From IMG/VR virus record IMGVR_UViG_2921665137_000001, positions 1 through 64,000 of that record: a stretch of DNA of 64,000 nucleotides. One strand, given 5' to 3'. The DNA is from a virus. Below the pieces are notes generated by a model. It did not search any database and was not told the origin of the DNA. It saw only the letters and a program-made list of their open reading frames with translations. How positions within the stretch are numbered: the first letter of the stretch is position 1; every line of letters begins with the position of its first letter. Below, piece by piece: positions 1 to 64,000 of this stretch. Made by a program: the position numbers and the translations under genes.

Positions 1-1092
1 ATGGGCGCAATCACGCCACGAACGAACAAGGACGGTAGCACATCCTACAAGGCCCAGGTGCGGATCCGCAAGGATGGCAAGGTGCTGCACCAGGAAACCA
101 AGACCTTTGCCCGCAGGCAGGCTGCCGTCGCCTGGGTGAAGAAACTGGAAACCGAACTAGCCGATCCGGCAGGGCTGAAAAAGGCGCTGGCCGAAGACCC
201 GCCACTGAAAGACGTGATCGACCGGGCGCGGAAAGAGACCAAGCGGGCTATGAGCAAGTCGAAAATCAATGTGCTGAAAATGATTGAGGCACACGATTTC
301 GCCATGAAGCGCTGTTCGCAGATTGACAGTGCGGCGCTCGTCGGATTCGTTGGCGGCCTCGGTGTTTCCCCGTCCACCGCAGACAATTACTTTTCGCATC
401 TGGCATCCATCCTTAAAATCGCCAGGCCAGCATGGGGATTCCCGATTGACGAACAGGCAGTTAATGACGCCCGGGTGGTAATGAAGCGCCTCGGCACGAT
501 TGCCCGCTCAAATAAACGCGATAGACGCCCCACCGTCGATGAAATGAACCGGCTGATGGATTATTTCAGCAAGTCGAAAAGCACGCGCGGCGATACGCTG
601 CCAATGACGTCGATCTGTTTAATGACGATTTTCTCGCTGCGCCGCTCCATCGAGATATGCAATATCACATGGAATGACCTTGACATCGACGGATGCCGGG
701 TCATGGTGCGCGACCTTAAACATCCTGAAGAAAAGGCGGGAAATGATACGTGGTGTTATCTGACACCCGAAGCCTTGCGGGTGATTCTGGCCCAGCCGAA
801 AGTGACCGGGCAACCGCGCATATTCCCGCACGTGCCCAAGTCGACCAGCGATGCATTCGCCAGTGCGACGCTCGCGCTCGGCATTGAAGACTTGACGCTC
901 AACGATCTGCGGCACGAGGGCGCGAGCCGTCTGTCGGAGATGGGCTGGACTGTTCAGCGCGTTGCGTCCGTTTCTGGACACCGTAGCTGGAACACCCTGA
1001 AGCGGTACACGCACGTCCGAGAGGTTGGCGACAAATGGGCTGGCTGGGAATGGTTGGACCGCATAGCACCTCAGACCACGCCCGCCAGTTGA
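1..1092 (+). CDS. int: Tyrosine recombinase / phage integrase
   Basis: 363 aa. The C-terminus carries the R..H..R..Y catalytic motif region (LRHEGASRL...GHRSWNTLKRYTHV). The N-terminal SAM-like domain is typical of the phage integrase family. The ORF starts at window position 1, so the true start is uncertain. Confidence 0.9.
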   Translation: MGAITPRTNKDGSTSYKAQVRIRKDGKVLHQETKTFARRQAAVAWVKKLETELADPAGLKKALAEDPPLKDVIDRARKETKRAMSKSKINVLKMIEAHDFAMKRCSQIDSAALVGFVGGLGVSPSTADNYFSHLASILKIARPAWGFPIDEQAVNDARVVMKRLGTIARSNKRDRRPTVDEMNRLMDYFSKSKSTRGDTLPMTSICLMTIFSLRRSIEICNITWNDLDIDGCRVMVRDLKHPEEKAGNDTWCYLTPEALRVILAQPKVTGQPRIFPHVPKSTSDAFASATLALGIEDLTLNDLRHEGASRLSEMGWTVQRVASVSGHRSWNTLKRYTHVREVGDKWAGWEWLDRIAPQTTPAS

Positions 1093-1337
1093 TCGCATTC
1101 CTTCTTCGCTGCCGCCCGGGCCGCGTCGATGTAGTCGGCCAGGTCCTGCACATAGACGCCCTTGGCCGCCTTCTGGCTTTTCTCGCTCCGGACCAGCGGC
1201 AACGCGATTTCGCCGGTTGCGATCTTGCGTAGCAGCTTGTCCAGTTCGAGATGTGCGAAGTACTCCCGACGCACCTCTTCGATTGGGATCACAGCTCGAG
1301 CGCCAAACTGCGCCATCAAAAGAAACACGGTATTCAT
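1071..1337 (-). CDS. PrtN-like DNA-binding regulator (pyocin activator PrtN family; possible excisionase/late regulator)
   Basis: 88 aa. The N-terminus MNTVFLLMAQFGARAVIPIEEVRREYF...LRKIATGEIALPLV matches the PrtN family signature as I recall it. It is convergent with int and overlaps its 3' end. Confidence 0.65.
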   Translation of the reverse strand: MNTVFLLMAQFGARAVIPIEEVRREYFAHLELDKLLRKIATGEIALPLVRSEKSQKAAKGVYVQDLADYIDAARAAAKKECDQLAGVV

Positions 1338-1396
1338 TCCCTACCTCCCAAGCCATTCCCGTCGAGTGACGGCCAAGATTCGTTGTGCTGCGTCGA

Positions 1397-2593
1397 TCAT
1401 GCGCCCTTCACACACAAAACCTGTTTTAGGACGGCAACCACTTCAACGAGATCGGTCTGGTTTGCCATGACTTCATCAATGTTCTTGTACGCACCAGGAA
1501 TCTCATCAAGCACCGAATCATCCTTAAGACACTCGACGCCATCCGTTTGCGCCTGAAGGTCGGCCACCGTGAAGCGCTTGCGAGCTGCAGTTCGGCTCAT
1601 CCGTCGCCCGGCACCATGCGAGCATGAGCAGTAGGATTGAAGTTCGCCCTTCCCTCGCACGATATAACTGCGTTGCCCCATTGAGCCGGGGATAATCCCC
1701 AGATCGCCCTCACGCGCCCGAATGGCCCCCTTCCGCGTGATCCACAGATTCCGCCCGAAGTGATTCTCCCGGGCGACATAGTTGTGATGACACTGGATCG
1801 CCTCCTGAGTCACCGTGAAATCTATGGAAATGTGTCGGCGTAATGCAGCAATGGTGCGCTCCATCATGACCCGGCGATTCTCCAGGGCGTACTCTTGCGC
1901 CCACTCGACGGCTGCCATGTAGTCGTTGAAGTCCTCGGTGTCTTCAGGCAGGTAGGCCAGATCGACGTCGGGCAGGTTGATAAACCAGCCCTTCATAGCC
2001 TTCTTGGCGCGTTCGATGAAGTACGAGCCGATCATGTTTCCGATGCCGCGTGAACCGCTGTGGAGCATCACCCACACGTTTTGATCAGCATCGAGACATA
2101 CTTCGATGAAGTGATTGCCTGAGCCAAGCGAACCCAGTTGCTTCCATGCCTTTGTCGTCAGGCTCTTGCCGATCCCCGGATGCTTCTCGCCGATCATCTT
2201 GAGGCGCATCAGGAATGACGGGTCAACATCAGGCATATCCTGGTCGCGTTGATGCGCTCCACCGGCGCCCAGCGGTATGTCTCGCTCTATCTGGCTGCGG
2301 ATCGCCTTCAGGTCGTCAGGCAGATCGCTTGCCTTCAGAGACAGTCGCACTGCGACCATGCCACATCCCAGGTCGACCCCAACCGTTGCCGGAATTACAG
2401 CCTTGTCGGTGGCGATCACGGACCCGATAGTTGAGCCTCGGCCTGAATGCACATCCGGCATCAGTGCGACTCCGTTCGCCGCAATGAACGGCAGGCGCGC
2501 AAGATTCTTTGCCTGTTGCAATGCCTCCGGTTCGATATCATCCGTCCAAATCTTGATCGGCCGCGCGCCCTCTTCGTTGATGACCTTCTTCAT
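1397..2593 (-). CDS. rtcB: RtcB-family RNA 3'-phosphate/5'-OH ligase
   Basis: 398 aa. Conserved RtcB blocks are present (HNYVARENHFGRNLWITRKGA, GSMGQRSYIVRG, CSCSHGAGRRMSR). The ATG start overlaps the stop of the upstream gene (ATGA). Confidence 0.9.
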   Translation of the reverse strand: MKKVINEEGARPIKIWTDDIEPEALQQAKNLARLPFIAANGVALMPDVHSGRGSTIGSVIATDKAVIPATVGVDLGCGMVAVRLSLKASDLPDDLKAIRSQIERDIPLGAGGAHQRDQDMPDVDPSFLMRLKMIGEKHPGIGKSLTTKAWKQLGSLGSGNHFIEVCLDADQNVWVMLHSGSRGIGNMIGSYFIERAKKAMKGWFINLPDVDLAYLPEDTEDFNDYMAAVEWAQEYALENRRVMMERTIAALRRHISIDFTVTQEAIQCHHNYVARENHFGRNLWITRKGAIRAREGDLGIIPGSMGQRSYIVRGKGELQSYCSCSHGAGRRMSRTAARKRFTVADLQAQTDGVECLKDDSVLDEIPGAYKNIDEVMANQTDLVEVVAVLKQVLCVKGA

Positions 2594-2763
2594 CGTTGCT
2601 CCTCAGTTGTTTGTTCCGCAAACCACAGCACCGCCCTAAGTTCATCCACCGAGAAAACTCCATCCATCACCACTAGGTCAGCGCGCCAATCAGGTACGCC
2701 GTCGAGCATCTGGATGTTGCCGCCGCAGTCGCGGAGAATTTGTTTGGCTTGGTCGTGGGTCAT
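2590..2763 (-). CDS. Hypothetical small protein (57 aa), translationally coupled between the 142-aa gene and rtcB
   Basis: ATGA overlap at both ends. An AAGGAA ribosome-binding site lies 5 nt upstream of ATG 2763. The ORF-track start at 2796 would overlap the upstream gene. Confidence 0.5.
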   Translation of the reverse strand: MTHDQAKQILRDCGGNIQMLDGVPDWRADLVVMDGVFSVDELRAVLWFAEQTTEEQR

Positions 2764-3188
2764 TTTGGTTCCTTGATCAAATTCGCCTCGACCCACTGGC
2801 GCATGCGCACCCAGCGCTGCTCCGGAGTGTCATATTCGATATGACCAAGGGCGGCATTCCAGTGATAGTCGTTCTCGTCATTCTCGAACACGATTTCTGC
2901 CGCAAGAGCGGGCGCTATGTTGAAAGCCGCCCCAACGGCGTCACGGTCTTCCGGGTCAAGCTTCGCCATATCCACGCCGCGCGCATGCCCCAGGACGCCG
3001 ATCGTGCAGAACTCACCTTCGGCGGTCTGCAGTTCGTCAGCAATTAGGCGCTTTTCCGGCATCGCATCGAGTGCCGCGGCGAGGTCCCGGAAAAATGCCT
3101 GCCCGCGCTTGCCTCTAATGGCTGACTTGACCGCGCCGCGCCACAACTCCACGCCTTCGTAATCGTCGCTATATCCGCTTCTGCTCAT
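2760..3188 (-). CDS. Hypothetical protein (142 aa), first gene of the rtcB sub-operon
   Basis: Clean ORF with balanced composition. Its stop overlaps the start of the next gene. No family recognised. Confidence 0.55.
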   Translation of the reverse strand: MSRSGYSDDYEGVELWRGAVKSAIRGKRGQAFFRDLAAALDAMPEKRLIADELQTAEGEFCTIGVLGHARGVDMAKLDPEDRDAVGAAFNIAPALAAEIVFENDENDYHWNAALGHIEYDTPEQRWVRMRQWVEANLIKEPK

Positions 3189-3421
3189 TTCTCATCCTTA
3201 TATCGCTCACTGCGCTGCCTGGCCCGCTCGACCAACTTCATGAAATGACGCATTCGTAGCAACGTTCCGACAGCCTTCTGATAATCACCCCACGAGCCGA
3301 CCATGAAGCGATACCCTCCGCAGCGCGGGCCGAACTTTGCAATGGCGATAGACAGTTGGGCTTCGGCCTGCTGAAGGTGCTGCTCGACTTCGCTCAGGAC
3401 TTCTGCGTCGGTCTGGCGCAT
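3185..3421 (-). CDS. Hypothetical protein (78 aa)
   Basis: Overlap-coupled member of the leftward operon. Confidence 0.45.
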   Translation of the reverse strand: MRQTDAEVLSEVEQHLQQAEAQLSIAIAKFGPRCGGYRFMVGSWGDYQKAVGTLLRMRHFMKLVERARQRSERYKDEK

Positions 3422-3648
3422 TAACCCTCCCTATCACCCAAAGCACCCCTAGCCCGCCCCTTCGCCCACCCCTCAAACTCGCCCGGGTCGTCCCATTCCG
3501 CCGTATCGGCGTTGGCGATTTCGCGGAGGGTTTGCTCTAGCAGGGTGATGCGGGCATCCTTCGCTTCGGTGAAATCCAGAATCGCATGACGATCGGCGGG
3601 AGTGATTTCGCGATTAGCATCGCGGATAAGTTCAATCAGATCACTCAC
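3421..3648 (-). CDS. Hypothetical protein (75 aa)
   Basis: Acidic small protein, overlap-coupled. Confidence 0.45.
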   Translation of the reverse strand: MSDLIELIRDANREITPADRHAILDFTEAKDARITLLEQTLREIANADTAEWDDPGEFEGWAKGRARGALGDREG

Positions 3649-3941
3649 TTTGCATCTCCATTGACAAGGCCCCGAATAGCGTTCTCGCAGTCCTGAACTG
3701 CCACGTTGTAGGCGATGTCATCGGCAGAGTCGGTCGGATCGACAAGGCGCTCCGCGTGAACCGCCTCCCGACTTTCCTCCAGCGCGGCGCGGCGGGATGC
3801 TTGCCACGCTTCACTCGCTGCCATGCGCGCCATGCGAAAGACGCTCGCGCCTTCGTCATCATCCTTGGCGGCCTCAGACAAAACGCGATACCACGCGGTG
3901 CTTTTGATGTGCGCTTCGATCTGTTCATCGGTCATGGTCAT
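3645..3941 (-). CDS. Hypothetical protein (98 aa)
   Basis: ATGA overlap with the downstream gene. Protein-like composition. Confidence 0.5.
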   Translation of the reverse strand: MTMTDEQIEAHIKSTAWYRVLSEAAKDDDEGASVFRMARMAASEAWQASRRAALEESREAVHAERLVDPTDSADDIAYNVAVQDCENAIRGLVNGDAK

Positions 3942-4159
3942 GCTCCGTAATATTTAAGCGAGTCATTCCATCGCGCCCAACGGTCGTGACAGGCCGGACA
4001 CACCGCGCGATAACCGCCTTCGCTGCAACCATCCGCAACCGGGCCGCAGTAGTACGGCACGCAATGCAACCAGTCCCCGATAGCGGGACACATGGCGCAC
4101 TCAATGGCCATTGGCGGCGTCATGTTGTGGATGTGAATCAGGCCGCGGTCATCGCTCAT
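3938..4159 (-). CDS. Small Cys-rich (Zn-ribbon-like) protein. The start is ambiguous (4159 or 4222).
   Basis: Multiple C-x-x-C / C-P-A-C pairs (ECAMCP...CPACH). The internal Met at 4159 is preferred over the upstream start. Confidence 0.4.
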   Translation of the reverse strand: MSDDRGLIHIHNMTPPMAIECAMCPAIGDWLHCVPYYCGPVADGCSEGGYRAVCPACHDRWARWNDSLKYYGA

Positions 4160-4230
4160 GCTTAATCTCAAAAAAGAACCGGCCCGTACTGGCCGGCATA
4201 AACGCCGCGCGGAGGGCCGCACGATCGGGG

Positions 4231-5067
4231 TTACTTGCTACCGAGTTGAATCATCGGCATAGCGCCGCCCATCATGTAGGTCGGATAATGCCCATCCCAT
4301 CGTTCCACCTTCATTTTCTCGATCAGCGCCGGGTTGGCTTCGAGTGACTTGCCCATCAGTTCGTTGGCCTTCGCGTTGTTCTCGGCAACCCTTAGCGCGG
4401 CTTCGGACTCGACCACGCGTTTCTGCGCTTCCCACTTCGTCTGCACGATTTCGTTTTCGACGCGCAACGCGTTCTGCTGGGCGGTAATCTTTGCCTCGAT
4501 CGCATCGTTGAACTGTTTGCTGAACTGGAAGTTCACGATGTTCACTGCGCTCACGTTCACGCCGATATTCTTGAAGCGTGTCAGCAATGATTCACGCACC
4601 TCCTGACTCACCTGGTCGCGCTTCTGGATCAGGTCGGTCGCCTCGTATCGGGCTGCAACGGCTTTCACAATATCGTGTACCGCAGGGTCCATGACTTGCG
4701 TCCACGGATCGCCGCCGAGGTTGGAATAGATGCCGACTGCCGCGGTGGGGAGAATGTTGAAGTTCACCGACACCTTCATGTCCACTTGCTGAAGGTCTTT
4801 GGATGATCCCGCGACGTCGGATTCGGCCTTGTACACGCCGATGTAGACGTTGTGCATCGACTGCGAGATCGGCATGCGGAAGTGAATGCCGGGGTCATAG
4901 ACCGATGCAGTTGGAGCACCGAACGTTGTCATCACGCCCACATTGCCCGCTGGCACGGAAGCGAACGGCCAAAGGATGAAAAGCGCGATCAGCAATATAA
5001 CGGCGCCGACTGCACCGACGATGATCTTGATACTTCCTTGCGGGACTTCTCTGGTTGCGGTAACCAT
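4231..5067 (-). CDS. SPFH/Band-7 (stomatin/prohibitin/HflK-C-like) membrane protein
   Basis: 278 aa. It has an N-terminal transmembrane helix (IIVGAVGAVILLIALFILW) followed by an SPFH core and a coiled-coil tail (QQNALRVENEIVQTKWEAQKRVVESEAALRVAENNAKANEL). An AAGGAA ribosome-binding site is present. Confidence 0.85.
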   Translation of the reverse strand: MVTATREVPQGSIKIIVGAVGAVILLIALFILWPFASVPAGNVGVMTTFGAPTASVYDPGIHFRMPISQSMHNVYIGVYKAESDVAGSSKDLQQVDMKVSVNFNILPTAAVGIYSNLGGDPWTQVMDPAVHDIVKAVAARYEATDLIQKRDQVSQEVRESLLTRFKNIGVNVSAVNIVNFQFSKQFNDAIEAKITAQQNALRVENEIVQTKWEAQKRVVESEAALRVAENNAKANELMGKSLEANPALIEKMKVERWDGHYPTYMMGGAMPMIQLGSK

Positions 5068-5174
5068 ACTATTTTCCTTCTGTGGTTGAAAAAATTAGAG
5101 GCTCCCACACCACCCAGCCTAGAGATCAACGCCAAAGGCTTCATCTATTCGGATGGGCGGGAGCCGGGAAGGGG

Positions 5175-5870
5175 TTAGGCGGCTTCAGCGAACGTCATGC
5201 GCCTGTACACACCGCGCGTGCGCTCAATATCGCCACCGCAGTATTTCGCCACCTCAGCGATACGTCCGGCCTTCACGAAATCCCACACAAGGGAGCCGTC
5301 AATTTCCTCGCCGATCTCCGAGCCCTTCTGCTGCAATCCCATCGCTCCGACCAACTTGTCGAGTTTGACCGGGTTTTTAACGCCGCCCCAACGCGCCATC
5401 GTGTCAAATACCTTGGCGTCGTCCCATGGCTTGGCAGAGAACGGGATGAATGGCGTAGGCTTCACGCCCAACATGACCGCGCGTTGAAACAGGAAACGAA
5501 AGTCGAACTCCACGATGTTGTGACCGATGAACAGCGGACGGTCGCCAAGATTGACCGAGCATCGTTCATGGATCGCGTCAAATGCCTCGCGCAGCATGTC
5601 GGCTTCTCGGTCGACCCACTCAGGCGACCAGATCATCAAGGGCTCCTCGCCGTTGAATGCGAGCCCGATGACGGCAACGTGACCAAGTGCGCCGTCAAAG
5701 CTCGTCTTGCGCCACGCCTCTTCGACCGCAGCAGGCTTCTTCTCGGCCTCCCACGTGGCGATGGATTCCGCCTTGGTGATGTTGCCGGGGCAACTAACGC
5801 CCTTTGCGATCTGTTCACGGACGCCAGACAACTGGCTCGGGCAGGTTTCAATATCAAGATAAATTTCCAT
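5175..5870 (-). CDS. DEDD-type 3'-5' exonuclease (PolB-exonuclease-like, phage recombination accessory)
   Basis: Starts MEIYLDIETCP (Exo I D-x-E motif), with later ...HNIVEFDFRFL and ...YCGGDIERT motifs. A GGAAACC ribosome-binding site is present. The ORF-track start at 5957 lies inside the upstream gene. Confidence 0.75.
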   Translation of the reverse strand: MEIYLDIETCPSQLSGVREQIAKGVSCPGNITKAESIATWEAEKKPAAVEEAWRKTSFDGALGHVAVIGLAFNGEEPLMIWSPEWVDREADMLREAFDAIHERCSVNLGDRPLFIGHNIVEFDFRFLFQRAVMLGVKPTPFIPFSAKPWDDAKVFDTMARWGGVKNPVKLDKLVGAMGLQQKGSEIGEEIDGSLVWDFVKAGRIAEVAKYCGGDIERTRGVYRRMTFAEAA

Positions 5871-5877
5871 GGTTTCC

Positions 5878-6810
5878 TCAGTAGGGAATATCTTCGTCTT
5901 CGAATTCGGGTTGCGGCTGCTCAAGTTGCTTCTTGCGCTTGTCTTTAGCCGCAACAAAGGCGTCCTCGGATAGCTTGTCTTTGCGCTCGCGTGCCAACTT
6001 CACGGCGGCCTTATATTCGGCGACCAGTGATTCCATGTCGGCGGCACTTTCAATCGCGGCCTGCCAGTCGGCCAACTCCTGAGCGGTCACTCCTTCTGGG
6101 GCGGGTTCGGCTCCGCTCTCCAGCCACTCGCGCAGCATCACGCCGGTTGCTTCGCTGATCTTGAACGGATCGCGGTCCATGAACAGACCAGTGCGATCCT
6201 TCGACGTTTGCACAAAGTGCGTGTCATGCACCACATCGAGAACAACCGTCATTTCGTACTCGAAGCCGTCGCGCTGCTCTGCCTTCATGCCGAGCTTCAC
6301 GACCTGTTTCTTGCCGTTCTGCCCTTCTGTCTGCGCCGTTTCGGTCTTACTGCGCATCGTGATAATCACGTGCATGGGAGATCGCTGGATAGCGTCGATG
6401 AATGCCCGATGGCGAGGCGTGATATCGCTCCATGCGGACCATGAATTTCCCTTGTATCGGGCCTTGGCGATCTCGTCGACCAACTCCAGACACCCGCCGA
6501 CACCGGACCATTCATGCGTGGTGGAATCGATAATCAGAACGTCATACCCACCTTGCTCGGCTTCACGCATCGCCTTGATGAAGTTCTCCGGCGCGTACGG
6601 CGGATCAAGGTCTTGCGAGTCGAACTCGACGTCATACTTGCGGTTGTCCGCGTACAGCGACGCCGAACCCTTTTCGGTGTCAATCACCGCGATCTTTCCG
6701 CCCAATCCTTTGGCTATCAGCAGTGCTCCAAGGGTCTTGCCAGATCCGCTCGGGCCGGTTATGCCGAGGCGAAGTTTCGATTTTTTGCGTACCGCTTTCG
6801 TGAATGCCAT
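5878..6810 (-). CDS. AAA/RecA-like ATPase, Sak4-like (AAA_24) single-strand annealing/recombination protein
   Basis: Walker A motif GITGPSGSGKT and Walker B motif DVLIIDS. It has a C-terminal acidic tail. Position next to an exonuclease is typical of phage Sak4 modules. Confidence 0.8.
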   Translation of the reverse strand: MAFTKAVRKKSKLRLGITGPSGSGKTLGALLIAKGLGGKIAVIDTEKGSASLYADNRKYDVEFDSQDLDPPYAPENFIKAMREAEQGGYDVLIIDSTTHEWSGVGGCLELVDEIAKARYKGNSWSAWSDITPRHRAFIDAIQRSPMHVIITMRSKTETAQTEGQNGKKQVVKLGMKAEQRDGFEYEMTVVLDVVHDTHFVQTSKDRTGLFMDRDPFKISEATGVMLREWLESGAEPAPEGVTAQELADWQAAIESAADMESLVAEYKAAVKLARERKDKLSEDAFVAAKDKRKKQLEQPQPEFEDEDIPY

Positions 6811-6936
6811 TTTGATTCTCCTTGCTGGGCGCACTGGCTATCCCTTGCTGCGTCCCAAACATTGGTTGATGTGTCTCGTACCACTCCATAGCCTCTAGGG
6901 CTTCCTGCATTTCCCATCCGGGACCATCGTCGTCAG

Positions 6937-8334
6937 TCACGCTGCCTTCTCCTCGGGCGCCTTAAACGCCGCCGCATTGAATTTTTCGAGCCAGCCGACA
7001 ACGACAAGCGGCTTCACATCGAAGATATCCGCCAGCCTTGTGACGATTGCCTCGTCACCCGGGCCGTTCTTCTCGAACTGCACGCGGACTCGGCGGATCT
7101 GTTCGCGCTCTGCTGCGTCTTTCTCCGCTTGTAGACGTGCGGCCTCTGCTGCTTCCGCTTCGGCGACGCGCTGGGCTTCGATTGCTGCGGCGCGTTCGGC
7201 TTCCTCGCGCTGGCGACGGGCTTCGACGTCCTCGGCCTCTTTCCGCTCGGCATCGACCAACAGTCGGCGAATCTCCGCAACCGCAGTCGTCTTGGCACTT
7301 TCCGCTGAACTGGCCAGAATACCGAACCGCTCCGCATCGATCTCCCACGCCTCAGTCTCAGCCAGCGTCTCGCGGATGCATTCGATGGTTCCACCCTTGC
7401 GCACGCCCAAGCGGCCTGACTGGGCGATGATTACCTGCTGCTGGATGCCCTGAATCTCGGACATGGCAGCAGCCATCTTGTCGGCGGCTTCCTGCTGGGC
7501 ACGCAAACTCGCCTGTTCTGCCTCATGTTGGGCCAGCCACGCTGCGTTGGCAGCTTCGCGTTCCGCAGCCATCCGGCGTTCGTGCGCTTCCTGCTCTGCC
7601 AGCATCGCCGCTTGCGCCTTGGCTCGGGCAATCCGCTCTTCGTCGGCGATACGTTGGCGCTCAAGTGCTGCCACCCGATCACGTTCAGCCGCTTCGGCGC
7701 GTTCGCGGGCCAACGTCTCCCGTTCAGCCTCCAAGGCTGCCTGTTGAAATTCATGCAGGCGCATTGCTTCCTGCATCTCCCGCAACTTCTTGACGGCGTG
7801 GTCGCGCTCAACCTGACCTTCGCCGGCAAACTCCTGATAGTCCTCCAGCGAAATCACCGTTTCTGACAAATGATCCGCAGCCGCGCCGATTTCAGCGGAA
7901 GACTGACCCACCATCGAAGCGGGCATGTTGCGCATCCCGTCGATCACGGCGCGGATTGCATCAACCCGGGCTTTCTCGACCGCCAACTTCTCCAGCCGCT
8001 CAGCCTCGCGCTCCGCATCAAACGTATCGCGCAGGTTCTGCAAGCGACGTTCTTCGTCAGCCGTAATCGCTGTCAGCCGGTCAACCTCCTGAATCACGGC
8101 CTTCGAGAACTTGGTCGCATCGTCCCGAGCATCCTTGCCAGCCTTCTCGATGGCAATGCGGGCGTTTTTGAGCGTCATGTACGCGGCGTGCGCCTGCTCA
8201 CGGCCTGCCGGGTTGACGATCTTCGTGATGTCGGCGTACTTGGTCGACAACTCGATCAAGGCTTTTTCGTGCTCGGCGGTGCCTAGCGCGACTGCAGCGC
8301 GCTCCGGCACGGTCAGTTCTGTGGATTCGGTCAT
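6937..8334 (-). CDS. Phage coiled-coil protein, probably DUF1351-like Sak4 partner
   Basis: 465 aa with a long Ala/Glu/Arg-rich coiled coil. The assignment to DUF1351 rests on gene neighbourhood and recall of the family, not on a database search. Confidence 0.6.
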   Translation of the reverse strand: MTESTELTVPERAAVALGTAEHEKALIELSTKYADITKIVNPAGREQAHAAYMTLKNARIAIEKAGKDARDDATKFSKAVIQEVDRLTAITADEERRLQNLRDTFDAEREAERLEKLAVEKARVDAIRAVIDGMRNMPASMVGQSSAEIGAAADHLSETVISLEDYQEFAGEGQVERDHAVKKLREMQEAMRLHEFQQAALEAERETLARERAEAAERDRVAALERQRIADEERIARAKAQAAMLAEQEAHERRMAAEREAANAAWLAQHEAEQASLRAQQEAADKMAAAMSEIQGIQQQVIIAQSGRLGVRKGGTIECIRETLAETEAWEIDAERFGILASSAESAKTTAVAEIRRLLVDAERKEAEDVEARRQREEAERAAAIEAQRVAEAEAAEAARLQAEKDAAEREQIRRVRVQFEKNGPGDEAIVTRLADIFDVKPLVVVGWLEKFNAAAFKAPEEKAA

Positions 8335-8525
8335 GCCGCCCTCCGTTCAGGTGGAAGCGCAGCAAACCGCGCCTCGTAGTTTTCGAAATAGCCCGCGAAT
8401 GTCTCGCGCAGCTTTACCTTGTTGACGGCGTCCGCTGCGTAATAGCAATCCGCGAGCGCTCTAACGAAACTGCCGCCCTGAATCTCCATCATGTGCAGGG
8501 CGTCGTCATAGATTTGTTGGCTCAC
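8331..8525 (-). CDS. Hypothetical small protein (64 aa)
   Basis: ATGA overlap with the upstream gene start region. Confidence 0.4.
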   Translation of the reverse strand: MSQQIYDDALHMMEIQGGSFVRALADCYYAADAVNKVKLRETFAGYFENYEARFAALPPERRAA

Positions 8526-8679
8526 GTCGCTCCCCTAACCGAAAGCAGTTGAAGCCGCAGCGCCGCCGTGTTATCCCGATCCGCCTTGTCGGCCATGCAG
8601 AGCGTGACAAAGGCTGCGAGGATCATTCCGGCGAGCGAGACACGCGGGTGCCGTCGATAGAAATTGTCGAATTTGCGAA

Positions 8680-8856
8680 TCACTTCGCCCTCTCCCCATA
8701 CGGCACCGCACGCCGCTGAACCCGGTTAGCTGGCGCCAACAAATACTTGTCACCCAGCGCTTCAATGGCCCGCTCGCGGCGTTCTTCAATGCTGTCTACG
8801 TACTCAGCCATCTGTTTGAGTGCGGCTTTGCGTTGTGCTTCGAATGCGTCGATCAT
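8680..8856 (-). CDS. Hypothetical small protein (58 aa)
   Basis: ATGA coupling to the gene ending at 8853. Charged helical composition. Confidence 0.35.
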   Translation of the reverse strand: MIDAFEAQRKAALKQMAEYVDSIEERRERAIEALGDKYLLAPANRVQRRAVPYGERAK

Positions 8857-9128
8857 TTCGGCTCCTCGCATTGTTTGAGCGCAAGCATCAGCATCCCGCC
8901 CACCATATGCTGGCTGTGGGCAATGTTTGCGCTCAGGTCATCACTGACCATCTTCGGGATCGGCCCCGCCATTTCATTGATAAACTCGGCGACCCATTCA
9001 AGACGACCGGCGAGGCGATCCATGTTGACTTCGCGCAATACCATCGCGACGTCTTCGATGTTGCGAGTCGCGTTCATGATCTTGTGCGCTCGCGCCATAA
9101 TGCTTAGATGCTCGTCTGTATCGAACAT
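8853..9128 (-). CDS. Hypothetical protein (91 aa)
   Basis: A strong GGAGG ribosome-binding site lies 6 nt upstream of ATG 9128. Confidence 0.45.
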   Translation of the reverse strand: MFDTDEHLSIMARAHKIMNATRNIEDVAMVLREVNMDRLAGRLEWVAEFINEMAGPIPKMVSDDLSANIAHSQHMVGGMLMLALKQCEEPK

Positions 9129-9129
9129 G

Positions 9130-9336
9130 TCACCCTCCACATAAAACGTCGAATAGCCGATCACCAAAGAACCCAACCATCACCAGCGTCGCCAATCCCG
9201 CACCCGACAGGAAAATCAATACGCCGATAGCTAGGTCATCGGTGATATCAGGGTGACGGATTGGCTCGCGATTGATGCCGGCGACGTTTCGGACTACGCG
9301 GCCAGAGAGGCGACGTAGGAAATAGGGTCTTGTCAT
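9130..9336 (-). CDS. Small membrane protein (68 aa)
   Basis: Arg-rich N-terminus followed by a hydrophobic helix (IGVLIFLSGAGLATLVMVGFF). Confidence 0.35.
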   Translation of the reverse strand: MTRPYFLRRLSGRVVRNVAGINREPIRHPDITDDLAIGVLIFLSGAGLATLVMVGFFGDRLFDVLCGG

Positions 9337-9344
9337 GATCAGTC

Positions 9345-9767
9345 TCAGTCGGTGTAAGCGATGTACTTGAACTTGCCGCCGCCGAAGTAATCGAACCGGC
9401 CGCCAAAGGTGCCGCGTACTTTTTCCTCGACCTCTGCGCGCGTCATGTCAGGCGGGTAGACGCCTTCCTTAATCATCGAAGCGTTAGAGTGCGGCTTGCT
9501 GTGCCAATCGAGCTTGGTAGGATCAAGCGGGCGCGGACGCCATGCTTCATACACAAACGACTTCGTGTTCGTCGTCACCACATAGTCGTTAATGATTTCC
9601 TCTCTCGCTTCCCAGTCGCACTCCGGGCAATGGAGATACGTGCTTATGCATGCGCTGCATGGCGGAGAAATGTGGCAAGAGCAGTTGTCAGGCTTTGTGA
9701 ACTCGATTCGACCATCGCAGCCTTCTCGCCCGCACACCTCGCCTTCTTCATGGCCGATAGCGCTCAT
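9345..9767 (-). CDS. Cys-rich Zn-binding hypothetical protein
   Basis: Several CxxC / CPEC motifs. Start chosen at MSAIGHEEG. Confidence 0.5.
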   Translation of the reverse strand: MSAIGHEEGEVCGREGCDGRIEFTKPDNCSCHISPPCSACISTYLHCPECDWEAREEIINDYVVTTNTKSFVYEAWRPRPLDPTKLDWHSKPHSNASMIKEGVYPPDMTRAEVEEKVRGTFGGRFDYFGGGKFKYIAYTD

Positions 9768-9967
9768 CGCAACACCCCAAAAATACGATCGAAAAGTGTG
9801 TCGACTTCGCGCAGGCATTTATCGTCGCGGAATGCCTCGAAGTCTTCCCATTCGGCTGCGCGCTCGTATTCCGTTAGCGGCTCGACCGGATCAAACGATT
9901 CTTCCTGCCTCTTGCGGTCCAGGCGCTCGAATTCGAGCCAAGCTCGCTGGTTTGCGTGCTGTCCCAT
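9764..9967 (-). CDS. Hypothetical protein (67 aa)
   Basis: ATG 9967 has a GGAG ribosome-binding site. The longer ORF begins with GTG. Acidic composition. Confidence 0.4.
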   Translation of the reverse strand: MGQHANQRAWLEFERLDRKRQEESFDPVEPLTEYERAAEWEDFEAFRDDKCLREVDTLFDRIFGVLR

Positions 9968-10135
9968 GATTTGCACTCCGTAATGTTTTTGAAGGTTTCT
10001 CGCCTTCAGCGGATGACGCTGCGACACAGGCTATCGGTGTAGTCGTCGCAAGGCTAGCCAGGCACTCACGGGCTCCGGTTAAGGCGCAGTGCCATCCGTT
10101 GAAGGCCCCGGTTTAAGCGCCGGGTCCGCTCTAAA

Positions 10136-10276
10136 TCACTGCCACCACTCGTGGCCTTCGCCCTGGCAATGGTCACACTCCATCAGGCCATCGCTGAAGT
10201 CATCGCGACCAGATCCGCCGCACTTCGGACAGAAGCCACCATTTGCGGGCTCGTCGAGGTCTTCGTCATCGTCCAT
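10136..10276 (-). CDS. Small Zn-ribbon protein (46 aa)
   Basis: CPKCGGSG...CDHCQGEGH motifs. It lies immediately after the stop of the 10278..10655 gene. Confidence 0.4.
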   Translation of the reverse strand: MDDDEDLDEPANGGFCPKCGGSGRDDFSDGLMECDHCQGEGHEWWQ

Positions 10277-10277
10277 G

Positions 10278-10655
10278 TCAGTCGTACCAGCCGGAGCGCT
10301 CAAGTTCCTCTTCGGCCTCCTCGTTCTGTCGCCGGATGCATGCGCCGCACACGTCATACAGCCGGCCATACGAGCCTTCCTCGTAGTCGCGGCGCGGGCG
10401 CAAGTCGGTCGCCTGCCGTCCGCACCAGTCACAGACACCGGTCGCGCGCTCGGCGGCCGTCTCGGCCATTTCGCGCTTATAGGCGGCGTGGCACTCGTCG
10501 CACATGTCGATCAACTCGCAGCCGAACGAGTCGGTTTCACCCTGCACGCGGTGCATTGCTGGGCGGTCGGAATGGTCATCGCACATCACGCCATCTGGCA
10601 CGGCATGGTGCGCGCCAGGTAGCGTGCTTATCGGTCCAGTAACTTCAGCCATCAT
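10278..10655 (-). CDS. Cys/His-rich hypothetical protein (125 aa)
   Basis: CDECH, CDWCG and CGAC motifs. Acidic C-terminus. Confidence 0.5.
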   Translation of the reverse strand: MMAEVTGPISTLPGAHHAVPDGVMCDDHSDRPAMHRVQGETDSFGCELIDMCDECHAAYKREMAETAAERATGVCDWCGRQATDLRPRRDYEEGSYGRLYDVCGACIRRQNEEAEEELERSGWYD

Positions 10656-10791
10656 TGCTCCCTCAATCGTTTAATCCCGCGTTGCTCGATTTCATCCCTG
10701 CGATCCGTGAGGGCGGCAGCCTTAAGCATCGGCCAGACAACGACCGCCATCGCCAGGGCGAACAGGCCGTAGATCGTGAAAATGGTTGAGA

Positions 10792-11112
10792 TCATGGCTG
10801 GCCCTTCGCGTGTTCGCGCAGCCTCGCCTCAATCGAAGCGATGTGCTGTCTCATGGAATCCACGCGGGCTGCGTATAGTTTCTTGACGCCCAGCATCACC
10901 ATTTCAGTTCCGCGAATCGCGATGGCAGCGTAGTTGCGTCCATGGTCGATTTCTGCGAGGCCGAAAGAACGCCCCTTCTCGCCGATCCGAACGTGGACCG
11001 TCTGCTGATGGCCGCTCAGGTTCAGCAGCGACGCTTCATATTCCAGCATGTCTAGATCGGAACGCGCCTTGTCAAGCGCCTCGGCCAATTTCACGATGTT
11101 CTGTGTGTTCAT
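10792..11112 (-). CDS. Hypothetical protein (106 aa)
   Basis: Clean ORF. No family recognised. Confidence 0.5.
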   Translation of the reverse strand: MNTQNIVKLAEALDKARSDLDMLEYEASLLNLSGHQQTVHVRIGEKGRSFGLAEIDHGRNYAAIAIRGTEMVMLGVKKLYAARVDSMRQHIASIEARLREHAKGQP

Positions 11113-11119
11113 TTCATCC

Positions 11120-11329
11120 TCAGCAAATAATCAACCCTTCAGCCTCGGCCGCCGCAGTGCGCTTTGCCGATTCCCAGCAAGGTTCGCAGCTGGCAAGCGA
11201 CAGTGACCAGCTGGGCCAATAGGATTTACAGGAACGCGCTTCGACACCCTCGCGCAATGTCTTGCACTCATCGCACAGGTCCAGAACACGCACCGTCATC
11301 TGGCGATTGCGGAATTGGTCATCAGTCAC
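11120..11329 (-). CDS. Small Cys-containing protein (69 aa)
   Basis: CDECK...CKSYWPSWS...CEPCW. ATGA-coupled to the next gene. Confidence 0.4.
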   Translation of the reverse strand: MTDDQFRNRQMTVRVLDLCDECKTLREGVEARSCKSYWPSWSLSLASCEPCWESAKRTAAAEAEGLIIC

Positions 11330-11652
11330 GGCAAAACCCTCCCAGTAGCCGCCTGCACAAACTCACGCATGATTTCCAGTGCAAGCGATTCATTACCGAC
11401 ATACAGAGCGTCAAAGATGCGAGGAATGGTGGTTTCGTCAGCGCCGACCGGCTTCAATCCGCGACGAACGATTTCCTGCTCAAGCTCGCACGTCTCGAAA
11501 TCCATCAGGTCAACGTCTACGTGGACGTATGGCATCGCTCCCTCACTGCAAACAAACCTGGCTGTAATCGACACTGCGGACCAGAATCGAGTTGACGTAC
11601 TGGTCGTAGTGATTGGCAAAACGCAGGATGTAATTGCTGATCTTCGGGGCAT
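11326..11652 (-). CDS. Hypothetical protein (108 aa)
   Basis: An AGGAGA ribosome-binding site lies upstream of ATG 11652. Confidence 0.55.
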   Translation of the reverse strand: MPRRSAITSCVLPITTTSTSTRFWSAVSITARFVCSEGAMPYVHVDVDLMDFETCELEQEIVRRGLKPVGADETTIPRIFDALYVGNESLALEIMREFVQAATGRVLP

Positions 11653-12443
11653 AGGCCCGGAAGCCGTAATCGCTGTAGAACATGATGGTCTCCTGAAGGA
11701 GTACTAATCGCGCCACATAAAGCAGCGCTCCGGGTAATCTTTGGTGCAGTGTTTACGGAGGCGCGCTGTGCTATGCAGGGAGCTATCTACTGGTGTTTCC
11801 TGCCGTAAGAACCGGGGCTAATATCCACCGGGCCAGCAGGCCTTACGCCGATTTACTATGCGGGGAACACAACACGCTTTCGTGAAAACTGCCTCTTCGG
11901 ACCCGTCCGGCTACACCCAACTTGGCTGGCTCCGGCTCAGGTCCGTGTTACCCCGCAACGATCACCCGAATCCTGTTCCGGCGACTGTTGCGGTTGCCCC
12001 GATTACTACGCGATCGGCGGCCCCTCCTTGGTTCGCGCCCCTTGCGGGGAATGGTTGCGTTGTTCTGCTTTCTCGCGTCGACCATGACGACAACGGCTCG
12101 ACAGATATCTCCGGTGTTCTGGCCTTACGTGTCGTGCGCTATAACAGTGATAAAGAACCTCTTGCCCTACCAGGCGACGCCATGCGCCTGTGTTCCTCTA
12201 CTGCGGCACTTCTACTGCTCTGGTGGTATGGGGCCAGTGCTGATCTCTGGCTTGCTGGATGGCACTAAACCAGCCCTTGTACGCGTCTACTATCCGTATC
12301 TACCATCTATGTCCGCTCGGTCTGCAACTCCATACATGCACAGCAGCCGGATTCATCTCGGTGCGCATCAGCCTGCGCATTCCCATCCCATCAGAACAGT
12401 TACAGCCCGTAGCCGCGATACTCTGCGGCGTTGGTTTCGACCT

Positions 12444-12866
12444 TTATGCTTCTTCTTTCGCGCAGAACTCGCCAAAGTCCTTCACATTGCCCTCAAACAG
12501 CGTTCCGCTATAAGAGTCCACCTTGACGGCGATACCCGGCTCCGCGTCGCTGCCGAATGCCTTATTGGTGACGATCACGTGATACGTGTAGTCCTGACCA
12601 ACATCCGCCGCTTCGACCGGATAGATGTAAATGCCGCCGATACCATCCTTGAAGTGGGCGATCATCTGCGCAGAGAGGCAACCCGCGCCGTTAGCTGCTT
12701 CGCCGGCCTTCTCGCCCGAAATGCCGTTGATGATCTTCATGTCCTTCATGAACTCGAACAGCGCGGCACCGTGGCCGGACGGGTAGCCGTCGAACTGGCG
12801 ATACATGTTGACGAGCTTTTCGCCGTCAGAAGTTGTTACGAACGTCAAAGACCGCGTGCCCATCAT
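12444..12866 (-). CDS. Hypothetical protein (140 aa)
   Basis: An AAGGAG ribosome-binding site lies 6 nt upstream of ATGATG at 12866. Gly-rich globular composition. Confidence 0.6.
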   Translation of the reverse strand: MMGTRSLTFVTTSDGEKLVNMYRQFDGYPSGHGAALFEFMKDMKIINGISGEKAGEAANGAGCLSAQMIAHFKDGIGGIYIYPVEAADVGQDYTYHVIVTNKAFGSDAEPGIAVKVDSYSGTLFEGNVKDFGEFCAKEEA

Positions 12867-13045
12867 TAGCTCCTTAATATTGTTTGTGATGCAAATCGGT
12901 ACTGCGTTTAGCAATGCGCCCCAATCAACTCCCCAGCCATCTCCCTCACAAGAGCGCCAACGTCTTCGCAGTCGAGGAGGCCGATGGCGCACAATAAGGC
13001 TCGAGCGAGTGAGGACATTTCGGTTCCTTGGTTAGGGGTTGATCT

Positions 13046-13438
13046 TTAGGCATCCGCGACCAATGCCATGCCGTACATGTCAACGCCGAGCCGATATAAC
13101 TCGTCCTCTCCGGTGACAACGCGTTCCGAGAAAACGCAGATGCCTTCTGCATCGGATGCGTAGAGGCGAAACGCGTACTGCGAAATCCACACGACTGTGT
13201 CGGGCAGCTTGCGGCCGGTATGCTTCAGAACTGCAGCCTTGACGTGCTCGGTTTTGGCGACTTTGGCATTCCATGCGGCCACGGCAGCATCCGTTTCCGG
13301 CAACGATTCCATGCCAGCGAACTCGCCGAATTCAAAATGCGCTTGCTCCCAGGCTACGAAGATGTCGGCGTGGCCAACCATCTTTACCCACGCGCCATCG
13401 CTGAAGGTCACTTTCCAAACTCGGCGGTCTGCGTTCAT
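13046..13438 (-). CDS. Hypothetical protein (130 aa)
   Basis: Clean ORF with protein-like composition. Confidence 0.55.
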   Translation of the reverse strand: MNADRRVWKVTFSDGAWVKMVGHADIFVAWEQAHFEFGEFAGMESLPETDAAVAAWNAKVAKTEHVKAAVLKHTGRKLPDTVVWISQYAFRLYASDAEGICVFSERVVTGEDELYRLGVDMYGMALVADA

Positions 13439-13545
13439 GTCCGTCTCCTAGGTTCGGTGGGTGGTGCGTGTTCGGTGCTGCGACTCAGTAATTCCAGTGT
13501 ATGTCGCTAAACATTTTTCGTCAAGTAACCTAAACCTAAAAGACG

Positions 13546-13567
13546 AAAAAAATCCCGCCGAAGCGGG
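13546..13567 (-). terminator. Rho-independent terminator for the leftward transcript
   Basis: On the minus strand, CCCGCTTCGGCGGG hairpin followed by ATTTTTTT. Confidence 0.6.
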
Positions 13568-13582
13568 AGCGGTTGTGGATTT

Positions 13583-13774
13583 TTAGAACTCGTCGGCCAC
13601 CTCCGCAGCAAGATAGATGAACTCCGCGAGCCGTCGCACCTTCATCCGGCATTGCCGGCATTGCTCGGACTCCACGGGAACAACGTTCTGTTTTGCGGGG
13701 ATGATTTTACGTCTTGCTTCGCGAACAACTTCTAACGGCACGATCAGTGCGCTAGCGTTATTTTCCTCGCCCAT
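13583..13774 (-). CDS. Small protein (63 aa), first gene of the leftward operon
   Basis: ATG 13774 with an AGGGG ribosome-binding site. The longer ORF begins with TTG. Contains CRQCRMK. Confidence 0.4.
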   Translation of the reverse strand: MGEENNASALIVPLEVVREARRKIIPAKQNVVPVESEQCRQCRMKVRRLAEFIYLAAEVADEF

Positions 13775-13920
13775 GAGAACCCCTCGAATTATGGACAAGC
13801 ATTGAACTTTGGCCGCCAACTTACAGTTGGTCAGACATTATTCAGCAGCGCGCAAACGTTAAACTATAGGGTAAACCCTTGGTAAGGGTATTCTTACTTA
13901 GAATTTAACGTCATAAAGAG

Positions 13921-14454
13921 TTATGAAGAATGCTCTTTTTTGATGGGTAATCTTGTCTTGGGCCCGCGCAGAATGTGGGATATCTGACCGATGACGTGCT
14001 CACGTTCCTCGCCACCCGCCTTGTCGATCTTGCTCAAAGACTCCACGATAGCGCGCATTTCGGACGTTAAATAGTCAAGACGCGCCATTTTTTGCGCTTC
14101 TTTGAGCCGGTGGACTAGCGCTGTTATCGCCTGTGCGAGTTCAGCCCATTGCGGGCCCATGCTTTCGACATCTTCGAGTTCGGCAAGAAGCCGGTTCAGG
14201 TCGGCGCTGCGCGGCTGGGCGACAAAAGTACTGTCCGGTCCCTTCTCCGGCGACTCTCCCCGCATCACCCAGCCAGGATTGTAGCCGTGGACGCGCGCGA
14301 TATTCCGTGCCGCGTCCAAGCTGATTGAAGCCGTAGTTCCCTTGAGCCATTGGCTTACAAGGCCCTTGCTCACCCCCGCATCGGCCGCCAGCTCGATCTG
14401 CTTGCGCTTCGTGTCCCGGATGATTTTCCGGATGCGCTCTGATAGTTCTTTCAT
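13921..14454 (-). CDS. CI-like phage repressor (XRE-family HTH) without an S24 peptidase domain
   Basis: N-terminal HTH (KQIELAADAGVSKGLVSQWLKG). The C-terminus is unrelated to LexA/S24. It is divergent from the cro-like gene. The transcript is probably leaderless, since TAGATT lies 5 nt upstream of the ATG. Confidence 0.8.
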   Translation of the reverse strand: MKELSERIRKIIRDTKRKQIELAADAGVSKGLVSQWLKGTTASISLDAARNIARVHGYNPGWVMRGESPEKGPDSTFVAQPRSADLNRLLAELEDVESMGPQWAELAQAITALVHRLKEAQKMARLDYLTSEMRAIVESLSKIDKAGGEEREHVIGQISHILRGPKTRLPIKKEHSS

Positions 14455-14544
14455 GTGTAGGAATCTAAACGAAAATTGGTTTAGGTATCTTGCTGTTTGA
14501 CGTTTAGGCGGCTATACTGCGGAAACGCATTCAGTGAGACAGTG
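14455..14544. promoter_or_regulatory. cI–cro divergent promoter/operator region
   Basis: Inverted repeat CTAAACgaaaattgGTTTAG and half-site CGTTTAGG. Rightward promoter TTGCTG-17-TATACT. Further TAAAC half-sites occur at 13503-13540 and 13860-13900. Confidence 0.6.
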
Positions 14545-14841
14545 ATGACCCTTTCCAAAGAACAAGCCATCAGGATTTTCGGCACACGCAAGGCGCTGTG
14601 TGCTGCGATGCGCCTGACTAATGCGCGCATTTCGCAATGGCCGGATCAACTCGACCAGAAGACCACGGACCTTGTTATTGGTGCGGCGGTGCGAGTCGGT
14701 AAGGCGATTCCGGAGGGCTTCTCGGCACCGATCACCGACAACGATGGCGGGATTGCTGAGCGCATCAAGACGGTGGACGACGCTCAGAACAATCCGGGTG
14801 GTACGAGTCGCAAGACCAGAGAGGCGCGGATGCAGCAGTAA
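14545..14841 (+). CDS. Cro-like / YdaS-family HTH regulator
   Basis: MTLSKEQAIRIFGTRKALCAAMRLTNARISQW is Cro/YdaS-like. Positioned downstream of the PR-like promoter. The start is chosen at the internal Met. Confidence 0.65.
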   Translation: MTLSKEQAIRIFGTRKALCAAMRLTNARISQWPDQLDQKTTDLVIGAAVRVGKAIPEGFSAPITDNDGGIAERIKTVDDAQNNPGGTSRKTREARMQQ

Positions 14842-14961
14842 CGATTCACGCATCAGCTGACGCGGACCGGCGTTAGTACTGCGAAAAGTAGTGGTTGAGT
14901 TAGGCATAACGGTTTTCATAGTTGTTGGATCGATAAGCCGCGTTAAGTGGCACTGCAGCAT

Positions 14962-14984
14962 GGGACGAATAGTCCCTTTTTTTG
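14962..14984 (+). terminator. tR1-like rho-independent terminator between cro and cII
   Basis: GGGACgaataGTCCC hairpin followed by TTTTTTT. Confidence 0.6.
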
Positions 14985-15069
14985 CGGTTTGGGGGATATC
15001 CAAGTGAGTTCAACTCTTTGTCGTCTGGTTGAGGATCAGCCAGAACTGCCTCTTTCAAGGAAGCCGGAA

Positions 15070-15432
15070 ATGATTGAGATGCCTATCGAGATGATCCGGG
15101 CAAAACGCAGCAAGGGCGCGGCCTTCACCCTTGCGTGCGATGCCAGCGGGCTCGAAGACAAAGAGATTGCCATGTCGCTCAACATCGATGCCGGCACGTT
15201 CTCCAAGATGAAGAAAGGCATGGCGACGCTCGACGCCGATCTGCTCGTGCAGTTCTGCAAGATCGTCGGCAACCAGATCTACCCCGAGTGGCTCGCCTAC
15301 CAGGTAGGTTGCACGCTGGTGATGATCCAGTCTGAAGCGGAGCGTCGCGCCGAAGAGGAGCGGGCAAAGCGCGAAGAGGCCGAGAAGGAAAACAAGCTGC
15401 TCCGTCAACTCTTGCAAGGAAAAGCAGCGTGA
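15070..15432 (+). CDS. CII-like transcriptional activator
   Basis: Small HTH protein (EIAMSLNIDAGTFSKMKKG) with a lambda CII-like architecture, downstream of cro. The start is chosen at MIEMPIEMI. Confidence 0.55.
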   Translation: MIEMPIEMIRAKRSKGAAFTLACDASGLEDKEIAMSLNIDAGTFSKMKKGMATLDADLLVQFCKIVGNQIYPEWLAYQVGCTLVMIQSEAERRAEEERAKREEAEKENKLLRQLLQGKAA

Positions 15433-16106
15433 ATGCTCTTATCCCCAATCTCGAACAAACGATGTCGAGCCGCGAAATCGCGGAACTGACTGGCAGCTCG
15501 CACGACAACGTACTCAAGACCGTCCGCGCGCTGGTCGAAAAGGGTGTCGTTTTCGGAAACGAGACCCCTTACGTTCACCCGCAGAACAAACAGACCTATT
15601 TCGAGTTCCATCTCAACTATCGCGACACGATGGTTGTGGTGTCCGGTTACAGCGTCGAATTGCGCGCCAAGATCATTGATCGCTGGCAAGAACTCGAGGC
15701 CAAGGTGGATCAACCCGCCATCAACCTCAACGACCCCGCATTCCTGCGCACTGCCCTGCTTCAGTACACCGAGAAGGTGATCGAATTGCAGCAGACGATC
15801 ACTGAACAGGCGCCGGCCGTCGAATTCGCTCACGCAGTCCGTAACACCGAGGACTCGATCAGCATTGGCGACATGGCGCGGCTGCTCGGAACCGGTCAGA
15901 ACCGCCTGTTCCGGCGCCTGCGTGATGACCACATCCTCATGTCGAACAACCGCCCGTATCAGCAATACCTCGACCGCGAATATTTCCGTGTGATCGAGAA
16001 CGTCTGGCGCGACTCCGAAGGCGAGACGCACCCGACATTCAAAACCGTCGTCACGGGTCGTGGGCAAGTCTATCTGCAACGCAAGTACGGCGCGGAGGCC
16101 GCATGA
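15429..16106 (+). CDS. Phage regulatory protein Rha (N-terminal) fused to a KilA-C antirepressor domain
   Basis: SSREIAELTGSSHDNVLKTVRAL matches the Rha family. The C-terminal half is ANT/KilAC-like. Confidence 0.75.
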   Translation: MNALIPNLEQTMSSREIAELTGSSHDNVLKTVRALVEKGVVFGNETPYVHPQNKQTYFEFHLNYRDTMVVVSGYSVELRAKIIDRWQELEAKVDQPAINLNDPAFLRTALLQYTEKVIELQQTITEQAPAVEFAHAVRNTEDSISIGDMARLLGTGQNRLFRRLRDDHILMSNNRPYQQYLDREYFRVIENVWRDSEGETHPTFKTVVTGRGQVYLQRKYGAEAA

Positions 16107-16426
16107 ACGTCAAACAAGGCGACCTGGCATTCATTGTCGGCGGCTCCAAGTTCGCCGGACGCATCGTGGAAGTCCTTTCGCGCGCACCGATTGGTGTTTC
16201 TTTCGCGCTTCCGGACGGGTTCACGCAATGCGCCCAGGAATATGAGTGGGTGATCAAGTTTGTGGGCTCTCCGGTAGATGCTCCTGTGGGGCTGAATGGT
16301 CAATACATGCGCTCACGGAAAGCCTTCTATGGATGCGCCCCGGATCGCAAGCTTCGCCCTATCAACGGTGTTCCGGTCGATGAAGACGTCACCGAGGACA
16401 TGAAGGAACCATCATGCGCGGATTAA
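16103..16426 (+). CDS. Hypothetical protein (107 aa)
   Basis: ATGA overlap with the Rha gene. Confidence 0.5.
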   Translation: MNVKQGDLAFIVGGSKFAGRIVEVLSRAPIGVSFALPDGFTQCAQEYEWVIKFVGSPVDAPVGLNGQYMRSRKAFYGCAPDRKLRPINGVPVDEDVTEDMKEPSCAD

Positions 16427-16502
16427 TCGTTTTCGCCTCCCTTGCACTACTCCTGACTCTTCTGGCGTGGGTAGTGGGAGTTGTGCATCAGGTGTGTGCG
16501 CT

Positions 16503-16673
16503 ATGAATGCCGACCAAGCCCGCGAGCAGCGCATACAGGAACTCGGCGTGAAGCTGTGCGTCGCCGAGACGATCGAGGAACGCATTGCGCTCTGGAGCCA
16601 GCTACGCGCCGAAATAAAGGCTCGTACGCCGGCTCAAATAAAGCGCATGGAGTCGGACAAGGGGCTGAGATGA
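16503..16673 (+). CDS. Hypothetical small protein (56 aa)
   Basis: Helical charged protein. Followed by an ATGA-coupled 35-aa ORF at 16670..16777. Confidence 0.35.
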   Translation: MNADQAREQRIQELGVKLCVAETIEERIALWSQLRAEIKARTPAQIKRMESDKGLR

Positions 16674-16778
16674 AAACGGCGCTTAAGCGGTCTCTCATGT
16701 GGGCACACAACCATGCACTGGTGCCGGCGAGCATCGTGACATGGGCAATGAAGAAGTTTGACCTGAAGGAGTTCTGAG

Positions 16779-16964
16779 ATGGAAATGATGCAAATCGAAG
16801 TCACGACCGATGAAGCCGGTTACCTGTTCCTTTCGCAACAGGATGGGGATGAGGGCCAAATTGTCTGCCTGCACCCTGACCAGGTGCCTCTCGTGTGCGA
16901 ATGGATGATGCAGGCCATTGGCGCCAAAACTGAAATTCGTGAGTCGACGCGGTTTGAAAACTAA
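16779..16964 (+). CDS. Hypothetical small acidic protein (61 aa)
   Basis: Clean ORF immediately upstream of the replication initiator gene. Confidence 0.4.
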   Translation: MEMMQIEVTTDEAGYLFLSQQDGDEGQIVCLHPDQVPLVCEWMMQAIGAKTEIRESTRFEN

Positions 16965-16973
16965 GGCGGTCGT

Positions 16974-17738
16974 GTGGAAGAAGCGTCACCGCAGCTGGAA
17001 GACGGTTACACCAAGCTCGCAAACGAGCTACTGGAAGCGCTTATCGGTGCGGGGCTAACGGCGAGGCAATGGGCGGTTGTCATGGCGATCATACGGAAGA
17101 CATATGGTTTCAACAAGAAGGCAGACGAGATTGGCCTGTCTCAGTTGGCCGCTATGACTGGCATCGACAAGACCCACCTGAGCCGCACGGTCCGTGAACT
17201 GGAGGCCGCCAAGGTGATCCACCGTCAAGTCGGAACCCATGCTCATAGCCTGAGCATCAACAAGAAACATTCGCAGTGGGGGTTGCTGAAAGAGCAACGG
17301 GTTGCCGAATCAGCAACAGTTGCTGAAAGAGCAACTGTGACCAAATCAGCAACTGGGGGTTGCCGAATCAGCACTGGGGGAGTTGCCGAATCAGCACATT
17401 TAGGGTTGCTGAATGAGCAACCACAAAATACGACCCAAAAGACAACCCAAAAGACAACTCCAAAAGAGATTGCACCGAGCGGGAAAATCTCGCTCGATGC
17501 CGAAGGTGACTGGGTCGGAATTCCTACCCGTCTCATGGCGAAATGGCAGCAAGCCTATCCGGCCCTTAGCCTGGATGCGGAGCTCTCGAAAGCCTCCGCT
17601 TGGATCATCGCCAATCCGAAAAACAAAAAATCGAACTACGCGCGTTTCCTGACGAACTGGCTCACCCGGGCGCAAGACAAAGCCCCGAAGCAAGGCGGCG
17701 GGAATGAACAAGACAATCGACCGAAGCTCGTGCTATGA
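16974..17738 (+). CDS. Replication initiator, phage O-protein-like N-terminal domain
   Basis: LANELLEALIGAGLTARQWAVVMAIIRKTYGF matches the phage_rep_O HTH. Iterons lie inside the gene. Confidence 0.8.
   Translation: MEEASPQLEDGYTKLANELLEALIGAGLTARQWAVVMAIIRKTYGFNKKADEIGLSQLAAMTGIDKTHLSRTVRELEAAKVIHRQVGTHAHSLSINKKHSQWGLLKEQRVAESATVAERATVTKSATGGCRISTGGVAESAHLGLLNEQPQNTTQKTTQKTTPKEIAPSGKISLDAEGDWVGIPTRLMAKWQQAYPALSLDAELSKASAWIIANPKNKKSNYARFLTNWLTRAQDKAPKQGGGNEQDNRPKLVL
17277..17470. repeat. Origin-like iterons (6–7 copies of GTTGCyGAAwsAGCAAC at about 20–24 bp spacing) followed by an A-rich direct-repeat tract
   Basis: Located within the O-like gene, as in lambda ori. The tract ACCCAAAAGACA is repeated at 17430-17465. 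Confidence 0.7.
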
Positions 17739-19468
17739 AAAACTTTATCGATTTTGGGATTGACGTTGGCGGCCACACGACCGGGGAACACAAGGCGCTT
17801 TGCCCGCAATGCTCGCACACGCGGAAGAAAAAGAACCTCAAGGTTCTGAACGTCAACGTGGACAAGGGTGTGTGGAACTGCTGGCATTGCTCGTGGAGCG
17901 GCACGCTCAAGGGCGGCGAATGGCAGAAGCCCGAAGTGCGCAAGGTCTACACCAAGCCCGTTTTCGTCAAGGTCGACAAGAAAACTGATGAACTGCAGGC
18001 GTGGTTCGATACGCGCGGCATTTCCGCCGAAGTCGTGCAACGCAACCAGATCACGCTGGGTAAGGAATATTTCCCGCAAGTCGAGGAAGAGCGCGGCTGC
18101 GTGCTGTTCCCCTACTTCCGTGGCGAAGAGGTCATCAACATCAAGTACCGGACGCGTGACAAATTGTTCCGGATGGCTTCTGGTGCCGAGCGAATCCTGT
18201 ACGGCATCAACGATATCAATCCAGAAGTGCTGGTCTGGGTTGAGGGCGAAATCGACAAGCTATCCGTCGAAATGGCCGGCCTGACGAGCTGCGTTTCCGT
18301 CCCTGACGGTGCGCCGGCTGCTGATTCGAAGTCGTACAGCAACAAATTCGATTTCCTGACCGAGAAGGCGCTTGAAGCCGTCAAGCTGCATATCATCGCC
18401 GTCGACAGCGATGAGCCCGGCGTTCGGCTCCAGGAAGAACTGGTGCGCCGGCTGGGTCGCGAAAAATGCCTGATCGTCGTTTGGCCGAAGGATTGCAAGG
18501 ATGCTAACGAAGTCCTGCTGACGCATGGCGTCGAGACGCTGGCCGACTGCATCGCCAATGCCCGCGCGCTGCCGATCGAAGGAACGTACAGCGTCGACGA
18601 CATTATCGAATCGATCTTCAACGATTACGAATACGGCCCGGAACGCGGCGTGTCGACGAGTTGGGCAGAGATGGACGACACGTACCGCGTTATGACTGGC
18701 GAATGGACGCTCGTAACGGGCATCCCAGGGCATGGCAAGTCGGAATGGCTGGATGCCCTTGCCTTGAACCTGTCGAAACACTACGGCTGGAATTTCGGCA
18801 TCTTCTCGCCCGAAAACCAGCCGCTCAAGTACCACGTTGAAAAGTTGACAGAGAAGATTGTAGGAAAGCCTTTCTCCGAAGGATTTACGGAGCGCATGTC
18901 GTTCAAGGAAATGGGCGAGGCGTTGAAGTTCGTCAACGATCATTTCCATTTCATGCTGCCGGACTATCCGACCGTCGACGGCTTGCTTGATACGTCTCAG
19001 CAATTGGTGCTTCGCCACGGCATACGCGGCCTGATTATCGATCCGTGGAACGAGATCAACCCGGCCCGTGACGGTAACGTTACTGAAACGGACTATATCA
19101 GCCAGGCGCTGACGAAGATCCGCACATTCGCGCGCCGGAATCAAGTGCATGTGTGGCTCGTTGCTCACCCGACGAAATTGCAGAAAGACAAGACTTCCGG
19201 CGCCTATCCGGTTCCCACTCCGTATGACGTAAGCGGCTCGGCGCACTGGCGCAACAAGGCAGATAACTGCATTACGGTCTACCGCGACATGGTGCAGCAC
19301 GGCTCGCCGGTACAGGTGCATGTGCAGAAGGTCCGCAAGAAATCCAACGGCAAAGTCGGCATGGTCGAGTTCGATTACGACCACATCTGCGGACGTTACA
19401 AACCATATAAGAAGAATGTTTTGCCCAATACCTACAGCATGCGCAAAGTCCAGAAGGAGGCAGCGTGA
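17735..19468 (+). CDS. Bifunctional primase/helicase (T7 gp4-like: zinc-ribbon, TOPRIM, DnaB/RecA-like helicase)
   Basis: CPQCSHTRKKKNLKV...CWHCSW zinc finger, a TOPRIM region and Walker A GIPGHGKSEW. Its start overlaps the stop of the O gene (ATGA). Confidence 0.85.
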   Translation: MKNFIDFGIDVGGHTTGEHKALCPQCSHTRKKKNLKVLNVNVDKGVWNCWHCSWSGTLKGGEWQKPEVRKVYTKPVFVKVDKKTDELQAWFDTRGISAEVVQRNQITLGKEYFPQVEEERGCVLFPYFRGEEVINIKYRTRDKLFRMASGAERILYGINDINPEVLVWVEGEIDKLSVEMAGLTSCVSVPDGAPAADSKSYSNKFDFLTEKALEAVKLHIIAVDSDEPGVRLQEELVRRLGREKCLIVVWPKDCKDANEVLLTHGVETLADCIANARALPIEGTYSVDDIIESIFNDYEYGPERGVSTSWAEMDDTYRVMTGEWTLVTGIPGHGKSEWLDALALNLSKHYGWNFGIFSPENQPLKYHVEKLTEKIVGKPFSEGFTERMSFKEMGEALKFVNDHFHFMLPDYPTVDGLLDTSQQLVLRHGIRGLIIDPWNEINPARDGNVTETDYISQALTKIRTFARRNQVHVWLVAHPTKLQKDKTSGAYPVPTPYDVSGSAHWRNKADNCITVYRDMVQHGSPVQVHVQKVRKKSNGKVGMVEFDYDHICGRYKPYKKNVLPNTYSMRKVQKEAA

Positions 19469-19911
19469 GCCGCTTTATTAACTGTGCCGAGACCGCGAAG
19501 ATCATTCGCCAGATTCTCAAAGAGTCGTTTCCAGGCGTGAAATTTCGCGTGCGCAGCAGCACGTATGCGAATGGTGCATCCATTCAGGTTGACTGGGACG
19601 GCGCGCCGAACTGGCGGCAAGTCGAATCGATCACCGACAAGCTTGAGGGTTCGTATTTTGATGGCCTGATCGACTACAAGGGAAGCATCCACCACATGAT
19701 GGATGGCGAACTGGTGAGCTTTGGTGCCGACTTCATCCATGTGTGCAACCGCGATGAAGGCCCGGTGCTGGATCCGCAACCCAGCAAGACCGCTGCGCGA
19801 ATTTTCATTACGCACGATGACGGCTACAGCCGCGAAGTCGGTTCCGGCGTGGATGCAGTGCTTGAGCGTGCCGAACCTTTCCGGCGAGACGACGACTGGA
19901 TTCCATTTTGA
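19465..19911 (+). CDS. Hypothetical protein (148 aa)
   Basis: ATGA-coupled to the helicase gene. Confidence 0.55.
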   Translation: MSRFINCAETAKIIRQILKESFPGVKFRVRSSTYANGASIQVDWDGAPNWRQVESITDKLEGSYFDGLIDYKGSIHHMMDGELVSFGADFIHVCNRDEGPVLDPQPSKTAARIFITHDDGYSREVGSGVDAVLERAEPFRRDDDWIPF

Positions 19912-19996
19912 TGACCGCCAGCATCAGTAAAGCATTCGGGCCGGAATCGGCGGAACAGATCAAGCAGGGCCTCAAGGCTCTTTGGGAGAAACGGAA

Positions 19997-20209
19997 ATGA
20001 GTCACATAACTTGCCAGGCAGAACGCGACGAGAACGCCAAGATATTCGCATGCCCATACCGCGCCGTGAAAGTCTGGCGCGACGTCGAAGACGACTGGAC
20101 CGGCGAAACGCGCAGTGAGTGCTTCGAAGAAAACCAGTGCGGCGAAGAGATTTGGCTGTCACCGGCCAAAGGCCAGTGCAAGCGCTGCGGCTTGGTTCTT
20201 ACATACTGA
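19997..20209 (+). CDS. Small Cys-containing protein (70 aa)
   Basis: CPYRAV...CGEEIW...CKRCG. Confidence 0.4.
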   Translation: MSHITCQAERDENAKIFACPYRAVKVWRDVEDDWTGETRSECFEENQCGEEIWLSPAKGQCKRCGLVLTY

Positions 20210-20218
20210 GGAGGCTAT

Positions 20219-20689
20219 ATGAGCCGCAGCCAAAAACCGAGACGCAAGTACAACCCCAACAAGCTACTTGACCGGATCGTCGACAAGTCCCCACTCATGC
20301 CGAGCCAGCGGCGTGACTTGGGCCTCGCCTATCACATCGCCTTCGAGAACATGCTCAAGCGTGGCTCTGAGGAAGATTGGTACATCCTGGCGTCGACCAT
20401 GAACGTCGCACTCGTTCTCGCCGAGAAAGACTACGGCTCCGAGTACATCCCCGAAGTCAAGGCCGCGATGGAATCCCTGATGGATTGCAAGTATCGAGCC
20501 GATCGTACCGGACGTTGGGCCTTTGATGGCGACGGCTTGCAGGCTATGCGCCGCGCCCTGGAGTTGCATGACCAACAGTGCGCCCTCGCCACGCGCGCCG
20601 AGATTAAGGCGGCGCTTCAGGCAATTGTGAAGCGGGCGAACGAAGGGCACATGTATGCGGCTGAGCAATGTCATCTGGAGGCAGCGTAA
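20219..20689 (+). CDS. Hypothetical protein (156 aa)
   Basis: A GGAGG ribosome-binding site lies upstream. Confidence 0.55.
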   Translation: MSRSQKPRRKYNPNKLLDRIVDKSPLMPSQRRDLGLAYHIAFENMLKRGSEEDWYILASTMNVALVLAEKDYGSEYIPEVKAAMESLMDCKYRADRTGRWAFDGDGLQAMRRALELHDQQCALATRAEIKAALQAIVKRANEGHMYAAEQCHLEAA

Positions 20690-21423
20690 TGGGCGGACGA
20701 CTTTGGACCAAAGAAGAAGACGCAATTCTTGCGAGTTTCTGGAAAGGCGGTGGCGAGATCGTTTCGCACCTTTCGAAACTTCCCGGACGGACTGTCGACG
20801 CTGCACAGATTCGCGCCCGATATCTCAAGCTGGGTTCCAGATACAACATGTGGACCGATGAGGAAGATGCCGTTCTTCGCGGAGTCTGGACGATGGGATG
20901 TTCATTGAAATCGCAACTCCATCGCCTGCCGAATCGAACATGGAAATCGGCTCTTGATCGCGCGCGTGTACTTGGCCTCCCTAAACGCAAGGCGAGCGAG
21001 TACGTATCCAAGTATTCGTGGGCCGAAGAAGTCATCACTCGAGAACTTGAACGGGGTTATCCGATGACAGCGCGTCAGATTGAGGCCCGCACGCCTGCAT
21101 CTTACGAGAGAGCCACACAGATTTTGCGCGCCGGTCACGGGACCAAGTATCGAATCTCGGGATGGTTGCGTAGCAATCCACTTGGCAGCGGATGTTGGAC
21201 TGCGATTTGGGCGATGGGCACAGAACCCGATGCTCCCAAGCCCGAAAAGAAGCCGCGCTCAATGCAATGCCGCGAGTACCGGACCCGTAAAAACATCGCG
21301 AGCGGAAAAATCAACCCATTCGCGGTCGCAATGAACCAGGTCTCCGCCCCCACTGGCACAACGGGCCGGGTTTTTAAACAGGACATGGTTGTTCATTTGC
21401 GGGATGAGGAGATTGCGGCATGA
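20689..21423 (+). CDS. DNA-binding protein with tandem Myb/SANT-like repeats
   Basis: Two repeats of W-T-x-EED-A-L ... LP-x-RT ... RAR-x-LGL, plus a third HTH-like segment. TAATG overlap with the upstream gene. Confidence 0.5.
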   Translation: MGGRLWTKEEDAILASFWKGGGEIVSHLSKLPGRTVDAAQIRARYLKLGSRYNMWTDEEDAVLRGVWTMGCSLKSQLHRLPNRTWKSALDRARVLGLPKRKASEYVSKYSWAEEVITRELERGYPMTARQIEARTPASYERATQILRAGHGTKYRISGWLRSNPLGSGCWTAIWAMGTEPDAPKPEKKPRSMQCREYRTRKNIASGKINPFAVAMNQVSAPTGTTGRVFKQDMVVHLRDEEIAA

Positions 21424-21764
21424 ATATCCACCGTCACCAGTTCGTAAGTCATTGCCCGAACAACGATCAGGCGATTATCTATGCGCTGACAATCGAAACG
21501 GATGCGGTGATCTATGTCGAGCACATCACGACCGCGACGGCGCTCCATAAGCGAGCTTTTCATGAGGCAATCGCTGACGACCTGTTCGCCCGCTTCGGTG
21601 GCCGGCAAGTCATCACAGCCCATCACCATGGCGTAGACGTCGAAACTCGCCGCGGCTTTGAGTTGCGGGATTGCGGGCGTCTGATGCAACGGGTTCAGGT
21701 TGGTTCGACAGTCTACGAGAAAGGTGTTGAGGCGAAATTTGCGATTGAGGCGGTTTCGCGATGA
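21420..21764 (+). CDS. Hypothetical protein (114 aa)
   Basis: ATGA-coupled. Confidence 0.5.
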   Translation: MNIHRHQFVSHCPNNDQAIIYALTIETDAVIYVEHITTATALHKRAFHEAIADDLFARFGGRQVITAHHHGVDVETRRGFELRDCGRLMQRVQVGSTVYEKGVEAKFAIEAVSR

Positions 21765-22519
21765 TCCCTTACCACGGTCTACCAATAACACCAGCGACAG
21801 CAGCGGCGCGCGCCATTTTCGGCGGTCACGCGTTTATTTCGGCTCGCTACCCCGATCAGCTAGCGCTCGCGCTGGAGATTGCGCAATCAATTGCGGTTGA
21901 TCATGGCGGCTTCTCTGCATGGAAGAGTGGTGAGCCCATCACCGATTGGTCTTTCTATTACGAATGGATTGCAATGTTGCATCGCTATCCACCGTTTGAC
22001 TTCGCCGTTATTCCAGACGTGATCGACGGCTCAGAAGCGGAAAACGATGCGCTGCTCGAAGAATGGCCTTGGCGAACTAATGCACCCTGGGTCGGCGCTC
22101 CAGTCTGGCACCTGAATGAAAGCCTTGAGCGGCTTGAGCGTCTCGCTTTTGCGTGGCCTCGCATCTGTCTTGGCAGCTCGGGGGAATTCGCGACGGTCGG
22201 CACCGAAGCCTGGTACATCCGTATGGCCGAGGCAATGGATGTGTTATGTGACCGCGACGGACGCCCGATCTGCAAAATCCACGGCCTGCGCATGCTGAAC
22301 CCAGATGTGTTCACCCGCTTTCCATTCGCGAGCGCCGATAGCACGAACATCGGCCAGAACATCGGAATTGATTCTGCATGGCGCGGCACTTATACCCCAG
22401 CCACCAAAGAATCCCGCGCGATGGTCATGCGTGAGCGGATTGAGAAAGAACAGTCGCCGATTTTCTGGGATCGCAAGTCGGCGCCGATTCAGATTGGATT
22501 TTCATTGGAAGCCGCATGA
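21761..22519 (+). CDS. Conserved hypothetical phage protein (252 aa)
   Basis: Globular and Trp-rich. No family recognised with confidence. Confidence 0.55.
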   Translation: MIPYHGLPITPATAAARAIFGGHAFISARYPDQLALALEIAQSIAVDHGGFSAWKSGEPITDWSFYYEWIAMLHRYPPFDFAVIPDVIDGSEAENDALLEEWPWRTNAPWVGAPVWHLNESLERLERLAFAWPRICLGSSGEFATVGTEAWYIRMAEAMDVLCDRDGRPICKIHGLRMLNPDVFTRFPFASADSTNIGQNIGIDSAWRGTYTPATKESRAMVMRERIEKEQSPIFWDRKSAPIQIGFSLEAA

Positions 22520-22716
22520 CCCCCTACCCCGTAATAGGCTTTACCCGCCCCGCCGAACTGTACGAATTCGCCAGCAACCATGGGCTTCATGTGGGAAGTA
22601 TGGACAAACTGGAACGATTCGCCGCAGCCCTCCAGCAAAAAGCCATCTCGCAAACGCTGTCGGCAGATGGGCCGGCGATTGAGGTCAGGGTGATTGATGT
22701 GGGGGTGGGGGAATGA
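22516..22716 (+). CDS. Hypothetical small protein (66 aa)
   Basis: ATGA-coupled. Confidence 0.4.
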   Translation: MTPYPVIGFTRPAELYEFASNHGLHVGSMDKLERFAAALQQKAISQTLSADGPAIEVRVIDVGVGE

Positions 22717-23165
22717 GCCAATACGACAAACTGGTGACAAGGCTGCGTGATGGCATGGGCGCTATTTTTGCCAACGAAGCCGCCGACGCGATCGAAGATC
22801 AAGCCACTCGCATCGCTGCGCTTGAGTCGTCGCTTAAGTTGGCCGATTCAGAGGTTGACCGGCTGAGCGCGATTATCAACTCGCCGCAATCGAACGACTT
22901 CCTGCGTGCCGTCAGCACCGAGGCCGAGCACCAGCGTCAACGATGGGGTAGCGAGCACGATGCGGGGAAAACGCCGGCCGACTGGTTCTGGCTACTTGGT
23001 TACCTGGGCGGGAAGGCTCTGCATGCGTATGCCGCTGGCAATGCGGATAAGGCAGAGCACCACGTAATCACGACAGCAGCCGCTTGCGCAAACTGGCATC
23101 GCAACATGTGCGGCGAAACGGATATGCGTCCCGGCATCGATACGCCGAAAGGAGAAGTGGTATGA
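22713..23165 (+). CDS. Hypothetical protein (150 aa)
   Basis: ATGA-coupled. Confidence 0.5.
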   Translation: MSQYDKLVTRLRDGMGAIFANEAADAIEDQATRIAALESSLKLADSEVDRLSAIINSPQSNDFLRAVSTEAEHQRQRWGSEHDAGKTPADWFWLLGYLGGKALHAYAAGNADKAEHHVITTAAACANWHRNMCGETDMRPGIDTPKGEVV

Positions 23166-23596
23166 GTGATATCGCTGCTGTTTCAGGTGCCACGACGACG
23201 ATCAAAACGCTCGCGGATGGAACCTTTAGGCTTTCGATAGACATCGAGCCGCGCCACGCACAAGCGGCGTTCGCCCTCTTCGGATCGCCCGGTACGCCGG
23301 TAGCGCTCGCGCGCATCACGAATGAGGCGGCAACCGCTTTCGATCAGCGCGAGCCGGAACCGGAGAAGCCCAGGGGCGGAGCCCTCGCCAAGCTCGCTGG
23401 CATGTGGTCAAACGCCACGCACTTCTGGGAATTCTGCGATGTCGACAATGCTGACGATGCCGCTGAGTGGATCAGGACGACATGCCTCATTGAAAGCCGC
23501 GCCGAGCTCGACAACAGCATGATTGCAAAACAGAACTTCGAGAAGTTCGTGCGCGGTCCGTACATGAAGTTTATGCAGGCGCGAGGTGGAGCGTGA
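23162..23596 (+). CDS. Hypothetical protein (144 aa)
   Basis: The internal ATG at 23162 overlaps the previous stop. Confidence 0.5.
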   Translation: MSDIAAVSGATTTIKTLADGTFRLSIDIEPRHAQAAFALFGSPGTPVALARITNEAATAFDQREPEPEKPRGGALAKLAGMWSNATHFWEFCDVDNADDAAEWIRTTCLIESRAELDNSMIAKQNFEKFVRGPYMKFMQARGGA

Positions 23597-23739
23597 GTCA
23601 CATCCTCGCAATCATCTATTTCGCCCTGTACGCCATTGCGTGGCCGATCTATCTCTCCGGGCGCGTCCGTGGCACTTTGCTACTGCTGTGCATCGGTATG
23701 CCCGTAGTCTCGTTTTTCTTTGGGCAATACGCAGCATGA
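23593..23739 (+). CDS. Small hydrophobic protein (48 aa, GTG start) coupled on both sides
   Basis: VSHILAIIYFALYAIAWPIYLSG...LLLLCIGMPVVSFFF. GTG overlaps the previous TGA, and its stop overlaps the NinG ATG. It is absent from the ORF track because it is shorter than 60 aa. Confidence 0.35.
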   Translation: MSHILAIIYFALYAIAWPIYLSGRVRGTLLLLCIGMPVVSFFFGQYAA

Positions 23740-24377
23740 TCCGCACCTCCCTACCCCTCAAGAAATCGCTGAAGCCCAAGCGGTGCCGGTCTTGTGGCGC
23801 GAATTTCAATCCCATCTCAAGCATGAGTAAGGCGTGCAGCGTGCCGTGCGCGATGGCTTTGAATGATGCGGCAAAGGCAAAGTCGGCAGCAAGGGCGGCG
23901 AAGGACGAACGGAAATCTCTCGCGGAGCGGAAAGCCAAGCTTAAGACGCGTCGCGAGTGGATTGCCGAAGCACAGGCTGCAGTGAACAAGGTGGCGAGAC
24001 TGCGCGATCTACTGGCTGGGCATGGGTGCATTTCGTGTGGTGCTCGCCCGCAGCAGAAGTTCGGCGGAACGTTTGATGCGGGTCACTACAGGAGCGTGGG
24101 TAGTGCTCCCCACATGCGCTACTACCTGCCAGCCATTAGAGGGCAATGCGTTCGCTGTAATCGAGACCTCGGAGGCTCGGCCGTTAATTTTCGCAAGGGC
24201 CTCGTCGAGCGCATCGGCATCAACCGCGTCGAGGAAATCGAATCCATGCAGTGGACTGCAAAGTGGTCCGTGGAGTACTTAGAGCGACTCAAGAAGGTCA
24301 TGAACAAGAAGGCTCGAAGGCTGGAGAAGCGGATTGAAGCCAAGAGTGAAGTTAATCAACTGGAGGCTGTCGAATGA
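23736..24377 (+). CDS. ninG: NinG/Rap-like recombination protein
   Basis: CRSCGANF...CISCG...DAGHYRSVGSAPHMRYY...QCVRCN...RIGINRVEEIES matches the lambda NinG signature. Confidence 0.85.
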   Translation: MIRTSLPLKKSLKPKRCRSCGANFNPISSMSKACSVPCAMALNDAAKAKSAARAAKDERKSLAERKAKLKTRREWIAEAQAAVNKVARLRDLLAGHGCISCGARPQQKFGGTFDAGHYRSVGSAPHMRYYLPAIRGQCVRCNRDLGGSAVNFRKGLVERIGINRVEEIESMQWTAKWSVEYLERLKKVMNKKARRLEKRIEAKSEVNQLEAVE

Positions 24378-24826
24378 TCAAACGCAAACAACTTTTCCGC
24401 CATCGCCCCGCCGAGGGCACCATTGGCGACTGTCACCGCACCGCCATTGCTTGCCTACTCGACCTGGAGCCGGAAGCGGTGCCGCACTTCGGTGAACTGT
24501 ATTTCAATGATCCCGATGGCGCGCGATTCAACAAGGCTTTTGAGGACTGGCTGTCCGGTCGCGGACTCAGAACGGCGATCATTGTCTATAACGGCGACTC
24601 GCTCGATAACGTGCTGGCGGCAATCGGTGCGCAGAACAAAGGCGCTTATTACCTGCTCGGCGGCACCAGCCTGACGGGCGTGAATCACACGGTAGTGTGC
24701 TGTGGCGGCGAGATAGCGCATGACCCATCCATTGATGACGTCGGAATCGTCGGCCCATGCGATGACGGGTATTACTGGGTGACGTTCATCGTGCCGGATT
24801 TCATGTATGCGAAGGAGGCAGCATGA
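24374..24826 (+). CDS. Predicted papain-fold (C39-like) cysteine peptidase-domain protein
   Basis: GDCHRTAIACLL (Cys) and NHTVVCCGGEIAHDP (His, Asp) are arranged like the C39 motifs CGxACLxM and HFVV. Paralogous to 27975..28352. Confidence 0.55.
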   Translation: MIKRKQLFRHRPAEGTIGDCHRTAIACLLDLEPEAVPHFGELYFNDPDGARFNKAFEDWLSGRGLRTAIIVYNGDSLDNVLAAIGAQNKGAYYLLGGTSLTGVNHTVVCCGGEIAHDPSIDDVGIVGPCDDGYYWVTFIVPDFMYAKEAA

Positions 24827-25413
24827 AAGCAAACTGCTTCAAGAGAATGTTAATCGAACTCGACCATGCCGCCGCAGCGGAACACTCGGTCATCAATCAC
24901 CACGTGAATGGCATGGAGTATCTGTGCCTGCACCGCTCCGACAAACTCACGGTGAAGCTGTATTTCATCGATCCAACGAACATCGCGCGCCCGGAAAACG
25001 CCTATCTGGTGACTCCGCACACGCATCGGTATTCGTTCGAGAGCACCGTTCTCGCCGGGCAGCTTCAGCATCTCACATTCCGCCAGTGCGCCGGCTCGCG
25101 TTATGACGTCTCCGAGTATTCACCGGAAACGCGAACGCGGTCCGGCCTCGGTGAGTGCGACCTTGAAATAAGGAGCCGCGACCTGCACGACGTCGGTAGC
25201 GATTACTGGTGCGGCACAAGTGATATCCACACGCTGGTTGTCCCGCATGCGCCCGTCTTGCTGGGCCTCGTTCAGTTCGGCGACATCACTATGAAGTCGA
25301 CCGTTTATCTCCGCAAAGGAGCACGAATGGACTACCCGGAATCGCGCAAGCCGACAGCCGACGAAGCACTTGCACTTCGTAATCGGGCGCTTGAAATGAT
25401 GGAGGCAGCATGA
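24823..25413 (+). CDS. Hypothetical protein (196 aa)
   Basis: ATGA-coupled. His-rich motifs. Confidence 0.55.
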   Translation: MKANCFKRMLIELDHAAAAEHSVINHHVNGMEYLCLHRSDKLTVKLYFIDPTNIARPENAYLVTPHTHRYSFESTVLAGQLQHLTFRQCAGSRYDVSEYSPETRTRSGLGECDLEIRSRDLHDVGSDYWCGTSDIHTLVVPHAPVLLGLVQFGDITMKSTVYLRKGARMDYPESRKPTADEALALRNRALEMMEAA

Positions 25414-25664
25414 TCGACCTCGATGAACTAGACCGCATCAACCGCGCCGGAGACCGGTATGGGCATATCACGCCAGGGAAGGTAGCCGAACTGATCGCCG
25501 AGGTGCGGAGACTCCGGGAGGATAAGGCGAGGCTCGACGCTGGTTGCATCCTGACGACCGACTATGACGAGTTCGGCGATAGGCATTTCACTGAGCGGCG
25601 TGGCCTAAACCTGCGCCAGATGATCGACAACGCTATGGCGCTGGCCGCAAAGGACCAGTCATGA
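25410..25664 (+). CDS. Hypothetical protein (84 aa)
   Basis: ATGA-coupled. Confidence 0.45.
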   Translation: MIDLDELDRINRAGDRYGHITPGKVAELIAEVRRLREDKARLDAGCILTTDYDEFGDRHFTERRGLNLRQMIDNAMALAAKDQS

Positions 25665-25927
25665 CCATCCACCGCATCGTCTGTGCCGCAAACCGTAAGC
25701 GCTTCACCGGACAAATTGTGCTTGGCATCCGCCATTGGGACTTGTTCATGTCGGAGGCCTTGGATTCAGAGGGCGATCCTGTCGATCAAGGCTTCGTGGA
25801 TAACCGCGGCAATTTCCTGCTTCGCATCGAGGCGTGGAAAGTCGCCGAGGCCGCTGGGCAGATCATCCGTCGCGTCGGTGGCGATGATACGAACGGCGGC
25901 ACGTTGTATTCCGAGAACCTTTATTGA
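25661..25927 (+). CDS. Hypothetical protein (88 aa)
   Basis: ATGA-coupled. Confidence 0.45.
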   Translation: MTIHRIVCAANRKRFTGQIVLGIRHWDLFMSEALDSEGDPVDQGFVDNRGNFLLRIEAWKVAEAAGQIIRRVGGDDTNGGTLYSENLY

Positions 25928-25940
25928 GCAAGGAGCCCGC

Positions 25941-26117
25941 ATGAACCAGGACGCAAACCGCGAAGACCGCATCGAGCACAAAGAGACCGCCGACAGCATC
26001 GTTTGGGGTTGCCATCGCGCCTATTTGAAGGTCTGCGTTAGTTGCGGCTCCCGCTCCGATCCCTATGGGAATATGGCGTGCCCTTGTGGGCGGACGGGGG
26101 AATCATGCTCTACCTGA
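25941..26117 (+). CDS. Small Cys-rich protein (58 aa)
   Basis: AAGGAG ribosome-binding site. CHRAY...CVSCGSRSDPYGNMACPCG. Confidence 0.4.
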   Translation: MNQDANREDRIEHKETADSIVWGCHRAYLKVCVSCGSRSDPYGNMACPCGRTGESCST

Positions 26118-26314
26118 TCGCTCTCCTTGCTGGAGCAATCCTCGGAATTTTCGCTTGCACTCTGCTATGCGGCGTGTTCCTCGCCTTCCGCCCGACACCG
26201 CCAACGCTGTATGGAAGGCGAAAGCCAGCCCCGCCAGAGGTGGCGCAGATGCCGGTGGTCGAGGCGGGATGTGTGGCTTATCAGTTTCTGGGGGTTACTG
26301 GGGAAGAACAATGA
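26105..26314 (+). CDS. Small membrane protein (69 aa)
   Basis: LYLIALLAGAILGIFACTLLCGVFLAF. Confidence 0.35.
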   Translation: MLYLIALLAGAILGIFACTLLCGVFLAFRPTPPTLYGRRKPAPPEVAQMPVVEAGCVAYQFLGVTGEEQ

Positions 26315-26751
26315 AGACTCAATGTATTTTGACTTCGTATTGCAAGAACGCAAAAGGGTATGGGGTTCGGCGGATCGACGGCAAGAATTTTCTTGCTCAT
26401 CGACTTTCTTACGCAGAAGCCAATGGGTTGGTCACAGAAGATCTAGCCGGAATCGTGATCAGGCACAAATGCGATAACCCAGCCTGGGTGAATCCTGACC
26501 ATTTGGTTCCAGGGACGCATAAAGATAACTCAAGGGACATGGTTGAGCGGGGCCGTCAAGGGAATACTAGGGGCGAACGGTCGGGTAAGGCGAAATTGAA
26601 GGAAAAGGAGGTCATTGAGATTTTGAGGAGGCTGTCTGCTGGAGAATTTGGGACAGCCTTAGCGAAGGAGTATGGAGTTGGTAACACAACGATCTATGAG
26701 ATCAAATCAGGAAAGCATTGGGCACATTTGCAAGAAAATCAGTCAATCTAA
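26311..26751 (+). CDS. HNH homing endonuclease (HNH_3 with C-terminal HTH)
   Basis: GYGVRRIDGKNFLAHRLSY...HKCDNPAWVNPDHL. GC is clearly lower (about 48%) than the flanks, suggesting a recently acquired free-standing homing endonuclease gene. Confidence 0.85.
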   Translation: MKTQCILTSYCKNAKGYGVRRIDGKNFLAHRLSYAEANGLVTEDLAGIVIRHKCDNPAWVNPDHLVPGTHKDNSRDMVERGRQGNTRGERSGKAKLKEKEVIEILRRLSAGEFGTALAKEYGVGNTTIYEIKSGKHWAHLQENQSI

Positions 26752-26863
26752 CTGGCCTCGAAGATGAGTGAAACCGCTGGGGATTCAACGGGGTAGCGTC
26801 GTAAGTCGTACTAAATTCGTAGTATAATTTTGCAAGCTTTGTTTAACTGGATCGGGGTGTTGA

Positions 26864-27265
26864 ATGACGCTAGACGAATCGCAGCAAGTCGAAACTCTGC
26901 TAGTGGAGTGGCACCGCTGGCAGAGCGCCTATTTCCCTGCCCTTGGCACCCCGCGCTGCGATCCGACATGCCGCGGATACCAGACCGGCAATCAGTGGCT
27001 CACCCCGAAAGAGAAGGCGGAACTGGCCGATCAGAAAATCTGGCGGGCCAATTCGGAGATTGTGGATGTTCTCGTTGACACGCTGCACTGGACGCACCGT
27101 GCCGCTATCCAAACGAGCATGCACAATAAGCGCGTCGGGTATGACGTGTTCTCGAATCCCCGGATTAGCGCGGAGGAGTCGCACGAGCTTTATCAGGAAG
27201 CGAAAACGCTCCTGTATCCAAAATTTGTGATGCGCGGGCTGGTTAAGGTGACGGAGGAAGTATGA
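26864..27265 (+). CDS. Hypothetical protein (133 aa), candidate late-gene regulator
   Basis: It has its own promoter with a TATAAT at 26823-28 and three TCGTA repeats. It is the last sizeable gene before the packaging module. Confidence 0.5.
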   Translation: MTLDESQQVETLLVEWHRWQSAYFPALGTPRCDPTCRGYQTGNQWLTPKEKAELADQKIWRANSEIVDVLVDTLHWTHRAAIQTSMHNKRVGYDVFSNPRISAEESHELYQEAKTLLYPKFVMRGLVKVTEEV

Positions 27266-27570
27266 GGGAAATCGAAAAGCTGGAGTCGCAGTTGCGCGGG
27301 CTGATGGAGGGCGAATTCTCAAGCATGACCATCTCGTTCAATAGTCATGCGTCCGGTTATGTCAATGCCCGAAGAGCGATCGAAGAAGGAGAATACGGTC
27401 ATGCCGATTGGGTTTCTGACGAAGAATGCCAGAAGGCTGCTGAGACGAATTCCGTCTGGGAAATCCACTGGTACCCGCAAACTCCCATAGGCTTCTATGC
27501 CGTAGCCGCATCTACCCTTGAGGCATGCCTGAGAAGGGTGCTCGAAGAGCCTTGGAGCACTGCAGATTAA
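27262..27570 (+). CDS. Hypothetical protein (102 aa)
   Basis: ATGA-coupled. Confidence 0.5.
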   Translation: MREIEKLESQLRGLMEGEFSSMTISFNSHASGYVNARRAIEEGEYGHADWVSDEECQKAAETNSVWEIHWYPQTPIGFYAVAASTLEACLRRVLEEPWSTAD

Positions 27571-27668
27571 AAATATTTCTCGAAAGTGCTTGTAAACCCT
27601 GAAATTTTCTGGCATGCTTGACTTGTGGAGCCCAAAAAGCCTCTACAGAATTCATAGCCCGCCAGGTG

Positions 27669-27692
27669 GAAGCCTCGCGGGCTTTTCTATTT
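27669..27692 (+). terminator. Possible rho-independent terminator
   Basis: GAAGCC-tcgcg-GGCTT stem followed by TTTCTATTT, within an AT-richer intergenic region. Confidence 0.35.
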
Positions 27693-27702
27693 GGTGCCCG
27701 CC

Positions 27703-27972
27703 ATGTCATCCATTACCTTCCAGTCGAACTCGTTTGGCCGGGACCCGATGGAACTTGCCGCTGCCAGTCAGGCCCGCGAGCGTCGCCAGCCCAAAGAGCC
27801 GCGGCGTGAGGTGACAAATTGTCAAATCACCGAATTTCCGAGACGCTGGGAATCGCAAGAGTGGAGCCCCGCCCGCCAACGAGCAGAACAACTGTTCACC
27901 GGCATGGCCGACGAACGCACCGCGCCGAGTGCTGCACGGCGGGCGGCGGAATCGCTTTTTGCGGGGGAGTGA
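27703..27972 (+). CDS. Hypothetical protein (89 aa)
   Basis: ATG 27703 has no clear ribosome-binding site. Its stop lies 2 nt before the next ATG. The call is weak. Confidence 0.3.
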   Translation: MSSITFQSNSFGRDPMELAAASQARERRQPKEPRREVTNCQITEFPRRWESQEWSPARQRAEQLFTGMADERTAPSAARRAAESLFAGE

Positions 27973-27974
27973 GC

Positions 27975-28352
27975 ATGAAACCAGTCAAACAGACAAAGCT
28001 GTATAGCGCTGACGGCATACACAACGGCAATTGCCTTGCGGCGTGCATCGCATCATTGCTTGATCTGCCGTTGTGGATGGTCCCGCCCTTCGAAGACATG
28101 TTCGGGCGCGGCGATCACACCTCGCGCATGATCGAATGGCTCAACCATATGTTCAAGCTTGAACTCGTCTGGGAAGACGGTCACCCCGTCGATGAGTTGC
28201 CTGAGTTCTATATTGCTGTGGGCCGGTCGCCGCGTGGCGTGCATCATGCCGTCATCTACAGCAAGGGCGAGATGGTGCATGACCCGCACTACTCTAACGA
28301 CGGGATTGCCGAAGTTGATAGCGTGAAGTATCTCGCGCCGCTTGGTGCATGA
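27975..28352 (+). CDS. Predicted papain-fold (C39-like) peptidase-domain protein, paralog of 24374..24826
   Basis: GNCLAACIASLLDLPLWMVPPF and HHAVIYSKGEMVHDPH align with the Cys and His/Asp motifs of the paralog. Confidence 0.55.
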   Translation: MKPVKQTKLYSADGIHNGNCLAACIASLLDLPLWMVPPFEDMFGRGDHTSRMIEWLNHMFKLELVWEDGHPVDELPEFYIAVGRSPRGVHHAVIYSKGEMVHDPHYSNDGIAEVDSVKYLAPLGA

Positions 28353-28355
28353 GCC

Positions 28356-28553
28356 ATGGACGACATGAGCGAACGGGATCAGGCAATCATCGCCGAGTGG
28401 ACTCTGGATACGTTCGATGCCGCAGTGCATGCTGTCCTGGTCACCCCGCCATGGCGCCCGACTGATCACGCCTATGGTGTGCTGCGCGGATATCGCGAAG
28501 CTGGCCTAACACCCGCCGAAGCCGCGCAGGCATTCTTTAGCACAAGACAATGA
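28356..28553 (+). CDS. Hypothetical small protein (65 aa)
   Basis: Clean ORF. Confidence 0.4.
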   Translation: MDDMSERDQAIIAEWTLDTFDAAVHAVLVTPPWRPTDHAYGVLRGYREAGLTPAEAAQAFFSTRQ

Positions 28554-28672
28554 CCGAAGCCCAACAGTTAATCGACAGCCTCGAAGCCGATATCCAAAGG
28601 ATGCGGATTGACGATGCGCTGAAGGCGTCGATGATCGCAAAACTGGATGCACTTCGTCGGATGGTGCTGTGA
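28550..28672 (+). CDS. Hypothetical small helical protein (40 aa)
   Basis: ATGA overlaps at both ends link 28356..28553 and 28669..28869. Confidence 0.3.
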   Translation: MTEAQQLIDSLEADIQRMRIDDALKASMIAKLDALRRMVL

Positions 28673-28869
28673 TGACTGACAAGACATTCAGGATGGACGT
28701 ACCTCTCGGCTTCGACGGAGATGGCTACCAGGCCGCAATTGAGTTGTATGTCGCTGGCCTGGTTGGGCGTGAATGCACCACGGAACTGCGTGACGAGGTG
28801 TACGAGAAAGCCTGTTCCATGGCCAAAGATTTCGTGAAAGTCGGAGAAGTGATCGTCAGTTTCGACTGA
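28669..28869 (+). CDS. Hypothetical small acidic protein (66 aa)
   Basis: ATGA-coupled. Confidence 0.4.
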   Translation: MMTDKTFRMDVPLGFDGDGYQAAIELYVAGLVGRECTTELRDEVYEKACSMAKDFVKVGEVIVSFD

Positions 28870-28937
28870 TTCCCCCGCTCCCACCGTCAGCATGGGTCGG
28901 CCATGCAGCGTTAGACGGACGATGGTGAGCCCTAACA

Positions 28938-29010
28938 CGGGTGGTAGCTCAGGGAGCAGGCCGGATTCCAAATCCGAGCCGGGTGACGTTCGATTCGTCC
29001 GCTGCCCGCC
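28938..29010 (+). tRNA. tRNA-like element, Trp(CCA)-like anticodon loop and a degenerate D-arm. It may be a phage tRNA, a tRNA pseudogene or an att/pac-associated remnant.
   Basis: Acceptor GGGTGGT pairs with GCTGCCC (with G·U pairs). D-stem GCTC/GAGC has only a 3-nt loop. Anticodon stem-loop is CGGA-TTCCAAA-TCCG. T-arm is GACG-TTCGATT-CGTC with G53:C61, then discriminator G and an encoded CCA. A second perfect T-arm-like hairpin TCAGG-TTCGAAG-CCTGG lies at 29041-29057. Confidence 0.3.
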
Positions 29011-29343
29011 AGAGGAAAGCTCCGGTACGCAGGCCGGCGAGTCAGGTTCGAAGCCTGGCGTCTTCACGCATGACGATTGAGATAGCCGTATGGGGCATTC
29101 CGGCCGGATGCCAGTACTTGCCGGCGTCAGTCGTCAGTCGTGAAGGTGAAGCACCACCGGTAGCGCGCTCCGATCGGAGGCCATAGCGCCATGCGTACCG
29201 GTCGCATTAGCTCTCTCCCCAATCTCCTCGCGCCGACCTCATCGGCGTTTGCCCAGTGGGTTGGGCTATTTTATTTGCATGTCTGAGTGAAAAGTGGCGG
29301 TCGCTCGCTCTGTCGGAAGTGGTAATTACTCAAAGGCGTAGAT

Positions 29344-29892
29344 ATGGGCAGACCATCGAAGCTGACGGATGCTCAGTGGGAAGAAATCCGCAGACGCCTT
29401 CTCGCAGGTGAGGTGGGCCGCGAACTCGGGCGTGAATTCGGAGTCGCTGAATCGGCGATCCGCAAGCGTTTTGGTGCGCAGATCAAGCAAATAAAAGACG
29501 TTGCAAATCAAATAGTTGCGACCGAAGTAGCGCTTAAGGCACTCCCAGTAAGTGCGCAGATAAGTGCGCATGACTATGCCGCGCAATTACGCGCCATCAC
29601 AACGCATACGGTAGGCGCTGCGCAATATGGCGCCGCCATCTCTCACCGGCTCATGGGCATTGCTCACGGGAAGGTGATGGAGATCGATGACGCAACGCCG
29701 CTAGGCGAAGAAAGCGCCCAGACCCTGAAGGGCATTGCGGTCCTTACGCGAATGGCGAACGAGTCGAGCGAGATCGGCCTCAATCTGTTGCGCGCGAACA
29801 AGGATGCTGGCGGCAATCCTTTGCGGGAAATCGACATCACTCCGGAGAGCGGCCTGACTCCAGAAGAGGAGTATCTGAAATTCATAGGCTGA
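29344..29892 (+). CDS. Terminase small subunit
   Basis: N-terminal HTH (MGRPSKLTDAQWEEIRRRLLAGE), with the large subunit immediately downstream. Confidence 0.7.
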   Translation: MGRPSKLTDAQWEEIRRRLLAGEVGRELGREFGVAESAIRKRFGAQIKQIKDVANQIVATEVALKALPVSAQISAHDYAAQLRAITTHTVGAAQYGAAISHRLMGIAHGKVMEIDDATPLGEESAQTLKGIAVLTRMANESSEIGLNLLRANKDAGGNPLREIDITPESGLTPEEEYLKFIG

Positions 29893-29893
29893 G

Positions 29894-31525
29894 ATGGCGC
29901 ACGATCAAATAACAATCGACTGGCGCAATCCGGACTATCTACCGATCTACGAACAGCGCAAGAGGCTGATTGCGAAGATACGCAACAAAGAGGTCAGTCT
30001 CGCCAATCTGAAGCAGTTCTACAAAGCGCATCCGGTCGAGTTCATCTCGACGTTCGGAATGACGTTTGACCCGCGCAATATCGAAGTGGGATTGCCGGGA
30101 ACGATACCGTTCCTGATGTTCCCCAAACAGGTCGAGTTCATAGAATGGTTGCGGGACAGATGGCTCGCGCGCGGTGACGGACTGGCCGAGAAGTCGCGCG
30201 ACATGGGACTGTCCTGGCTGTGCGCGGCCTTTGCGGTGTGGATGTGGACATTCCATCCTGGCGCCGTGATTGGGTTCGGCAGTCGCAAAGAGTCATACGT
30301 AGACGACTCGAGCGACCCGAAGTCGCTGTTCTGGAAGGTGCGGTTCTTCATTGCTCGTCTGCCCAAAGAATTCAGGCCGGCCGGCTACGTCGAGAAGACG
30401 CACGCGCCGTTCATGAAGATCTCGAACCCGGAAAACGGGGCGATGATCGTCGGTGAGGCAGGCGACAACATTGGCCGCGGTAACCGGACCTCGATCTATT
30501 TCAAGGATGAGTCGGCCTATTACGAGCGGCCCGAGAAAATCGACGCGGCGCTGAGCCAGACATCGAACTGCAAGATCGACATTTCGACGCCGAACGGCAT
30601 TGGTAATCCGTTCTATGCCAAGCGGCACGGCGGCAAGATCCCCGTGTTCACGTTCAACTGGCGTGACGACCCGCGCAAAGATGACGCCTGGTATCAGAAG
30701 CAGATTGACACGATGGACGCGGTCCATGTGGCGCAGGAAATCGACATCAACTATGCGGCATCGGTTGAAGGCGTCCTGATTCCGAATGCCTGGGTGATGG
30801 CAGCGGTCAATGCGCATCTGGCACTGGGAATTGAGCCGACCGGCGCGCGCGAAGGTGCGCTTGATGTGGCTGACGAAGGTCGCGACAACAATGCCTTCTG
30901 CGGCGCGCACGGCATTTTGATTGAGATGATCGAGGAATGGTCTGGCTCGGGCGGTGACATTTTCGCCACGGTCGAGAAGGCTTTCCATCTGAGCGACCTG
31001 CACGAATATCGCCGGTTCAAGTACGACGCCGATGGTCTGGGTGCTGGATGCCGCGGTGATGCGCGAATCATTAATGAAAAGCGGGCCGAGAAGAAGATCG
31101 AACTGATTGAGGTCGAACCGTTTCGCGGATCCGAAGCCCCGTTCAATCCTGATGGCGAGGATGTCAAGGGCCGCAAGAACGCGGACTTCTTTGCCAACCG
31201 TAAGGCACAAGCCTGGTGGGCGTTGCGGACACGGTTCCAGAAGACCTATCGCGCAGTGGTCGAAAAGCAGCCCTTTGACCCCGACGAAATCATCTCCATC
31301 TCAAGCGACATGCCATTGCGACGGAAGCTGATGACGGAACTGAGTCAGCCGACGTACTCGATTAATACCGTAGGCAAGGTGCTGGTCGACAAAGCTCCTG
31401 ATGGCACGAAAAGCCCGAACCTTGCTGACAGCGTTGCATATCGCTTCGCCGAGGTGAGTAAGCGACCAATGGTCATCACCAAAGACGCACTTAAACAATT
31501 CGCCCACATGGGTAAGACCCGATGA
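29894..31525 (+). CDS. Terminase large subunit
   Basis: 543 aa. ATPase N-domain and nuclease C-domain organisation. Its position fits. Confidence 0.85.
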   Translation: MAHDQITIDWRNPDYLPIYEQRKRLIAKIRNKEVSLANLKQFYKAHPVEFISTFGMTFDPRNIEVGLPGTIPFLMFPKQVEFIEWLRDRWLARGDGLAEKSRDMGLSWLCAAFAVWMWTFHPGAVIGFGSRKESYVDDSSDPKSLFWKVRFFIARLPKEFRPAGYVEKTHAPFMKISNPENGAMIVGEAGDNIGRGNRTSIYFKDESAYYERPEKIDAALSQTSNCKIDISTPNGIGNPFYAKRHGGKIPVFTFNWRDDPRKDDAWYQKQIDTMDAVHVAQEIDINYAASVEGVLIPNAWVMAAVNAHLALGIEPTGAREGALDVADEGRDNNAFCGAHGILIEMIEEWSGSGGDIFATVEKAFHLSDLHEYRRFKYDADGLGAGCRGDARIINEKRAEKKIELIEVEPFRGSEAPFNPDGEDVKGRKNADFFANRKAQAWWALRTRFQKTYRAVVEKQPFDPDEIISISSDMPLRRKLMTELSQPTYSINTVGKVLVDKAPDGTKSPNLADSVAYRFAEVSKRPMVITKDALKQFAHMGKTR

Positions 31526-33090
31526 ATCGCCGCCAACGCAAAAAAGCACAGATGGCCGCGCAGCACGTGGCTCCTGTGCCGGCGAAGCCTGCGGGCATGA
31601 GGGTGTCGTCCGACGTGGTGATGAGCATGCGCCACAAGCCGGCCACGAAACCGCGGAAGACTGCGCTCGAGCTGTTCGCGCCGTATGAGCCGATGAAAGG
31701 CGTACTGCCATCTGGCAGTAGCGGCAAACAGATCGCGATGGACGCCGGCTTCAATGCCAACAACGCGTCGACGAATCTCGGACTGCTCGACAACGTCAAT
31801 GCTGTCTTTGATCAGGGTTATGCGTTCCCCGGGTTCCAGATTCTTGCGTCATGGGCGCAGATCCCCGAGTTCCGCCGTCCCGCCGAGGTGTACGCGCGGG
31901 AAATGACTCGCAAGTGGATCAAACTCCAGGCGGTTGGCGAGGAAGACAAGTCGAACAAGATCAAGCGCATCGAAGCCGAGTTCAAGCGCCTGAATGTGCA
32001 GGCCGTGTTTCGCGAGGCGATCGAGCAGGATTGCAAGTTCGGCCGCTCGCAGATCTTTATCGACCTCGGCATGCAGTCCGACCAGATCGATTCGAAGGAG
32101 TTGATGACGGAACTGGTCGAGTCGCCGGCCAAGGTTGGACTCGGCTCAATCAAACGCCTGGCTGTCGTTGAGGCCAACTGGTCATACCCGAACCGGTATA
32201 ACGCGAACGACCCGCTTGATCCGACGTTCTACAAGCCGACGAGCTGGTTTGTCATGGGCAAGGAGATTCACTCCTCGCGCCTCCTGACGATCATCACGCG
32301 CGACGTGCCGGATATCTTCAAGCCAGCATATGCCTTCGCTGGGCTGTCGCTGTCGCAGATGATGAAGCCGTACGTGGATAACTGGATTCGCACACGGCAG
32401 TCCGTGTCAGACTTGGTACACGCGTTCACCGTCTGGGTGCTCAAGACGGACATGGCTACCATCCTGAGTGCAGGCGGCGCTGACAACCTCTACAACCGCC
32501 TGCAGGTGTTCAACCTGGCGCGGGACAACCACGGCGTGAACGTGGTCAACAAGGAGACGGAAGACTTCGCCAACGTCTCGGCATCCTTGGCGGGTCTGGA
32601 TAAGCTTCAGGCACAAAGCCAGGAGCAGATGTGCGCGCCATCAGGTCTGCCTCTCGTACACCTGACCGGCATCACGCCTTCTGGCCTGAATGCGACTTCG
32701 GAAGGCGAAATTGAGGTGTGGCAGGACAATGTTGGCGCAACCCAGCAGATCTATACGCCCGCGCTGTCGAAGATTCTGAATCTTGTTCAGTTGTCGCTGT
32801 TCGCCGAAATTGATCCAGGCATCGGATTTGAGTGGGTGCCGCTGCGCACGATGAGCCCTGAGCAGCGTTCAACGATTCGCAAGGTGGATGCGGAGACCGA
32901 TGACATGCTCATTGGTGCTGGTGTGCTGACGCCCGAAGAATCCCGTACGCGTATTGCGAATGAGGAAGACTCGCCGTATCACGGGCTTGAGACCAACGTC
33001 GATCTGCCCGACGTGCCGGAACCCGAAGAGGGTCCGCTCAATCGCGCCGAGAAAATCAGCGGACAGCAATCAACGAAAGGTGACGAATGA
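31522..33090 (+). CDS. Portal protein
   Basis: 522 aa immediately after the terminase gene, ATGA-coupled, with an acidic C-terminus. Confidence 0.8.
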   Translation: MNRRQRKKAQMAAQHVAPVPAKPAGMRVSSDVVMSMRHKPATKPRKTALELFAPYEPMKGVLPSGSSGKQIAMDAGFNANNASTNLGLLDNVNAVFDQGYAFPGFQILASWAQIPEFRRPAEVYAREMTRKWIKLQAVGEEDKSNKIKRIEAEFKRLNVQAVFREAIEQDCKFGRSQIFIDLGMQSDQIDSKELMTELVESPAKVGLGSIKRLAVVEANWSYPNRYNANDPLDPTFYKPTSWFVMGKEIHSSRLLTIITRDVPDIFKPAYAFAGLSLSQMMKPYVDNWIRTRQSVSDLVHAFTVWVLKTDMATILSAGGADNLYNRLQVFNLARDNHGVNVVNKETEDFANVSASLAGLDKLQAQSQEQMCAPSGLPLVHLTGITPSGLNATSEGEIEVWQDNVGATQQIYTPALSKILNLVQLSLFAEIDPGIGFEWVPLRTMSPEQRSTIRKVDAETDDMLIGAGVLTPEESRTRIANEEDSPYHGLETNVDLPDVPEPEEGPLNRAEKISGQQSTKGDE

Positions 33091-33407
33091 ATCTCCAGAT
33101 TGGTCCGACAACCCCATGGGTTGCCCAGGCTGGCCCTCAAGGCATCACGGCAACGCCGCTCGGATTCCAGCAGATCACCACCCTGTCGACTGCGCAGTCC
33201 TTGACCGTGCCGGCTGGTGCCTTGCTGGCCGTCATCCAGGCATCCACGCAAGCTATTAGCTGGCGCGATGATGGTATAGCTCCTACTGCCACGGTCGGCA
33301 TGTCGATCGCGACTGGTAACGAGCTCCAATACAACGGCAACCTGTCGGCAATCCAGTTGATCCAGGTGACCTCTGGCGCGATTGCCAACATTAGTTACTA
33401 TCGTTGA
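33087..33407 (+). CDS. Small β-rich hypothetical protein (106 aa)
   Basis: ATGA-coupled to the portal gene. Thr/Ala/Gln-rich. Confidence 0.45.
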
Positions 33408-33411
33408 CGCC

Positions 33412-34941
33412 ATGCCTTACACAATCAACGCTGGTGGCGGTGGCGGATCAACGGCCACAACAACGCCGCAATCGCAGGAACGGCTCATTGCTGGCCCTGC
33501 GCTTTGTTACGCGAACACACCAACTGCGGCAACTACCCAGGCCCAGAATACAGCACAGCCGATCCAGTTCATTGGCGGAGCCACGAGATTCCGGCCTGAA
33601 TTTGACGGCCGGTATGATCCGGGCATTACCACGCAATCGGAAACGGACATCACCGCACCGGTTGCAATTACTGGTGTGTTCTGCTATCCGTACGCGTGCT
33701 TTACAGGCTCGATCACCACCACAGTACTGACGGTGACTGGCACTCCACAAGGCGCGCTGGCCGTTGGGCAAACGTTGCAAGGCGGAACGATTGCGGCAGG
33801 TACGACGATTACGGCCCTTGGCACCGGCACTGGTGGGGCGGGGACCTATACGGTCAGCATCTCGCAGTCCGTTACCAGCACGCCGCTCCTTAATGCGGAA
33901 ACAATTCATACCGTACTTACATTCCAGGGCCAGACGACAGGCACGCTAAATCCTGGTGCAATCGGGTATGCCGCTGACTACATCGAACTCGAGGCCGCCG
34001 CAGGAACATGGGGGCGCCTGAGACTATTTGCGCAGGTCGCCAACGGTCAGAAGCTTCCGCGTGGATTCAACTTCAACAGCGTGATCTTCCCGGGTGCGCA
34101 GGTCAGTTCGACCACGACCGAAACGGATCAAACACAGGCCTTGTCATTTGCATGGCCGGCTAACGTGGCCGCGGGATTCTACGCTTTCAGCGCAAACCGA
34201 TTCGTCGGCGTCGGACTCCAGCGCGTGCCTTCCGTTGGTTTCATGGGTGATTCGATTACGCATGGAATTGGTTACACGAACAATCTGGGCCTTGGTGATA
34301 TCGGCCAGATGCTGAATGGCGTTGCCAATACGGCGAATTTCGGGTATCCGAGCGAACGGATGCAGTTTGCCGTCCTCGGAAATAGCTCGAAATCACGTGA
34401 CCGGTTGTTCCGCGTATCCGATATTGTCACCGTTGCCGAGGCTACGAATGACTTCCACAATGGCCAGACGCTGGCCCAGGTACAGGCAAACAACCTGGAA
34501 ATGTGGGCGCGTTGCATGCGTAGGAAAGCCGCAGTCATTCCATTGACGGTTACACCCCAGTCGACGTCAACGGATGGATGGGTAACAGAGGCCAATCAGA
34601 CGCCACTGTCGGCGTGGGTGGCGGGTGGTGCTGCCCAGCTTTACAACGCATGGCTGCGTGATGGCGCCGCGGTAACTGGGACTCTGGCGACGGGCTTCGT
34701 TGCTGCGGCAACCGGCTCGAGCGGTGCGGGAATTCTCCGGATTGGGCAAACCGGGCATCCGGCAATCTATCTGCTGGATCGGGCAATCAGCATGGAGTCA
34801 ATCGTGACGCCCGGCGTGTGGATTGCGAACGGCTCGCCCGATGGCATTCACCCGTTGCAGCTCGCGGTCAATGCCGAAATCGCCTCGCAGCAAACTGGTT
34901 TGAGAGCAGTCGTCGCAGCCTACGGTGCAACCCTGTCCTGA
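33412..34941 (+). CDS. SGNH/GDSL hydrolase carrying one copy of the Thr/Gly-rich virion repeat domain
   Basis: [13 protein letters not shown] (block I) ... DGIHP (block V). The repeat [25 protein letters not shown]...[18 protein letters not shown] lies at about 33715-33890. The ATG at 33412 is chosen over the TTG at 33382. Confidence 0.75.
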
Positions 34942-34950
34942 GGAAAATCC

Positions 34951-35238
34951 ATGTACGCAGGCACACCGGGCGGCTCCCAGACAGTAACAGCGGCAGTCGC
35001 ATTGTCGGCATCAAGCCCGCAGTTGACGATTTACAACAGCGCCTCCGCGATCACCCAGGCGCTCCCTACGACCGGGCTCGTTGATGGACAGAAGCACATG
35101 CTCAAGTGCATGGGGGCGGGTGGCCTGAGCGTCACAGGAAATATCGACACCGTAGCGGCCACGACCGCCACTATTGCCCAGTTCGCCGGAAATACTTTCG
35201 TGTATTCGGTCGCATTGGCGACTTGGGCGAAGTTCTGA
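34951..35238 (+). CDS. Small β-rich hypothetical protein (95 aa)
   Basis: Similar composition to 33087..33407. Confidence 0.45.
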   Translation: MYAGTPGGSQTVTAAVALSASSPQLTIYNSASAITQALPTTGLVDGQKHMLKCMGAGGLSVTGNIDTVAATTATIAQFAGNTFVYSVALATWAKF

Positions 35239-35239
35239 C

Positions 35240-35486
35240 CTAGCCGTACTTGATCGCCCTGATCCGCCTAACCATCTCGGTTAGCTCCAATTCCATCGCA
35301 TCGAACCGCGGTTTGCCTGCGCTATCGGTCAAGCCGTTTTTCAGCAGGAACATATCGAGTTCGGTGTCCAGCAGGTCGGACAGATTGAACCGGGCTGAAT
35401 ACTCATCGTTCTCGCCAACGTACACAACCACGCGTTGCGGCTCTTCGTGGTCATAGCCCACGTAATCCACTTCGATACCTTCTTTC

Positions 35487-35488
<2 letters not shown>
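35240..35488 (-). CDS. Small acidic protein (82 aa) encoded antisense within the head module
   Basis: A GGAG ribosome-binding site lies upstream of ATG 35488. It exactly fills an otherwise non-coding 248-nt gap on the + strand. Its 5' end overlaps the start of the MuF-like gene. Confidence 0.45.
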
Positions 35489-38160
<2,672 letters not shown>

Positions 38161-38184
38161 TCCAATTCAGATCAGGAGTAAGAC

Positions 38185-39306
38185 ATGGGCTTCCCGCGTC
38201 AAGTAAATGTACTCGCAGCGCCGGCAGTGCTCGGCGATTTCTGCGATTCCAATCCCCGTAGTACCGTCGATGCAAGCTATGGTGCCTTTGTTGCCGGCGC
38301 CAACGGCTTGGCAGTGGGTCTCTTCGCATGGGCCGATCCGACCAACACGATTCTGAACAATTTCGGCCCGGGTGCGCCGACCGGCTTCATTCACCGCGAC
38401 CAGCAAGCGCTGATTACGGCGTTCCTCGGCGATGACTCGCTCACGATCCCGGCTGGCTATCAGGCTACCGCATTCAACGCCGGTGGCTTCTGGGTGGCGA
38501 ATAGTGGCACAACGACCTCGGCGGTCGGCCAGAACGCGTACGCGAACAACGCAACGGGCGCGGTAACCTTCGGTGCCGCAGGTTCGCCCCCGACCTCGGC
38601 GAGTGTGACGGCATCGATTGCGGCCAACACAACCACGGCCGGCACGATCGCACTGAACAGCGTTACGGGTTCGATCGCAGGCACGACGCTCACCGTTACG
38701 GTGGTCGGTACCGGCGCACTCGCTCCGGGCCAGACGCTGTCGGGCACCAACGTCGACCCAGCCACGACCATCGTTTCGCAACTCACCGGCACGACCGGTA
38801 GCACGGGCACCTATACGGTGTCGGTCAGCCAGACCGTGGCAAGCACCACGATCACCTCGAGCGGCGCAACATTCACGGTCGGCGGCACGGTGACGGGTGT
38901 GTTCGCTGTCGGACAGACCCTTTCGGGCGCGGGTGTCACGGCTGGCACGACCATCACGAACCTGATTTCGGGCACGGGTGGCGCAGGAACGTATGCGGTC
39001 AGCATCGCACAGACCACTTCGAGCACGACCATCACTGCATCCGGTGGCGTGCTGACGGTCACGGTTGTTGGCTCGGGTGCGTTGGCACTGAACGACACAA
39101 TCAGCGGCGCAGGCGTGACGGCAGGTACCTATATCTCCGCCTTCATCACGGGTACCGGCGGCACGGGTACCTACGCTGTGAGCGTCGGCCAGACCGTTGC
39201 ATCGGAGACGATCACGGTTGCCGCCGGTACACAAACGAAGTGGGTTGCCGCTTCGATCGGCGCACCGGGTGAGCTCGTCAAGATGGTCTCGTGGCTGAAC
39301 GGCTAA
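38185..39306 (+). CDS. Virion decoration/fibre-like protein with 3–4 tandem copies of a Thr/Gly-rich repeat of about 58 aa
   Basis: AGGAG ribosome-binding site. Repeats of [22 protein letters not shown]...[14 protein letters not shown] at about 38665-39210. Located between the scaffold-like gene and the major capsid gene. Confidence 0.7.
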
Positions 39307-39329
39307 CGCAAAACTGACAACCGCATGCG

Positions 39330-39353
39330 GCCGCCTTTGGGGCGGCTTTTTTA
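39330..39353 (+). terminator. Rho-independent terminator upstream of the capsid gene
   Basis: GCCGCC-tttgg-GGCGGC followed by TTTTTTATT. Confidence 0.6.
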
Positions 39354-39372
39354 TTGCTCAAAGGAATTCAAA

Positions 39373-40473
39373 ATGGCCAAGATGGCATATGACATGTCGC
39401 CGCAAGACCAACGCGCAGCGATCGAGTATCACAGGCAACAATGGTTCATCGACTTCGGCGATGCGCAGATGTTCTGCCGTCCCGAATGGAAGCAGAATAT
39501 CAGCCTCGCGATGGATGCGCAGCCGCAACTCGTGACGGTGGCGAACTCGGGTATTCCGGCTTACCTGACATATTTTCTCGACCCGGATGTTTTGCACGTT
39601 CTGACCGCAAAGAATCAGGCAACCGAGATCTTCGGCGAGAAGCAGAAAGGCGATTGGACTTCGTCGGCGCTACTGTTTCCGGTTGTTGAGCGTTCGTACG
39701 AAATCTCAAGTTATGGAGATTACAACAACAACGGGCGCGCAGGTATCAACACGAATTTTCCTGAGAGACAACCGTATCTCTACCAGACCATCTGCGAGTA
39801 CGGTGACCTCGAAATCGAGCGCGCCGGCCTTGCGAAAATCGGTTTCGTCGCCGAACAGAAAGAAGCAGCAATCGACGGTCTGAACAAGTTCCAGAACCTG
39901 ACGTACTTCAAGGGCGTTGCCGGTCTGCAGAACTATGGCGCGCTGAATGACCCGTCGCTCTATCCGGCCGTCGCTCCGATTCCGAAGGCGAATGGCGGTC
40001 TCGCGTGGCTGAATGGCACGGCGCCGAATGCATCGGCGAACGAAGTGCTCGCAGACGCCCAGCAGCTCGTCACGCAATTGATCAACCAGTCGAGTGGCCA
40101 GATCGACGTGCGCAGCGAGTTTGTATTGGCAATGTCGCCGAAGAGCGAAATGGCGATGACGTTCACCAACTCGTTTAACGTGAACATGTCGGACCTGTTG
40201 CGCAAGAACTTCCCGAACCTTCGCGTTCAGACTGCGATCCAGTACGGCGCTCTCACCGCACAGAATCCACAAGGTTCTGCGCTTGGCGAGATCGTCCAAA
40301 TCTGGGCGCCCCGTGCAACCGGGCAGGACTCCGGCTATACGAGCTTCAACATGAAATTGAAGTCAGGCCGAATCATCCCCGACATGTCGTCCTTTAAGCA
40401 AAAAATGAGTCAAGGCACGAACGGCTTCATCCTTCGCCAGCCGTTTGCCATGGCAACGATGATCGGTGTCTGA
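39373..40473 (+). CDS. Major capsid protein
   Basis: Protein of about 366 aa immediately after the decoration-like gene and terminator. The start is taken at MAKMAYD. Confidence 0.75.
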   Translation: MAKMAYDMSPQDQRAAIEYHRQQWFIDFGDAQMFCRPEWKQNISLAMDAQPQLVTVANSGIPAYLTYFLDPDVLHVLTAKNQATEIFGEKQKGDWTSSALLFPVVERSYEISSYGDYNNNGRAGINTNFPERQPYLYQTICEYGDLEIERAGLAKIGFVAEQKEAAIDGLNKFQNLTYFKGVAGLQNYGALNDPSLYPAVAPIPKANGGLAWLNGTAPNASANEVLADAQQLVTQLINQSSGQIDVRSEFVLAMSPKSEMAMTFTNSFNVNMSDLLRKNFPNLRVQTAIQYGALTAQNPQGSALGEIVQIWAPRATGQDSGYTSFNMKLKSGRIIPDMSSFKQKMSQGTNGFILRQPFAMATMIGV

Positions 40474-40581
40474 CCGATTGCAGTAAAGCGCGCCCCTAGG
40501 GTCATTCCCAAAAAGCCGACCTGACCGTATCGGCCTGGTGGCGCGCCCTCTTTTGTTCGGTCACTTCTGATAGGCGGTCAC

Positions 40582-41067
40582 ATGGCAACGCAAGAATCGA
40601 CAATCACCCTGAAGAAAAATAACGACGTTCCGAGCAATGCAACGGTCACGGTCGCCTCGAAGTTCCCGATGGACTTCACGCTGCGTCTATTTGACTTTGT
40701 CAAACGCTATGAGCCCGTAATGGGCGGCGGCCAGCGCGAATTCAAGATTGCGGAACCTCGTCACGGCAGTAAAGATTTCATCGTGCAGGGCAATAGCTGG
40801 CCGCAGAACAAGGGCCCGCATCAGCAGATCAACTGCGGTTACGCGATCACGCACGGCATCCCCAAGGCATTCTGGGATGAGTGGTTGGAACAGAACCGCG
40901 AATCCGCTTTCGTCGTGAACGGCATGCTGTTCGCCCACGCAGAAACAGCAAGCACGATGGCAGAGGCCAAAGAGAAGGAAAAGGAAAAGTCGGGGCTTGA
41001 ACGGCTGGATCCGAAAAATCTTCCGAAGGGCATCGAAACGGCGGATGAAATGCGCCGCGCGTCATGA
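40582..41067 (+). CDS. Hypothetical virion protein (161 aa)
   Basis: Positioned after the capsid gene. KEKEKEK tail. Confidence 0.5.
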   Translation: MATQESTITLKKNNDVPSNATVTVASKFPMDFTLRLFDFVKRYEPVMGGGQREFKIAEPRHGSKDFIVQGNSWPQNKGPHQQINCGYAITHGIPKAFWDEWLEQNRESAFVVNGMLFAHAETASTMAEAKEKEKEKSGLERLDPKNLPKGIETADEMRRAS

Positions 41068-41546
41068 GCACGCCGGCCAGCAATATCGTTGTGTTCTCGT
41101 ACGCCGATTGGAGTGCTGCATATCCTGAGTTGGCGGCTTATGTCACCCAGCCGCAGGCGCAGGGATACTTCAACCGCGCGCAGTTGATGTGCGATAACAC
41201 CGCTACAAGCATCGTCATCGACGCAAGTCAGGGCGGCCAGCGCGAGACGTTGCTCAATATGCTGGTCGCCCACATAGCCGCGCTGAATGCCCCGCTCAAT
41301 GGGCAGGCTTCATCGCCGCTGGTCGGGCGCATCAGCAATGCGACGCAGGGCAGCGTGTCCGTACAGACGCAGATGGATTTCCCGCCCGGCTCCGCGCAAT
41401 GGTTTAACCAGACGAAGTACGGTGCCGAATATTGGCAGGCGACGGCGCAGTACCGATCGATGCAATATGCGCCGGGCGCCACTTCCCAATTCAATCCTTG
41501 GGGTAGTGGCTCATGGGGCCGCAGGGGCGGATCGCGGGGGTTCTGA
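41064..41546 (+). CDS. DUF4054-like head–tail joining protein
   Basis: FSYADWSAAYPELAAY...QRETLLNMLVAHIAAL resembles the DUF4054 N-terminal signature (recalled, not searched). Confidence 0.55.
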   Translation: MSTPASNIVVFSYADWSAAYPELAAYVTQPQAQGYFNRAQLMCDNTATSIVIDASQGGQRETLLNMLVAHIAALNAPLNGQASSPLVGRISNATQGSVSVQTQMDFPPGSAQWFNQTKYGAEYWQATAQYRSMQYAPGATSQFNPWGSGSWGRRGGSRGF

Positions 41547-42157
41547 TGGGTATCAACTTCAAGGGCGGCGACAAACTCGAGCAGAAATTGCGAGAGATTG
41601 CTGAGAAGGTCGGCAAGGCCAATACAGTGAAAGTCGGATTTCTTGAAGATGCGACCTACTCTGACGGCACTCCTGTCGCCCTTATTGCTGCCACGAATGA
41701 GTATGGCGGCACCGTCAACGTTCCGGAGCATGACGTTACGCTCCATCGCAAGATAGACAAGAACGGAAATTTCGCCGCAGGCACCTTGGACGAGGAAGGC
41801 AATCGAATCGGCGCCAGCCAGTTTGTCAAGACGTCCCGATCAAACTATGACACGGTGCATCACGTCGAGGCCTACACGATCACGATTCCGGCGCGCCCCT
41901 ACTTCCGCGGAATGATCCAGAAGAACAAAGGTGATTGGGGCCCGCAACTCGGCAAGATCATCAAGGGCGCGGATTATGACTCGGCGGTTGCGCTGGGCCG
42001 GCTCGGTCAGTTGGTGAAAGAGCAGTTGCAGGAATCGATCCGCGATTTCAGCGATCCGAAGAACGCTAAATCCACCATTGCAAAGAAAGGCTTTGATAAG
42101 CCATTGGTCGAAAAATCGGTGATGTTGAACAGCGCCGACTTCGAAGTCAACGAATAG
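41546..42157 (+). CDS. Hypothetical virion/neck protein (203 aa)
   Basis: ATG overlaps the previous stop. Confidence 0.5.
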   Translation: MGINFKGGDKLEQKLREIAEKVGKANTVKVGFLEDATYSDGTPVALIAATNEYGGTVNVPEHDVTLHRKIDKNGNFAAGTLDEEGNRIGASQFVKTSRSNYDTVHHVEAYTITIPARPYFRGMIQKNKGDWGPQLGKIIKGADYDSAVALGRLGQLVKEQLQESIRDFSDPKNAKSTIAKKGFDKPLVEKSVMLNSADFEVNE

Positions 42158-42170
42158 GAGCATCCATCTC

Positions 42171-42794
42171 ATGGGCATCACCGTTTTTAGTTCTTCGCTT
42201 GGCGACGTCCAGGTGCCGTTTTCTTCGAATGGCACGATGCAGTCGTCCGCCGCTCTCCAGGGTGGCCAAGCCGCTGGCTTTGTCCGTAGTTGCGGCAACG
42301 CGAGTGTACAGGTCAGCGCTGCCGGCCAAGGCAATGGCGCAGACACAACCGATGACGTCTTGTTCACGTATGCGCTTCCCGCCAACGCGTTGGACGCCGC
42401 GGGCCGTCAGATCACGATCACTGCCGCTGGCAAGTTCGCATCGACCGCCAACAACAAGCGCATCAAGATCTGGTGGGGCACCACGACGCAGACCGTGGGC
42501 GCTGCTGTCGCTGGCGGCACACTGATCGCCGACTCAGGCGTTGCAACGACCAACGGCGGCGGATGGTCGGCAAGCGTTCAGGTCCAGAAGTATGGTGCCA
42601 ATGGATCGAACACGCAGATTGCGACATGCGCCGCCGTTGTGGCTGGTGCTACGCACCTCGGTACGTCCGCGCCAGCGACGCTGACCGCTGTCGAGAGCGG
42701 CGTGATCAACATCACGATCACCGGCTCGAGCCCGACCACGGGCGCTGCGAATGATGTGGTGGGTCAACTGTTCGATATTGCGTACAACAACTAA
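42171..42794 (+). CDS. Hypothetical structural protein (207 aa)
   Basis: Gly/Ala/Thr-rich β protein. Confidence 0.5.
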   Translation: MGITVFSSSLGDVQVPFSSNGTMQSSAALQGGQAAGFVRSCGNASVQVSAAGQGNGADTTDDVLFTYALPANALDAAGRQITITAAGKFASTANNKRIKIWWGTTTQTVGAAVAGGTLIADSGVATTNGGGWSASVQVQKYGANGSNTQIATCAAVVAGATHLGTSAPATLTAVESGVINITITGSSPTTGAANDVVGQLFDIAYNN

Positions 42795-42796
42795 GC

Positions 42797-43180
42797 ATGA
42801 ACCTCTCTGGCATCGTCGGCAATTATGTCGCCGCGGTCAATCCGTGGGTAACGGCTTCGATCCAGGCGTCGACCGGCTATTCCACGAGTCCGGATGGTGA
42901 TCGCGTGCCGTCCTACGCATCGCCGGCCTCGATTCAGGTTCAGATGCAGGCGATGACGTACCGCGACCTCGTTCAGATCGAGGGGCTGAACATCAACGGC
43001 GAAAAGCGTTCGATGTACATCAACGGCACGTGGGAAGGTGTTGCAAGGCCGGACGGACGCGGCGGTGACCTGATCACGCTGCTGGATGGGTCAGTCTGGC
43101 TGGTCGTGCAGGTACTTGAGAACTGGGGCTATCAGGACGGCTGGACCAAAGTCGCTGTAGTTCGTCAGAACGGGGGCTAG
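42797..43180 (+). CDS. Hypothetical structural protein (127 aa)
   Basis: Positioned in the head–tail module. Confidence 0.5.
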   Translation: MNLSGIVGNYVAAVNPWVTASIQASTGYSTSPDGDRVPSYASPASIQVQMQAMTYRDLVQIEGLNINGEKRSMYINGTWEGVARPDGRGGDLITLLDGSVWLVVQVLENWGYQDGWTKVAVVRQNGG

Positions 43181-43182
43181 CC

Positions 43183-43403
43183 ATGAACACATGCGATGGG
43201 TGCGCGCACTATGCGCCAGGCGACCCAGAGGGGCGATTCAAGTTCGCAGGTACATGCGGGCTTATTGAAGACAGAGCCTTTCCGCGCGACGAAGGATCGG
43301 AATGTTCCGAGGTCGGCGTCGATGTCTGGACGGACGTTCCGGTTTCTCAAGGTCTTTACGTTGGACCGAAGTTTGGTTGCATTCACTGGCTGTCTAACGA
43401 AGC

Positions 43404-43407
<4 letters not shown>
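43183..43407 (+). CDS. Small Cys-containing protein (74 aa)
   Basis: CDGCAHY...CG...C. Confidence 0.4.
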
Positions 43408-45936
<2,529 letters not shown>

Positions 45937-46035
45937 CGCGATATGATGTAAGTGTGCGGGATAGGAGGCATCCGACAAGCCAGTTCCCTAGCTGGTTTCC
46001 CGCACCATTCACTAGGGTTTGCTTAGGGGCAAACG

Positions 46036-46680
46036 ATGAACAACGATACCGGGATCTATACGATCACCAGTCCGAGCGGTGGCCAGTATGTCGGTTCCGC
46101 AAAATCCTTTAAGACGCGCTGGGCAGTCCATCTTGGGGATTTGCGCCGCGGCACGCATCACAGTTCCGCGCTTCAGAATGCATGGAACAAGTATGGCGAA
46201 GGTGCAATGACCTTTGCGAAGATCGCACTCTGCCCGATTACCGATTTGCTGGCCGTCGAGCAGGCGAGAATTGATGCTTTGCGCCCGGAATACAACATAG
46301 AGAAGATTGCCGGAAGTTCCTTAGGAACCAGGCGATCGGACGCAACCCGTGCGAAATTATCCAAAGCGAAAAAAGGAAAGAAGCTCACCATAGAGCATCG
46401 CGCGGCGGTATCAAGGGCGCTATCCCAGAGGACGGGGGAGAGAAGGAGTGCTGAAGCCCGCGCAAATATTGCAGCCGCAAAAGTTGGCGAGAAGAATCCT
46501 CGTGCTCGCGCTGTCATATGTATAGAAACAGGCCAGAGATTTATAAGTGGTCAGGCCGCTATAGACTGGCTTAGAGCCAATGGCCGACCTAAAGCTTCGC
46601 ACGGTCATATCTATTACTGCTGTCAAGGCAAGATCAAGTCTAGTTTTGCGTACGGTTACCATTGGCGCTACGCCGATTAG
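46036..46680 (+). CDS. GIY-YIG homing endonuclease
   Basis: GIYTITSPSGGQYVGSA...W..H motif, NUMOD-like repeats and a C-terminal DNA-binding region. Inserted between the sheath and tube genes. Confidence 0.85.
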   Translation: MNNDTGIYTITSPSGGQYVGSAKSFKTRWAVHLGDLRRGTHHSSALQNAWNKYGEGAMTFAKIALCPITDLLAVEQARIDALRPEYNIEKIAGSSLGTRRSDATRAKLSKAKKGKKLTIEHRAAVSRALSQRTGERRSAEARANIAAAKVGEKNPRARAVICIETGQRFISGQAAIDWLRANGRPKASHGHIYYCCQGKIKSSFAYGYHWRYAD

Positions 46681-46703
46681 CCGAAATACTTTTTGAATAT
46701 TAA

Positions 46704-46729
46704 AGCCACCTCCGGGTGGCTTTTTTTAT
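46704..46729 (+). terminator. Rho-independent terminator after the GIY-YIG gene
   Basis: GCCACC-tccg-GGTGGC followed by TTTTTTTATT. Confidence 0.65.
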
Positions 46730-46747
46730 TGCAGTGGGAGCTAACAC

Positions 46748-47176
46748 ATGGATATAACCTCCGCGAACTCAACCTCGGCTCTGATCATCACCGGCCTGTT
46801 CCCTGTCGCGCAGATCCTGCAGGGTTACAGCACCGACGATGCATTCGCAGCCGACGATGTTGCGCCGGCGCAAGTCATGATGGGCGTCGACGGCAAGCAG
46901 TCAGGCGGGTATGTGCCCTACCCGGTCAAGCTGGACTACACGTTCCAGGCTGACTCGCCGTCGCTCGCATTGTTCGATGCCCTTCTAGCGGCGCAGGCGG
47001 CCACACGCAGTATCTTCCTGATGACGAACTTCATCTCTTTGCCGTCCGTGCGCGCAGCGTACACGTTCAACAAGGGGATTCTGACGTCGGCCAGCCCGCT
47101 GCCCAAAGCGGCAAAAGTACTCCAGCCGCGGAAGTTCTCGATCACGTTCGAATCCATGAACTGGGCGCCGATCTGA
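46748..47176 (+). CDS. Tail tube protein (DUF3277-like)
   Basis: 142 aa, immediately upstream of the chaperone and tape-measure genes. Confidence 0.6.
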   Translation: MDITSANSTSALIITGLFPVAQILQGYSTDDAFAADDVAPAQVMMGVDGKQSGGYVPYPVKLDYTFQADSPSLALFDALLAAQAATRSIFLMTNFISLPSVRAAYTFNKGILTSASPLPKAAKVLQPRKFSITFESMNWAPI

Positions 47177-47177
47177 T

Positions 47178-47618
47178 ATGGCCAGAAAAACTTCAATCGT
47201 AACGATCAGCACCCGTGGGCGTGATATCGGGAAGGTGTTTCACATCACCGAACTCTCGTCCGCGCAAAGCGAAGAATGGGCCACGCGCGCGCTCTTCGTG
47301 ATGATGAACTGCGGCGTCGATATTCCGGACGATCTTCTGTCTGCCGGCCTAGCTGGCATCGCGGCGATCGGCATCAAGTCCCTGTCGCGGGTTCCCTATG
47401 AGATGGCCAAGCCGCTCTTTGACGAGATGTGGGAGTGCATCAGGATTCAGCCTGACCCGAACATCCCGAACGTGATTCGTGCGCTAGTGGAAAGCGACAT
47501 CGAGGAAGTGTCGACCCGCCTGACGCTACGAAAAGCGGTGCTTGATCTGCATCTGGATTTTTTTCGAAGCGCCGCCCCCTCGCAACAAGAAGCGGCGGCG
47601 GCAGTAGCGAAGATCTGA
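47178..47618 (+). CDS. Tail assembly chaperone (G-like short form)
   Basis: Positioned between the tube and tape-measure genes. Contains the slippery run. Confidence 0.7.
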   Translation: MARKTSIVTISTRGRDIGKVFHITELSSAQSEEWATRALFVMMNCGVDIPDDLLSAGLAGIAAIGIKSLSRVPYEMAKPLFDEMWECIRIQPDPNIPNVIRALVESDIEEVSTRLTLRKAVLDLHLDFFRSAAPSQQEAAAAVAKI

Positions 47619-47785
47619 TCGAATACGCGAATATCCCGCGCTCGATCGGCGTGATCGTTTCCCGCAAACTGGCCACGCTGCATGAACTGCAAACCGTGTA
47701 CGGTGCCCAGGATCTCTACGATCTGCTCGAAGTGATCATCGTGGATGACTACAACGCGCGCATCATGAGCGAACGCAAGGAATAG
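47178..47785 (+). CDS. Tail assembly chaperone -1 frameshift fusion (GT-like long form). The shift occurs at the T7 run at 47558-47564.
   Basis: The slippery sequence GAT TTT TTT CGA is followed by a -1 frame open for 74 codons (…DLIEYANIPRSIGVIVSRKLATLHELQTVYGAQDLYDLLEVIIVDDYNARIMSERKE*). Confidence 0.6.
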
Positions 47786-48192
47786 CCGCCATTCACTGGA
47801 ATGGCTTGGGCTTGCCGTGCGGATACAGGCAGGCTTGATAGATTTGATTGGCCAGCGCAGGGCCGCCAGCATCCACAAATGCTGGGTCGGAATAGACCGA
47901 ATTGACGATCTGCTTGCCTTGCTCCACCGAAATACCCCAGCCAGATGAAGCCGTGATCGTGTTCAGTGCGGTTTTCGGCGGCCAGTTACTATCTCGACCC
48001 TCGGCGACCATCTGATAGGCCATTCCGAGCTTCATGCAGTGGTCCTGCTGCTCCGGCGTGTATGGAGCCTGCTGCGAAAAGGCAGAAAAAGGCACCAGTA
48101 GCGTCACGAAAACAAACATATTTTTCATCAGATTTGCTCCTGTAAATGTCGCCATTCAGGGCGAAGAGTGGTGGTAAGTCTAAGGGATTAAC

Positions 48193-50091
48193 ATGGCTAC
48201 GGTGATAGATGCGCTCGTTGTGAGCCTAGGCCTTGATGCGAAAGGCTTTCTCGCCGGCAAAAATCAGGCAACCGATGCCACCAAGAAGCTGTCGGCCGAA
48301 GAAACGAAAGCAGCCAAGGAGATGGAGGCACTGAATAAAAACGCAGCCGAGTCATTCAAGAAGGTCCGCAATGAAGTATTGGCATTGCTCGCGATCTTCA
48401 CCGCCGGCATGGGGCTGAAGGATTTCACGGAAAGCACCATTGGATCGGCGGTGAATCTGGGCTATATGGCCAAGAATCTGCAGATGAGCACGCAGGACCT
48501 GTCCGCATGGCAGCGCGCGGCAGAACGTGCCGGTGGCAGCGCGGAAGGCATCACCAGTGCATTACAGGACTCTCAGCAGCAGATCGCCGGATTTCGCCTG
48601 GGCAAGGTCACCGACCAGATCCAGATGTTTCTCCGCTTCGGCGGGAAGACCGGGGATCTGAAAGACGGAAATACCTATCTGCTCGCGCGCGCCAAAATCG
48701 TTCAGGATCTGTTCAAAGTCGATCCGGCTCGGGCCAAATATGTCGCTCAGGCAATGGGCATCAGCGGTGATGAGTTCAACTTCATCAAACAGGGACCGCA
48801 AGCGATTCTTGCCTTGGTTGCCGCTCAGGAAAAGAACTCGGCCATCACCGAGAAGCAAGCTGAACAAGCCCTGAAACTCAAGAATGCGTGGCTTGATCTT
48901 CGGGACCGACTGGAATATGTCGGTACGACGGTGCTGCTCCAGCTCATGCCAACGTTCGAACTGTGGCTCCAGAAGCTTCAGAAACTGGCCGATTGGGTGG
49001 CGGATCACAAGGCGGACATTGCCCAGTGGGTTGATGGCGCTGTCGCGTCAGTGCAGAAGTTCATCACCACGATCGATAAGGCCGCAGATTCCATTGGCGG
49101 CTGGAAGAACGTGCTGATCGCACTGGCGGCCATCAAGATCCTGTCCATGACCACCAGCCTGCTTAGTCTGGCTGGCGCGCTGACGGGGGTAGGCGGTGCG
49201 CTTGGCGGACTGGCTGCTGCGGGCCCGGTTGCCGGCCTGGCGATACTGGCTGCTGCGGCTGGCGTGGCGATCAAAACGATCAAGGATTCAACGGAGCCCG
49301 GTCATTTTGTGGGCCGCACCGCCGGTTCAAAGCATGGTAATGAAATTCGCCCGCAGGACACGAACGCATCGCTCTGGAATGACATCAAGAAAGGTGCGAA
49401 AGAGTTTTTCTCGATGGATAAAAGGAAGTTCGTTTCCCGTACGAGTGGCGCCGAACAACAGCGTGAGCGCGCCGCCTTCGACTATTTCAGGAGCCAGGGA
49501 TGGACGTCTGAGCAGGCGGCTGGGATTACGGGTAGCCTGGTACAGGAAAGTGGAGTCGATCCATCCAACCAGAACAAGCAATCTGGCGCATATGGTGCGG
49601 GTCAGTGGCTCGGTAGTCGCGTTGCGGACTTCAGGAAATGGTCCGGTCACGATCTGGAAGGCTCAAGTCTCGAAGAGCAACTTGCCTTCATGCAATACGA
49701 ATTGACGAAGGGCAACGAGCAGGCGGCCGGCCGTAGGTTACGGGGCGCAAAGACTGCAGCAGAAGCGGCGGCAATTCATGCGCAGTATTACGAGCGTCCG
49801 GGCACTGCTGAAGCCAACATTGGCAAGCGCCAGGCCTATGCGAACAGCATCTATGCGTCCCTCGGCCAGGCGAATGCTTCGCAGATCGCATCCCAATCGG
49901 TTGACGCGCGTTCTGCAGGCCAGTCAGCCGCGAGCATTTCGCACATGACCTCGAGCGCAGAGACCAACATCAACGGGCCGATCACGATCCATACGCAGGC
50001 AACCGACGCGCAAGGCATCGCAAAAGAGTTCGGCAAGGCCGTCGCGAAATATAGCTTCACGGTGCCGCAGGCAAATACAGGGTTGACGTAA
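48193..50091 (+). CDS. Tape measure protein with a C-terminal phage-tail-lysozyme-like domain
   Basis: 632 aa. It has a helical N-terminal part and hydrophobic Gly/Ala-rich transmembrane-like segments. The C-terminal domain (…FDYFRSQGWTSEQAAGITGSLVQESG…GAGQWLGSR…) is lysozyme-like. Confidence 0.8.
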   Translation: MATVIDALVVSLGLDAKGFLAGKNQATDATKKLSAEETKAAKEMEALNKNAAESFKKVRNEVLALLAIFTAGMGLKDFTESTIGSAVNLGYMAKNLQMSTQDLSAWQRAAERAGGSAEGITSALQDSQQQIAGFRLGKVTDQIQMFLRFGGKTGDLKDGNTYLLARAKIVQDLFKVDPARAKYVAQAMGISGDEFNFIKQGPQAILALVAAQEKNSAITEKQAEQALKLKNAWLDLRDRLEYVGTTVLLQLMPTFELWLQKLQKLADWVADHKADIAQWVDGAVASVQKFITTIDKAADSIGGWKNVLIALAAIKILSMTTSLLSLAGALTGVGGALGGLAAAGPVAGLAILAAAAGVAIKTIKDSTEPGHFVGRTAGSKHGNEIRPQDTNASLWNDIKKGAKEFFSMDKRKFVSRTSGAEQQRERAAFDYFRSQGWTSEQAAGITGSLVQESGVDPSNQNKQSGAYGAGQWLGSRVADFRKWSGHDLEGSSLEEQLAFMQYELTKGNEQAAGRRLRGAKTAAEAAAIHAQYYERPGTAEANIGKRQAYANSIYASLGQANASQIASQSVDARSAGQSAASISHMTSSAETNINGPITIHTQATDAQGIAKEFGKAVAKYSFTVPQANTGLT

Positions 50092-50690
50092 TGGTAAACG
50101 GAATTCCGGCGCTGCTTGGGAAGGTTGCCAATGTCGCGACTGTGGGCCTGTTGGTCGTAGCGGACGCCACCAACATCCTCAACCTGTTTTCCGGCCCGAA
50201 GTGGGGCATCTTTAATCAGGATGGAAGTATCGCGGTCAAGCCGGATTCGATGGTTAGCCTGGATTTCAAGCGTGAGTGGAAGATCCCGAATTATCCGGTG
50301 GAACAGGGATCTTTCCAGTCCTACAACAAGGTTGCGTTACCGGGTAACACGAGAATCCGGCTGTCAAAAGGCGGAACGGATGCCGATCGGAGCAATTTCC
50401 TTACCCAGGTAGCGACGGTGGCCCAATCATTGACACTGTTTAACGTTGCGATGCCAGAAGGAACGCTGATACGGAACGTCAATTTCGTCGACTATTCCAT
50501 CCACCGGACATCGACGGATGGCGTCGGCCTGATCTTGATCGATCTGGAGCTCGAGGAAATTCGAGTTACCGCAACTGCGACATTTGCCAACACAACAGCG
50601 CCGAGCGGGGCCGATCCGGTCAGCACTGGCAGCGTGCAACCACAGCCCCCGACCACGGCGCAATCCGCCGCAGCAGGTTCTTTCAGGTAA
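50091..50690 (+). CDS. Hypothetical tail/baseplate protein (199 aa)
   Basis: ATGG overlap with the tape-measure stop. Confidence 0.5.
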   Translation: MVNGIPALLGKVANVATVGLLVVADATNILNLFSGPKWGIFNQDGSIAVKPDSMVSLDFKREWKIPNYPVEQGSFQSYNKVALPGNTRIRLSKGGTDADRSNFLTQVATVAQSLTLFNVAMPEGTLIRNVNFVDYSIHRTSTDGVGLILIDLELEEIRVTATATFANTTAPSGADPVSTGSVQPQPPTTAQSAAAGSFR

Positions 50691-50693
50691 GCC

Positions 50694-51032
50694 ATGCAGA
50701 TCATTCCGATCCAGGACGTCTATTCACAGACCATACCTGCGGTCCAGCTCGCCGGGCAGAATTGCAAGATCAATCTCTACCAGAAGTCGACCGGATTTTA
50801 CTGCGACCTGTACATCAACAATGCACCGATCATCACGGGCAGAATCTGCCAGAACCTGAACCGTATCGTGGGTAGGCTGTACATGGGTTTTGTGGGCGAT
50901 CTGATGTTTTGCGATACGCAGGGCAGTCTCACCATCCCTAGTACCGGTCTTGATCCTTCGTCGCCCGGTCTCGGTTCCCGCTATCTACTCTGCTACCTGT
51001 CGACTACGGATCTCGGTCCTGGAGTGGGTTGA
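50694..51032 (+). CDS. Hypothetical tail/baseplate protein (112 aa)
   Basis: Positioned within the baseplate cluster. Confidence 0.45.
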   Translation: MQIIPIQDVYSQTIPAVQLAGQNCKINLYQKSTGFYCDLYINNAPIITGRICQNLNRIVGRLYMGFVGDLMFCDTQGSLTIPSTGLDPSSPGLGSRYLLCYLSTTDLGPGVG

Positions 51033-51892
51033 TGACCTTTGCCCAGAAAGCGATAGCGCTCACGATCAGCCTTGGTACGGGGCAGTTCGGAGAGACGGGC
51101 GCCGATACGGTGACGTTGACCGGACTGCGAGTCAGGGCCGAAATCCAGCAGTTCGGCGGCGATGCAATGCCGCAGGTTCAGCTGCTGGTCTATGGCCTGC
51201 CGGCTGCAATGATTAACCAGTTGACGGCGATCGGATCGATCAACAATGCGGTGTTATACAAAAATTCAGTTCTGATCGCAGCCGGTGATTCAGGGTCGGC
51301 GCTGACCACGATTTATAACGGCACCATCTGGCAGGCCTGGGGCGATTACAACCAGCTACCGGATACCGCACTGAACATCTCCGCGGTTGGCGGCCTGGCC
51401 GCATCCCTGAAGCCGGTCGGGGCCTCAAGTTATCCAGGCACAGCCGATGTCGCCGCGATCATGCAGGACCTGGCGAAGACGATGGGCATCAACTTCGTGA
51501 ACAATGGCGTATCGGTCAAGCTGTCCAATCCGTATTTCCCCGGCACTGCCCTGTCGCAGGTTCGCGAGTGCGCGCGCGCGGCCGACATCTATTTCACGAT
51601 CGACAACGGCACACTGCAGATCTGGCCAAAAGGTGGTGCGCGCAACAGCACCATCCCGCTGATTTCTCCGTCGACTGGCATGGTTGGCTATCCGACCTTC
51701 TCAAGCAATGGCCTGATGGTGACGACGATGTTTAACCCGTCTGTCGTCATTGGGGGCGTGATACAGGTGCAAAGCTCGATCACTCCGGCTTCCGGAAAGT
51801 GGATAGCAACCCAGATCTCGCACTCGCTCGAAAGCGAGACGCCTGGCGGGCAATGGTTCACGCACATTCTTGGAGTGCCGTTCAATGGCTGA
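51029..51892 (+). CDS. Baseplate hub-like protein (Mu gp44-like position)
   Basis: ATGA-coupled. 287 aa. Confidence 0.5.
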   Translation: MMTFAQKAIALTISLGTGQFGETGADTVTLTGLRVRAEIQQFGGDAMPQVQLLVYGLPAAMINQLTAIGSINNAVLYKNSVLIAAGDSGSALTTIYNGTIWQAWGDYNQLPDTALNISAVGGLAASLKPVGASSYPGTADVAAIMQDLAKTMGINFVNNGVSVKLSNPYFPGTALSQVRECARAADIYFTIDNGTLQIWPKGGARNSTIPLISPSTGMVGYPTFSSNGLMVTTMFNPSVVIGGVIQVQSSITPASGKWIATQISHSLESETPGGQWFTHILGVPFNG

Positions 51893-52607
51893 AGCCGGAT
51901 ATTTGGGCACCGCCGACGCGACATCCAATGGGTCGGACTACAACGCCACGACATTCCTCGTCTGGTCGATTCTGGCGCGCGTGCGGACCATGCAAATGGT
52001 CAAGGTGGTGAAGGTCACAAACGCGGGCGGAATTGCACCGGTTGGCTTCGTGGACCTCCTGCCGCTGGTGAATCAGCTTGACGGTTACAACCACGCCGTG
52101 CCGCACGGGACGATTCATCAATGCCCGTACTTTCGCCTTCAAGGTGGAGCGAACGCGATCATCATCGATCCGCAAGTGGGAGATATCGGTTGGGCTGGGT
52201 TCGCTGATCGGGATATCTCGAGCGTGGTAGCTAACAAAGGACAGGCTAACCCGGGCAGCAAACGCATGTTTTCCATGGCGGACGCAGTTTATTTCGGCGG
52301 AATGCTGAATGGCACGCCGACGCAATACATCGCCTTTGCGAGCGGTGGGATTACGGTCGTGTCGCCCACGAAGATCACGCTTCAGGCCCCGGTCATTGAG
52401 GCCGACGCCTCGACGTCTTTCTCGGTCAACTCGCCTTCCATTGTTCTCAACGGTCCCGTCGCCCAGGGCGGCGGATCGTACGCAGGTAATGCTACCTATG
52501 CGGGAACGCTGACGGTCACGGTAGACACTGTAATCGCTGGCAAGTCGTTCATCGCGCACACGCACCATGAGAACGGCGCGGGCAGCAACACCAATCCGCC
52601 GAACTGA
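51885..52607 (+). CDS. Baseplate spike / gpV-like (Mu gp45-like) protein
   Basis: N-terminal OB-like part and a C-terminal β-helical tip (…HTHHENGAGSNT). Confidence 0.55.
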   Translation: MAEAGYLGTADATSNGSDYNATTFLVWSILARVRTMQMVKVVKVTNAGGIAPVGFVDLLPLVNQLDGYNHAVPHGTIHQCPYFRLQGGANAIIIDPQVGDIGWAGFADRDISSVVANKGQANPGSKRMFSMADAVYFGGMLNGTPTQYIAFASGGITVVSPTKITLQAPVIEADASTSFSVNSPSIVLNGPVAQGGGSYAGNATYAGTLTVTVDTVIAGKSFIAHTHHENGAGSNTNPPN

Positions 52608-52609
52608 AT

Positions 52610-52960
52610 ATGAATACGTTATTTCTCGACCCGGTTTTGTGGGACCTGACGATCGACAGTTCCGGCAACATTGCCATGGCGTCTGAGCCATACAGTCTGG
52701 CTCAGGACGCGGCATCCGCATGTCGCACGTTTCTTGGTGAGGTGTACTACAACACCGTCATCGGAGTCCCCTATTGGCAAGACATACTGGGTCAATTCCC
52801 TGCCCTATCTCTTGTAAAAGCCGACCTGGTCAATGCTGCACTGACAGTTCCCGATGTTGATTCCGCTCAGGTATTCATAACCGGTGTCGTCAATCGCCAG
52901 TTGCAAGGACAGGTGCAGGTAACGGATAGCTCTGGAAACACGACGGCAGCCAGCTTCTAG
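52610..52960 (+). CDS. gp25/GPW-like baseplate wedge protein
   Basis: Size and position fit (Mu gp46-like). Confidence 0.45.
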
Positions 52961-52982
52961 CCTGCGCACACCGAAATAACCA

Positions 52983-53006
52983 AGCCCGCTTCGACGGGCT
53001 TTTTTG
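52983..53006 (+). terminator. Rho-independent terminator
   Basis: GCCCG-cttcga-CGGGC followed by TTTTTTG. Confidence 0.55.
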
Positions 53007-53016
53007 CGTCCACTCT

Positions 53017-54423
53017 ATGGCAATTTCCACCAACGTTCCGAGCGTTACGTTTGGCGCGACAGGCCTTGTATTGCCCGCCGAATCCGCCATCCTGACGGGT
53101 GTCACTGCGGATATCAATGCCGCGTTTGGCGGAGGCCTGAATCCCGGACTGAACACGCCTCAGGGCCAGCTTGCATCAAGCCTCGCCGCGATCATCGGCG
53201 ATTGCAATGATCTGTTTGCTCAATACGTCAATGCCGTCGACCCGCGGTACTCGACCGGCATCATGCAGGATGCGCTCGCGCAGCTTTATTTTCTGGCGCG
53301 CAATCCGGCACTGCCTACGACGCTGCAAGTGACATGCATTGGCCTGGTTGGCGTCGTGATTCCGATCGGTGCGCTGATCAATGATACGAACGGAAACATC
53401 TACGCTTGCACGCAGGCCGGGACGATTCCTGCTGGTGGGTCGATCACGCTGGCATTCGCGAATCAGGTCACTGGGCCGATCGCTGTGCCGTCCAGTGTTT
53501 CGATCTACAAGTCGATTCCTGGCTGGGACACGGCGACATTCGTCTCCGGTGTTGTAGGTCAGAACGTCGAGACCCCTTCGGCATTCGAATTTCGGCGCCA
53601 GCAATCAGTTGCGATCAACGCGACTGGTTCGCTGCCGAGCATCTATGCGAACGTGTTCGCGGTGCCTGGCGTGCTGGATGTGTATGTGGCCGAAAATACG
53701 TCGGGCGTAACGAGTGGCGCGGTCTTTACTGGGTCCATTGCGACCACAACGCTGACGGTCACCGCAATGACATCGGGCACGATTGCGGTCGGCCAGATGG
53801 TCACCGGAGCGGGCGTCGCAGTCGGAACGGTCATCACGGCGCTTGGCACGGGCACGGGCGGGGCCGGGACATACACCGTAGGCATCAGCCAGACGGTGAG
53901 CTCGACCACGCTCACCGCAGCAATAGGCGGACTTCCGCTCGCGCAGAATTCGATCTATGTCGCAGCGGTGGGCGGAAGTGCGTCGGCAATCGCAACGGCC
54001 ATCTGGCAGCGTAAGAGTGTCGGTGCGAACTACAACGGGAATACGCCGCAGACGGTCACCGATACGAGCGGCTACAACATCCCGTATCCGTCGTATCAGG
54101 TCACTTTCGAGGTGCCGCCCGCGCTGCCGATTCTCTTTTCGGTCACGCTTGCCAACAACAGCAGCCTACCGTCGAACATCGTTTCACTGGTGCAAGCAGC
54201 CATCCTGAACGCCTTTATCGGCGGTGATGGCGGCTCGCGTGCCCGGATCGGGTCGACGATCTTCGCAAGTCGTTATTACGCGCCGATCGCGACGATCTCA
54301 CCCTTCGTTGAAATCCTCTCGGTGTTTATCGGCACGACTGCGGCCACGCTGAATGCGCTGACGGTGCCGATCAACAACGTCCCCACGGCCGCGGCCGGCA
54401 ATATCTCTGTGGCGCTGGTGTAA
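53017..54423 (+). CDS. Baseplate J-like protein (Mu gp47-like) with one inserted repeat-domain copy
   Basis: Baseplate_J architecture. Repeat [22 protein letters not shown]...[20 protein letters not shown] at about 53722-53911. Confidence 0.7.
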
Positions 54424-55085
54424 TGGTCAATCTCGAGCAAACCATTATCTCGCAGTACGCGAATAGTTCGATCATCACGCAGTTGGTGACGAACATGAAC
54501 CAGTACATAGACCCGCGCGCGAACCTGGCCCAGTTCTACAGCTTCGTCTTCAACGTACAGACCGCACAAAGCTGGGGGCTGGATATTCTGGGGCGCATTG
54601 TCGGCGTGTCGAGAAACATCCAGATTCCCGGTGCAATCACGGATCTGGGCTTCAAGGAAGGGTTGAACTATCAACCCTTCGGCCAGGCGCCGTTCTATGC
54701 CGGGACGCCCGCGACGAACACTTACATCCTGTCCGATCCGGCGTATCGCACGCTGATTCTCGTCAAGGCGCTCGGCAACATCTCGAGCAGCACGGCGCAT
54801 AGCCTGAATCAATTGCTGCAAAACCTGTTCGCTGGCCGCGGCCGTTGCTATGTAAGCGACACGGGTGGCATGCAGATGCGCTTCACGTTTGAGTTCGCCC
54901 TCTATCCCTATGAGATTTCGATCCTGACGCAGTCGGGCGCGGTGCCACGTCCTGCGGCCGTGAACGCAAAGATTCTGCAAGTGGATATCCCGACGACCTT
55001 CGGTTTCAACGAGGCCGGGATCTACCAAAACTTTGGCCACGGCGTATTTTTCAACGCGTCGACTGGCCTGCTGAACGCAGCCTGA
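54423..55085 (+). CDS. Mu gp48-like tail protein (DUF2612-like)
   Basis: Positioned immediately after the J-like gene, with an overlapping start. Confidence 0.6.
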   Translation: MVNLEQTIISQYANSSIITQLVTNMNQYIDPRANLAQFYSFVFNVQTAQSWGLDILGRIVGVSRNIQIPGAITDLGFKEGLNYQPFGQAPFYAGTPATNTYILSDPAYRTLILVKALGNISSSTAHSLNQLLQNLFAGRGRCYVSDTGGMQMRFTFEFALYPYEISILTQSGAVPRPAAVNAKILQVDIPTTFGFNEAGIYQNFGHGVFFNASTGLLNAA

Positions 55086-55104
55086 CTCTCGTCCATTCCG
55101 CATC

Positions 55105-55129
55105 AAGCCCGCTCCGGCGGGCTTTTTTG
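55105..55129 (+). terminator. Rho-independent terminator
   Basis: GCCCGC-tccg-GCGGGC followed by TTTTTTG. Confidence 0.6.
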
Positions 55130-55143
55130 TTGCCAGGATACAC

Positions 55144-56415
55144 ATGCAAGCCTCAAACATCCCGTCGAAGGTTCCGCTTCCGTTCGCCAATTCGGGCACG
55201 AAGAACACGATCCCGACCGCATCGCAGATCGGCATTACGCCTGGGGCCGCTTCACTGACCGATGGATTTCCTCCGCTCACCTTCACGCCGCTCGCGTCTG
55301 GCGGTGTGCCTCCTGCTGGCGCGGACTTCAACGGGGTTCTTAACCTGATCACGGCCATCCAGCAATGGCAATCGGCTGGCGGCAATTTCAAGTGGGACTC
55401 GGCGTTCTCAACGTCGGTGGGTGGCTATCCGAAGGGCGCCGTGCTGGTCAATTCGACCAACGATGGGATGTGGCTATGCCTGGCCGACAACAACGCGACC
55501 AACCCGGACGCGACGGACGGCAGCGCGGCGAACTGGGCACCGATCGACGCTTATGGCGCAACGAACATCGCCCTGACCAATGCCAACGTCACGTTGACTC
55601 CGGCCCAGTTCTCGAAGCCGATCATCGTCCTGGCCGGCACGCTGACCGGCAACGTCCAGTTGACGATGCCGAAGATCGTCGGGACGTGGTACGTCGTCAA
55701 CAGCACGACTGGCGCATTCACCGCCTCGCTGCTGACCGCATCCGGCACACCCATCGCCATTGCGCAGGGCGGCGCAGCGTTCGTTCGCGGCGACGGCACC
55801 AACGTACTGAACGACGCCCTCCAGATCGCCCCCGCCACGCAGAGCCAGCATGCGGTGCAGCTCAGTCAATTGGGGAACTTCCAGGCTGTCGTGTCGGTTT
55901 CGGGCAACCTGACGCTAAACAGCACCTCGTTTGGCAAGTTCTACCAGACTGTAAGTGGCGCGGGCGGCTACACGATTACGCTATCTGCTGTCGGTAACGG
56001 CGGTCAAACTATCTGCTTTTTTAACAGTTCGACAGGCAATCTCACGCTGACGGCAGCCAACTTTAATACCGCATATGGGTCTGGCGTCACGTCAATCGTG
56101 CTGCCTCCTGCTTCAACAGTTCAGTTGACATACGATGGCACTTCGTACAATGGCATTGGCGGTTCTGCAGCAATTGGTACCGCCATTCGTCCGCAGTCCG
56201 CAACCGGCGTAGGTCAATGGTCGGCACTAACGGTTACCGGGTCAGGGGCAAGTACATTTTTGACGTTGCCCGCAGGCGGGACGTGGGCATATAACGCTTT
56301 CGTTCAAGGCAGTGGTGGAGCAACCGCTATTGCATCGGGCGGTACCAACGTATACGGCCCATATAATTCGACGTCTTTTCCTATCGCAAACGGCTTTGCC
56401 TACAGGATTGCATAA
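55144..56415 (+). CDS. Tail fibre protein
   Basis: Conserved tail-fibre N-terminus (MQASNIPSKVPLPFANSGTKNTIPTASQIGITPGAASLTDGFPPLTF). The C-terminus is β-rich and variable. Confidence 0.75.
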   Translation: MQASNIPSKVPLPFANSGTKNTIPTASQIGITPGAASLTDGFPPLTFTPLASGGVPPAGADFNGVLNLITAIQQWQSAGGNFKWDSAFSTSVGGYPKGAVLVNSTNDGMWLCLADNNATNPDATDGSAANWAPIDAYGATNIALTNANVTLTPAQFSKPIIVLAGTLTGNVQLTMPKIVGTWYVVNSTTGAFTASLLTASGTPIAIAQGGAAFVRGDGTNVLNDALQIAPATQSQHAVQLSQLGNFQAVVSVSGNLTLNSTSFGKFYQTVSGAGGYTITLSAVGNGGQTICFFNSSTGNLTLTAANFNTAYGSGVTSIVLPPASTVQLTYDGTSYNGIGGSAAIGTAIRPQSATGVGQWSALTVTGSGASTFLTLPAGGTWAYNAFVQGSGGATAIASGGTNVYGPYNSTSFPIANGFAYRIA

Positions 56416-56831
56416 TGACCAGTTCCTTCTTGCAGATGGGTTTTGGACCCTCAGTCACCGCAAAATCCGCAACGCCTGCGACGGACGGATATGACGGAAC
56501 ATTCGGTGGATTTCCATACAACATCCATCCGGTCGCGACGCCGGATGTGTATGCTGCCCTGCTAGCAGCAATCGCTGATAACGATGTCACGGTTACGCCG
56601 TACTCGCCTCGAGTTGTCTCGTCGGCGCAGTTGTGGGCCAACTATCAGACGCAAGCTCAGAGCGTCCTGACGGAATCCGACAAGACGATTCTGCGGTGCT
56701 ACGAGAATGGCGTCACGGTGCCTGCGGCATGGGCGACCTACCGCAAGGCGTTGCGCGCGATCATCAGCGCGACGTCCGGGGATCCAGCGCAGCCGTTACC
56801 AGCCAGGCCAGCTTATCCAGCAGGAACATGA
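56415..56831 (+). CDS. Tail fibre assembly protein
   Basis: ATGA-coupled to the fibre gene. C-terminal YRKALRAI motif. Confidence 0.55.
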   Translation: MTSSFLQMGFGPSVTAKSATPATDGYDGTFGGFPYNIHPVATPDVYAALLAAIADNDVTVTPYSPRVVSSAQLWANYQTQAQSVLTESDKTILRCYENGVTVPAAWATYRKALRAIISATSGDPAQPLPARPAYPAGT

Positions 56832-56896
56832 CCGGTCGATTGGCTCACTCTACTCAAGCCTTCGTATATCCGCATCCTGCAATTCGCAACACTACC

Positions 56897-57097
56897 TCAC
56901 CAGATAGACTGCTCGAATTGCACGGCCGCATCATGGCCCCTCTGCCAGCTTCGATACGCATCAGTGCCGGGAGCGTATCGATTGAGATCGCCCGCATTCG
57001 ATTTCCATCCTTCCTGATAGGCCGGGGTTTGCTCAATCTCAGCCAGGTCTCCCCGATCGGTCAAGGCTCGAACAATACGCTTGATCACGGTTTTCAT
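56897..57097 (-). CDS. Hypothetical small protein (66 aa)
   Basis: A GAGGTG ribosome-binding site lies 7 nt upstream of the ATG. Confidence 0.4.
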   Translation of the reverse strand: MKTVIKRIVRALTDRGDLAEIEQTPAYQEGWKSNAGDLNRYAPGTDAYRSWQRGHDAAVQFEQSIW

Positions 57098-57165
57098 TTA
57101 ACGCACCTCGCACTTGCGTTATTTACAAAATAGTAATGCGCGGAAGATTCGCGACAGTATAGCGT

Positions 57166-57990
57166 TTACCGCCCCAGCATCTTCCGCACGACTGGCAGCA
57201 GCGCCGCAAAGTAATTCTTCTCCTTGAATGCATACCCCGCATCGTTCGGGTGCACACAATCGCTGCTCATAAACGCGATGTTCCACGGTTGGGGGTTGGG
57301 CGGCGTCGTGTAGTTCTCGAAGTTCGCCAGATTCGGTAACGCCGTGTAGCCAGAAGCCCCGAATAGTTGGTCAGCCGCCGCGACAAGCGCGTTTGTGCCG
57401 GTTTGTGGGTCGGCGAGGTTCATGTCTGAACGGCAGATCGGGTTAGGCTCGGCATAAACCGGAACCGCGCCGGCTGCTGTAACTGTGCTGATCCACTGCT
57501 GCATCCAGGTGATGTAGGTCGAAACATTCTCGCCAAGTACATACTGGTCATTGATTTCACTGTTGGTGATGACGATATCGGCAGGCGTTGTGAGTTGCGC
57601 AAGGCGTGTCGCAAGCGGCGCAGTGTCTGGCGCCAAGCCTTGCAGGCTGTGCATCAATGTGCCACCGGGAATAGATCCGTCGATCACAGTGACCACGCCT
57701 GCGCCAAGCGCTGCGTCAAAATCAGCCTGCATCATCTGTGCAGGCGAAGGGTCTACGCGGCCAGCAATACCGTTGCCAATACCGGGATACTGCACTTTGT
57801 TAGGCGAATCAATATCGGCTCCGTAGCCCGTGCTGTCTTCGTCAAGATAGATCGTGGCGTGGGTCTTGTGTGCAGGGGCTGGCCCTGCGGCCGTAGTCGA
57901 TGTGGGCGTCGGCGTGCCGCTTCCGCCGCCACCGCCGCAGCCTGCGAGATTGATAGCGAGTACCGCAGCGAGTGCATATTTTTTGAGCAT
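57166..57990 (-). CDS. Lipoprotein SGNH/GDSL-family hydrolase
   Basis: Signal peptide with lipobox (MLKKYALAAVLAINLAGC). Blocks DEDSTGYG, EIND and DCVHPNDAGY. The start is chosen at MLKKY. Confidence 0.7.
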   Translation of the reverse strand: MLKKYALAAVLAINLAGCGGGGGSGTPTPTSTTAAGPAPAHKTHATIYLDEDSTGYGADIDSPNKVQYPGIGNGIAGRVDPSPAQMMQADFDAALGAGVVTVIDGSIPGGTLMHSLQGLAPDTAPLATRLAQLTTPADIVITNSEINDQYVLGENVSTYITWMQQWISTVTAAGAVPVYAEPNPICRSDMNLADPQTGTNALVAAADQLFGASGYTALPNLANFENYTTPPNPQPWNIAFMSSDCVHPNDAGYAFKEKNYFAALLPVVRKMLGR

Positions 57991-58067
57991 GATTATTCCT
58001 TCGGGCGCGTCAATCCTATGACGGCGCGCGCCATGTCGATTCGTTGGAAAGAGGGGGAAAGCTGCCG

Positions 58068-58920
58068 TTATTCGGGCTGCTGGATTAACTGCCGAGTGAG
58101 TGGCGCGAGAATCGCGGCCTCGCGTTGCGCCTTGATTTGGAAAATGGCGTTGTCTGGAAATATCCCAGCCGTATAGTGCGAGCACAGGTTCGGGATCGTT
58201 TGCAGGTAGTCGTACTGCTTCACGAGCGGGACGCTGTACTGCGCCGCGATGTTATCCATCGCCGAGACGTAGTTCGCCAAGTATGGTCGGCTATTGTCGC
58301 AAACGGGACCCGGCTCTTCCAAAACGGCGATTTTTCCTGCAACTCTCACCGCCTGAACCCATGCCACAAGCGCGTCCGAATATGGTCCGAGAGATTGCGA
58401 CAGGTCATCATTGACCGCATGTGCATCCAGAACGATTTGCGCCTTCGATGACTGAATGCGTTGTGCGAACGGAGCGCCACCACCGTCAACGCCGGCCATC
58501 ATGTTCAGAAGCGTCGATGCCGATCCGCCTTCAGCGCGATTGTCGAGCGTTATCGCATCCCCGAATTGCGCTTGCAAGATGGCCTGCGTGTCGGCCGGCT
58601 CGCTTTGCGGGTTGAATGTGTAGAACGGTGGCGAAGAGCCGAACATCGCATCGTCGCCGTGGACCTCGATCAGGACTGTCTTTGGCGGCGGTGCGACTGG
58701 CGTTGACGCCGGAAGCGGTGCAACGGGAGTTGATGCCGGAATTGGCGCAGAAGCCGCCTCCGGGCCTGACGCAGCAACCGGAGCCGATACCGGCGCAGAT
58801 GCCGCTATAGGCGAAGACGCCACGATCTGAACGGGCGCGACTGGCTGGGCTTTGCTAGTCGGCGATGTGTCGGGCGTATTGCCGCCGCATGCCGCGATGC
58901 AAACCGACAGAGCCGCGATT
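58068..58920 (-). CDS. Lipoprotein paralog of the SGNH hydrolase, with no canonical start codon and a degenerate catalytic block (possible pseudogene or unusual initiation)
   Basis: Lipobox LSVCIAAC, a Pro/Ala/Ser linker and a domain alignable to 57166..57990 (GDDAMFG, AVNDD, LCSHY replacing DCVHP). The in-frame region upstream of the lipobox has no ATG/GTG/TTG after the stop of the regulator gene. Confidence 0.45.
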
Positions 58921-59215
58921 ACTCCTGCTCGCCAACGTCCGCCGACAGATCGATCGTAGCCCCTGCCCGGCGCATGCGCGCGAGGATTCGTTCGATAGCC
59001 TCGGCGCTCAGTTCTTTTTGAGCCAGCCCGAAGAATAACGTCTGCGCGCTGATCTCCCGCCGTTTCTCGCCCTGTTCCGTGTAGCCCCTCCAGTGTCGGC
59101 CGCTCGAAAGGCCGAACAACTTCGCCATCCGGGCACTCGATAGACCGAGTTCGTCCTTGAGGCGCTGAAGCTCTTTCGCAGAAGGTGCCTTGTACTTCAT
59201 GTCGAAATAATCCAT
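58919..59215 (-). CDS. XRE-like HTH transcriptional regulator (98 aa)
   Basis: SAKELQRLKDELGLSSARMAKLFGLSSGRHWRGYTEQ. Divergent from the lysis genes and heads the lipoprotein operon. Confidence 0.6.
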   Translation of the reverse strand: MDYFDMKYKAPSAKELQRLKDELGLSSARMAKLFGLSSGRHWRGYTEQGEKRREISAQTLFFGLAQKELSAEAIERILARMRRAGATIDLSADVGEQE

Positions 59216-59374
59216 CGCCAGTAAAGGCGCGAAACAAGCGGTTCATGGTTTTCCTCTCGGAGATTGTGGCCGCGCGAGTGCGCTTCCAGTACTGAGCATC
59301 CTAGGCGCAAAGTGCCTAGGCGTCAAGCAAAACATATCGCCGTCATCGAGCGGCTTTTTCTTTTCGGGGCATCA

Positions 59375-59638
59375 ATGGATAACACGGTTCTCTACATCGG
59401 CGGCGCAGTAGCAACGGCAGTCGGCACGGTCGCATGGTGGACATTTCGCTCGATACACGGACGCGTAGAGGCAAATGAAAAAGACCTCGCCGCCTTCAAG
59501 TTGCACTGCGCGGAAACGTATGTGACGTCAAGCGCCTTGGAGAAGGCCATTGATCGTTTCAGCGAGTCGATTAATGCCGTGTTCGACAAGTTGAATAGAA
59601 TCGACGAAAAGTTAGATCGCAAGGTAGATAAGCCATGA
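59375..59638 (+). CDS. Putative holin / single-TM lysis protein
   Basis: N-terminal transmembrane helix (VLYIGGAVATAVGTVAWWTF) with a coiled-coil C-terminus. It is the first gene of the lysis cluster. Confidence 0.4.
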   Translation: MDNTVLYIGGAVATAVGTVAWWTFRSIHGRVEANEKDLAAFKLHCAETYVTSSALEKAIDRFSESINAVFDKLNRIDEKLDRKVDKP

Positions 59639-59991
59639 CCCATGCCATCAAATGGCTCGACGACGTTGAGGATCACGACTACGACGCCGCCCATTCGTAC
59701 CTCTCGCTCCACTTCGACCAGCGGCGAGTCGAAATGCTGGTTGATCTTCTGCGCGAGTCGGAAATCACTCAGTTCGCTGCCAAGGATATCTTCCGCGCTA
59801 GTGGACTGACGTTATTGACCGCCGACAACCGGCATGTCGAGCACAACAGGAAAAAGGTCGAGAGCGGAAAGCGGTTGTCTCCGATCCTGCTGGTGCGCGG
59901 ACAACCCTTGATCGTTTGCGACGGCTTCCATCGTTTGTCGTTCGCCTACGGCGTCAGCGAAGACGCCGAGATCCCCTGCAAGATCGCGTAG
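59635..59991 (+). CDS. Hypothetical protein (118 aa) in the lysis cluster
   Basis: ATGA-coupled. Confidence 0.5.
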   Translation: MTHAIKWLDDVEDHDYDAAHSYLSLHFDQRRVEMLVDLLRESEITQFAAKDIFRASGLTLLTADNRHVEHNRKKVESGKRLSPILLVRGQPLIVCDGFHRLSFAYGVSEDAEIPCKIA

Positions 59992-59999
59992 AGGTTGCC

Positions 60000-60560
60000 A
60001 TGAATCTCGACTCAAGCATCGTTGCCGCAGCATGCGGAGCCACGGTTCTTCGTTCCTCGCAATGGGTTTCGCCGCTCCAGGCAGCATGCGACAAGTACGA
60101 AATCAACACGCCGTTGCGTGCCGCAGCGTTCCTGGCTGAGGTTGGCGTTGAGTCGGGCCGACTGGTCTACACGAAGGAAATATGGGGACCAACAGAGGCG
60201 CAACAGGGTTACGAGGGACGTGCTGACCTCGGCAATACCCAGCCAGGTGACGGCAAGCTGTTCATGGGCCGCGGACTCATCCAGATTACCGGACGCCGGA
60301 ACTACCTGCTCTGCGGCATCGGGCTCGAGCTTGACCTCATCGCTCACCCGGAATTGCTCGAGCAACCCGCCGACGCCGCCCTGTCAGCAGCTTGGTACTG
60401 GTCGAATCGCAATCTGAATGCACTGGCGGATACCGGCAATTTCCTCGCCGTGAGCCGCGCAATCAACCTCGGCAGCCCGAATTCGAAAGCCATGCCAAAC
60501 GGCTATTCGCAACGGCTTGCGCTGTACGGCGCGGCCAAGAAGGTGCTCCACGTCGCCTGA
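60000..60560 (+). CDS. GH19 (chitinase-like) endolysin
   Basis: GH19 signature LFMGRGLIQITGRRNY. The ATG at 60000 is preceded by GAGG. Confidence 0.85.
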   Translation: MNLDSSIVAAACGATVLRSSQWVSPLQAACDKYEINTPLRAAAFLAEVGVESGRLVYTKEIWGPTEAQQGYEGRADLGNTQPGDGKLFMGRGLIQITGRRNYLLCGIGLELDLIAHPELLEQPADAALSAAWYWSNRNLNALADTGNFLAVSRAINLGSPNSKAMPNGYSQRLALYGAAKKVLHVA

Positions 60561-60584
60561 ATCCCGGATCCCTTCATCTCTGAT

Positions 60585-60608
60585 GCCCGCCTCGAGCGGG
60601 CTTTTTTA
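60585..60608 (+). terminator. Rho-independent terminator after the lysis genes
   Basis: GCCCGC-ctcga-GCGGGC followed by TTTTTTATT. Confidence 0.65.
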
Positions 60609-60635
60609 TTGGCTACGCTCGCGAAGGAAATAGCA

Positions 60636-62597
60636 ATGAAACGATGGACTAAAGCGGTGGCAGCCGCGTTTCTGATGACCGCGAGTGCGGCCTATGCGGT
60701 GAATGCCAACTACACCACCGATTGGATTGGCAACACCTACGGGACCAGCGCCACTCACGTGCAGAACGCTTCCCGGTCATTGTGGGTCGACCCAGGGAAA
60801 ACCGGCGTGTTCTACACCGCTTCGATGTGGGATGAAAACGGTAGCGGCATCGAGCAGTACACCAGTGGGCACGTGACGCAAGGCATCGGCGCGCACGGTG
60901 AAGCCCAGGGCGACACACTGACCGCCAATGGCACGGATATCTGGTCTCCTCGTCAGTTCGGCCGGCCCTGTCCTACCTGCTCGTTCACCAGTGGTCTGGT
61001 CTTTGACTACGACCGCACAAGCGGCAACGCGAAGAGCTATTTGCAGGTGTCGTGCGACACGACCGAACGCAAGTCGGATGTAATCAAGGGCATCGCGACA
61101 TGGGGTAACGTCTGGGCGGCGAGCGACAACAACTCCGTATGCCAGCGAGTGCGCCTGTACAGCACCGCGAACGCCTGGATTCGCGACATTCCCGCAACTG
61201 ATCCGGGCGCGATTGCGTTTGACCGCAACGGCAACTTACTAGTCGCGCAGGAAGCCGAAGGCGCGGTACTGCAGATCAGTCAGGCCGGCACGACGATCCT
61301 GCACACGCTCACGCTGCCTGCTGGCGAAGTTCCTCACTCCCTCTACTTCGACCCAACCACGCAATACCTCTGGATTGGGGATGCAGGTCCGGACGAGAAC
61401 GTCAAGATTTATGACACTCGCACCTTCACGCTGGTTAGTACGTTCGGGACACCGGGCGGCTATCTCGACACGACGACAGGCACGAAGGGCCAGACGGGCA
61501 GTCTGCGCTTTGCGCGTATCGATGGCATCGGCAAGGACGCATCCGGCAACATCTATATCCTCTCGCAACCGTGGGGCGCGGCCTGGGATAACGGCCGCAC
61601 CGGGACGAACCTGTACGCCTACTCGCCTACCGGCACGCTGCTCTATAACCTACAGGGCCTGAACTTCGAAGGTATCGGCTCACCGGACCCGGCAACCGAC
61701 GCGCAGAAGTTCTACAGTGGTTACCACATTTTCTCATGTGCCGCTTACCCCTGTTCCGGTGGGAACTACGTTGCCAGCACGGTCGATCCTTTCGACTACC
61801 CCGGTGACCTGAGGCTCGTCACCGATCCCGCGGTGTATGCGGGGCGTGGCCTGGACTTTGGCATGGTCTACGACAACGGCGTAAATCAGATCCTTCTGGC
61901 GACTGATCAGGACCCCGACAACTTCGCCCTCTATCACTTCAATGCAGCGAACGGGGACATTGCGATCCCGCAAGGCTGGATTACGAATGTGCTGGGCATG
62001 GCCTCGACGCACATCCGTAAGGGTTTTGCGCTTGATGACCAGGGCGGCGTATGGGCAAGCGAGGACAAGGGCGCATGTTCTGCGGCTATCTGCTACTGGC
62101 CTTTGACCGGCTTCGCGTCTGATGGAACACCCCAGTGGGGGACGATGCAGTCCTGGCCGATTCCGGCGACGATCGGCACGCTCGGCCGCGTGATCTATCT
62201 GCCGGCAACGGACACGCTGATCCTCGCGAACATCATCGGCACGGACTGGACGTCGATCGGGACTCGAGTTGAGGTCTATCACGGCTGGGTTGCAGGCAAC
62301 CAGACCAACCCGGTTGTCATCAACCTGACGAGCACCAACCCGAAGTCGATCGCAGCCGCAGGCAACTATCTGTTCGTCGGCTACGTCCACACCGTGCCGA
62401 ATGTCGATGCGTTCAACCTGACGACCGGCACCCTGGACAACACGTTCATCAACAGCAATCCGAACAATGTCTATGTCGGCAACGACGTCGATTCGATGTA
62501 CGGGATACGCGCAGTGTTGCGGTCGAACGGCGAGTACGTCGTCACCAAGGATGATTACAACGGGACGAGCATCGTCGTCTACCGCTGGACGCCGTAA
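60636..62597 (+). CDS. Secreted β-propeller (NHL/SMP-30-like repeat) protein, prophage cargo
   Basis: Signal peptide MKRWTKAVAAAFLMTASAAYA. Repeated blade-like motifs (AFDRNGNLLVA, DASGNIYI). Confidence 0.65.
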   Translation: MKRWTKAVAAAFLMTASAAYAVNANYTTDWIGNTYGTSATHVQNASRSLWVDPGKTGVFYTASMWDENGSGIEQYTSGHVTQGIGAHGEAQGDTLTANGTDIWSPRQFGRPCPTCSFTSGLVFDYDRTSGNAKSYLQVSCDTTERKSDVIKGIATWGNVWAASDNNSVCQRVRLYSTANAWIRDIPATDPGAIAFDRNGNLLVAQEAEGAVLQISQAGTTILHTLTLPAGEVPHSLYFDPTTQYLWIGDAGPDENVKIYDTRTFTLVSTFGTPGGYLDTTTGTKGQTGSLRFARIDGIGKDASGNIYILSQPWGAAWDNGRTGTNLYAYSPTGTLLYNLQGLNFEGIGSPDPATDAQKFYSGYHIFSCAAYPCSGGNYVASTVDPFDYPGDLRLVTDPAVYAGRGLDFGMVYDNGVNQILLATDQDPDNFALYHFNAANGDIAIPQGWITNVLGMASTHIRKGFALDDQGGVWASEDKGACSAAICYWPLTGFASDGTPQWGTMQSWPIPATIGTLGRVIYLPATDTLILANIIGTDWTSIGTRVEVYHGWVAGNQTNPVVINLTSTNPKSIAAAGNYLFVGYVHTVPNVDAFNLTTGTLDNTFINSNPNNVYVGNDVDSMYGIRAVLRSNGEYVVTKDDYNGTSIVVYRWTP

Positions 62598-62658
62598 CTG
62601 CACCCCAGCCCTCCTGCCTACCTAACCCGGCCACAGCCGGATTTTTGCATTCTGAGCC

Positions 62659-63165
62659 ATGACAAACGTTACCGAAGTTCATGAAGAGAAGTTGACGATT
62701 TCCGTTGATGTGGAAATACCGGGCCATGAAGCACGCACGGAAACGTCGCTGTTCCGCCACACCAAAGCGCAATTGCTCGCGCGTGAGGAGCATCGGTGCT
62801 GGACCTGCGGACGCAATCCCGAAGAGACCGGCAAGCCTGCGCAAGTTCATCACCGGCCCGTAGAGCGCTCGCTGGCAACGGGAATCGATTTCAAGCTGGT
62901 CCAGCGAGATTGCGAAGCTGGCATGTATGGCCCGGACGCACAGGCGTTTGACTGGGCTGCGTTCTGGTCGCACGGCGACGTCTATGCCTTCGTCGACAAC
63001 GCATTGGTGAATGGTCGCGTTCTGTGCCCGGATCATCACATCGCAAAGGGGACGGGGATTCACATGCTTCCTGAGCCCCTGCACCTGGCCCAACGGTATA
63101 TGAAGGCCGGCTATCAATTCACCCCGACAGAAGTCATCTGTCACGCAGAAACGGAGCAACCATGA
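62659..63165 (+). CDS. HNH-motif nuclease-domain protein
   Basis: CWTCGR ... QVHHRPV ... NGRVLCPDHHIAKG matches the HNH ββα-Me layout (C-x2-C, HH, N, C-x2-HH-x2-K). Confidence 0.5.
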   Translation: MTNVTEVHEEKLTISVDVEIPGHEARTETSLFRHTKAQLLAREEHRCWTCGRNPEETGKPAQVHHRPVERSLATGIDFKLVQRDCEAGMYGPDAQAFDWAAFWSHGDVYAFVDNALVNGRVLCPDHHIAKGTGIHMLPEPLHLAQRYMKAGYQFTPTEVICHAETEQP

Positions 63166-63371
63166 ACAGTACATCCCCCGTCACTACCGGCGCGGTCGGC
63201 GCAGTAACCGGCGCAGTCGTCACGCTGATCGCGGCACTCGTCAAGCATTACAACATCGATCTATCCGCTGACGCACAGGTTTCGCTCGCTGTCGGCGTTG
63301 TCGCTTCGGCTCACTGGGTCGGGCAGCAGATCGCTGCGCGCACCGCCAAACCCGCCACGCCCACCCCATGA
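63162..63371 (+). CDS. Small membrane protein (69 aa)
   Basis: TGAVGAVTGAVVTLIAALV transmembrane helix. ATGA-coupled. Confidence 0.4.
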   Translation: MNSTSPVTTGAVGAVTGAVVTLIAALVKHYNIDLSADAQVSLAVGVVASAHWVGQQIAARTAKPATPTP

Positions 63372-63685
63372 TCCGCCTCGCGCTGGCCCTGCTCGTCTGT
63401 TCGCTGGCTGGGTGCGCTGGACAGGCGGCCTACAGCGTGAAGCCCTTCTATAGCCCCGACCTGAAGAAGATGGTCTGTTGCGAAGCGGTTGTTTCGTCCT
63501 CGCGCGACATTGCTACCGTCACGGTCGACGCCGTGAAAACCGGCGATGACTATCAGATCCACTTCAGCGAATCGGGTGTGAGTTCGTCTGCGCCTATCTC
63601 GGCCAATACCGCTGCCGTTTCCGCAGTGGCCGGTGCCGTCACCTCTGCCGCCAACGCCGCAGTCAAGTTCTCTATCAAGCCCTGA
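63368..63685 (+). CDS. Lipoprotein (105 aa)
   Basis: Lipobox LAGC within MIRLALALLVCSLAGC. ATGA-coupled to the membrane protein, a possible spanin-like pair. Confidence 0.5.
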   Translation: MIRLALALLVCSLAGCAGQAAYSVKPFYSPDLKKMVCCEAVVSSSRDIATVTVDAVKTGDDYQIHFSESGVSSSAPISANTAAVSAVAGAVTSAANAAVKFSIKP

Positions 63686-63694
63686 AGGATTTCC

Positions 63695-64000
63695 ATGAAA
63701 GCGCTTTTCATCGCGGCTACGGCCGCTATTTGCGTTGCTTTTGCTGGCTGCGCCTCGACTGTGCCGGCCACGAATCAGACGCCCACCCAAATCCTCGCTG
63801 TCGTCCATACCGACGTCTCCAAGGCTTGCATTGTCGCCCAAGGCTCCATGGCCTCCGTCGTCGCCATGCAATCGCAACTGCCCGCAGACCAGCAAGACGT
63901 GATTGGCCAGGTCGACAAAGGCCTGAACGACTTCTGCGCCCTTCACGATTCGGTCTCCATTGCAAGCGTGACCGACTTCACGAAGACGGCCATCCCGGCA
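63695..64000 (+). CDS. Lipoprotein, truncated at the 3' end of the window
   Basis: GAAGGA ribosome-binding site. MKALFIAATAAICVAFAGC lipobox. The ORF is open to the window end. Confidence 0.45.
   Translation, partial: MKALFIAATAAICVAFAGCASTVPATNQTPTQILAVVHTDVSKACIVAQGSMASVVAMQSQLPADQQDVIGQVDKGLNDFCALHDSVSIASVTDFTKTAIPA

What the first reader, a model, noticed from the sequence alone, without database searches (positions are those of the whole stretch)
1071..3188. Phage-encoded RtcB RNA ligase operon next to the integrase
Three minus-strand genes are strictly coupled by ATGA overlaps: a 142-aa gene, a 57-aa gene and rtcB. They sit immediately inside the prophage end beside int and a PrtN-like regulator. 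RtcB seals RNA with 2',3'-cyclic phosphate and 5'-OH ends, the products of anticodon nucleases (PrrC/RloC-type, colicin-like, some abortive-infection systems). T4 counters PrrC with Pnk plus Rnl1. A phage RtcB could be an analogous one-enzyme tRNA-repair counter-defence. The two small partners might be specificity or activation factors, or inhibitors of the host RtcR-controlled response. Alternatively the trio could be a prophage-encoded stress or defence module.
Basis: partly seen in the sequence, partly recalled or inferred. Interest (0 to 1): 0.6.

Follow-up and report, generated by a model that had tools for sequence, protein, structure and literature searches.

The report
Stand-alone RtcB ligase in a prophage
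A Paraburkholderia prophage carries an intact RtcB RNA-repair ligase as the last cargo gene before its excision and integration genes, but the two small genes beside it are unrelated neighbours, so this is an ordinary new example of the already known phage-borne RtcB.

Summary
The ORFs and both ATGA overlaps are real. rtcB (1397-2593, minus strand) is a full-length RtcB with every catalytic residue and is 52% identical to E. coli RtcB. It lies inside a complete lambdoid prophage whose integrase abuts host rnr.

The "three-gene operon" is not a unit:
- The overlaps continue upstream through at least 7 genes. 12 of 24 junctions in this early-left operon are 4-nt overlaps.
- None of 123 loci with RtcB relatives holds a p142 or p57 homologue within 6 kb.
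- None of 80 viral p142 loci holds RtcB or p57, and 5 p57 loci lack RtcB.
- The closest p142 relative (91%) lies upstream of a different small gene, two extra genes and a disrupted, intein-bearing RtcB.

What does recur is the position: rtcB directly upstream of unrelated xis-int pairs in other temperate phages. There is no RtcA, RtcR, sigma-54 motif, PrfH, archease or PADLOC hit.

Phage RtcB is common (708 phage records). The idea that it counters tRNA-cleaving defence was published in 2011 and 2021 and I found no experimental test of it. tRNA genes are enriched beside phage RtcB genes, which fits a tRNA-repair role, but this window's only tRNA call is doubtful.

Verdict: a new member of a known kind, of low interest.

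The parts
1397..2593 (-). rtcB: a 398-aa stand-alone RtcB-family RNA ligase (3'-phosphate or 2',3'-cyclic phosphate joined to 5'-OH). It is the core of the finding.
   Evidence: Pfam PF01139 E=3.4e-126, full length. phrog_1075 'tRNA splicing ligase' E=2.3e-150. Aligned to P. horikoshii RtcB, it keeps D74, C77, N160, H161, H178, H270 and H326, matching D95, C98, N202, H203, H234, H329 and H404. It is 52% identical to E. coli K-12 RtcB over residues 12-397. The Shine-Dalgarno motif GAGGAG lies 6 nt upstream, inside the end of p57.
2590..2763 (-). p57: a 57-aa gene of unknown function and a mosaic neighbour of rtcB, not an RtcB partner.
   Evidence: No Pfam, PHROG, NCBIfam or PADLOC hit. Only 7 close homologues were found, and about 20 small-protein clusters among 1.8 billion representatives. 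Its homologues lie in 5 other prophage loci without RtcB or p142. Third-codon-position bias indicates it is coding.
2760..3188 (-). p142: a 142-aa member of a very large uncharacterised phage and prophage family (phrog_25637), not an RtcB partner.
1071..1337 (-). An excisionase-like (PrtN/AlpA-type) gene, the last gene of the early-left operon. It is convergent with int and overlaps it by 22 nt.
   Evidence: PF11112 E=1.6e-28. phrog_1300 'excisionase' E=2.1e-30. A GGAGG Shine-Dalgarno motif lies upstream.
1..1092 (+). Tyrosine integrase at the prophage edge.
   Evidence: PF00589 E=1e-16. In the source contig it abuts the host rnr gene.
3185..4222 (-). Four further small genes (p78, p75, p98, p94/p73) linked to p142 by 1-4 nt overlaps. 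They show that the coupled run is at least 7 genes long.
   Evidence: ORF coordinates, sequence and gene calls in L005. No informative family hits.
4168..4197 (-). A terminator-like hairpin followed by a T-run, downstream of the SPFH gene and upstream of the 7-gene coupled run.
   Evidence: Consensus scan only: 7-bp stem with 6 GC pairs, then TCTTTTTT. The total number of terminator-like sites in the region is no more than chance.

Best explanation
rtcB is an intact, stand-alone RtcB RNA ligase carried as an accessory (cargo) gene. It is the penultimate gene of the roughly 13-kb early-left operon of a lambdoid Paraburkholderia prophage, directly upstream of the excisionase gene and the convergent integrase.

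Shown:
- Its identity as RtcB.
- All catalytic residues are present.
- It lies in a prophage.
- There is no RtcA, RtcR, sigma-54 motif, PrfH or archease.
- The two upstream small genes are unrelated mosaic neighbours.
- The same rtcB-xis-int placement recurs in other temperate phages that have non-homologous xis and int genes.

Inferred:
- Because it is translationally chained within the repressor-controlled early-left operon and no promoter of its own was detected, it is made on induction or infection rather than in the lysogen.
- It uses GTP and Mn2+ to reseal RNA carrying 2',3'-cyclic phosphate (or 3'-phosphate) and 5'-OH ends. These are the products of metal-independent ribonucleases such as HEPN-type anticodon nucleases, MazF-type enzymes and colicin- or CDI-type tRNases.
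- The most likely benefit is keeping tRNAs and the translation apparatus working during lytic growth, when host or competitor RNA-cleaving systems fire. That would be a one-enzyme analogue of T4 Pnkp plus Rnl1.
For: - Identity: Pfam and PHROG matches, catalytic residues, 52% identity to the biochemically characterised E. coli RtcB.
- Prophage: Sak4-like annealing protein, primase/helicase, terminase, portal, major head protein, tape measure and tail fibre. A CI-like HTH gene with divergent operons, plus Rep_O and NinG. Integrase abutting host rnr.
- Not a host Rtc operon: no RtcA or RtcR homologue in the window, and only 1 and 2 of 125 related loci have them. No sigma-54 motif near the gene.
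- Not a trio: none of 123 RtcB loci has p142 or p57 by tblastn or by HMM at E up to 10. None of 80 p142 loci has RtcB or p57. Loci with p57 homologues lack RtcB.
- Placement: rtcB lies immediately before unrelated xis-int pairs (Exc or DUF4224 type) in L091, L094/L130 and L109.
- Link to tRNA: 19 of 43 viral RtcB loci carry tRNA genes within 6 kb, against 7 of 80 p142 viral loci. A co-oriented tRNA-Pro(UGG) lies 4-66 nt downstream of RtcB in several lineages whose RtcB proteins are only 39-69% identical to each other.
- Prophage induction can itself generate the 2',3'-cyclic-phosphate RNA signal that activates RtcR, as shown for Gifsy-1 (PMC9879122).
Against: - No nuclease target or substrate is identifiable from the sequence.
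- This prophage's only tRNA call (28939-29011) comes from ARAGORN alone and fails Rfam's thresholds. It is 26 kb from rtcB.
- The tRNA enrichment compares large lytic phages with temperate ones, so it is confounded by phage type.
- In the closest related prophage lineage the RtcB gene looks disrupted (L216 and L217), so the gene is dispensable there.
- The two closest genomic relatives (70-71% identity, L011 and L012) and a group at about 60% are flanked by genes that look chromosomal rather than phage-like, so the clade is not phage-specific.
- Timing of expression is inferred from gene order only. The promoter scan uses an E. coli-type consensus.
- I found no experimental proof for any phage RtcB.
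Confidence: 0.6

Rival explanations
1. One reading: p142, p57 and RtcB form a dedicated three-gene module in which the small proteins are specificity or activation factors for RtcB, or inhibitors of the host Rtc response.
For: The three genes are adjacent, co-oriented and joined by ATGA overlaps. A related prophage (L216/L217) also carries p142 and an RtcB gene in the same operon arm.
Against: - The overlaps are the operon's norm, at 12 of 24 junctions.
- None of 123 RtcB loci has p142 or p57, and none of 80 p142 loci has RtcB or p57.
- p57 homologues sit after unrelated genes, and the gene after p142 in phage YA3 is unrelated to p57.
- In L216 the gene after p142 is a different 53-aa gene, two more genes intervene, and the RtcB gene is disrupted.
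- p142 is not archease-like.
Confidence: 0.04
2. Lysogen-benefit gene (moron): RtcB is expressed in the lysogen and protects the host from incoming ribotoxins, such as CDI tRNase toxins or colicin-like tRNases and rRNases, or from antibiotic or stress damage to RNA. This would favour carriage of the prophage.
For: The att- and int-proximal position is typical of accessory cargo. The claim that host RtcB increases tolerance to ribosome-targeting antibiotics rests only on an abstract listed (PMC12606134). That Burkholderia CDI toxins are tRNases comes from my own knowledge and was not tested here.
Against: The gene is translationally chained (ATGA overlap) into the repressor-controlled early-left operon. 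No promoter-like site lies upstream on its strand and there is no sigma-54 or RtcR control. There is no PADLOC hit.
Confidence: 0.15
3. Self-repair or housekeeping during induction: RtcB repairs RNA damage caused by the SOS-inducing stress or by the phage's own (or co-resident prophages') nucleases, or it processes a phage RNA. It would not be countering a dedicated host defence.
For: Induction of the Gifsy-1 prophage is required to generate the 2',3'-cyclic-phosphate RNA signal that activates the host Rtc operon (PMC9879122). rtcB sits in the operon that is switched on at induction.
Against: No nuclease that generates cyclic-phosphate ends is recognisable in the prophage from Pfam annotations. 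In Salmonella the RtcR regulon did not affect Gifsy particle production (a section heading in PMC9879122).
Confidence: 0.15
4. Nearly neutral cargo: RtcB was picked up from a betaproteobacterial chromosome, gives little or no benefit here, and is on the way to being lost.
For: In the related lineage L216/L217 the gene carries an intein plus a 54-codon deletion that removes H161 and H178, together with a frameshift. Chromosomal stand-alone relatives exist at 59-71% identity.
Against: The window's copy is full length with all catalytic residues, an intact Shine-Dalgarno motif and translational coupling. Intact RtcB genes are kept in 708 phage records from many hosts.
Confidence: 0.06

Closest known systems
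E. coli RtcB (rtcBA operon, controlled by RtcR and sigma-54)
   Same: Same enzyme family and size (398 against 408 aa). 52% identity over the full length. The same metal-binding residues and the same GMP-accepting histidine as in P. horikoshii RtcB. The same chemistry is expected.
   Different: No RtcA, no RtcR and no sigma-54 promoter motif. It is encoded in a prophage early-left operon, not a chromosomal stress operon. It scores below the NCBIfam equivalog cut-offs.
Phage-encoded RtcB (PHROG 1075), for example Bordetella phage PHB04 gp041, Burkholderia phage FLC9, Ralstonia phiRSL1, cluster K1 mycobacteriophages and jumbo phages
   Same: The closest sequenced phage relatives are 59-73% identical. 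They are likewise stand-alone with variable neighbours. A role against tRNA-cleaving defence has been proposed for them (PMC3203893, PMC7824862).
   Different: Most characterised carriers are large lytic phages rich in tRNA genes. Here the carrier is a temperate lambdoid prophage, rtcB lies next to xis and int, and there is at most one doubtful tRNA gene.
T4 Pnkp plus Rnl1, the tRNA-repair counter to the PrrC anticodon nuclease
   Same: Functional analogy only: resealing of RNA with 2',3'-cyclic phosphate and 5'-OH ends during infection.
   Different: Unrelated proteins and a different chemistry. T4 heals the ends and then seals them through 5'-phosphate and 3'-OH with ATP. RtcB joins 3'-phosphate directly to 5'-OH with GTP. 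No cognate nuclease is identified here.
RtcB2-PrfH ribosome rescue and repair pair (PMC9304027)
   Same: An RtcB paralogue that acts outside the RtcR operon.
   Different: No PrfH-like gene is adjacent. The TIGR03073 'release_rtcB' model scores 144.9 bits against a cut-off of 271.8.
Archease-RtcB pair of archaea and eukaryotes
   Same: The 142-aa size of the upstream gene is superficially like archease.
   Different: p142 has no archease Pfam hit, is predicted to be mainly helical and has no structural match. Its distribution is independent of RtcB.

Membership tests
RtcB RNA ligase family (PF01139) | Full-length match to the family profile | tested here: met
   PF01139 E=3.4e-126, residues 27-397 on profile positions 1-426 of 426. 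phrog_1075 E=2.3e-150.
RtcB RNA ligase family (PF01139) | Metal-binding Asp, Cys and His residues and the histidine that accepts GMP | tested here: met
   D74, C77, N160, H161, H178, H270 and H326 align with P. horikoshii D95, C98, N202, H203, H234, H329 and H404. The roles assigned to these residues come from my knowledge of the published structures.
RtcB RNA ligase family (PF01139) | GTP/Mn2+-dependent ligation of 3'-phosphate or 2',3'-cyclic phosphate to 5'-OH | not testable with these tools
   Needs a biochemical assay.
Host Rtc stress operon (rtcR-rtcBA) | Adjacent RtcA cyclase | tested here: not met
   tblastn with E. coli RtcA gave no hit in the window and 1 of 125 related loci.
Host Rtc stress operon (rtcR-rtcBA) | Divergent RtcR activator and a sigma-54 promoter | tested here: not met
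   No RtcR hit in the window and 2 of 125 related loci. The TGGCAC-N5-TTGC motif has only 2 one-mismatch matches, at 10923 and 57764, fewer than chance and not near rtcB.
RtcB2-PrfH ribosome repair pair | Membership of the release-factor-H-associated RtcB subfamily, with an adjacent prfH | tested here: not met
   TIGR03073 scores 144.9 bits against a cut-off of 271.8. The neighbouring genes have no release-factor domain.
Archease-RtcB pair | A neighbouring protein with the archease fold or domain | tested here: not met
Proposed three-gene p142-p57-RtcB module | Co-occurrence of the three genes in other genomes | tested here: not met
   None of 123 RtcB loci, none of 80 p142 loci and none of 5 p57 loci. 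Only the same prophage (L005) repeats the arrangement. The nearest relative, L216, has a different order and a disrupted RtcB gene.
Known anti-phage defence systems (PADLOC-DB 2.0) | Any component model matching genes in 1071-5067 | tested here: not met
   No hits apart from one at E=0.006 on p75, which is treated as noise.
Phage tRNA-repair counter-defence (functional class) | A cognate host anticodon nuclease, and rescue of infection by the ligase | not testable with these tools
   The host genome and its defence repertoire are not available. This needs genetics.

The most novel reading that the evidence does not exclude
This stand-alone RtcB from a temperate phage, switched on with the early-left operon, is a single-enzyme counter-defence. 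It would religate tRNAs cut by a Paraburkholderia ribonuclease system that leaves 2',3'-cyclic phosphate ends (a HEPN-type anticodon nuclease or a tRNase toxin). The recurrent rtcB-xis-int placement would then mark a hotspot for anti-defence cargo in temperate phages of Betaproteobacteria. Proving this would give the first experimental evidence I know of for a phage RtcB acting as an anti-defence gene. Neither p142 nor p57 would be involved.
Probability: 0.35. Interest if true: 0.5.

Novelty: new member of a known kind. Interest (0 to 1): 0.2.

Why it matters
If phage RtcB genes do undo tRNA cleavage, they are a widespread and so far untested class of anti-defence gene, found in more than 700 sequenced phages. 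A small temperate phage of a culturable genus would be an easier genetic system for testing this than jumbo phages or mycobacteriophages.

For this finding specifically, the main result is negative. The apparent three-gene operon comes from phage mosaicism and from the routine 4-nt gene overlaps in phage operons. This is a reminder that overlap coupling alone does not define a functional module.

Tried and rejected
- Known role for p57: nothing found. PDB sequence hits are noise at E of 0.16 or higher. The exhaustive profile search found only about 20 clusters of tiny proteins, plus spurious hits in repeat proteins.
- p142 being related to the DUF7448 or 150-aa genes that precede p57 homologues elsewhere: rejected, hhalign probability below 1%.
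- p57 being related to the 54-aa gene after p142 in phage YA3: rejected, no alignment.
- Near-identical phage genome: megablast of 1-9000 against 50,697 phage records found none.
- att repeat: no direct repeat of 13 nt or more between the host flank beyond int and the window. The right end of the prophage was not located.
- A conserved neighbour of RtcB across 125 loci: none is credible. The apparent 51-locus cluster was an artefact of ORFs in alternative frames of rtcB chained together with GC-rich ORFs. The real downstream gene in the Burkholderiales MAGs looked like a membrane transporter by eye.
- Defence-module reading: no PADLOC hits.
- SPFH (Band_7) gene as an RtcB associate: it lies within 4 kb of RtcB in only 5 other viral loci, two of which have identical hit coordinates and are probably near-duplicates. 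This is too weak to claim.
Full report
**What is in the sequence**

On the minus strand of 1071-3188 there are four ORFs:
- 2760-3188, 142 aa (p142)
- 2590-2763, 57 aa (p57)
- 1397-2593, 398 aa
- 1071-1337, 88 aa

A 363-aa ORF at 1-1092 on the plus strand converges on the 88-aa gene and overlaps it by 22 nt. Each gene has a Shine-Dalgarno-like motif upstream: AAGGAT before p142, AAGGAA before p57 and GAGGAG before the 398-aa ORF.

Family assignments:
- The 398-aa protein is RtcB (PF01139, E=3.4e-126, whole profile) and phrog_1075 'tRNA splicing ligase' (E=2.3e-150).
- The 88-aa protein matches PF11112 (PrtN), which PHROGs annotates as an excisionase family (phrog_1300). Given its position next to int, excisionase is the likelier role.
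- The 363-aa protein is a tyrosine integrase.

**Is RtcB intact?**

Aligned to the P. horikoshii and T. thermophilus RtcB structures, the protein keeps D74, C77, N160, H161, H178, H270 and H326. These match P. horikoshii D95, C98, N202, H203, H234, H329 and the GMP-accepting H404. It is 52% identical to E. coli K-12 RtcB across the full length.

In NCBIfam the protein scores below every curated equivalog cut-off. Its best match is the extein part of an intein-containing RtcB model. It belongs to the family but to none of the named subfamilies.

**Is it in a prophage, and at the edge?**

Yes. The window encodes:
- a Sak4-like annealing protein, a polymerase exonuclease-like protein, a primase/helicase, terminase, portal, major head protein, tape measure and tail fibre
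- a CI-like HTH gene with divergent operons, Rha/ANT, Rep_O and NinG

The same DNA is found in a 76-kb assembly contig. The identical p57 and a 99%-identical p142 are annotated from Paraburkholderia elongata. In that contig the integrase start lies 143 nt from a host RNase R family gene, followed by a SpoU methylase and ribose-5-phosphate isomerase A. The rtcB cluster is thus the int-proximal end of a roughly 13-kb early-left operon that runs leftwards from the repressor region.

**Is the trio a unit?**

No. Four lines of evidence agree.

1. The overlap chain is not confined to the trio.
   - p78 (3185-3421) overlaps p142 by ATGA.
   - p75 overlaps p78 by TAATG.
   - p98 overlaps p75 by GTGA.
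   - p94/p73 overlaps p98 by ATGA.
   - In the gene calls, 12 of the 24 junctions of the operon are 4-nt overlaps.

2. The three genes have independent distributions.
   - Among 80 genome loci and 43 viral loci with RtcB relatives (39-75% identity, 6-kb flanks), none has a p142 or p57 homologue. This holds for tblastn at E up to 1e-3 and for family HMMs at E up to 10 within 4 kb of RtcB.
   - Among 80 viral contigs with p142 relatives (54-77% identity), none has RtcB or p57.
   - Isolated phages with p142 homologues (Pseudomonas YA3; Ralstonia Eline and Bakoly) have no RtcB gene annotated within 4 kb of it.
   - Five loci with p57 homologues (76-85% identity) have neither RtcB nor p142.
   - The genes preceding p57 elsewhere are unrelated to p142. 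The small gene after p142 in YA3 is unrelated to p57.

3. The closest p142 relative tells the same story. In L216 and L217 (91% identity, two independent assemblies) the order is:
   - p142
   - a different 53-aa gene
   - a DUF7448 gene
   - a 167-aa gene
   - an RtcB gene that carries an intein, lacks the equivalent of residues 161-214 (including H161 and H178) and is frameshifted
   - a 75-aa gene in the xis position (not annotated)
   - int

   The unrelated 53-aa protein ends in the same AEQTTEEQR as p57. That stretch encodes the Shine-Dalgarno motif and the start of the next gene, so it looks like a portable recombination junction, as is typical of phage mosaicism. A Burkholderia cepacia prophage with a 73%-identical p142 has no RtcB at all.

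4. Nothing about p142 or p57 suggests RNA repair.
   - p142 belongs to a very large family (7278 hits, invariant N-terminal MSRSGY, phrog_25637) with no Pfam domain.
   - p57 is a real gene, with third-position substitution bias, but a rare one. I found 7 close homologues and about 20 small-protein clusters among 1.8 billion representatives.

**What does recur**

The closest RtcB relatives (69-75% identity) sit in many different phage backgrounds with no conserved neighbour. In four viral contigs (L091, L094/L130, L109) rtcB is again the last gene before an excisionase-integrase pair. Those xis genes (Exc and DUF4224 types) and integrases are not homologous to the ones here. One of these RtcB genes (L109) carries an intein.

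The int-proximal end of the early-left operon therefore looks like a cargo slot into which rtcB has moved repeatedly.

Other relatives appear chromosomal:
- The two closest genomic relatives (70-71% identity, L011 and L012) are flanked by genes that look chromosomal rather than phage-like, for example an alcohol-dehydrogenase-superfamily gene in L012.
- A group of Burkholderiales MAG copies at about 60% identity is followed by what looks like a membrane transporter by eye.
- The clade is therefore not exclusive to phages.

**Relation to the host Rtc system**

- tblastn with E. coli RtcA and RtcR finds nothing in the window. Only 1 and 2 of the 125 related loci have them.
- The sigma-54 promoter motif does not occur near rtcB.
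- There is no PrfH-type partner.
- PADLOC gives no hits for any gene in 1071-5067.

**Likely function**

Shown: this is an intact RtcB in a prophage early-left operon.

Inferred from gene order: it is made on induction or infection.
- It is chained to its neighbours by overlaps.
- No sigma-70-like promoter was detected on its strand in 900-12000.
- A terminator-like hairpin lies only further upstream, at 4197-4178.

Inferred from the family's established chemistry: it reseals RNA with 2',3'-cyclic phosphate (or 3'-phosphate) and 5'-OH ends, the products of metal-independent RNases.

Circumstantial support for tRNA as the substrate class:
- tRNA genes lie within 6 kb of RtcB in 19 of 43 viral loci (46 tRNAs in 492 kb), against 7 of 80 p142 viral loci (7 tRNAs in 797 kb).
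- In six viral contigs, representing at least four lineages whose RtcB proteins are 39-69% identical, a co-oriented tRNA-Pro(UGG) follows RtcB by 4-66 nt.
- Two MAG loci have RtcB followed by tRNA-Trp.

Caveats:
- The comparison is confounded by phage type, because large lytic phages carry many tRNAs.
- The window's own 'tRNA-Trp(CCA)' at 28939-29011 is an ARAGORN-only call. It fails Rfam: the best match is tRNA-Sec at 22.7 bits against a threshold of 47, and its predicted folding energy is not unusual (z = -0.9).

I rank the explanations as follows. The counter-defence or translation-protection reading is the most likely. Next come repair of induction-associated damage (compare Gifsy-1, PMC9879122) and benefit to the lysogen. 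Neutral cargo is last.

**Comparison with what is known**

Phage-borne RtcB is common. tblastn finds it in 708 of 50,697 phage records. The nearest are Bordetella phage PHB04 (72.6%), Burkholderia phage FLC9 (67.8%) and Ralstonia phiRSL1 (58.9%).

The hypothesis that phage RtcB protects against host tRNA cleavage was stated for cluster K1 mycobacteriophages in 2011 (PMC3203893). It was restated for jumbo phages in 2021 (PMC7824862). I found no paper in the searchable library that tests it experimentally.

**Verdict**

The ORFs, the overlaps and the RtcB identity hold. The claim of a distinct trio does not.
Phage RtcB as a plausible tRNA-repair counter-defence stands, but the partner-protein idea is refuted by the distributions and the central idea is already published.
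- This is a new member of a known kind, and its interest is low (0.2).
- The most useful by-products are the recurrent rtcB-xis-int placement and the RtcB-tRNA-Pro(UGG) synteny in other phages.

Noticed in passing
L101 7200-7276; L110 2773-2844; L120 7244-7315; L125 7192-7267; L126 7215-7292; L133 377-448 (viral contigs). Also L054 1499-1574 and L055 7238-7313.: A co-oriented tRNA-Pro(UGG) gene lies 4-66 nt downstream of RtcB in six viral contigs. These represent at least four lineages whose RtcB proteins are only 39-69% identical and whose tRNA sequences differ. Two MAG loci have RtcB followed by tRNA-Trp(CCA) and tRNA-Leu genes. Overall, tRNA genes occur in 19 of 43 viral RtcB loci against 7 of 80 viral p142 loci. 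This could point to a tRNA-Pro-directed nuclease as a common target, but phage size and lifestyle were not controlled for.
   Followed up: partly
window 28939-29011 (+): ARAGORN calls a tRNA-Trp(CCA) just upstream of the terminase genes, ending in CCA and with a good T-arm. No Rfam tRNA model reaches its threshold: the best is tRNA-Sec at 22.7 bits against 47. The D-arm is aberrant and the predicted folding energy is not unusual (z = -0.9). It could be a divergent phage tRNA, a tRNA-like element or a false call.
   Followed up: partly
L216 7520-9360 and L217 1944-3148: A related prophage, seen in two independent assemblies, has an RtcB gene with an intein inserted just before the CHHNY active-site motif. 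The gene also has a 54-codon internal deletion that removes the NH motif and H178, together with a frameshift, so it is probably a pseudogene. L109 (5086-7089) has an apparently intact intein-containing RtcB of 667 aa.
   Followed up: partly
window 2590-2620 (3' end of p57) and L216 6560-6587: p57 and an unrelated 53-aa protein in L216 end in the identical peptide AEQTTEEQR. This stretch encodes the Shine-Dalgarno motif and the ATGA start of whichever gene follows: rtcB here, a DUF7448 gene in L216. It looks like a shared recombination junction between mosaic modules.
   Followed up: partly
L091 6001-8522; L094 and L130 6001-8893; L109 5086-8487: rtcB is the last gene before xis-int in several temperate viral contigs whose excisionases (Exc or DUF4224 type) and integrases are not homologous to those of the window. 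This suggests a recurrent cargo slot at the int-proximal end of the early-left operon.
   Followed up: partly
window 2760-3188 (-): The p142 family (phrog_25637) has more than 7000 homologues in prophages of Burkholderia, Pseudomonas, Ralstonia and other genera. It has an invariant N-terminal MSRSGY, about 30 invariant positions, no Pfam domain, and a confident AF2 model with no detectable fold relatives. Some members carry an insertion of 20-30 residues in the C-terminal part. It is a large uncharacterised phage family that may deserve a DUF entry.
   Followed up: partly
window 4231-5067 (-) and 4168-4197 (-): An SPFH/Band_7 (HflK/C-like) membrane protein gene sits in the early-left operon and is followed by a terminator-like GC hairpin with a T-run. 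SPFH genes also lie within 4 kb of RtcB in five other viral loci (L098, immediately downstream; L106; L111; L112; L128), against 1 of 80 p142 loci. This is a weak association that may be chance.
   Followed up: no
window 1071-1092: The integrase (plus strand) and the excisionase-like gene (minus strand) are convergent and overlap by 22 nt at their 3' ends. The integrase start lies only 143 nt from the divergent host rnr gene (L005 12593 and 12737). No tRNA gene was found in L005, and no repeat of 13 nt or more was found between the host flank beyond int and the window.
   Followed up: partly
L096 5057-5995: In one viral contig a queuine tRNA-ribosyltransferase-like (TGT/DpdA-type) gene lies immediately upstream of RtcB, with a 5-nt gap.
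   Followed up: no
L006 1017-2763: One prophage-like contig carrying a p57 homologue also encodes a bAvd protein plus a reverse transcriptase, which suggests a diversity-generating retroelement.
   Followed up: no

What the first reader, a model, noticed from the sequence alone, without database searches (positions are those of the whole stretch)
11653..12443. ORF-free segment of about 790 nt inside the leftward operon, a candidate structured non-coding RNA
Between two co-oriented minus-strand genes (both with good ribosome-binding sites) there is no ORF of 60 aa or more on the transcribed strand. The only ORFs, on the + strand, are long low-complexity Arg/Leu-rich artefacts. This is unusual in a 62% GC genome. 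The segment has slightly lower GC, many local hairpins (for example CCCCTTGCGGGG) and short direct-repeat tracts (CTACTGC…CTACTGCTCTGGTGG…TCTGGCTTGCTGG; CTACTATCCGTATCTACCATCTATG). Phages carry large ornate RNAs of unknown function (GOLLD/ROOL-class), retron-like msr/msd RNAs and self-splicing introns. This could be such an element or a decayed gene.
Basis: seen in the sequence. Interest (0 to 1): 0.65.

Follow-up and report, generated by a model that had tools for sequence, protein, structure and literature searches.

The report
Modular structured RNA in prophage operon
The gene-free 760 bases inside this Paraburkholderia prophage's early-left operon encode a conserved RNA built from several folded modules; it matches no catalogued RNA family and carries a likely host Nus-factor (boxA) site, which makes it a promising new phage RNA.

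Summary
Window 11684-12443 (minus strand) has no credible ORF, and it is by far the largest gap between called genes nearby.

It is not a decayed gene. It is a conserved, multi-domain structured RNA, co-transcribed with the early-left (pL-like) operon of a Paraburkholderia elongata prophage.

Relatives occur in about 25 prophage or soil-virus contigs. Three parts show strong compensatory base-pair changes:
- a pseudoknotted domain "D1" (12399-12215)
- a 150-nt rod domain (11893-11744)

All members carry a boxA-like motif. It matches GYTCTTTAANA perfectly in six relatives and 10/11 in the window (12158-12148).

In three relatives a canonical type II hammerhead sits exactly at the 5' boundary; the window keeps only its 5' half. 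One relative nests a tRNA-like unit. Module order and copy number vary between phages.

Rfam 15 reports nothing for the window or for these modules in relatives: no GOLLD, ROOL, intron or hammerhead model; its one gathering-level hit is the tRNA model on that nested unit.

Best reading: a modular non-coding RNA that recruits host Nus factors through boxA. RNA polymerase could then cross this long untranslated stretch and reach the downstream genes. What the other domains bind is unknown.

The structure is well supported. The function is inferred.

The parts
12433..12443 (-). Relic of the 5' half of a type II hammerhead (AGGUCGAAACC), directly after the stop codon of the 139-aa gene.
   Evidence: It aligns with the intact hammerheads of L019, L023/L024 and L027, which share UAAAGGUCGAAACC. 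A descriptor scan finds no complete hammerhead in the window, because no CUGANGA follows.
12412..12429 (-). Hairpin GCCGC-AGAGUAUC-GCGGC, equivalent to hammerhead stem III of L027.
   Evidence: The same hairpin is present in L014 and L068.
12215..12399 (-). Domain D1. It is closed by an 18-bp long-range helix P1 (12399-12382 with 12232-12215). It contains hairpins H1 (12378-12363) and H2 (12251-12233) and a variable interior.
   Evidence: P1 plus H2: 14 of 23 pairs show compensatory changes in 13 sequences, against 1-4 in slid controls (earlier 6-sequence set). The window MFE contains 15 of 18 P1 pairs and all of H1 and H2. The module recurs in at least 10 further viral contigs.
12368..12372 (-). 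H1 loop GCUGA, the 5' side of the D1 loop-loop pseudoknot.
   Evidence: It pairs with UCAGC at 12243-12239. Four covarying versions occur: GCUGA/UCAGC, GGUGA/UCACC, ACUGA/UCAGU and ACCGA/UCGGU. In total 69 of 70 cells are paired, against 11-29% when slid.
12239..12243 (-). H2 loop UCAGC, the 3' side of the D1 pseudoknot.
12198..12218 (-). Two GCAGUAG repeats at the junction of D1 and D2.
   Evidence: GCAGUAG(A/G) recurs at this junction in most relatives.
12171..12190 (-). D2 hairpin CAGGCG-CAUGGCGU-CGCCUG.
   Evidence: The stem covaries among relatives (CAGGCG/CGCCUG, CGGC/GCCG, CCACGG/CCGUGG) and the loop keeps GCAUGGCG. This was read directly from the sequences.
12148..12158 (-). boxA-like motif GUUCUUUAUCA, matching 10 of 11 positions of GYTCTTTAANA.
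   Evidence: The homologous position matches the consensus perfectly in L018, L022, L027, L029, L045 and L085, and with one mismatch in nine others. In the window alone the match is not significant.
12077..12091 (-). Hairpin GUCG-UCAUGGU-CGAC with a conserved CAUGG loop.
   Evidence: The stem covaries (GUGG/CCAC in L034, GCGC/GCGC in L020, GGCUC/GAGCC in L018). This was read directly; coordinates.
12038..12049 (-).
   Evidence: It covaries as CCUC/GAGG and CCAC/GUGG in relatives.
11999..12017 (-). Hairpin CCGAU-CGCGUAGUA-AUCGG.
   Evidence: The stem covaries with GUUCGCU/AGCGAAC and the loop CG.GUAG.A is conserved.
11953..11993 (-). Long hairpin CCGCAAC...GUUGCGG, capped by a CAGGA loop (11981-11966).
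   Evidence: Compensatory changes in 5 sequences.
11899..11944 (-). Module GGACC-UGAGCCGG-AG-CCAGC...UUGGG-UGUAG-CCGG...GGUCC. It has two stems around a conserved AG / (R)AGUAG internal loop.
   Evidence: 82% identical to L014. Both stems covary in L014, L022, L027, L029 and L052. This was read directly.
11744..11893 (-). 3' rod domain: a 150-nt irregular hairpin. Its 64-nt centre (11787-11850) is identical in 12 close relatives.
   Evidence: 12 of 45 pairs are compensatory, against 0-3 when slid, and 98.5% of cells are paired. With three divergent members, 20 of 45 pairs are compensatory. Covariance model R1 finds one copy per locus at 150-180 bits. Many G-U pairs fix the strand.
12444..12863 (-). 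Upstream gene: 139-aa protein of unknown function.
   Evidence: 100% identical to a Paraburkholderia elongata hypothetical protein, with 1929 homologues.
11543..11683 (-). Downstream gene: 46 aa, MFYSDYG..., with an AGGAG ribosome-binding site.
   Evidence: A homologue follows the RNA element in L106.
13496..13568 (-). Intrinsic terminator (13568-13553) followed by a sigma-70-like promoter (13524-13496). This is the probable pL that drives the operon.
   Evidence: A cI-like repressor lies upstream (13921-14454).

Best explanation
The segment is the template for a conserved non-coding RNA of about 700 nt. It is transcribed leftwards as part of the prophage's early-left (pL-type) operon and is built from a chain of independently folding modules. 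In the window the order is: a hammerhead relic with its hairpin; the pseudoknotted domain D1; a hairpin followed by a boxA-like motif; four further hairpin modules; and a 150-nt rod domain.

Shown: the modules are conserved in related prophages, and their helices keep pairing through compensatory changes. The RNA strand is the operon strand. No known RNA or protein family matches.

Inferred mechanism: as the RNA emerges, the boxA motif is bound by host NusB-NusE (S10). This would seed a Nus-factor complex on RNA polymerase, as happens on rRNA leaders, CRISPR-array leaders and lambda nut sites. The modified polymerase would resist Rho, which would otherwise terminate on such a long untranslated stretch. 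It could therefore finish the structured RNA and go on to the downstream early genes.

The other modules (D1, the rod and the rest) bind unknown partners. They may strengthen the polymerase-bound complex in cis, or act as stable RNAs after processing. In three relatives a hammerhead ribozyme would cut the RNA free of the upstream mRNA exactly at the stop codon. The window has lost that ribozyme.
For: Homologues and conservation:
- Conserved islands lie in the same order in L014, which shares synteny and was found through the flanking protein. One 107-nt island is 92% identical, while the neighbouring coding sequence is only 74.6% identical.
- Further members were found with DNA patterns.

Covariation:
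- Rod domain: 12 of 45 pairs, against 0-3 in slid controls; 20 of 45 when divergent members are added.
- D1 (P1 and H2): 14 of 23 pairs, against 1-4.
- D1 pseudoknot: 3 of 5 pairs covary.
- Middle helices: 11 of 31 pairs.

Strand: G-U pairs are numerous on the minus strand, and the hammerhead and tRNA-like unit of relatives lie on that strand.

boxA:
- Six relatives match GYTCTTTAANA perfectly at the homologous site, and nine members including the window have one mismatch. The consensus is from PMC5725501.
- The motif lies in the 5' third of every element, ahead of 350-750 nt of untranslated structured RNA.
- It is predicted to be more unpaired than its surroundings (0.57 against 0.40).
- BoxA-dependent protection of long untranslated RNAs from Rho is established for rRNA and CRISPR arrays (PMC7665894).

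Position: the element lies downstream of a pL-like promoter next to a cI-like repressor. In L052, L074 and L068 it follows the first tiny ORF after operator-like repeats.

No promoter or terminator is predicted inside or beside the element, and linkers between modules are only 0-10 nt.
Against: - No expression data are available.
- The window's own boxA has a mismatch at a conserved A. Taken alone it is no better than chance. In the window MFE its first 7 nt are paired.
- No second boxA or D1 lies in the rightward operon, unlike lambda nutL/nutR or HK022 putL/putR.
- The boxA consensus used comes from gamma-proteobacteria. The host's own rrn boxA could not be fetched.
- A simple anti-Rho signal does not explain why 500-700 nt of elaborate conserved structure is there at all.
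- The family is small and narrow (Paraburkholderia-type prophages).
- Most rod-domain members were found with exact patterns taken from the rod centre, so its 64-nt 'invariance' is partly an artefact of ascertainment. Divergent rods in L085, L052 and L116 show this.
- The D1 alignments were hand-trimmed, with the variable interior replaced by AAAAAA.
Confidence: 0.45

Rival explanations
1. A trans-acting large phage RNA of the GOLLD/ROOL kind. The RNA would be released from the early transcript, by a hammerhead in some phages and by host RNases in others. It would accumulate and act by itself or in multimers as a scaffold, cage or decoy for a host macromolecule. On this view boxA is only an accessory that lets the RNA be made.
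For: - It is about 700 nt, multi-domain and prophage-encoded, with a better-conserved 3' domain and a variable 5' part.
- A tRNA-like unit is nested on a helix in L019, and T-arm-like hairpins occur in L103 and L106. GOLLD is described the same way: a conserved 3' region, a variable 5' region and tRNAs in the linker (PMC12286853).
- A hammerhead at the exact 5' boundary in three relatives would release a 5'-OH RNA.
- Palindromic CAUG-containing loops could form kissing contacts (inference).
Against: - No GOLLD or ROOL match, even at E<=10.
- Modules change order and copy number. L085 has the rod followed by two D1 copies. L051 has two D1 copies and no rod. L106 has no rod. A lone D1 occurs in L014 and L116. 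That fits an array of independent units better than one fixed three-dimensional architecture.
- There is no evidence on abundance or processing.
Confidence: 0.3
2. The whole element is the phage's nutL-equivalent: a protein-independent or N-like-dependent processive antitermination RNA. All modules would assemble on RNA polymerase in cis, as with lambda nut, HK022 put or the rrn boxB-boxA-boxC leader, so that the polymerase reads through terminators of the early-left operon.
For: - A boxA is present at the position expected for nutL, just downstream of pL.
- Tandem D1 copies could raise local affinity.
- Hammerhead cleavage upstream would not break the tether to the polymerase (inference).
Against: - No counterpart in the rightward operon.
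- No lambda-type boxB hairpin was seen near boxA by eye, and no arginine-rich N-like protein among the neighbouring ORF translations; neither was searched for systematically.
- Known antitermination RNAs are 40-120 nt, not 700 nt.
- In the window the element lies about 1.3 kb and two genes downstream of the promoter.
Confidence: 0.15
3. mRNA punctuation. The long helices would be RNase III sites, and the hammerhead of relatives a cleavage site. They would split the polycistronic early transcript and set the stability of the flanking mRNAs. The RNA would have no function of its own.
For: - Each module is closed by a helix of 18 bp or more with a conserved internal mismatch.
- Prophage hammerheads have been proposed to cut long transcripts into gene-length mRNAs (PMC3088659).
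Against: A covarying loop-loop pseudoknot, conserved loops and a 64-nt near-invariant centre are far more than processing sites need.
Confidence: 0.07
4. A decayed protein gene or a functionless spacer. The plus-strand ORFs might instead be real genes.
For: The segment lacks ORFs on the sense strand. Long plus-strand ORFs exist.
Against: - No Pfam signal in any ORF.
- No similar DNA in the phage or plasmid collections.
- Homologues share no ORF.
- Parts of the segment are more conserved than the flanking coding sequence.
- Compensatory changes are extensive.
Confidence: 0.02

Closest known systems
boxA-dependent Nus-factor antitermination leaders (rRNA operon leaders, CRISPR-array leaders, suhB leader)
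   Same: An 11-nt boxA motif lies near the start of a long untranslated, highly structured transcript. The expected role is to load NusB-S10 and make the polymerase Rho-resistant (PMC7665894, PMC5725501).
   Different: This one sits inside a phage protein-coding operon, not ahead of rRNA or CRISPR repeats. The downstream RNA is a set of unknown modules. The window's motif has one mismatch. Binding has not been tested.
Lambda nutL/nutR (boxA-boxB) and HK022 putL/putR antitermination RNAs
   Same: Location early in the leftward operon of a lambdoid-type prophage next to the immunity region. A boxA-like element is present. Action would be in cis on the polymerase.
   Different: About ten times larger. 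No boxB-like hairpin or N-like protein noticed (not searched systematically). No matching site in the rightward operon.
GOLLD and ROOL large ornate phage/prophage RNAs
   Same: Several hundred nucleotides and multi-domain. Prophage-encoded. Better-conserved 3' region and variable 5' region. A tRNA-like unit is nested in one member. Function unknown.
   Different: No match to either Rfam model. The host range differs (Paraburkholderia). Module order and number vary, whereas GOLLD and ROOL have a fixed architecture.
Type II hammerhead ribozymes in prophage intergenic regions (Perreault et al. 2011, PMC3088659)
   Same: Relatives L019, L023/L024 and L027 carry a canonical type II hammerhead between prophage genes, exactly at the element's 5' edge.
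   Different: The window retains only the 5' half (GGUCGAAACC plus the stem III hairpin). Rfam's hammerhead models do not report even the intact ones.

Membership tests
GOLLD RNA | Match to the Rfam covariance model (sequence plus structure of the conserved 3' half). | tested here: not met
   No hit at the gathering score in the window or in 12 homologous loci. No hit at E<=10 on the region or on the rod domain alone. No hit at E<=1 in L019, L024 or L027.
GOLLD RNA | Phage or prophage location, conserved 3' region with variable 5' region, and tRNAs adjacent or in the linker. | tested here: inconclusive
   Prophage location and 3'-biased conservation are met. A tRNA-like unit is nested only in L019. 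The only tRNA in the window is 17 kb away. These are resemblances, not proof of homology.
ROOL RNA | Match to the Rfam covariance model. | tested here: not met
Hammerhead ribozyme, type II | Core CUGANGA and GAAA, three stems with A15.1-U16.1 and 10.1-11.1 pairs, and a non-G cleavage-site nucleotide. | tested here: not met
   The window has only GGUC-GAA-ACC plus a stem III-like hairpin, with no CUGANGA. Relatives L019, L023/L024 and L027 meet every descriptor element and are the only hits in 656 kb scanned. Stem I covaries between them (UUAGCG/CGCUAA against AGCACG/CGUGCU).
Hammerhead ribozyme, type II | Match to the Rfam hammerhead models. | tested here: not met
   No hit, even for the intact relatives, at E<=1 or at E<=10 on 101 nt. 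This conflicts with the descriptor result and is unexplained.
Hammerhead ribozyme, type II | Self-cleavage. | not testable with these tools
   Needs in-vitro transcription and cleavage assays of the L019, L023 and L027 sequences.
boxA / Nus-factor antitermination site | Match to the boxA consensus GYTCTTTAANA. | tested here: inconclusive
   The window matches 10 of 11 (GUUCUUUAUCA, 12158-12148), which is not significant on its own (2 hits against 2.9 expected). The homologous site is a perfect match in L018, L022, L027, L029, L045 and L085.
boxA / Nus-factor antitermination site | Single-stranded, and placed near the 5' end of a transcript downstream of a promoter. | tested here: inconclusive
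   Mean predicted unpaired probability is 0.57 against a background of 0.40 over 14 members, but the window MFE pairs 7 of its nucleotides. The motif lies in the 5' third of every element. A pL-like promoter lies 1.3 kb upstream.
boxA / Nus-factor antitermination site | Binding of NusB-NusE, and boxA-dependent resistance to Rho. | not testable with these tools
   Needs EMSA and reporter assays with bicyclomycin.
Lambda-type nut / HK022-type put | Paired sites in both the leftward and the rightward early operons. | tested here: not met
   The window holds only one D1, one rod and one boxA-like site near the immunity region.
Retron msr/msd | An adjacent reverse-transcriptase gene, and an msr/msd RNA. 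| tested here: not met
   No RT domain among the called genes within +/-8 kb. No Rfam hit.
Group I / group II intron | Match to the intron models, and interruption of a host gene. | tested here: not met
   No Rfam hit. The upstream gene is full length, 139 aa like its homologues. The element starts after its stop codon.
Pseudogene | Residual similarity to a protein family, or an intact ORF in homologues. | tested here: not met
   No Pfam hit at E<=1 for any ORF of the segment. No shared ORF in 12 homologues. A full BLASTX against nr was not possible.

The most novel reading that the evidence does not exclude
This is a previously undescribed class of large modular phage RNA. It contains at least two new structured motifs: the D1 junction domain with its loop-loop pseudoknot, and the 150-nt rod. 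These are strung behind an rRNA-style boxA. The RNA would either form an N-independent, RNA-based antitermination machine on host RNA polymerase, or be a Nus-assisted, co-transcriptionally folded RNA that acts in trans early in lytic growth.
Probability: 0.4. Interest if true: 0.85.

Novelty: new variant of a known kind. Interest (0 to 1): 0.72.

Why it matters
Bacterial and phage RNAs of several hundred nucleotides with extensive conserved structure are rare. The known ones (rRNA, RNase P, group I/II introns, tmRNA, OLE, GOLLD, ROOL) have repaid study.

This family would add new folds, notably a covariation-supported pseudoknotted domain that recurs alone and in tandem. It would also link a large phage RNA for the first time to the host Nus/boxA system, which otherwise serves rRNA, CRISPR arrays and lambda N. 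That link suggests how phages can afford long untranslated stretches inside operons despite Rho.

The family also offers natural variants that make function testable:
- members with or without the hammerhead;
- members with or without the rod;
- members with one or two D1 copies;
- one member with a tRNA-like insert.

Tried and rejected
- **Rfam.** The window was searched at gathering score, the region and the rod at E<=10, and 12 homologous loci as well. Only a tRNA in L019 was found.
- **Annotated phage and plasmid collections.** No homologue of the RNA. A protein search of phages found only distant relatives of the upstream gene.
- **Protein-based scan of representative genomes** for the upstream gene. 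Nothing was confirmed. An exact look-up with the wrong start codon also failed.
- **CsrA/RsmA sponge idea**, suggested by ACAGGAU-type loops. GGA is not enriched: 15 observed against 13.5 +/- 2.8 in shuffles.
- **Antisense target search.** Only three 13-mers elsewhere in the window are complementary to the element, which is about the chance level.
- **Second copies in the window**, as nutR/putR analogues. None found.
- **My own alternative fold of the rod centre** (CGUAAG/CUUACG enclosing two small hairpins, closed by UUCCCUGC/GCAGGAA). It is contradicted by L027 (UCA/UGA covariation in helix 2) and by L085 (CCUGCUG/CGGCAGG changing to CCGGUC/GACCGG).
- **K-turn reading of GGCGUAAGG/AAACACC.** It does not fit the consensus (by inspection).
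- **A conserved pseudoknot between hammerhead loop I and the 3' tail.** Only L023 can form one (by inspection).
- **A 2026 bioRxiv preprint** on genome-language-model mining of non-coding elements could not be opened.
Full report
**1. The observation**

- All three minus-strand frames of 11684-12443 are broken by many stops. The longest minus-strand ORFs are 35-45 aa.
- The same contig exists in a public assembly (Logan SRR10490466). Its gene caller also left exactly this 760-nt gap. It is the largest gap within +/-8 kb; the next is 310 nt.
- The upstream gene is a 139-aa protein (12444-12863), 100% identical to a Paraburkholderia elongata hypothetical protein.
- The window is 57.6% GC and the segment 57.9%. 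The statements '62% GC' and 'slightly lower GC' do not hold for this window.
- The plus-strand ORFs have no Pfam match, and the largest runs antisense into the upstream gene.
- The minus strand folds somewhat better than shuffled sequence (z = -2.35; plus strand -1.04).

**2. Context**

- A cI-like HTH repressor (13921-14454, minus strand) faces a rightward operon with replication genes.
- Downstream of the repressor lie an intrinsic terminator (13568-13553) and a sigma-70-like promoter (13524-13496).
- Next come the 130-aa gene, the 139-aa gene, the gap, and a run of small genes and recombination-type genes.
- This is the layout of a lambdoid early-left (pL) operon. No promoter or terminator is predicted in or next to the gap.

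**3. Known families**

- Rfam 15 finds nothing in the window at gathering scores. At E<=10 it gives only noise in the region.
- There is no similar DNA in the annotated phage or plasmid collections.

**4. Homologues**

- The 139-aa protein led to L014, a JGI soil contig with the same synteny and an even larger gene-free gap.
- The window and L014 share ordered islands of similarity across the gap. The best island is 92% identical over 107 nt, while the adjacent coding sequence is only 74.6% identical.
- Exact-pattern scans with pieces of that island found more members in IMG/VR, in JGI metagenomes and in two GTDB genomes: Paraburkholderia dilworthii and a Paraburkholderia MAG.
- These members lack the 139-aa gene, so the element moves independently of its neighbours.
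- A second scan, with a motif from the 5' domain, found at least ten further loci.

**5. Structure: the rod domain (11893-11744)**

- In 12 distinct sequences the RNAalifold structure has 45 pairs and 98.5% of cells are paired. Twelve pairs show compensatory changes, against 0-3 when partners are slid.
- A covariance model built from it finds exactly one copy per locus at 150-180 bits.
- It also finds divergent versions in L085 (95 bits), L052 (37 bits) and L116 (26 bits).
- With these included, 20 of 45 pairs show compensatory changes, including the inner helices. That alignment was fitted to the model.
- The 64-nt centre is identical in the 12 close members. Most of them were retrieved with exact patterns from that centre, so this invariance is partly ascertainment.
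- About 57 G-U cells against a handful of A-C cells show that the structure belongs to the minus-strand RNA.

**6. Structure: domain D1 (12399-12215)**

- An 18-bp long-range helix P1 closes a junction that holds hairpins H1 and H2 and a variable insert.
- In 13 instances, 14 of the 23 P1/H2 pairs show compensatory changes, against 1-4 when slid (earlier 6-sequence version). For these alignments the variable interior was replaced by AAAAAA.
- The H1 and H2 loops are complementary and covary in four versions: GCUGA/UCAGC, GGUGA/UCACC, ACUGA/UCAGU and ACCGA/UCGGU. In total 69 of 70 cells are paired, against 11-29% when slid. This indicates a loop-loop pseudoknot.
- The window MFE independently contains P1, H1 and H2.

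**7. Structure: the middle**

- Three helices in 12064-11945 show 11 compensatory pairs out of 31 in five sequences.
- Further hairpins (12190-12171, 12091-12077, 11944-11899) covary by direct inspection.
- Linkers between modules are 0-10 nt.

**8. Modularity**

Module order and number differ between phages:

| Locus | Arrangement |
|---|---|
| L085 | boxA module, rod, then two tandem D1 copies |
| L051 / L046 | two D1 copies where the rod would be |
| L106 | no rod centre, but the same downstream 46-aa gene |
| L014, L116 | a lone D1 in another gap |

- Between the middle part and the rod, members carry an insert of 0-250 nt on a conserved helix (GCAGUUUUC.../...GAARCUGC).
- In L019 that insert is a tRNA-like unit. 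Rfam scores it 44 bits as tRNA. ARAGORN calls it a tRNA with an abnormal anticodon loop.
- The element is therefore better described as a co-transcribed chain of RNA modules than as one fixed fold.

**9. Hammerhead**

- In L019, L023/L024 and L027 the element begins, right after the upstream stop codon, with GGUC-GAA-[stem III]-H-[stem I]-CUGAYGA-GACC.
- A strict descriptor finds only these in 656 kb (both strands counted). Stem I covaries between them.
- Rfam's hammerhead models do not report them. I could not explain this discrepancy.
- The window keeps UAAAGGUCGAAACC and the stem III-like hairpin (12446-12412) but has no CUGANGA. I read this as a relic.

**10. boxA**

- Every member has the motif G(N)UCUUUAA(M)A just 3' of the D2 hairpin.
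- It matches the published boxA consensus GYTCTTTAANA (PMC5725501) perfectly in L018, L022, L027, L029, L045 and L085. L085 reads GCUCUUUAACAAU.
- It has one mismatch in the window and eight other members.
- Of ten perfect matches in the 138 loci held, seven (six distinct loci) are at this homologous site.
- The motif lies in the 5' third of each element and is predicted to be less paired than its surroundings.
- In the window alone the 10/11 match is not significant.
- BoxA loads NusB-S10 and the Nus complex. It is known to protect long untranslated RNAs (rRNA, CRISPR arrays) from Rho (PMC7665894), and it is part of lambda nut sites.

**11. Interpretation**

- *Shown:* a conserved, strand-specific, multi-module structured RNA of about 700 nt that matches no catalogued family.
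- *Inferred:* boxA recruits Nus factors so that the polymerase crosses this untranslated stretch and reaches the downstream early genes. The other modules either reinforce that complex in cis or act as processed stable RNAs.
- I rank the boxA-equipped modular RNA first (0.45).
- A GOLLD/ROOL-like trans-acting RNA comes second (0.30). It shares the lifestyle, but there is no model match and the modules are shuffled.
- A dedicated nutL-type antiterminator comes third (0.15). There is no rightward counterpart, and no boxB or N-like protein was noticed.
- mRNA punctuation (0.07) and a decayed gene (0.02) follow.
- These readings overlap in part.

**12. Limits**

- There are no expression data.
- The family is small and taxonomically narrow.
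- Retrieval of the rod domain was biased by the exact patterns used.
- The D1 and middle-part alignments were hand-curated.
- The boxA consensus comes from gamma-proteobacteria.
- The hammerhead and boxA functions are untested.

Noticed in passing
window 10136-10276 (minus strand): The second-largest gap between called genes (310 nt, window about 9968-10277) contains an uncalled 46-aa ORF: MDDDEDLDEPANGGFCPKCGGSGRDDFSDGLMECDHCQGEGHEWWQ. It has two CxxCxGxG (DnaJ-type zinc-finger) motifs and starts right after the stop codon of the 125-aa gene. Its C-terminal 35 residues are 88.6% identical to a translated stretch in L020.
   Followed up: partly
window 28939-29011 (+): A tRNA-Trp (CCA) gene lies inside the prophage, just upstream of the terminase region.
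   Followed up: no
L014 about 9600-9790: A second, stand-alone D1 domain (P1 GCCCUGAUGGAACGG/CCGUUCCACCAGGGC, pseudoknot GGUGA/UCACC) lies in another gene-free gap 2.5 kb downstream of the main element.
   Followed up: partly
L085 reverse strand, oriented 931-1490: A rod domain with a 65-nt apical insert is followed by two tandem D1 copies and then a ribosome-binding site and gene start. L051/L046 likewise carry two tandem D1 copies.
   Followed up: partly
L019 4422-4509 (minus strand): A tRNA-like unit is nested in the RNA element on the helix GCAGUUUUCAAC/GUUGAAAGCUGC. It has a 19-nt D-loop insert and an abnormal anticodon loop. T-arm-like hairpins (CCGGUUCGAGUCCGG) occur in the elements of L103 and L106.
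   Followed up: partly
L024 7014-7063; L019 and L027 equivalents: Type II hammerheads that are canonical by descriptor are not reported by any Rfam hammerhead model, even at E<=10 on a 101-nt query. The reason is unknown.
   Followed up: partly
L021 oriented +644..+977 and L022 +557..+741, relative to the rod start: BLAST hits offset by 27 nt indicate a tandem 27-nt (9-aa) repeat inside a roughly 310-aa ORF downstream of the RNA element in these phages.
   Followed up: no
L052 5360-5470 and L068 5153-5265: Operator-like inverted repeats (for example UACUACCGCACCGGUAGA ... UACCCGUGCGGUAGUA) precede a tiny first ORF, which is followed directly by D1. In these phages the RNA therefore lies very close to the early-left promoter.
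   Followed up: no
window 13583-13819 (minus strand): A 78-aa ORF lies between the cI-like repressor and the terminator at 13568-13553. This is the position of lambda rexAB-type lysogen-expressed genes.
   Followed up: no

Follow-up and report, generated by a model that had tools for sequence, protein, structure and literature searches.

Two of the closest described systems are the embedded spanin genes of phage lambda, in which the short Rz1, with a start and ribosome binding site (RBS) of its own, is entirely contained in Rz, and the orfA/orfB cassettes of the IS3 family, which are programmed -1 frameshift cassettes. A third is the formation of unidirectional overlapping genes by loss of a start codon and adoption of an upstream in-frame start, a route proposed in PMC3887535.

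The locus compared here is a Paraburkholderia prophage island in a window of 64,000 nt (the whole stretch of DNA that was analysed). According to the list of open reading frames (ORFs) and the sequence, the island comprises four minus-strand ORFs, which lie where they were originally predicted: 56897-57097, 57166-57990, a frame ending at 58068, and 58919-59215. Tail fibre and tail-fibre-assembly genes (phrog_12796 and phrog_4912) lie on one side, and on the other is a lysis block that includes a GH19 endolysin. The expected cargo slot between tail-fibre assembly and lysis genes is thereby borne out, and the description of the island as a divergently transcribed accessory (moron-like) cassette is supported. 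When the island DNA is compared with cultured phages in near and distant searches, no near match emerges; the sole match is a 207-nt stretch of the regulator in Paraburkholderia phage IPK. The last gene of the cassette (56897..57097, minus strand) encodes a 66-aa product, which is annotated as hypothetical and has only a weak match to phrog_1757; it lies outside the conserved module considered below and is missing from related loci L002-L004.

The central feature of the island is the reading frame of gene B, the second of its lipoprotein genes. Gene B lies in the -1 frame of the neighboring regulator gene, and its in-frame codons continue from the regulator's 3' end, as had been predicted. The frame contains no ATG, GTG or TTG from TTG 59237 to a GTG 22 codons past the lipobox Cys (codon 58889-58887), and its only in-frame starts lie 119 and 116 codons upstream of this Cys. 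The original prediction was correct that a canonical start is lacking near the lipobox but missed that the frame stays open to an ATG at 59246, upstream of the regulator and backed by a good Shine-Dalgarno (SD) sequence. The SD, GAGAGGA (59252..59258, minus strand), is read 5 nt upstream of this ATG, and no stop occurs from there to 58068. The resulting ORF of 392 codons (58068..59246, minus strand), the proposed true gene B precursor, is treated by an independent gene caller as a single gene; RefSeq and GenBank annotate only 144-aa and 192-aa fragments. In the long ORF an N-terminal extension of ~103 residues leads into a signal peptide with a lipobox, which is followed by a Pro/Ala/Ser linker and, last, an SGNH-fold domain. 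The extension is the -1 frame of the regulator and is Arg-rich and poorly conserved; a search for relatives of the 125-residue extension finds 7 at E < 1e-3 among 1.84 billion representatives. On this evidence the extension is not a conserved protein family, and selection may act only on the absence of stops because the amino-acid sequence is barely conserved.

The regulator's conserved start, ATG 59200, lies 46 nt downstream of ATG 59246 and, like the regulator ATG of related loci, has no SD. Between the two ATGs is a small GC hairpin (59211..59233, minus strand) that occupies nt 14-36 after the A of ATG 59246 and ends 10 nt before the regulator ATG. In the window the hairpin has a free energy of -9.0 kcal/mol (z = -2.4). 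Across 27 diverse loci the mean z is -1.75, with negative values in 26 and stem sequences that differ; RNAalifold finds no in-register consensus in the leader region, and the hairpin rests on the z-scores of the individual sequences. A role for the hairpin in bringing the SD near the regulator ATG, in the manner of phage T4 gene 38, was rejected by reasoning, as the remaining ~25-30 nt would be too long.

Similarly to lambda Rz/Rz1, a phage lipoprotein frame shares same-strand DNA with another coding gene in a different frame. Unlike Rz1, the gene B frame is the outer gene, starting upstream of the nested helix-turn-helix (HTH) gene and spanning all of it, and the overlapping part of gene B is an N-terminal extension and not a functional domain. 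As in the route proposed in PMC3887535, a downstream gene that has lost its own start would use one inside or beyond its neighbor. Compared to that route, the overlap here covers the entire upstream gene (~280-300 nt), is kept open throughout a diverse family and is tied to a conserved SD-ATG and hairpin. The order of a ~100-aa HTH ORF followed by a start-less -1-frame ORF resembles IS3 orfA/orfB; by contrast, there is no slippery heptamer or stimulator, and the -1 frame has a canonical start upstream. Literature searches return no description of the arrangement, and the phiE058/phiE067 paper is silent on these genes.

The layout of SD-ATG, small GC hairpin, nested regulator and -1-frame cargo is found in 42 of 49 distinct regulator homologs from Burkholderiaceae prophages, although the loci are related, and fewer independent events lie behind them than the counts suggest. 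The alternative frame is stop-free beyond expectation in these diverged homologs. All 42 layout-bearing homologs have zero -1-frame stops across the regulator. By set, the frame is open in 17/18 IMG/VR homologs and 19/27 genome homologs, against 2.4 expected per set (of 18 and of 27) from synonymous-codon shuffles. Of 266 control segments of 96 codons, taken from other genes, 47 (17.7%) are open, the +1 frame across the regulator is open in none of 18 homologs, and, as an internal control, homologs with no abutting -1 cargo carry 1-5 stops in the -1 frame. The RBS and start are likewise conserved in nearly all related loci, with GAGAGGA or GAAAGGA followed by N5-7-ATG located 43-49 nt upstream of the regulator ATG at ~40 loci. 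Most cargos have no start at the junction: in 30 of 42, the 12 codons on each side of the regulator stop include no ATG, GTG or TTG, and in 14 of 24 the 45 codons leading up to the lipobox Cys hold no start codon. In locus L003 the regulator is mostly replaced, and the SD-ATG ORF is nonetheless in frame with a start-less lipoprotein.

The layout is also found in the cultured phage phiE131 (GP029/GP028) and the complete chromosome of P. xenovorans LB400 and is, therefore, no sequencing artefact. Some cargos, such as that of phiE131, retain a plausible RBS and start of their own (GGGAG-N5-TTG in phiE131) and the long frame is open there too; thus, the long frame may do more than deliver ribosomes. 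Pooled four-fold-site divergence is 0.415 for the regulator and 0.543 for the cargo, a comparison confounded by mosaicism (L015/L017 point in the opposite direction). In loci whose cargo has an ATG of its own, the stretches separating regulator and cargo hold too few stops in any frame for a comparison to have power. Different loci carry different cargo on the long frame: dead or active SGNH lipoproteins, OMP-like proteins and small cytoplasmic proteins. These loci indicate that Burkholderiaceae prophages share the layout as a conserved, portable module.

Translation of gene B probably begins at ATG 59246 and yields a long precursor whose coding sequence overprints the regulator gene, and the layout looks like a conserved overlapping-gene design, not a dead gene. 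Ribosomes would load at GAGAGGA-N5-ATG 59246, read the -1 frame across the nested regulator and proceed into the signal peptide, lipobox and SGNH-fold domain to form a 392-residue pre-prolipoprotein. The hydrophobic/lipobox segment would serve as an internal lipoprotein signal, its export competence being an assumption, and Lgt and LspA would then free a mature lipoprotein identical to that of homologs with a normal start. To our knowledge, no described lipoprotein has a signal peptide preceded by ~100 residues. The regulator would be made separately from its SD-less ATG behind the small hairpin. With the long frame supplying translation, the cargo's own start would be dispensable, and would have been lost in most lineages. 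More tentatively, the ~300 nt may form a portable dual-coding module that encodes an XRE autorepressor and, in the -1 frame, an obligatory, sequence-unconstrained translational on-ramp that leads from one strong RBS to interchangeable secreted or cytoplasmic cargo, the starts of which have been lost. In such a module the regulator-to-cargo ratio would be set by which start the ribosomes select, the SD-ATG or the SD-less regulator ATG shielded by the hairpin, and the signal peptide of a secreted cargo would function internally after ~100 residues.

It is rather unlikely that the long -1 frame is mainly a leader ORF serving the regulator, by opening the hairpin for the SD-less ATG or competing with this ATG, while the cargo is made largely by another route and continuity of the frame is secondary to 4-nt overlaps of the ATGA/TTGA type. 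Such overlaps (TTGA in phiE131, ATGA in L078) naturally leave a cargo in the -1 frame, and an open frame is seen even at a cargo served by its own good RBS. The hairpin between the two ATGs (26 of 27 loci) is consistent with a leader, as is the retention of SD-ATG and leader in L092 and L094, both of which lack a fused cargo. A leader, however, needs neither ~100 open codons nor to join the cargo; the frame of L092 and L094 closes after 57-65 codons, so closure is tolerated where there is no cargo, and most cargos have no alternative start at all.

Initiation at the junction itself is distinctly unlikely. Gene B would in this case start from a non-canonical codon, or by re-initiation at the regulator stop, either at ATC 58918-58916 (within TAATC) or at a CTG three codons on, aided by AGGAG. 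The AGGAG, formed by the last codons of the regulator, is directly upstream of TAATC, the ATC is kept in the window, L002 and L003, and the TTG start of phiE131 is at nearly the same place after its GGGAG-N5. The AGGAG is, however, merely 2 nt from the ATC, and L002 has no SD at the junction. A start at ATC would also yield a 10-residue signal peptide with no charged n-region, whereas a conserved RWR is encoded upstream, within the regulator ORF. Moreover, the stop-free -1 frame over the entire regulator would be left unexplained, and the non-canonical initiation raised by the original prediction is superfluous given a conserved canonical SD-ATG in the same frame.

A programmed -1 frameshift near the 3' end of the regulator, also proposed originally, would generate a ToxR-like HTH-TM-SGNH fusion or feed the lipoprotein pathway. 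The start-less -1 frame of gene B and its resemblance to orfA/orfB fit such a shift, which is nevertheless very improbable: no X_XXY_YYZ heptamer is found in the window or in 40 of 49 homologs and none is conserved in position, and an Rfam scan of 56800-59500 returns nothing at E <= 1, including no frameshift element. A frameshift would also not require the frame to extend without stops to a conserved SD-ATG that precedes the regulator, and L003 lacks most of the regulator.

The predicted lipoprotein signal peptide of gene B, RWR-AGVIAALSVC-IAAC (58887..58937, minus strand), has an n-region that overlaps the last codons of the regulator. Start-less homologs of differing DNA likewise have an RWR n-region, a hydrophobic region and a lipobox. 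Gene B thus carries a lipobox and a charged n-region but not an extreme N-terminal signal peptide (Met within ~30 residues of the Cys). The mature protein (58068..58889, minus strand; phrog_8011) is a linker and an SGNH-fold domain that, in MAFFT and hhalign alignments, keeps the block II Gly and block III Asn and lacks the block I Ser and block V Asp-His. The predicted GDD in place of GDS (Ser to Asp) is confirmed. By contrast, the pairing of LCSHY with the DCVHP of gene A was wrong, as A-G-I-F-P-D stands where gene A has D-C-V-H-P-N (Asp to Ala, His to Phe). The AlphaFold2 (AF2) model has a pLDDT of 83 (>90 over most of residues 100-270) and an SGNH alpha/beta/alpha fold; among its 96 PDB matches (E <= 1e-3), GDSL lipases and TesA rank first, at TM (target) 0.74-0.79. 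Together with an hhalign probability of 99.9% between gene B and the gene A family, the fold search upholds the claim that genes A and B are homologous SGNH-like lipoproteins. The substitutions of gene B are kept in >25 homologs with intact ORFs at 40-74% identity, among which the motifs VDGGG.PFAQR and VLEEPGPVCD are strongly conserved. Gene B is thus predicted to be an SGNH-fold protein but no canonical hydrolase, because the Ser and Asp-His are replaced; judged from these alignments and the model, it is a conserved non-catalytic SGNH-fold lipoprotein, either a pseudo-enzyme or a binding protein, and is not decaying. That gene B is instead a degenerate pseudogene, with its start lost and its catalytic residues decayed, is hardly credible: it has no nearby start, has lost Ser, Asp and His and is annotated by NCBI only as fragments, but >25 intact homologs share these substitutions, a start-less cargo is the majority state in the module and the fold is confidently modelled.

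Nested within the long ORF, in its +1 frame, is a gene (58919..59215, minus strand; stop TAA 58921-58919) for a regulator of the XRE type. The ORF was predicted correctly, although its start is not necessarily ATG 59215 (98 aa); the conserved start is probably ATG 59200 (93 aa), favored because the Met before xYxPP is universally conserved in alignments. A further candidate, in which ribosomes starting at the SD-ATG would slip +1 early, at a conserved TTT-CGC, to enter the regulator frame, was rejected as a general mechanism on account of this conservation and of a stop at +25 in the regulator frame of L022. The regulator matches phrog_20491 (function unknown; E = 6e-25) from residue 6 and is named an XRE family transcriptional regulator by NCBI. 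Its Pfam Xre-like-HTH score of 19 bits is below the cut-off of 25.8, and the HTH_31 and MqsA matches of some homologs are likewise all under the cut-off. The AF2 model (pLDDT 88) has the five helices of the XRE fold, and its top Foldseek matches are all XRE-type HTH proteins (Aca10, AcrIF24-HTH, HigA, C-proteins and P22 c2), with Aca10 at TM (target) 0.86 and rmsd 1.9 A; the E-values are weak, the domain being so small. The model and PDB matches agree with the original assignment of the island's first gene as an HTH regulator. The regulator is similar in size and fold to the Aca autorepressors of anti-CRISPR operons and the controller (C) proteins of restriction-modification systems, with Aca1/2 and C.Esp1396I also among the Foldseek matches, while sequence similarity is marginal (E = 0.01-0.9). 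As with Aca and C proteins, the regulator is located in an operon that it probably represses through a promoter palindrome; unlike the regulator here, they are not nested inside the reading frame of a cargo.

A promoter-like site for the cassette is detected by consensus scan at 59298..59326 (minus strand), with a -35 element TTGACG (59326-59321), a 17-nt spacer and a -10 element TAGGAT (59303-59298). The scan yields 2 sites against 1.2 expected in the region, weak evidence alone, and the place of the site upstream of the SD-ATG is kept in L002. Overlapping the -10 element and spacer is a candidate operator (59300..59322, assigned to neither strand) with two copies of CCTAGGCG at 59300-59307 and 59315-59322. 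The copies are present as described originally, at a spacing of 7 nt and not 6 nt, and jointly form a perfect inverted repeat, CCTAGGC-N7-GCCTAGG. TAGGC-N7-GCCTA occurs at an equal relative position in 13 related loci. We infer that the regulator binds this operator and would probably repress the cassette promoter through the palindrome.

Gene A (57166..57990, minus strand), by contrast to gene B, is a canonical SGNH/GDSL lipoprotein gene with its own GGAA-N5-ATG. Its signal peptide, MLKKYALAAVLAINLAGC, is N-terminal and includes a lipobox (MLKK-YALAAVLAIN-LAGC). The protein is 100% identical to an SGNH/GDSL hydrolase family protein of P. elongata. It retains the catalytic Ser, Gly, Asn and Asp..His, as anticipated, in blocks EDS, DGSIPG, EIND and DCVHP, with block I being EDS and not GDS; S53, N147, D244 and H247 are invariant in 22 homologs. 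The Pfam PF13472 score (22.6 vs 32.9 bits) is under the cut-off, which many homologs pass. Gene A is, on the strength of these residues, a predicted active esterase or transferase. The tandem of GDD and GDS types is found only in the window, L004, L023 and L030/31; that gene B is always paired with an active paralog was rejected, as most GDD-type genes stand alone.

SGNH proteins of the acylated-glycan group include the SGNH domains of OafA/OafB, PatB/Ape1, esterase tailspikes and TesA. SGNH/GDSL hydrolases that act on acylated glycans are reviewed in PMC9487903. Compared to these hydrolases, gene A has all four blocks, while gene B has the fold only, with neither the Ser nucleophile nor the Asp-His, and the island has no partner acyltransferase. 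In phage Magia a related SGNH lipoprotein is encoded beside an AT3 O-acetyltransferase and a tail fibre, and SGNH domains are present in tailspikes. From this context, the target of genes A and B is most likely an acylated envelope glycan, and the suggested remodelling of LPS or O-antigen by the esterases, with a block on superinfection, is plausible. Cor and Llp-type proteins are prophage lipoproteins encoded near tail-fibre genes. Similarly to Cor/Llp, the island lipoprotein genes adjoin receptor-binding genes, and superinfection exclusion is the suspected role; by contrast, the island lipoproteins have no sequence or fold relationship to Cor/Llp. Next to the tail-fibre genes, a conserved and catalytically dead SGNH lipoprotein, in some cases accompanied by an active one, is a candidate for envelope modification or receptor masking.

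If the long frame is translated, a class of prophage cargo in Burkholderia, Paraburkholderia, Cupriavidus and relatives would be systematically mis-annotated, either as truncated fragments or with the nested regulator dropped by gene callers. The module would provide a well-replicated natural case (dozens of diverged loci) of a gene overprinted across its entire neighbor, with clear selection against stops, and would inform the debate on functional same-strand overlaps in GC-rich genomes. It would also raise the questions of whether a lipoprotein/Sec signal peptide can work behind a basic extension of ~100 residues, and how an SD-less internal ATG is used within a translated frame.

The minus-strand island of the Paraburkholderia prophage is flanked by the tail fiber (55144-56415, phrog_12796) and tail-fiber-assembly (56415-56831, phrog_4912) genes on one side and by a plus-strand lysis block with a GH19 endolysin on the other. 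Its promoter-like site (-35 TTGACG, 59326-59321; -10 TAGGAT, 59303-59298; minus strand) is overlapped by two copies of CCTAGGCG (59300-07 and 59315-22), which are 7 nt apart rather than the 6 nt first reported and also form a perfect palindrome (CCTAGGC-N7-GCCTAGG); this candidate operator is conserved in 13 loci. Continuing along the minus strand are a Shine-Dalgarno (SD) sequence (GAGAGGA, 59258-59252), a 5-nt spacer and ATG 59246 (the SD-ATG); the regulator ORF, from ATG 59215 or 59200 to TAA 58919; gene B, with a lipoprotein domain that ends at 58068; its paralog gene A (57990-57166); and a 66-aa ORF (57097-56897), the last of the island. By its AF2 model (pLDDT 88; best matches Aca10, AcrIF24-HTH, HigA, C-proteins and P22 c2), the regulator has an XRE fold and is an HTH protein of ordinary XRE type.

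On the plus strand, the first lysis-block ATG lies 20 nt downstream of a terminator-like hairpin and T run (59339-59354; window 59339-59375). A layout of this kind, with a hairpin and T run leading directly to an SD-less ATG, is found ahead of regulator homologs that have no overprinted frame (L081, L082, L085-L088 and L091, around position 2960-3003). Among PHROGs, the first lysis-block ORF (87 aa, 59375-59638) hits those labeled lipoprotein or Rz-like spanin as well as two families without a known function, and no holin family. No PHROG match is found for the 118-aa ORF (59635-59991, plus strand) within the block or for the 662-aa ORF (60609-62597, plus strand) that follows the endolysin and has a signal-peptide-like N-terminus.

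Relative to the regulator, gene B is in the -1 frame, and no ATG, GTG or TTG is present between the regulator stop and the gene B lipobox (IAAC, Cys codon 58889-58887). The observation made in the original prediction is confirmed, and its interpretation is partly supported. It was overlooked that the gene B frame is stop-free up to ATG 59246, upstream of the regulator start. An independent gene caller reports this 392-codon ORF from ATG 59246 in place of the regulator. The regulator is annotated publicly with two starts (98 aa and 93 aa), and gene B is represented at NCBI by fragments of 192 aa and 144 aa, each from an internal Met codon (GenBank NPT59121.1, RefSeq WP_236002285.1). These public fragments (window 58068-58920) are without the signal peptide, linker and block I.

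The missing start is a trait of the family. The gene B homologs P0009 and P0015 have the same long off-frame N-terminal extension, and 49 distinct regulator sequences were inspected in loci gathered by regulator homology and by homology to the cargo (the -1-frame gene joined downstream of the regulator). The -1 frame is stop-free over the whole regulator and runs into a downstream coding region in 42/49. This region is at least 50 codons in 41 of the 42 open loci (39 codons in L074), and 30 of the 42 have no ATG, GTG or TTG within 12 codons of the regulator stop. The conserved Met of the regulator is preceded, 43-49 nt (mostly 46) upstream, by an ATG with a purine-rich SD (GAGAGGA or GAAAGGA) at a spacing of 5-7 nt, and this SD-ATG is always in the cargo frame. 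No SD precedes the regulator's own ATG (59200 in the window), which encodes the Met before xYxPP. A small GC hairpin at nt 17-35 after the SD-ATG stops short of the regulator ATG by 6-20 nt (mostly 7-14). Its stem sequences differ, the z-score averages -1.75 across 27 loci (negative in 26/27), and no in-register consensus was found with RNAalifold.

Sequencing error is ruled out by three settings: a cultured phage, a complete chromosome and isolate genomes. In phage phiE131, GP029 is the regulator and GP028 the SGNH protein, with the cargo TTG overlapping the regulator TGA and the long frame open too. The complete chromosome 1 of P. xenovorans LB400 has the same arrangement with an OMP-like cargo, and the arrangement is also found in isolate genomes of Burkholderia, Cupriavidus, Caballeronia and Trinickia. 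Cargo differs between loci: some are SGNH lipoproteins, dead or active, others are OMP-like proteins carrying an SPase-I type signal (RWRAAAVAMSLGCAAASAHA), and others are small cytoplasmic proteins.

OMP-like cargo ending in ...KYRF is noted in the overprinted module of L064 (2955-4010, LB400 chromosome 1), L061, L073, L089, L007 and L008. The n-region of its SPase-I type signal peptide (RWR..AMALGCATAAAHA) is encoded within the regulator gene, and the sole nearby Met is too near the cleavage site for a start. Where the regulator is in an early-region (primase-side) context (L067, L071, L072, L075, L076, L083 and L084, ~3260-3620), it precedes start-less -1-frame members of one family of small proteins that end in AEV(S/R/C/H)H(G/A), and their downstream paralogs start normally. 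A 171-aa regulator variant (L012, 3803-4318), 49% identical in its N-terminal HTH part, has four stops in the -1 frame and no SD-ATG.

Because the -1 frame is often open in GC-rich genes, the expectation was calibrated. Synonymous-codon shuffles of each regulator predict 2.4/18 open frames in the IMG/VR set, where 17 are observed, and 2.4/27 in the genome set, where 19 are observed. The shuffles are rather too strict, as 96-codon segments of other genes in the same loci are open in 47/266 cases (17.7%) versus 9.6% predicted. Against an 18% baseline, and with locus relatedness allowed for, the 42/49 open frames are still far beyond chance. The +1 frame is open in 0/18. The best control is internal: when no -1 cargo abuts the regulator homolog, its -1 frame contains 1-5 stops. 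In L092 and L094, the SD-ATG is kept and the leader closes after 57-65 codons. L003 provides a natural experiment, in which the regulator is mostly replaced and an SD-ATG ORF is still in frame with a start-less lipoprotein. The extension encoded over the regulator is basic (mean 18% Arg, net charge ~+9) and has only 7 relatives among 1.84 billion representatives; since it is hardly conserved as protein, selection mainly on 'no stop' is suggested.

At the sequence level, these comparisons establish that the SD-ATG is conserved, that selection maintains a stop-free frame from it to the cargo, and that any other start is frequently lacking. They are best explained, with somewhat better than even confidence, by an overprinted long ORF that starts at 59246. 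Ribosomes would load at 59246 to make a 392-residue precursor, in which the RWR, hydrophobic and lipobox segment would serve as an internal lipoprotein signal, with Lgt/LspA releasing a normal mature protein. Regulator production from 59200 would be low, and the regulator would repress the promoter. As the long frame would supply ribosomes, the start codons of the cargo would become dispensable and be lost. The rival to take seriously would have the long frame translated mostly as a leader that controls regulator translation, the cargo fusion being secondary. Initiation of gene B at the ATC (in TAATC) or CTG beside the junction would instead leave a signal peptide of 7-10 residues that lacks the conserved RWR n-region; the last codons of the regulator encode that region. 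A -1 shift from the regulator, one of the options originally proposed, is unlikely: an X_XXY_YYZ heptamer is absent from the window and from 40/49 homologs, none is positionally conserved, an Rfam search found no frameshift element, and frameshifting leaves the open frame back to the conserved SD-ATG unexplained. Entry into the regulator frame by an early +1 shift from that of the SD-ATG is excluded in L022 by a stop at +25, and the universally conserved regulator Met makes such a shift needless.

Gene A is an ordinary SGNH lipoprotein, 100% identical to a Paraburkholderia elongata SGNH/GDSL hydrolase family protein, which assigns the window to that species. It retains the SGNH blocks as anticipated (EDS, G, IND, DCVHP), with Ser, Asn, Asp and His invariant in 22 homologs. 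Homology between the gene A and gene B families is clear (hhalign probability 99.9%, E = 8e-33). Gene B has the reported GDD at the expected GDS position; the counterpart of DCVHP is A-G-I-F-P by MAFFT and profile-profile alignment, and not LCSHY. Homologs of gene B number ~25 in the database (40-74% identity), with 45 loci in IMG/VR, and nearly all combine GDD with G/C-(I/L)-(F/Y)-P-D, such that the losses of Ser, Asp and His go together. They are intact ORFs with strongly conserved motifs (VDGGG.PFAQR and VLEEPGPVCD), and a few relatives are canonical (GDS + DxxHP; e.g., P0025 and phiE131 GP028). An AlphaFold model of gene B from the homolog alignment (pLDDT 83) has an SGNH fold, with TesA and GDSL lipases as the best PDB matches (target-normalized TM 0.74-0.79). 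From the shared triad loss, conserved motifs, intact ORFs and modeled fold, gene B is predicted to be a conserved, catalytically disabled SGNH-fold lipoprotein with no decay; conservation across the family contradicts the suggestion of a pseudogene. A dead copy followed by an active copy occurs only in some loci (the window, L004, L023 and L030/31), and GDD-type genes are mostly alone.

Invariant polar residues of its own mark the dead-SGNH clade (D135, G136, R144, E192 and C197, gene B mature numbering), with E191, D198, H238 and D246 nearly invariant (window residues ~135-144, 190-198 and 238). Together, the polar residues particular to this clade might make up a new site for binding or catalysis.

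Same-strand overlaps are known, as are embedded phage lipoprotein genes (Rz/Rz1). Start-codon loss is presented as an established route to gene overlap (PMC3887535). No described precedent was found in the literature for the combined arrangement of a cargo frame spanning a whole regulator gene, one conserved RBS, a hairpin, an SD-less nested start and interchangeable, mostly start-less cargo. In phage Magia, an SGNH lipoprotein adjoins an AT3 O-acetyltransferase and a tail fiber, and SGNH domains are present in tailspikes. From their context beside tail-fiber genes, genes A and B may function in envelope glycan de- or trans-acylation or in receptor masking.
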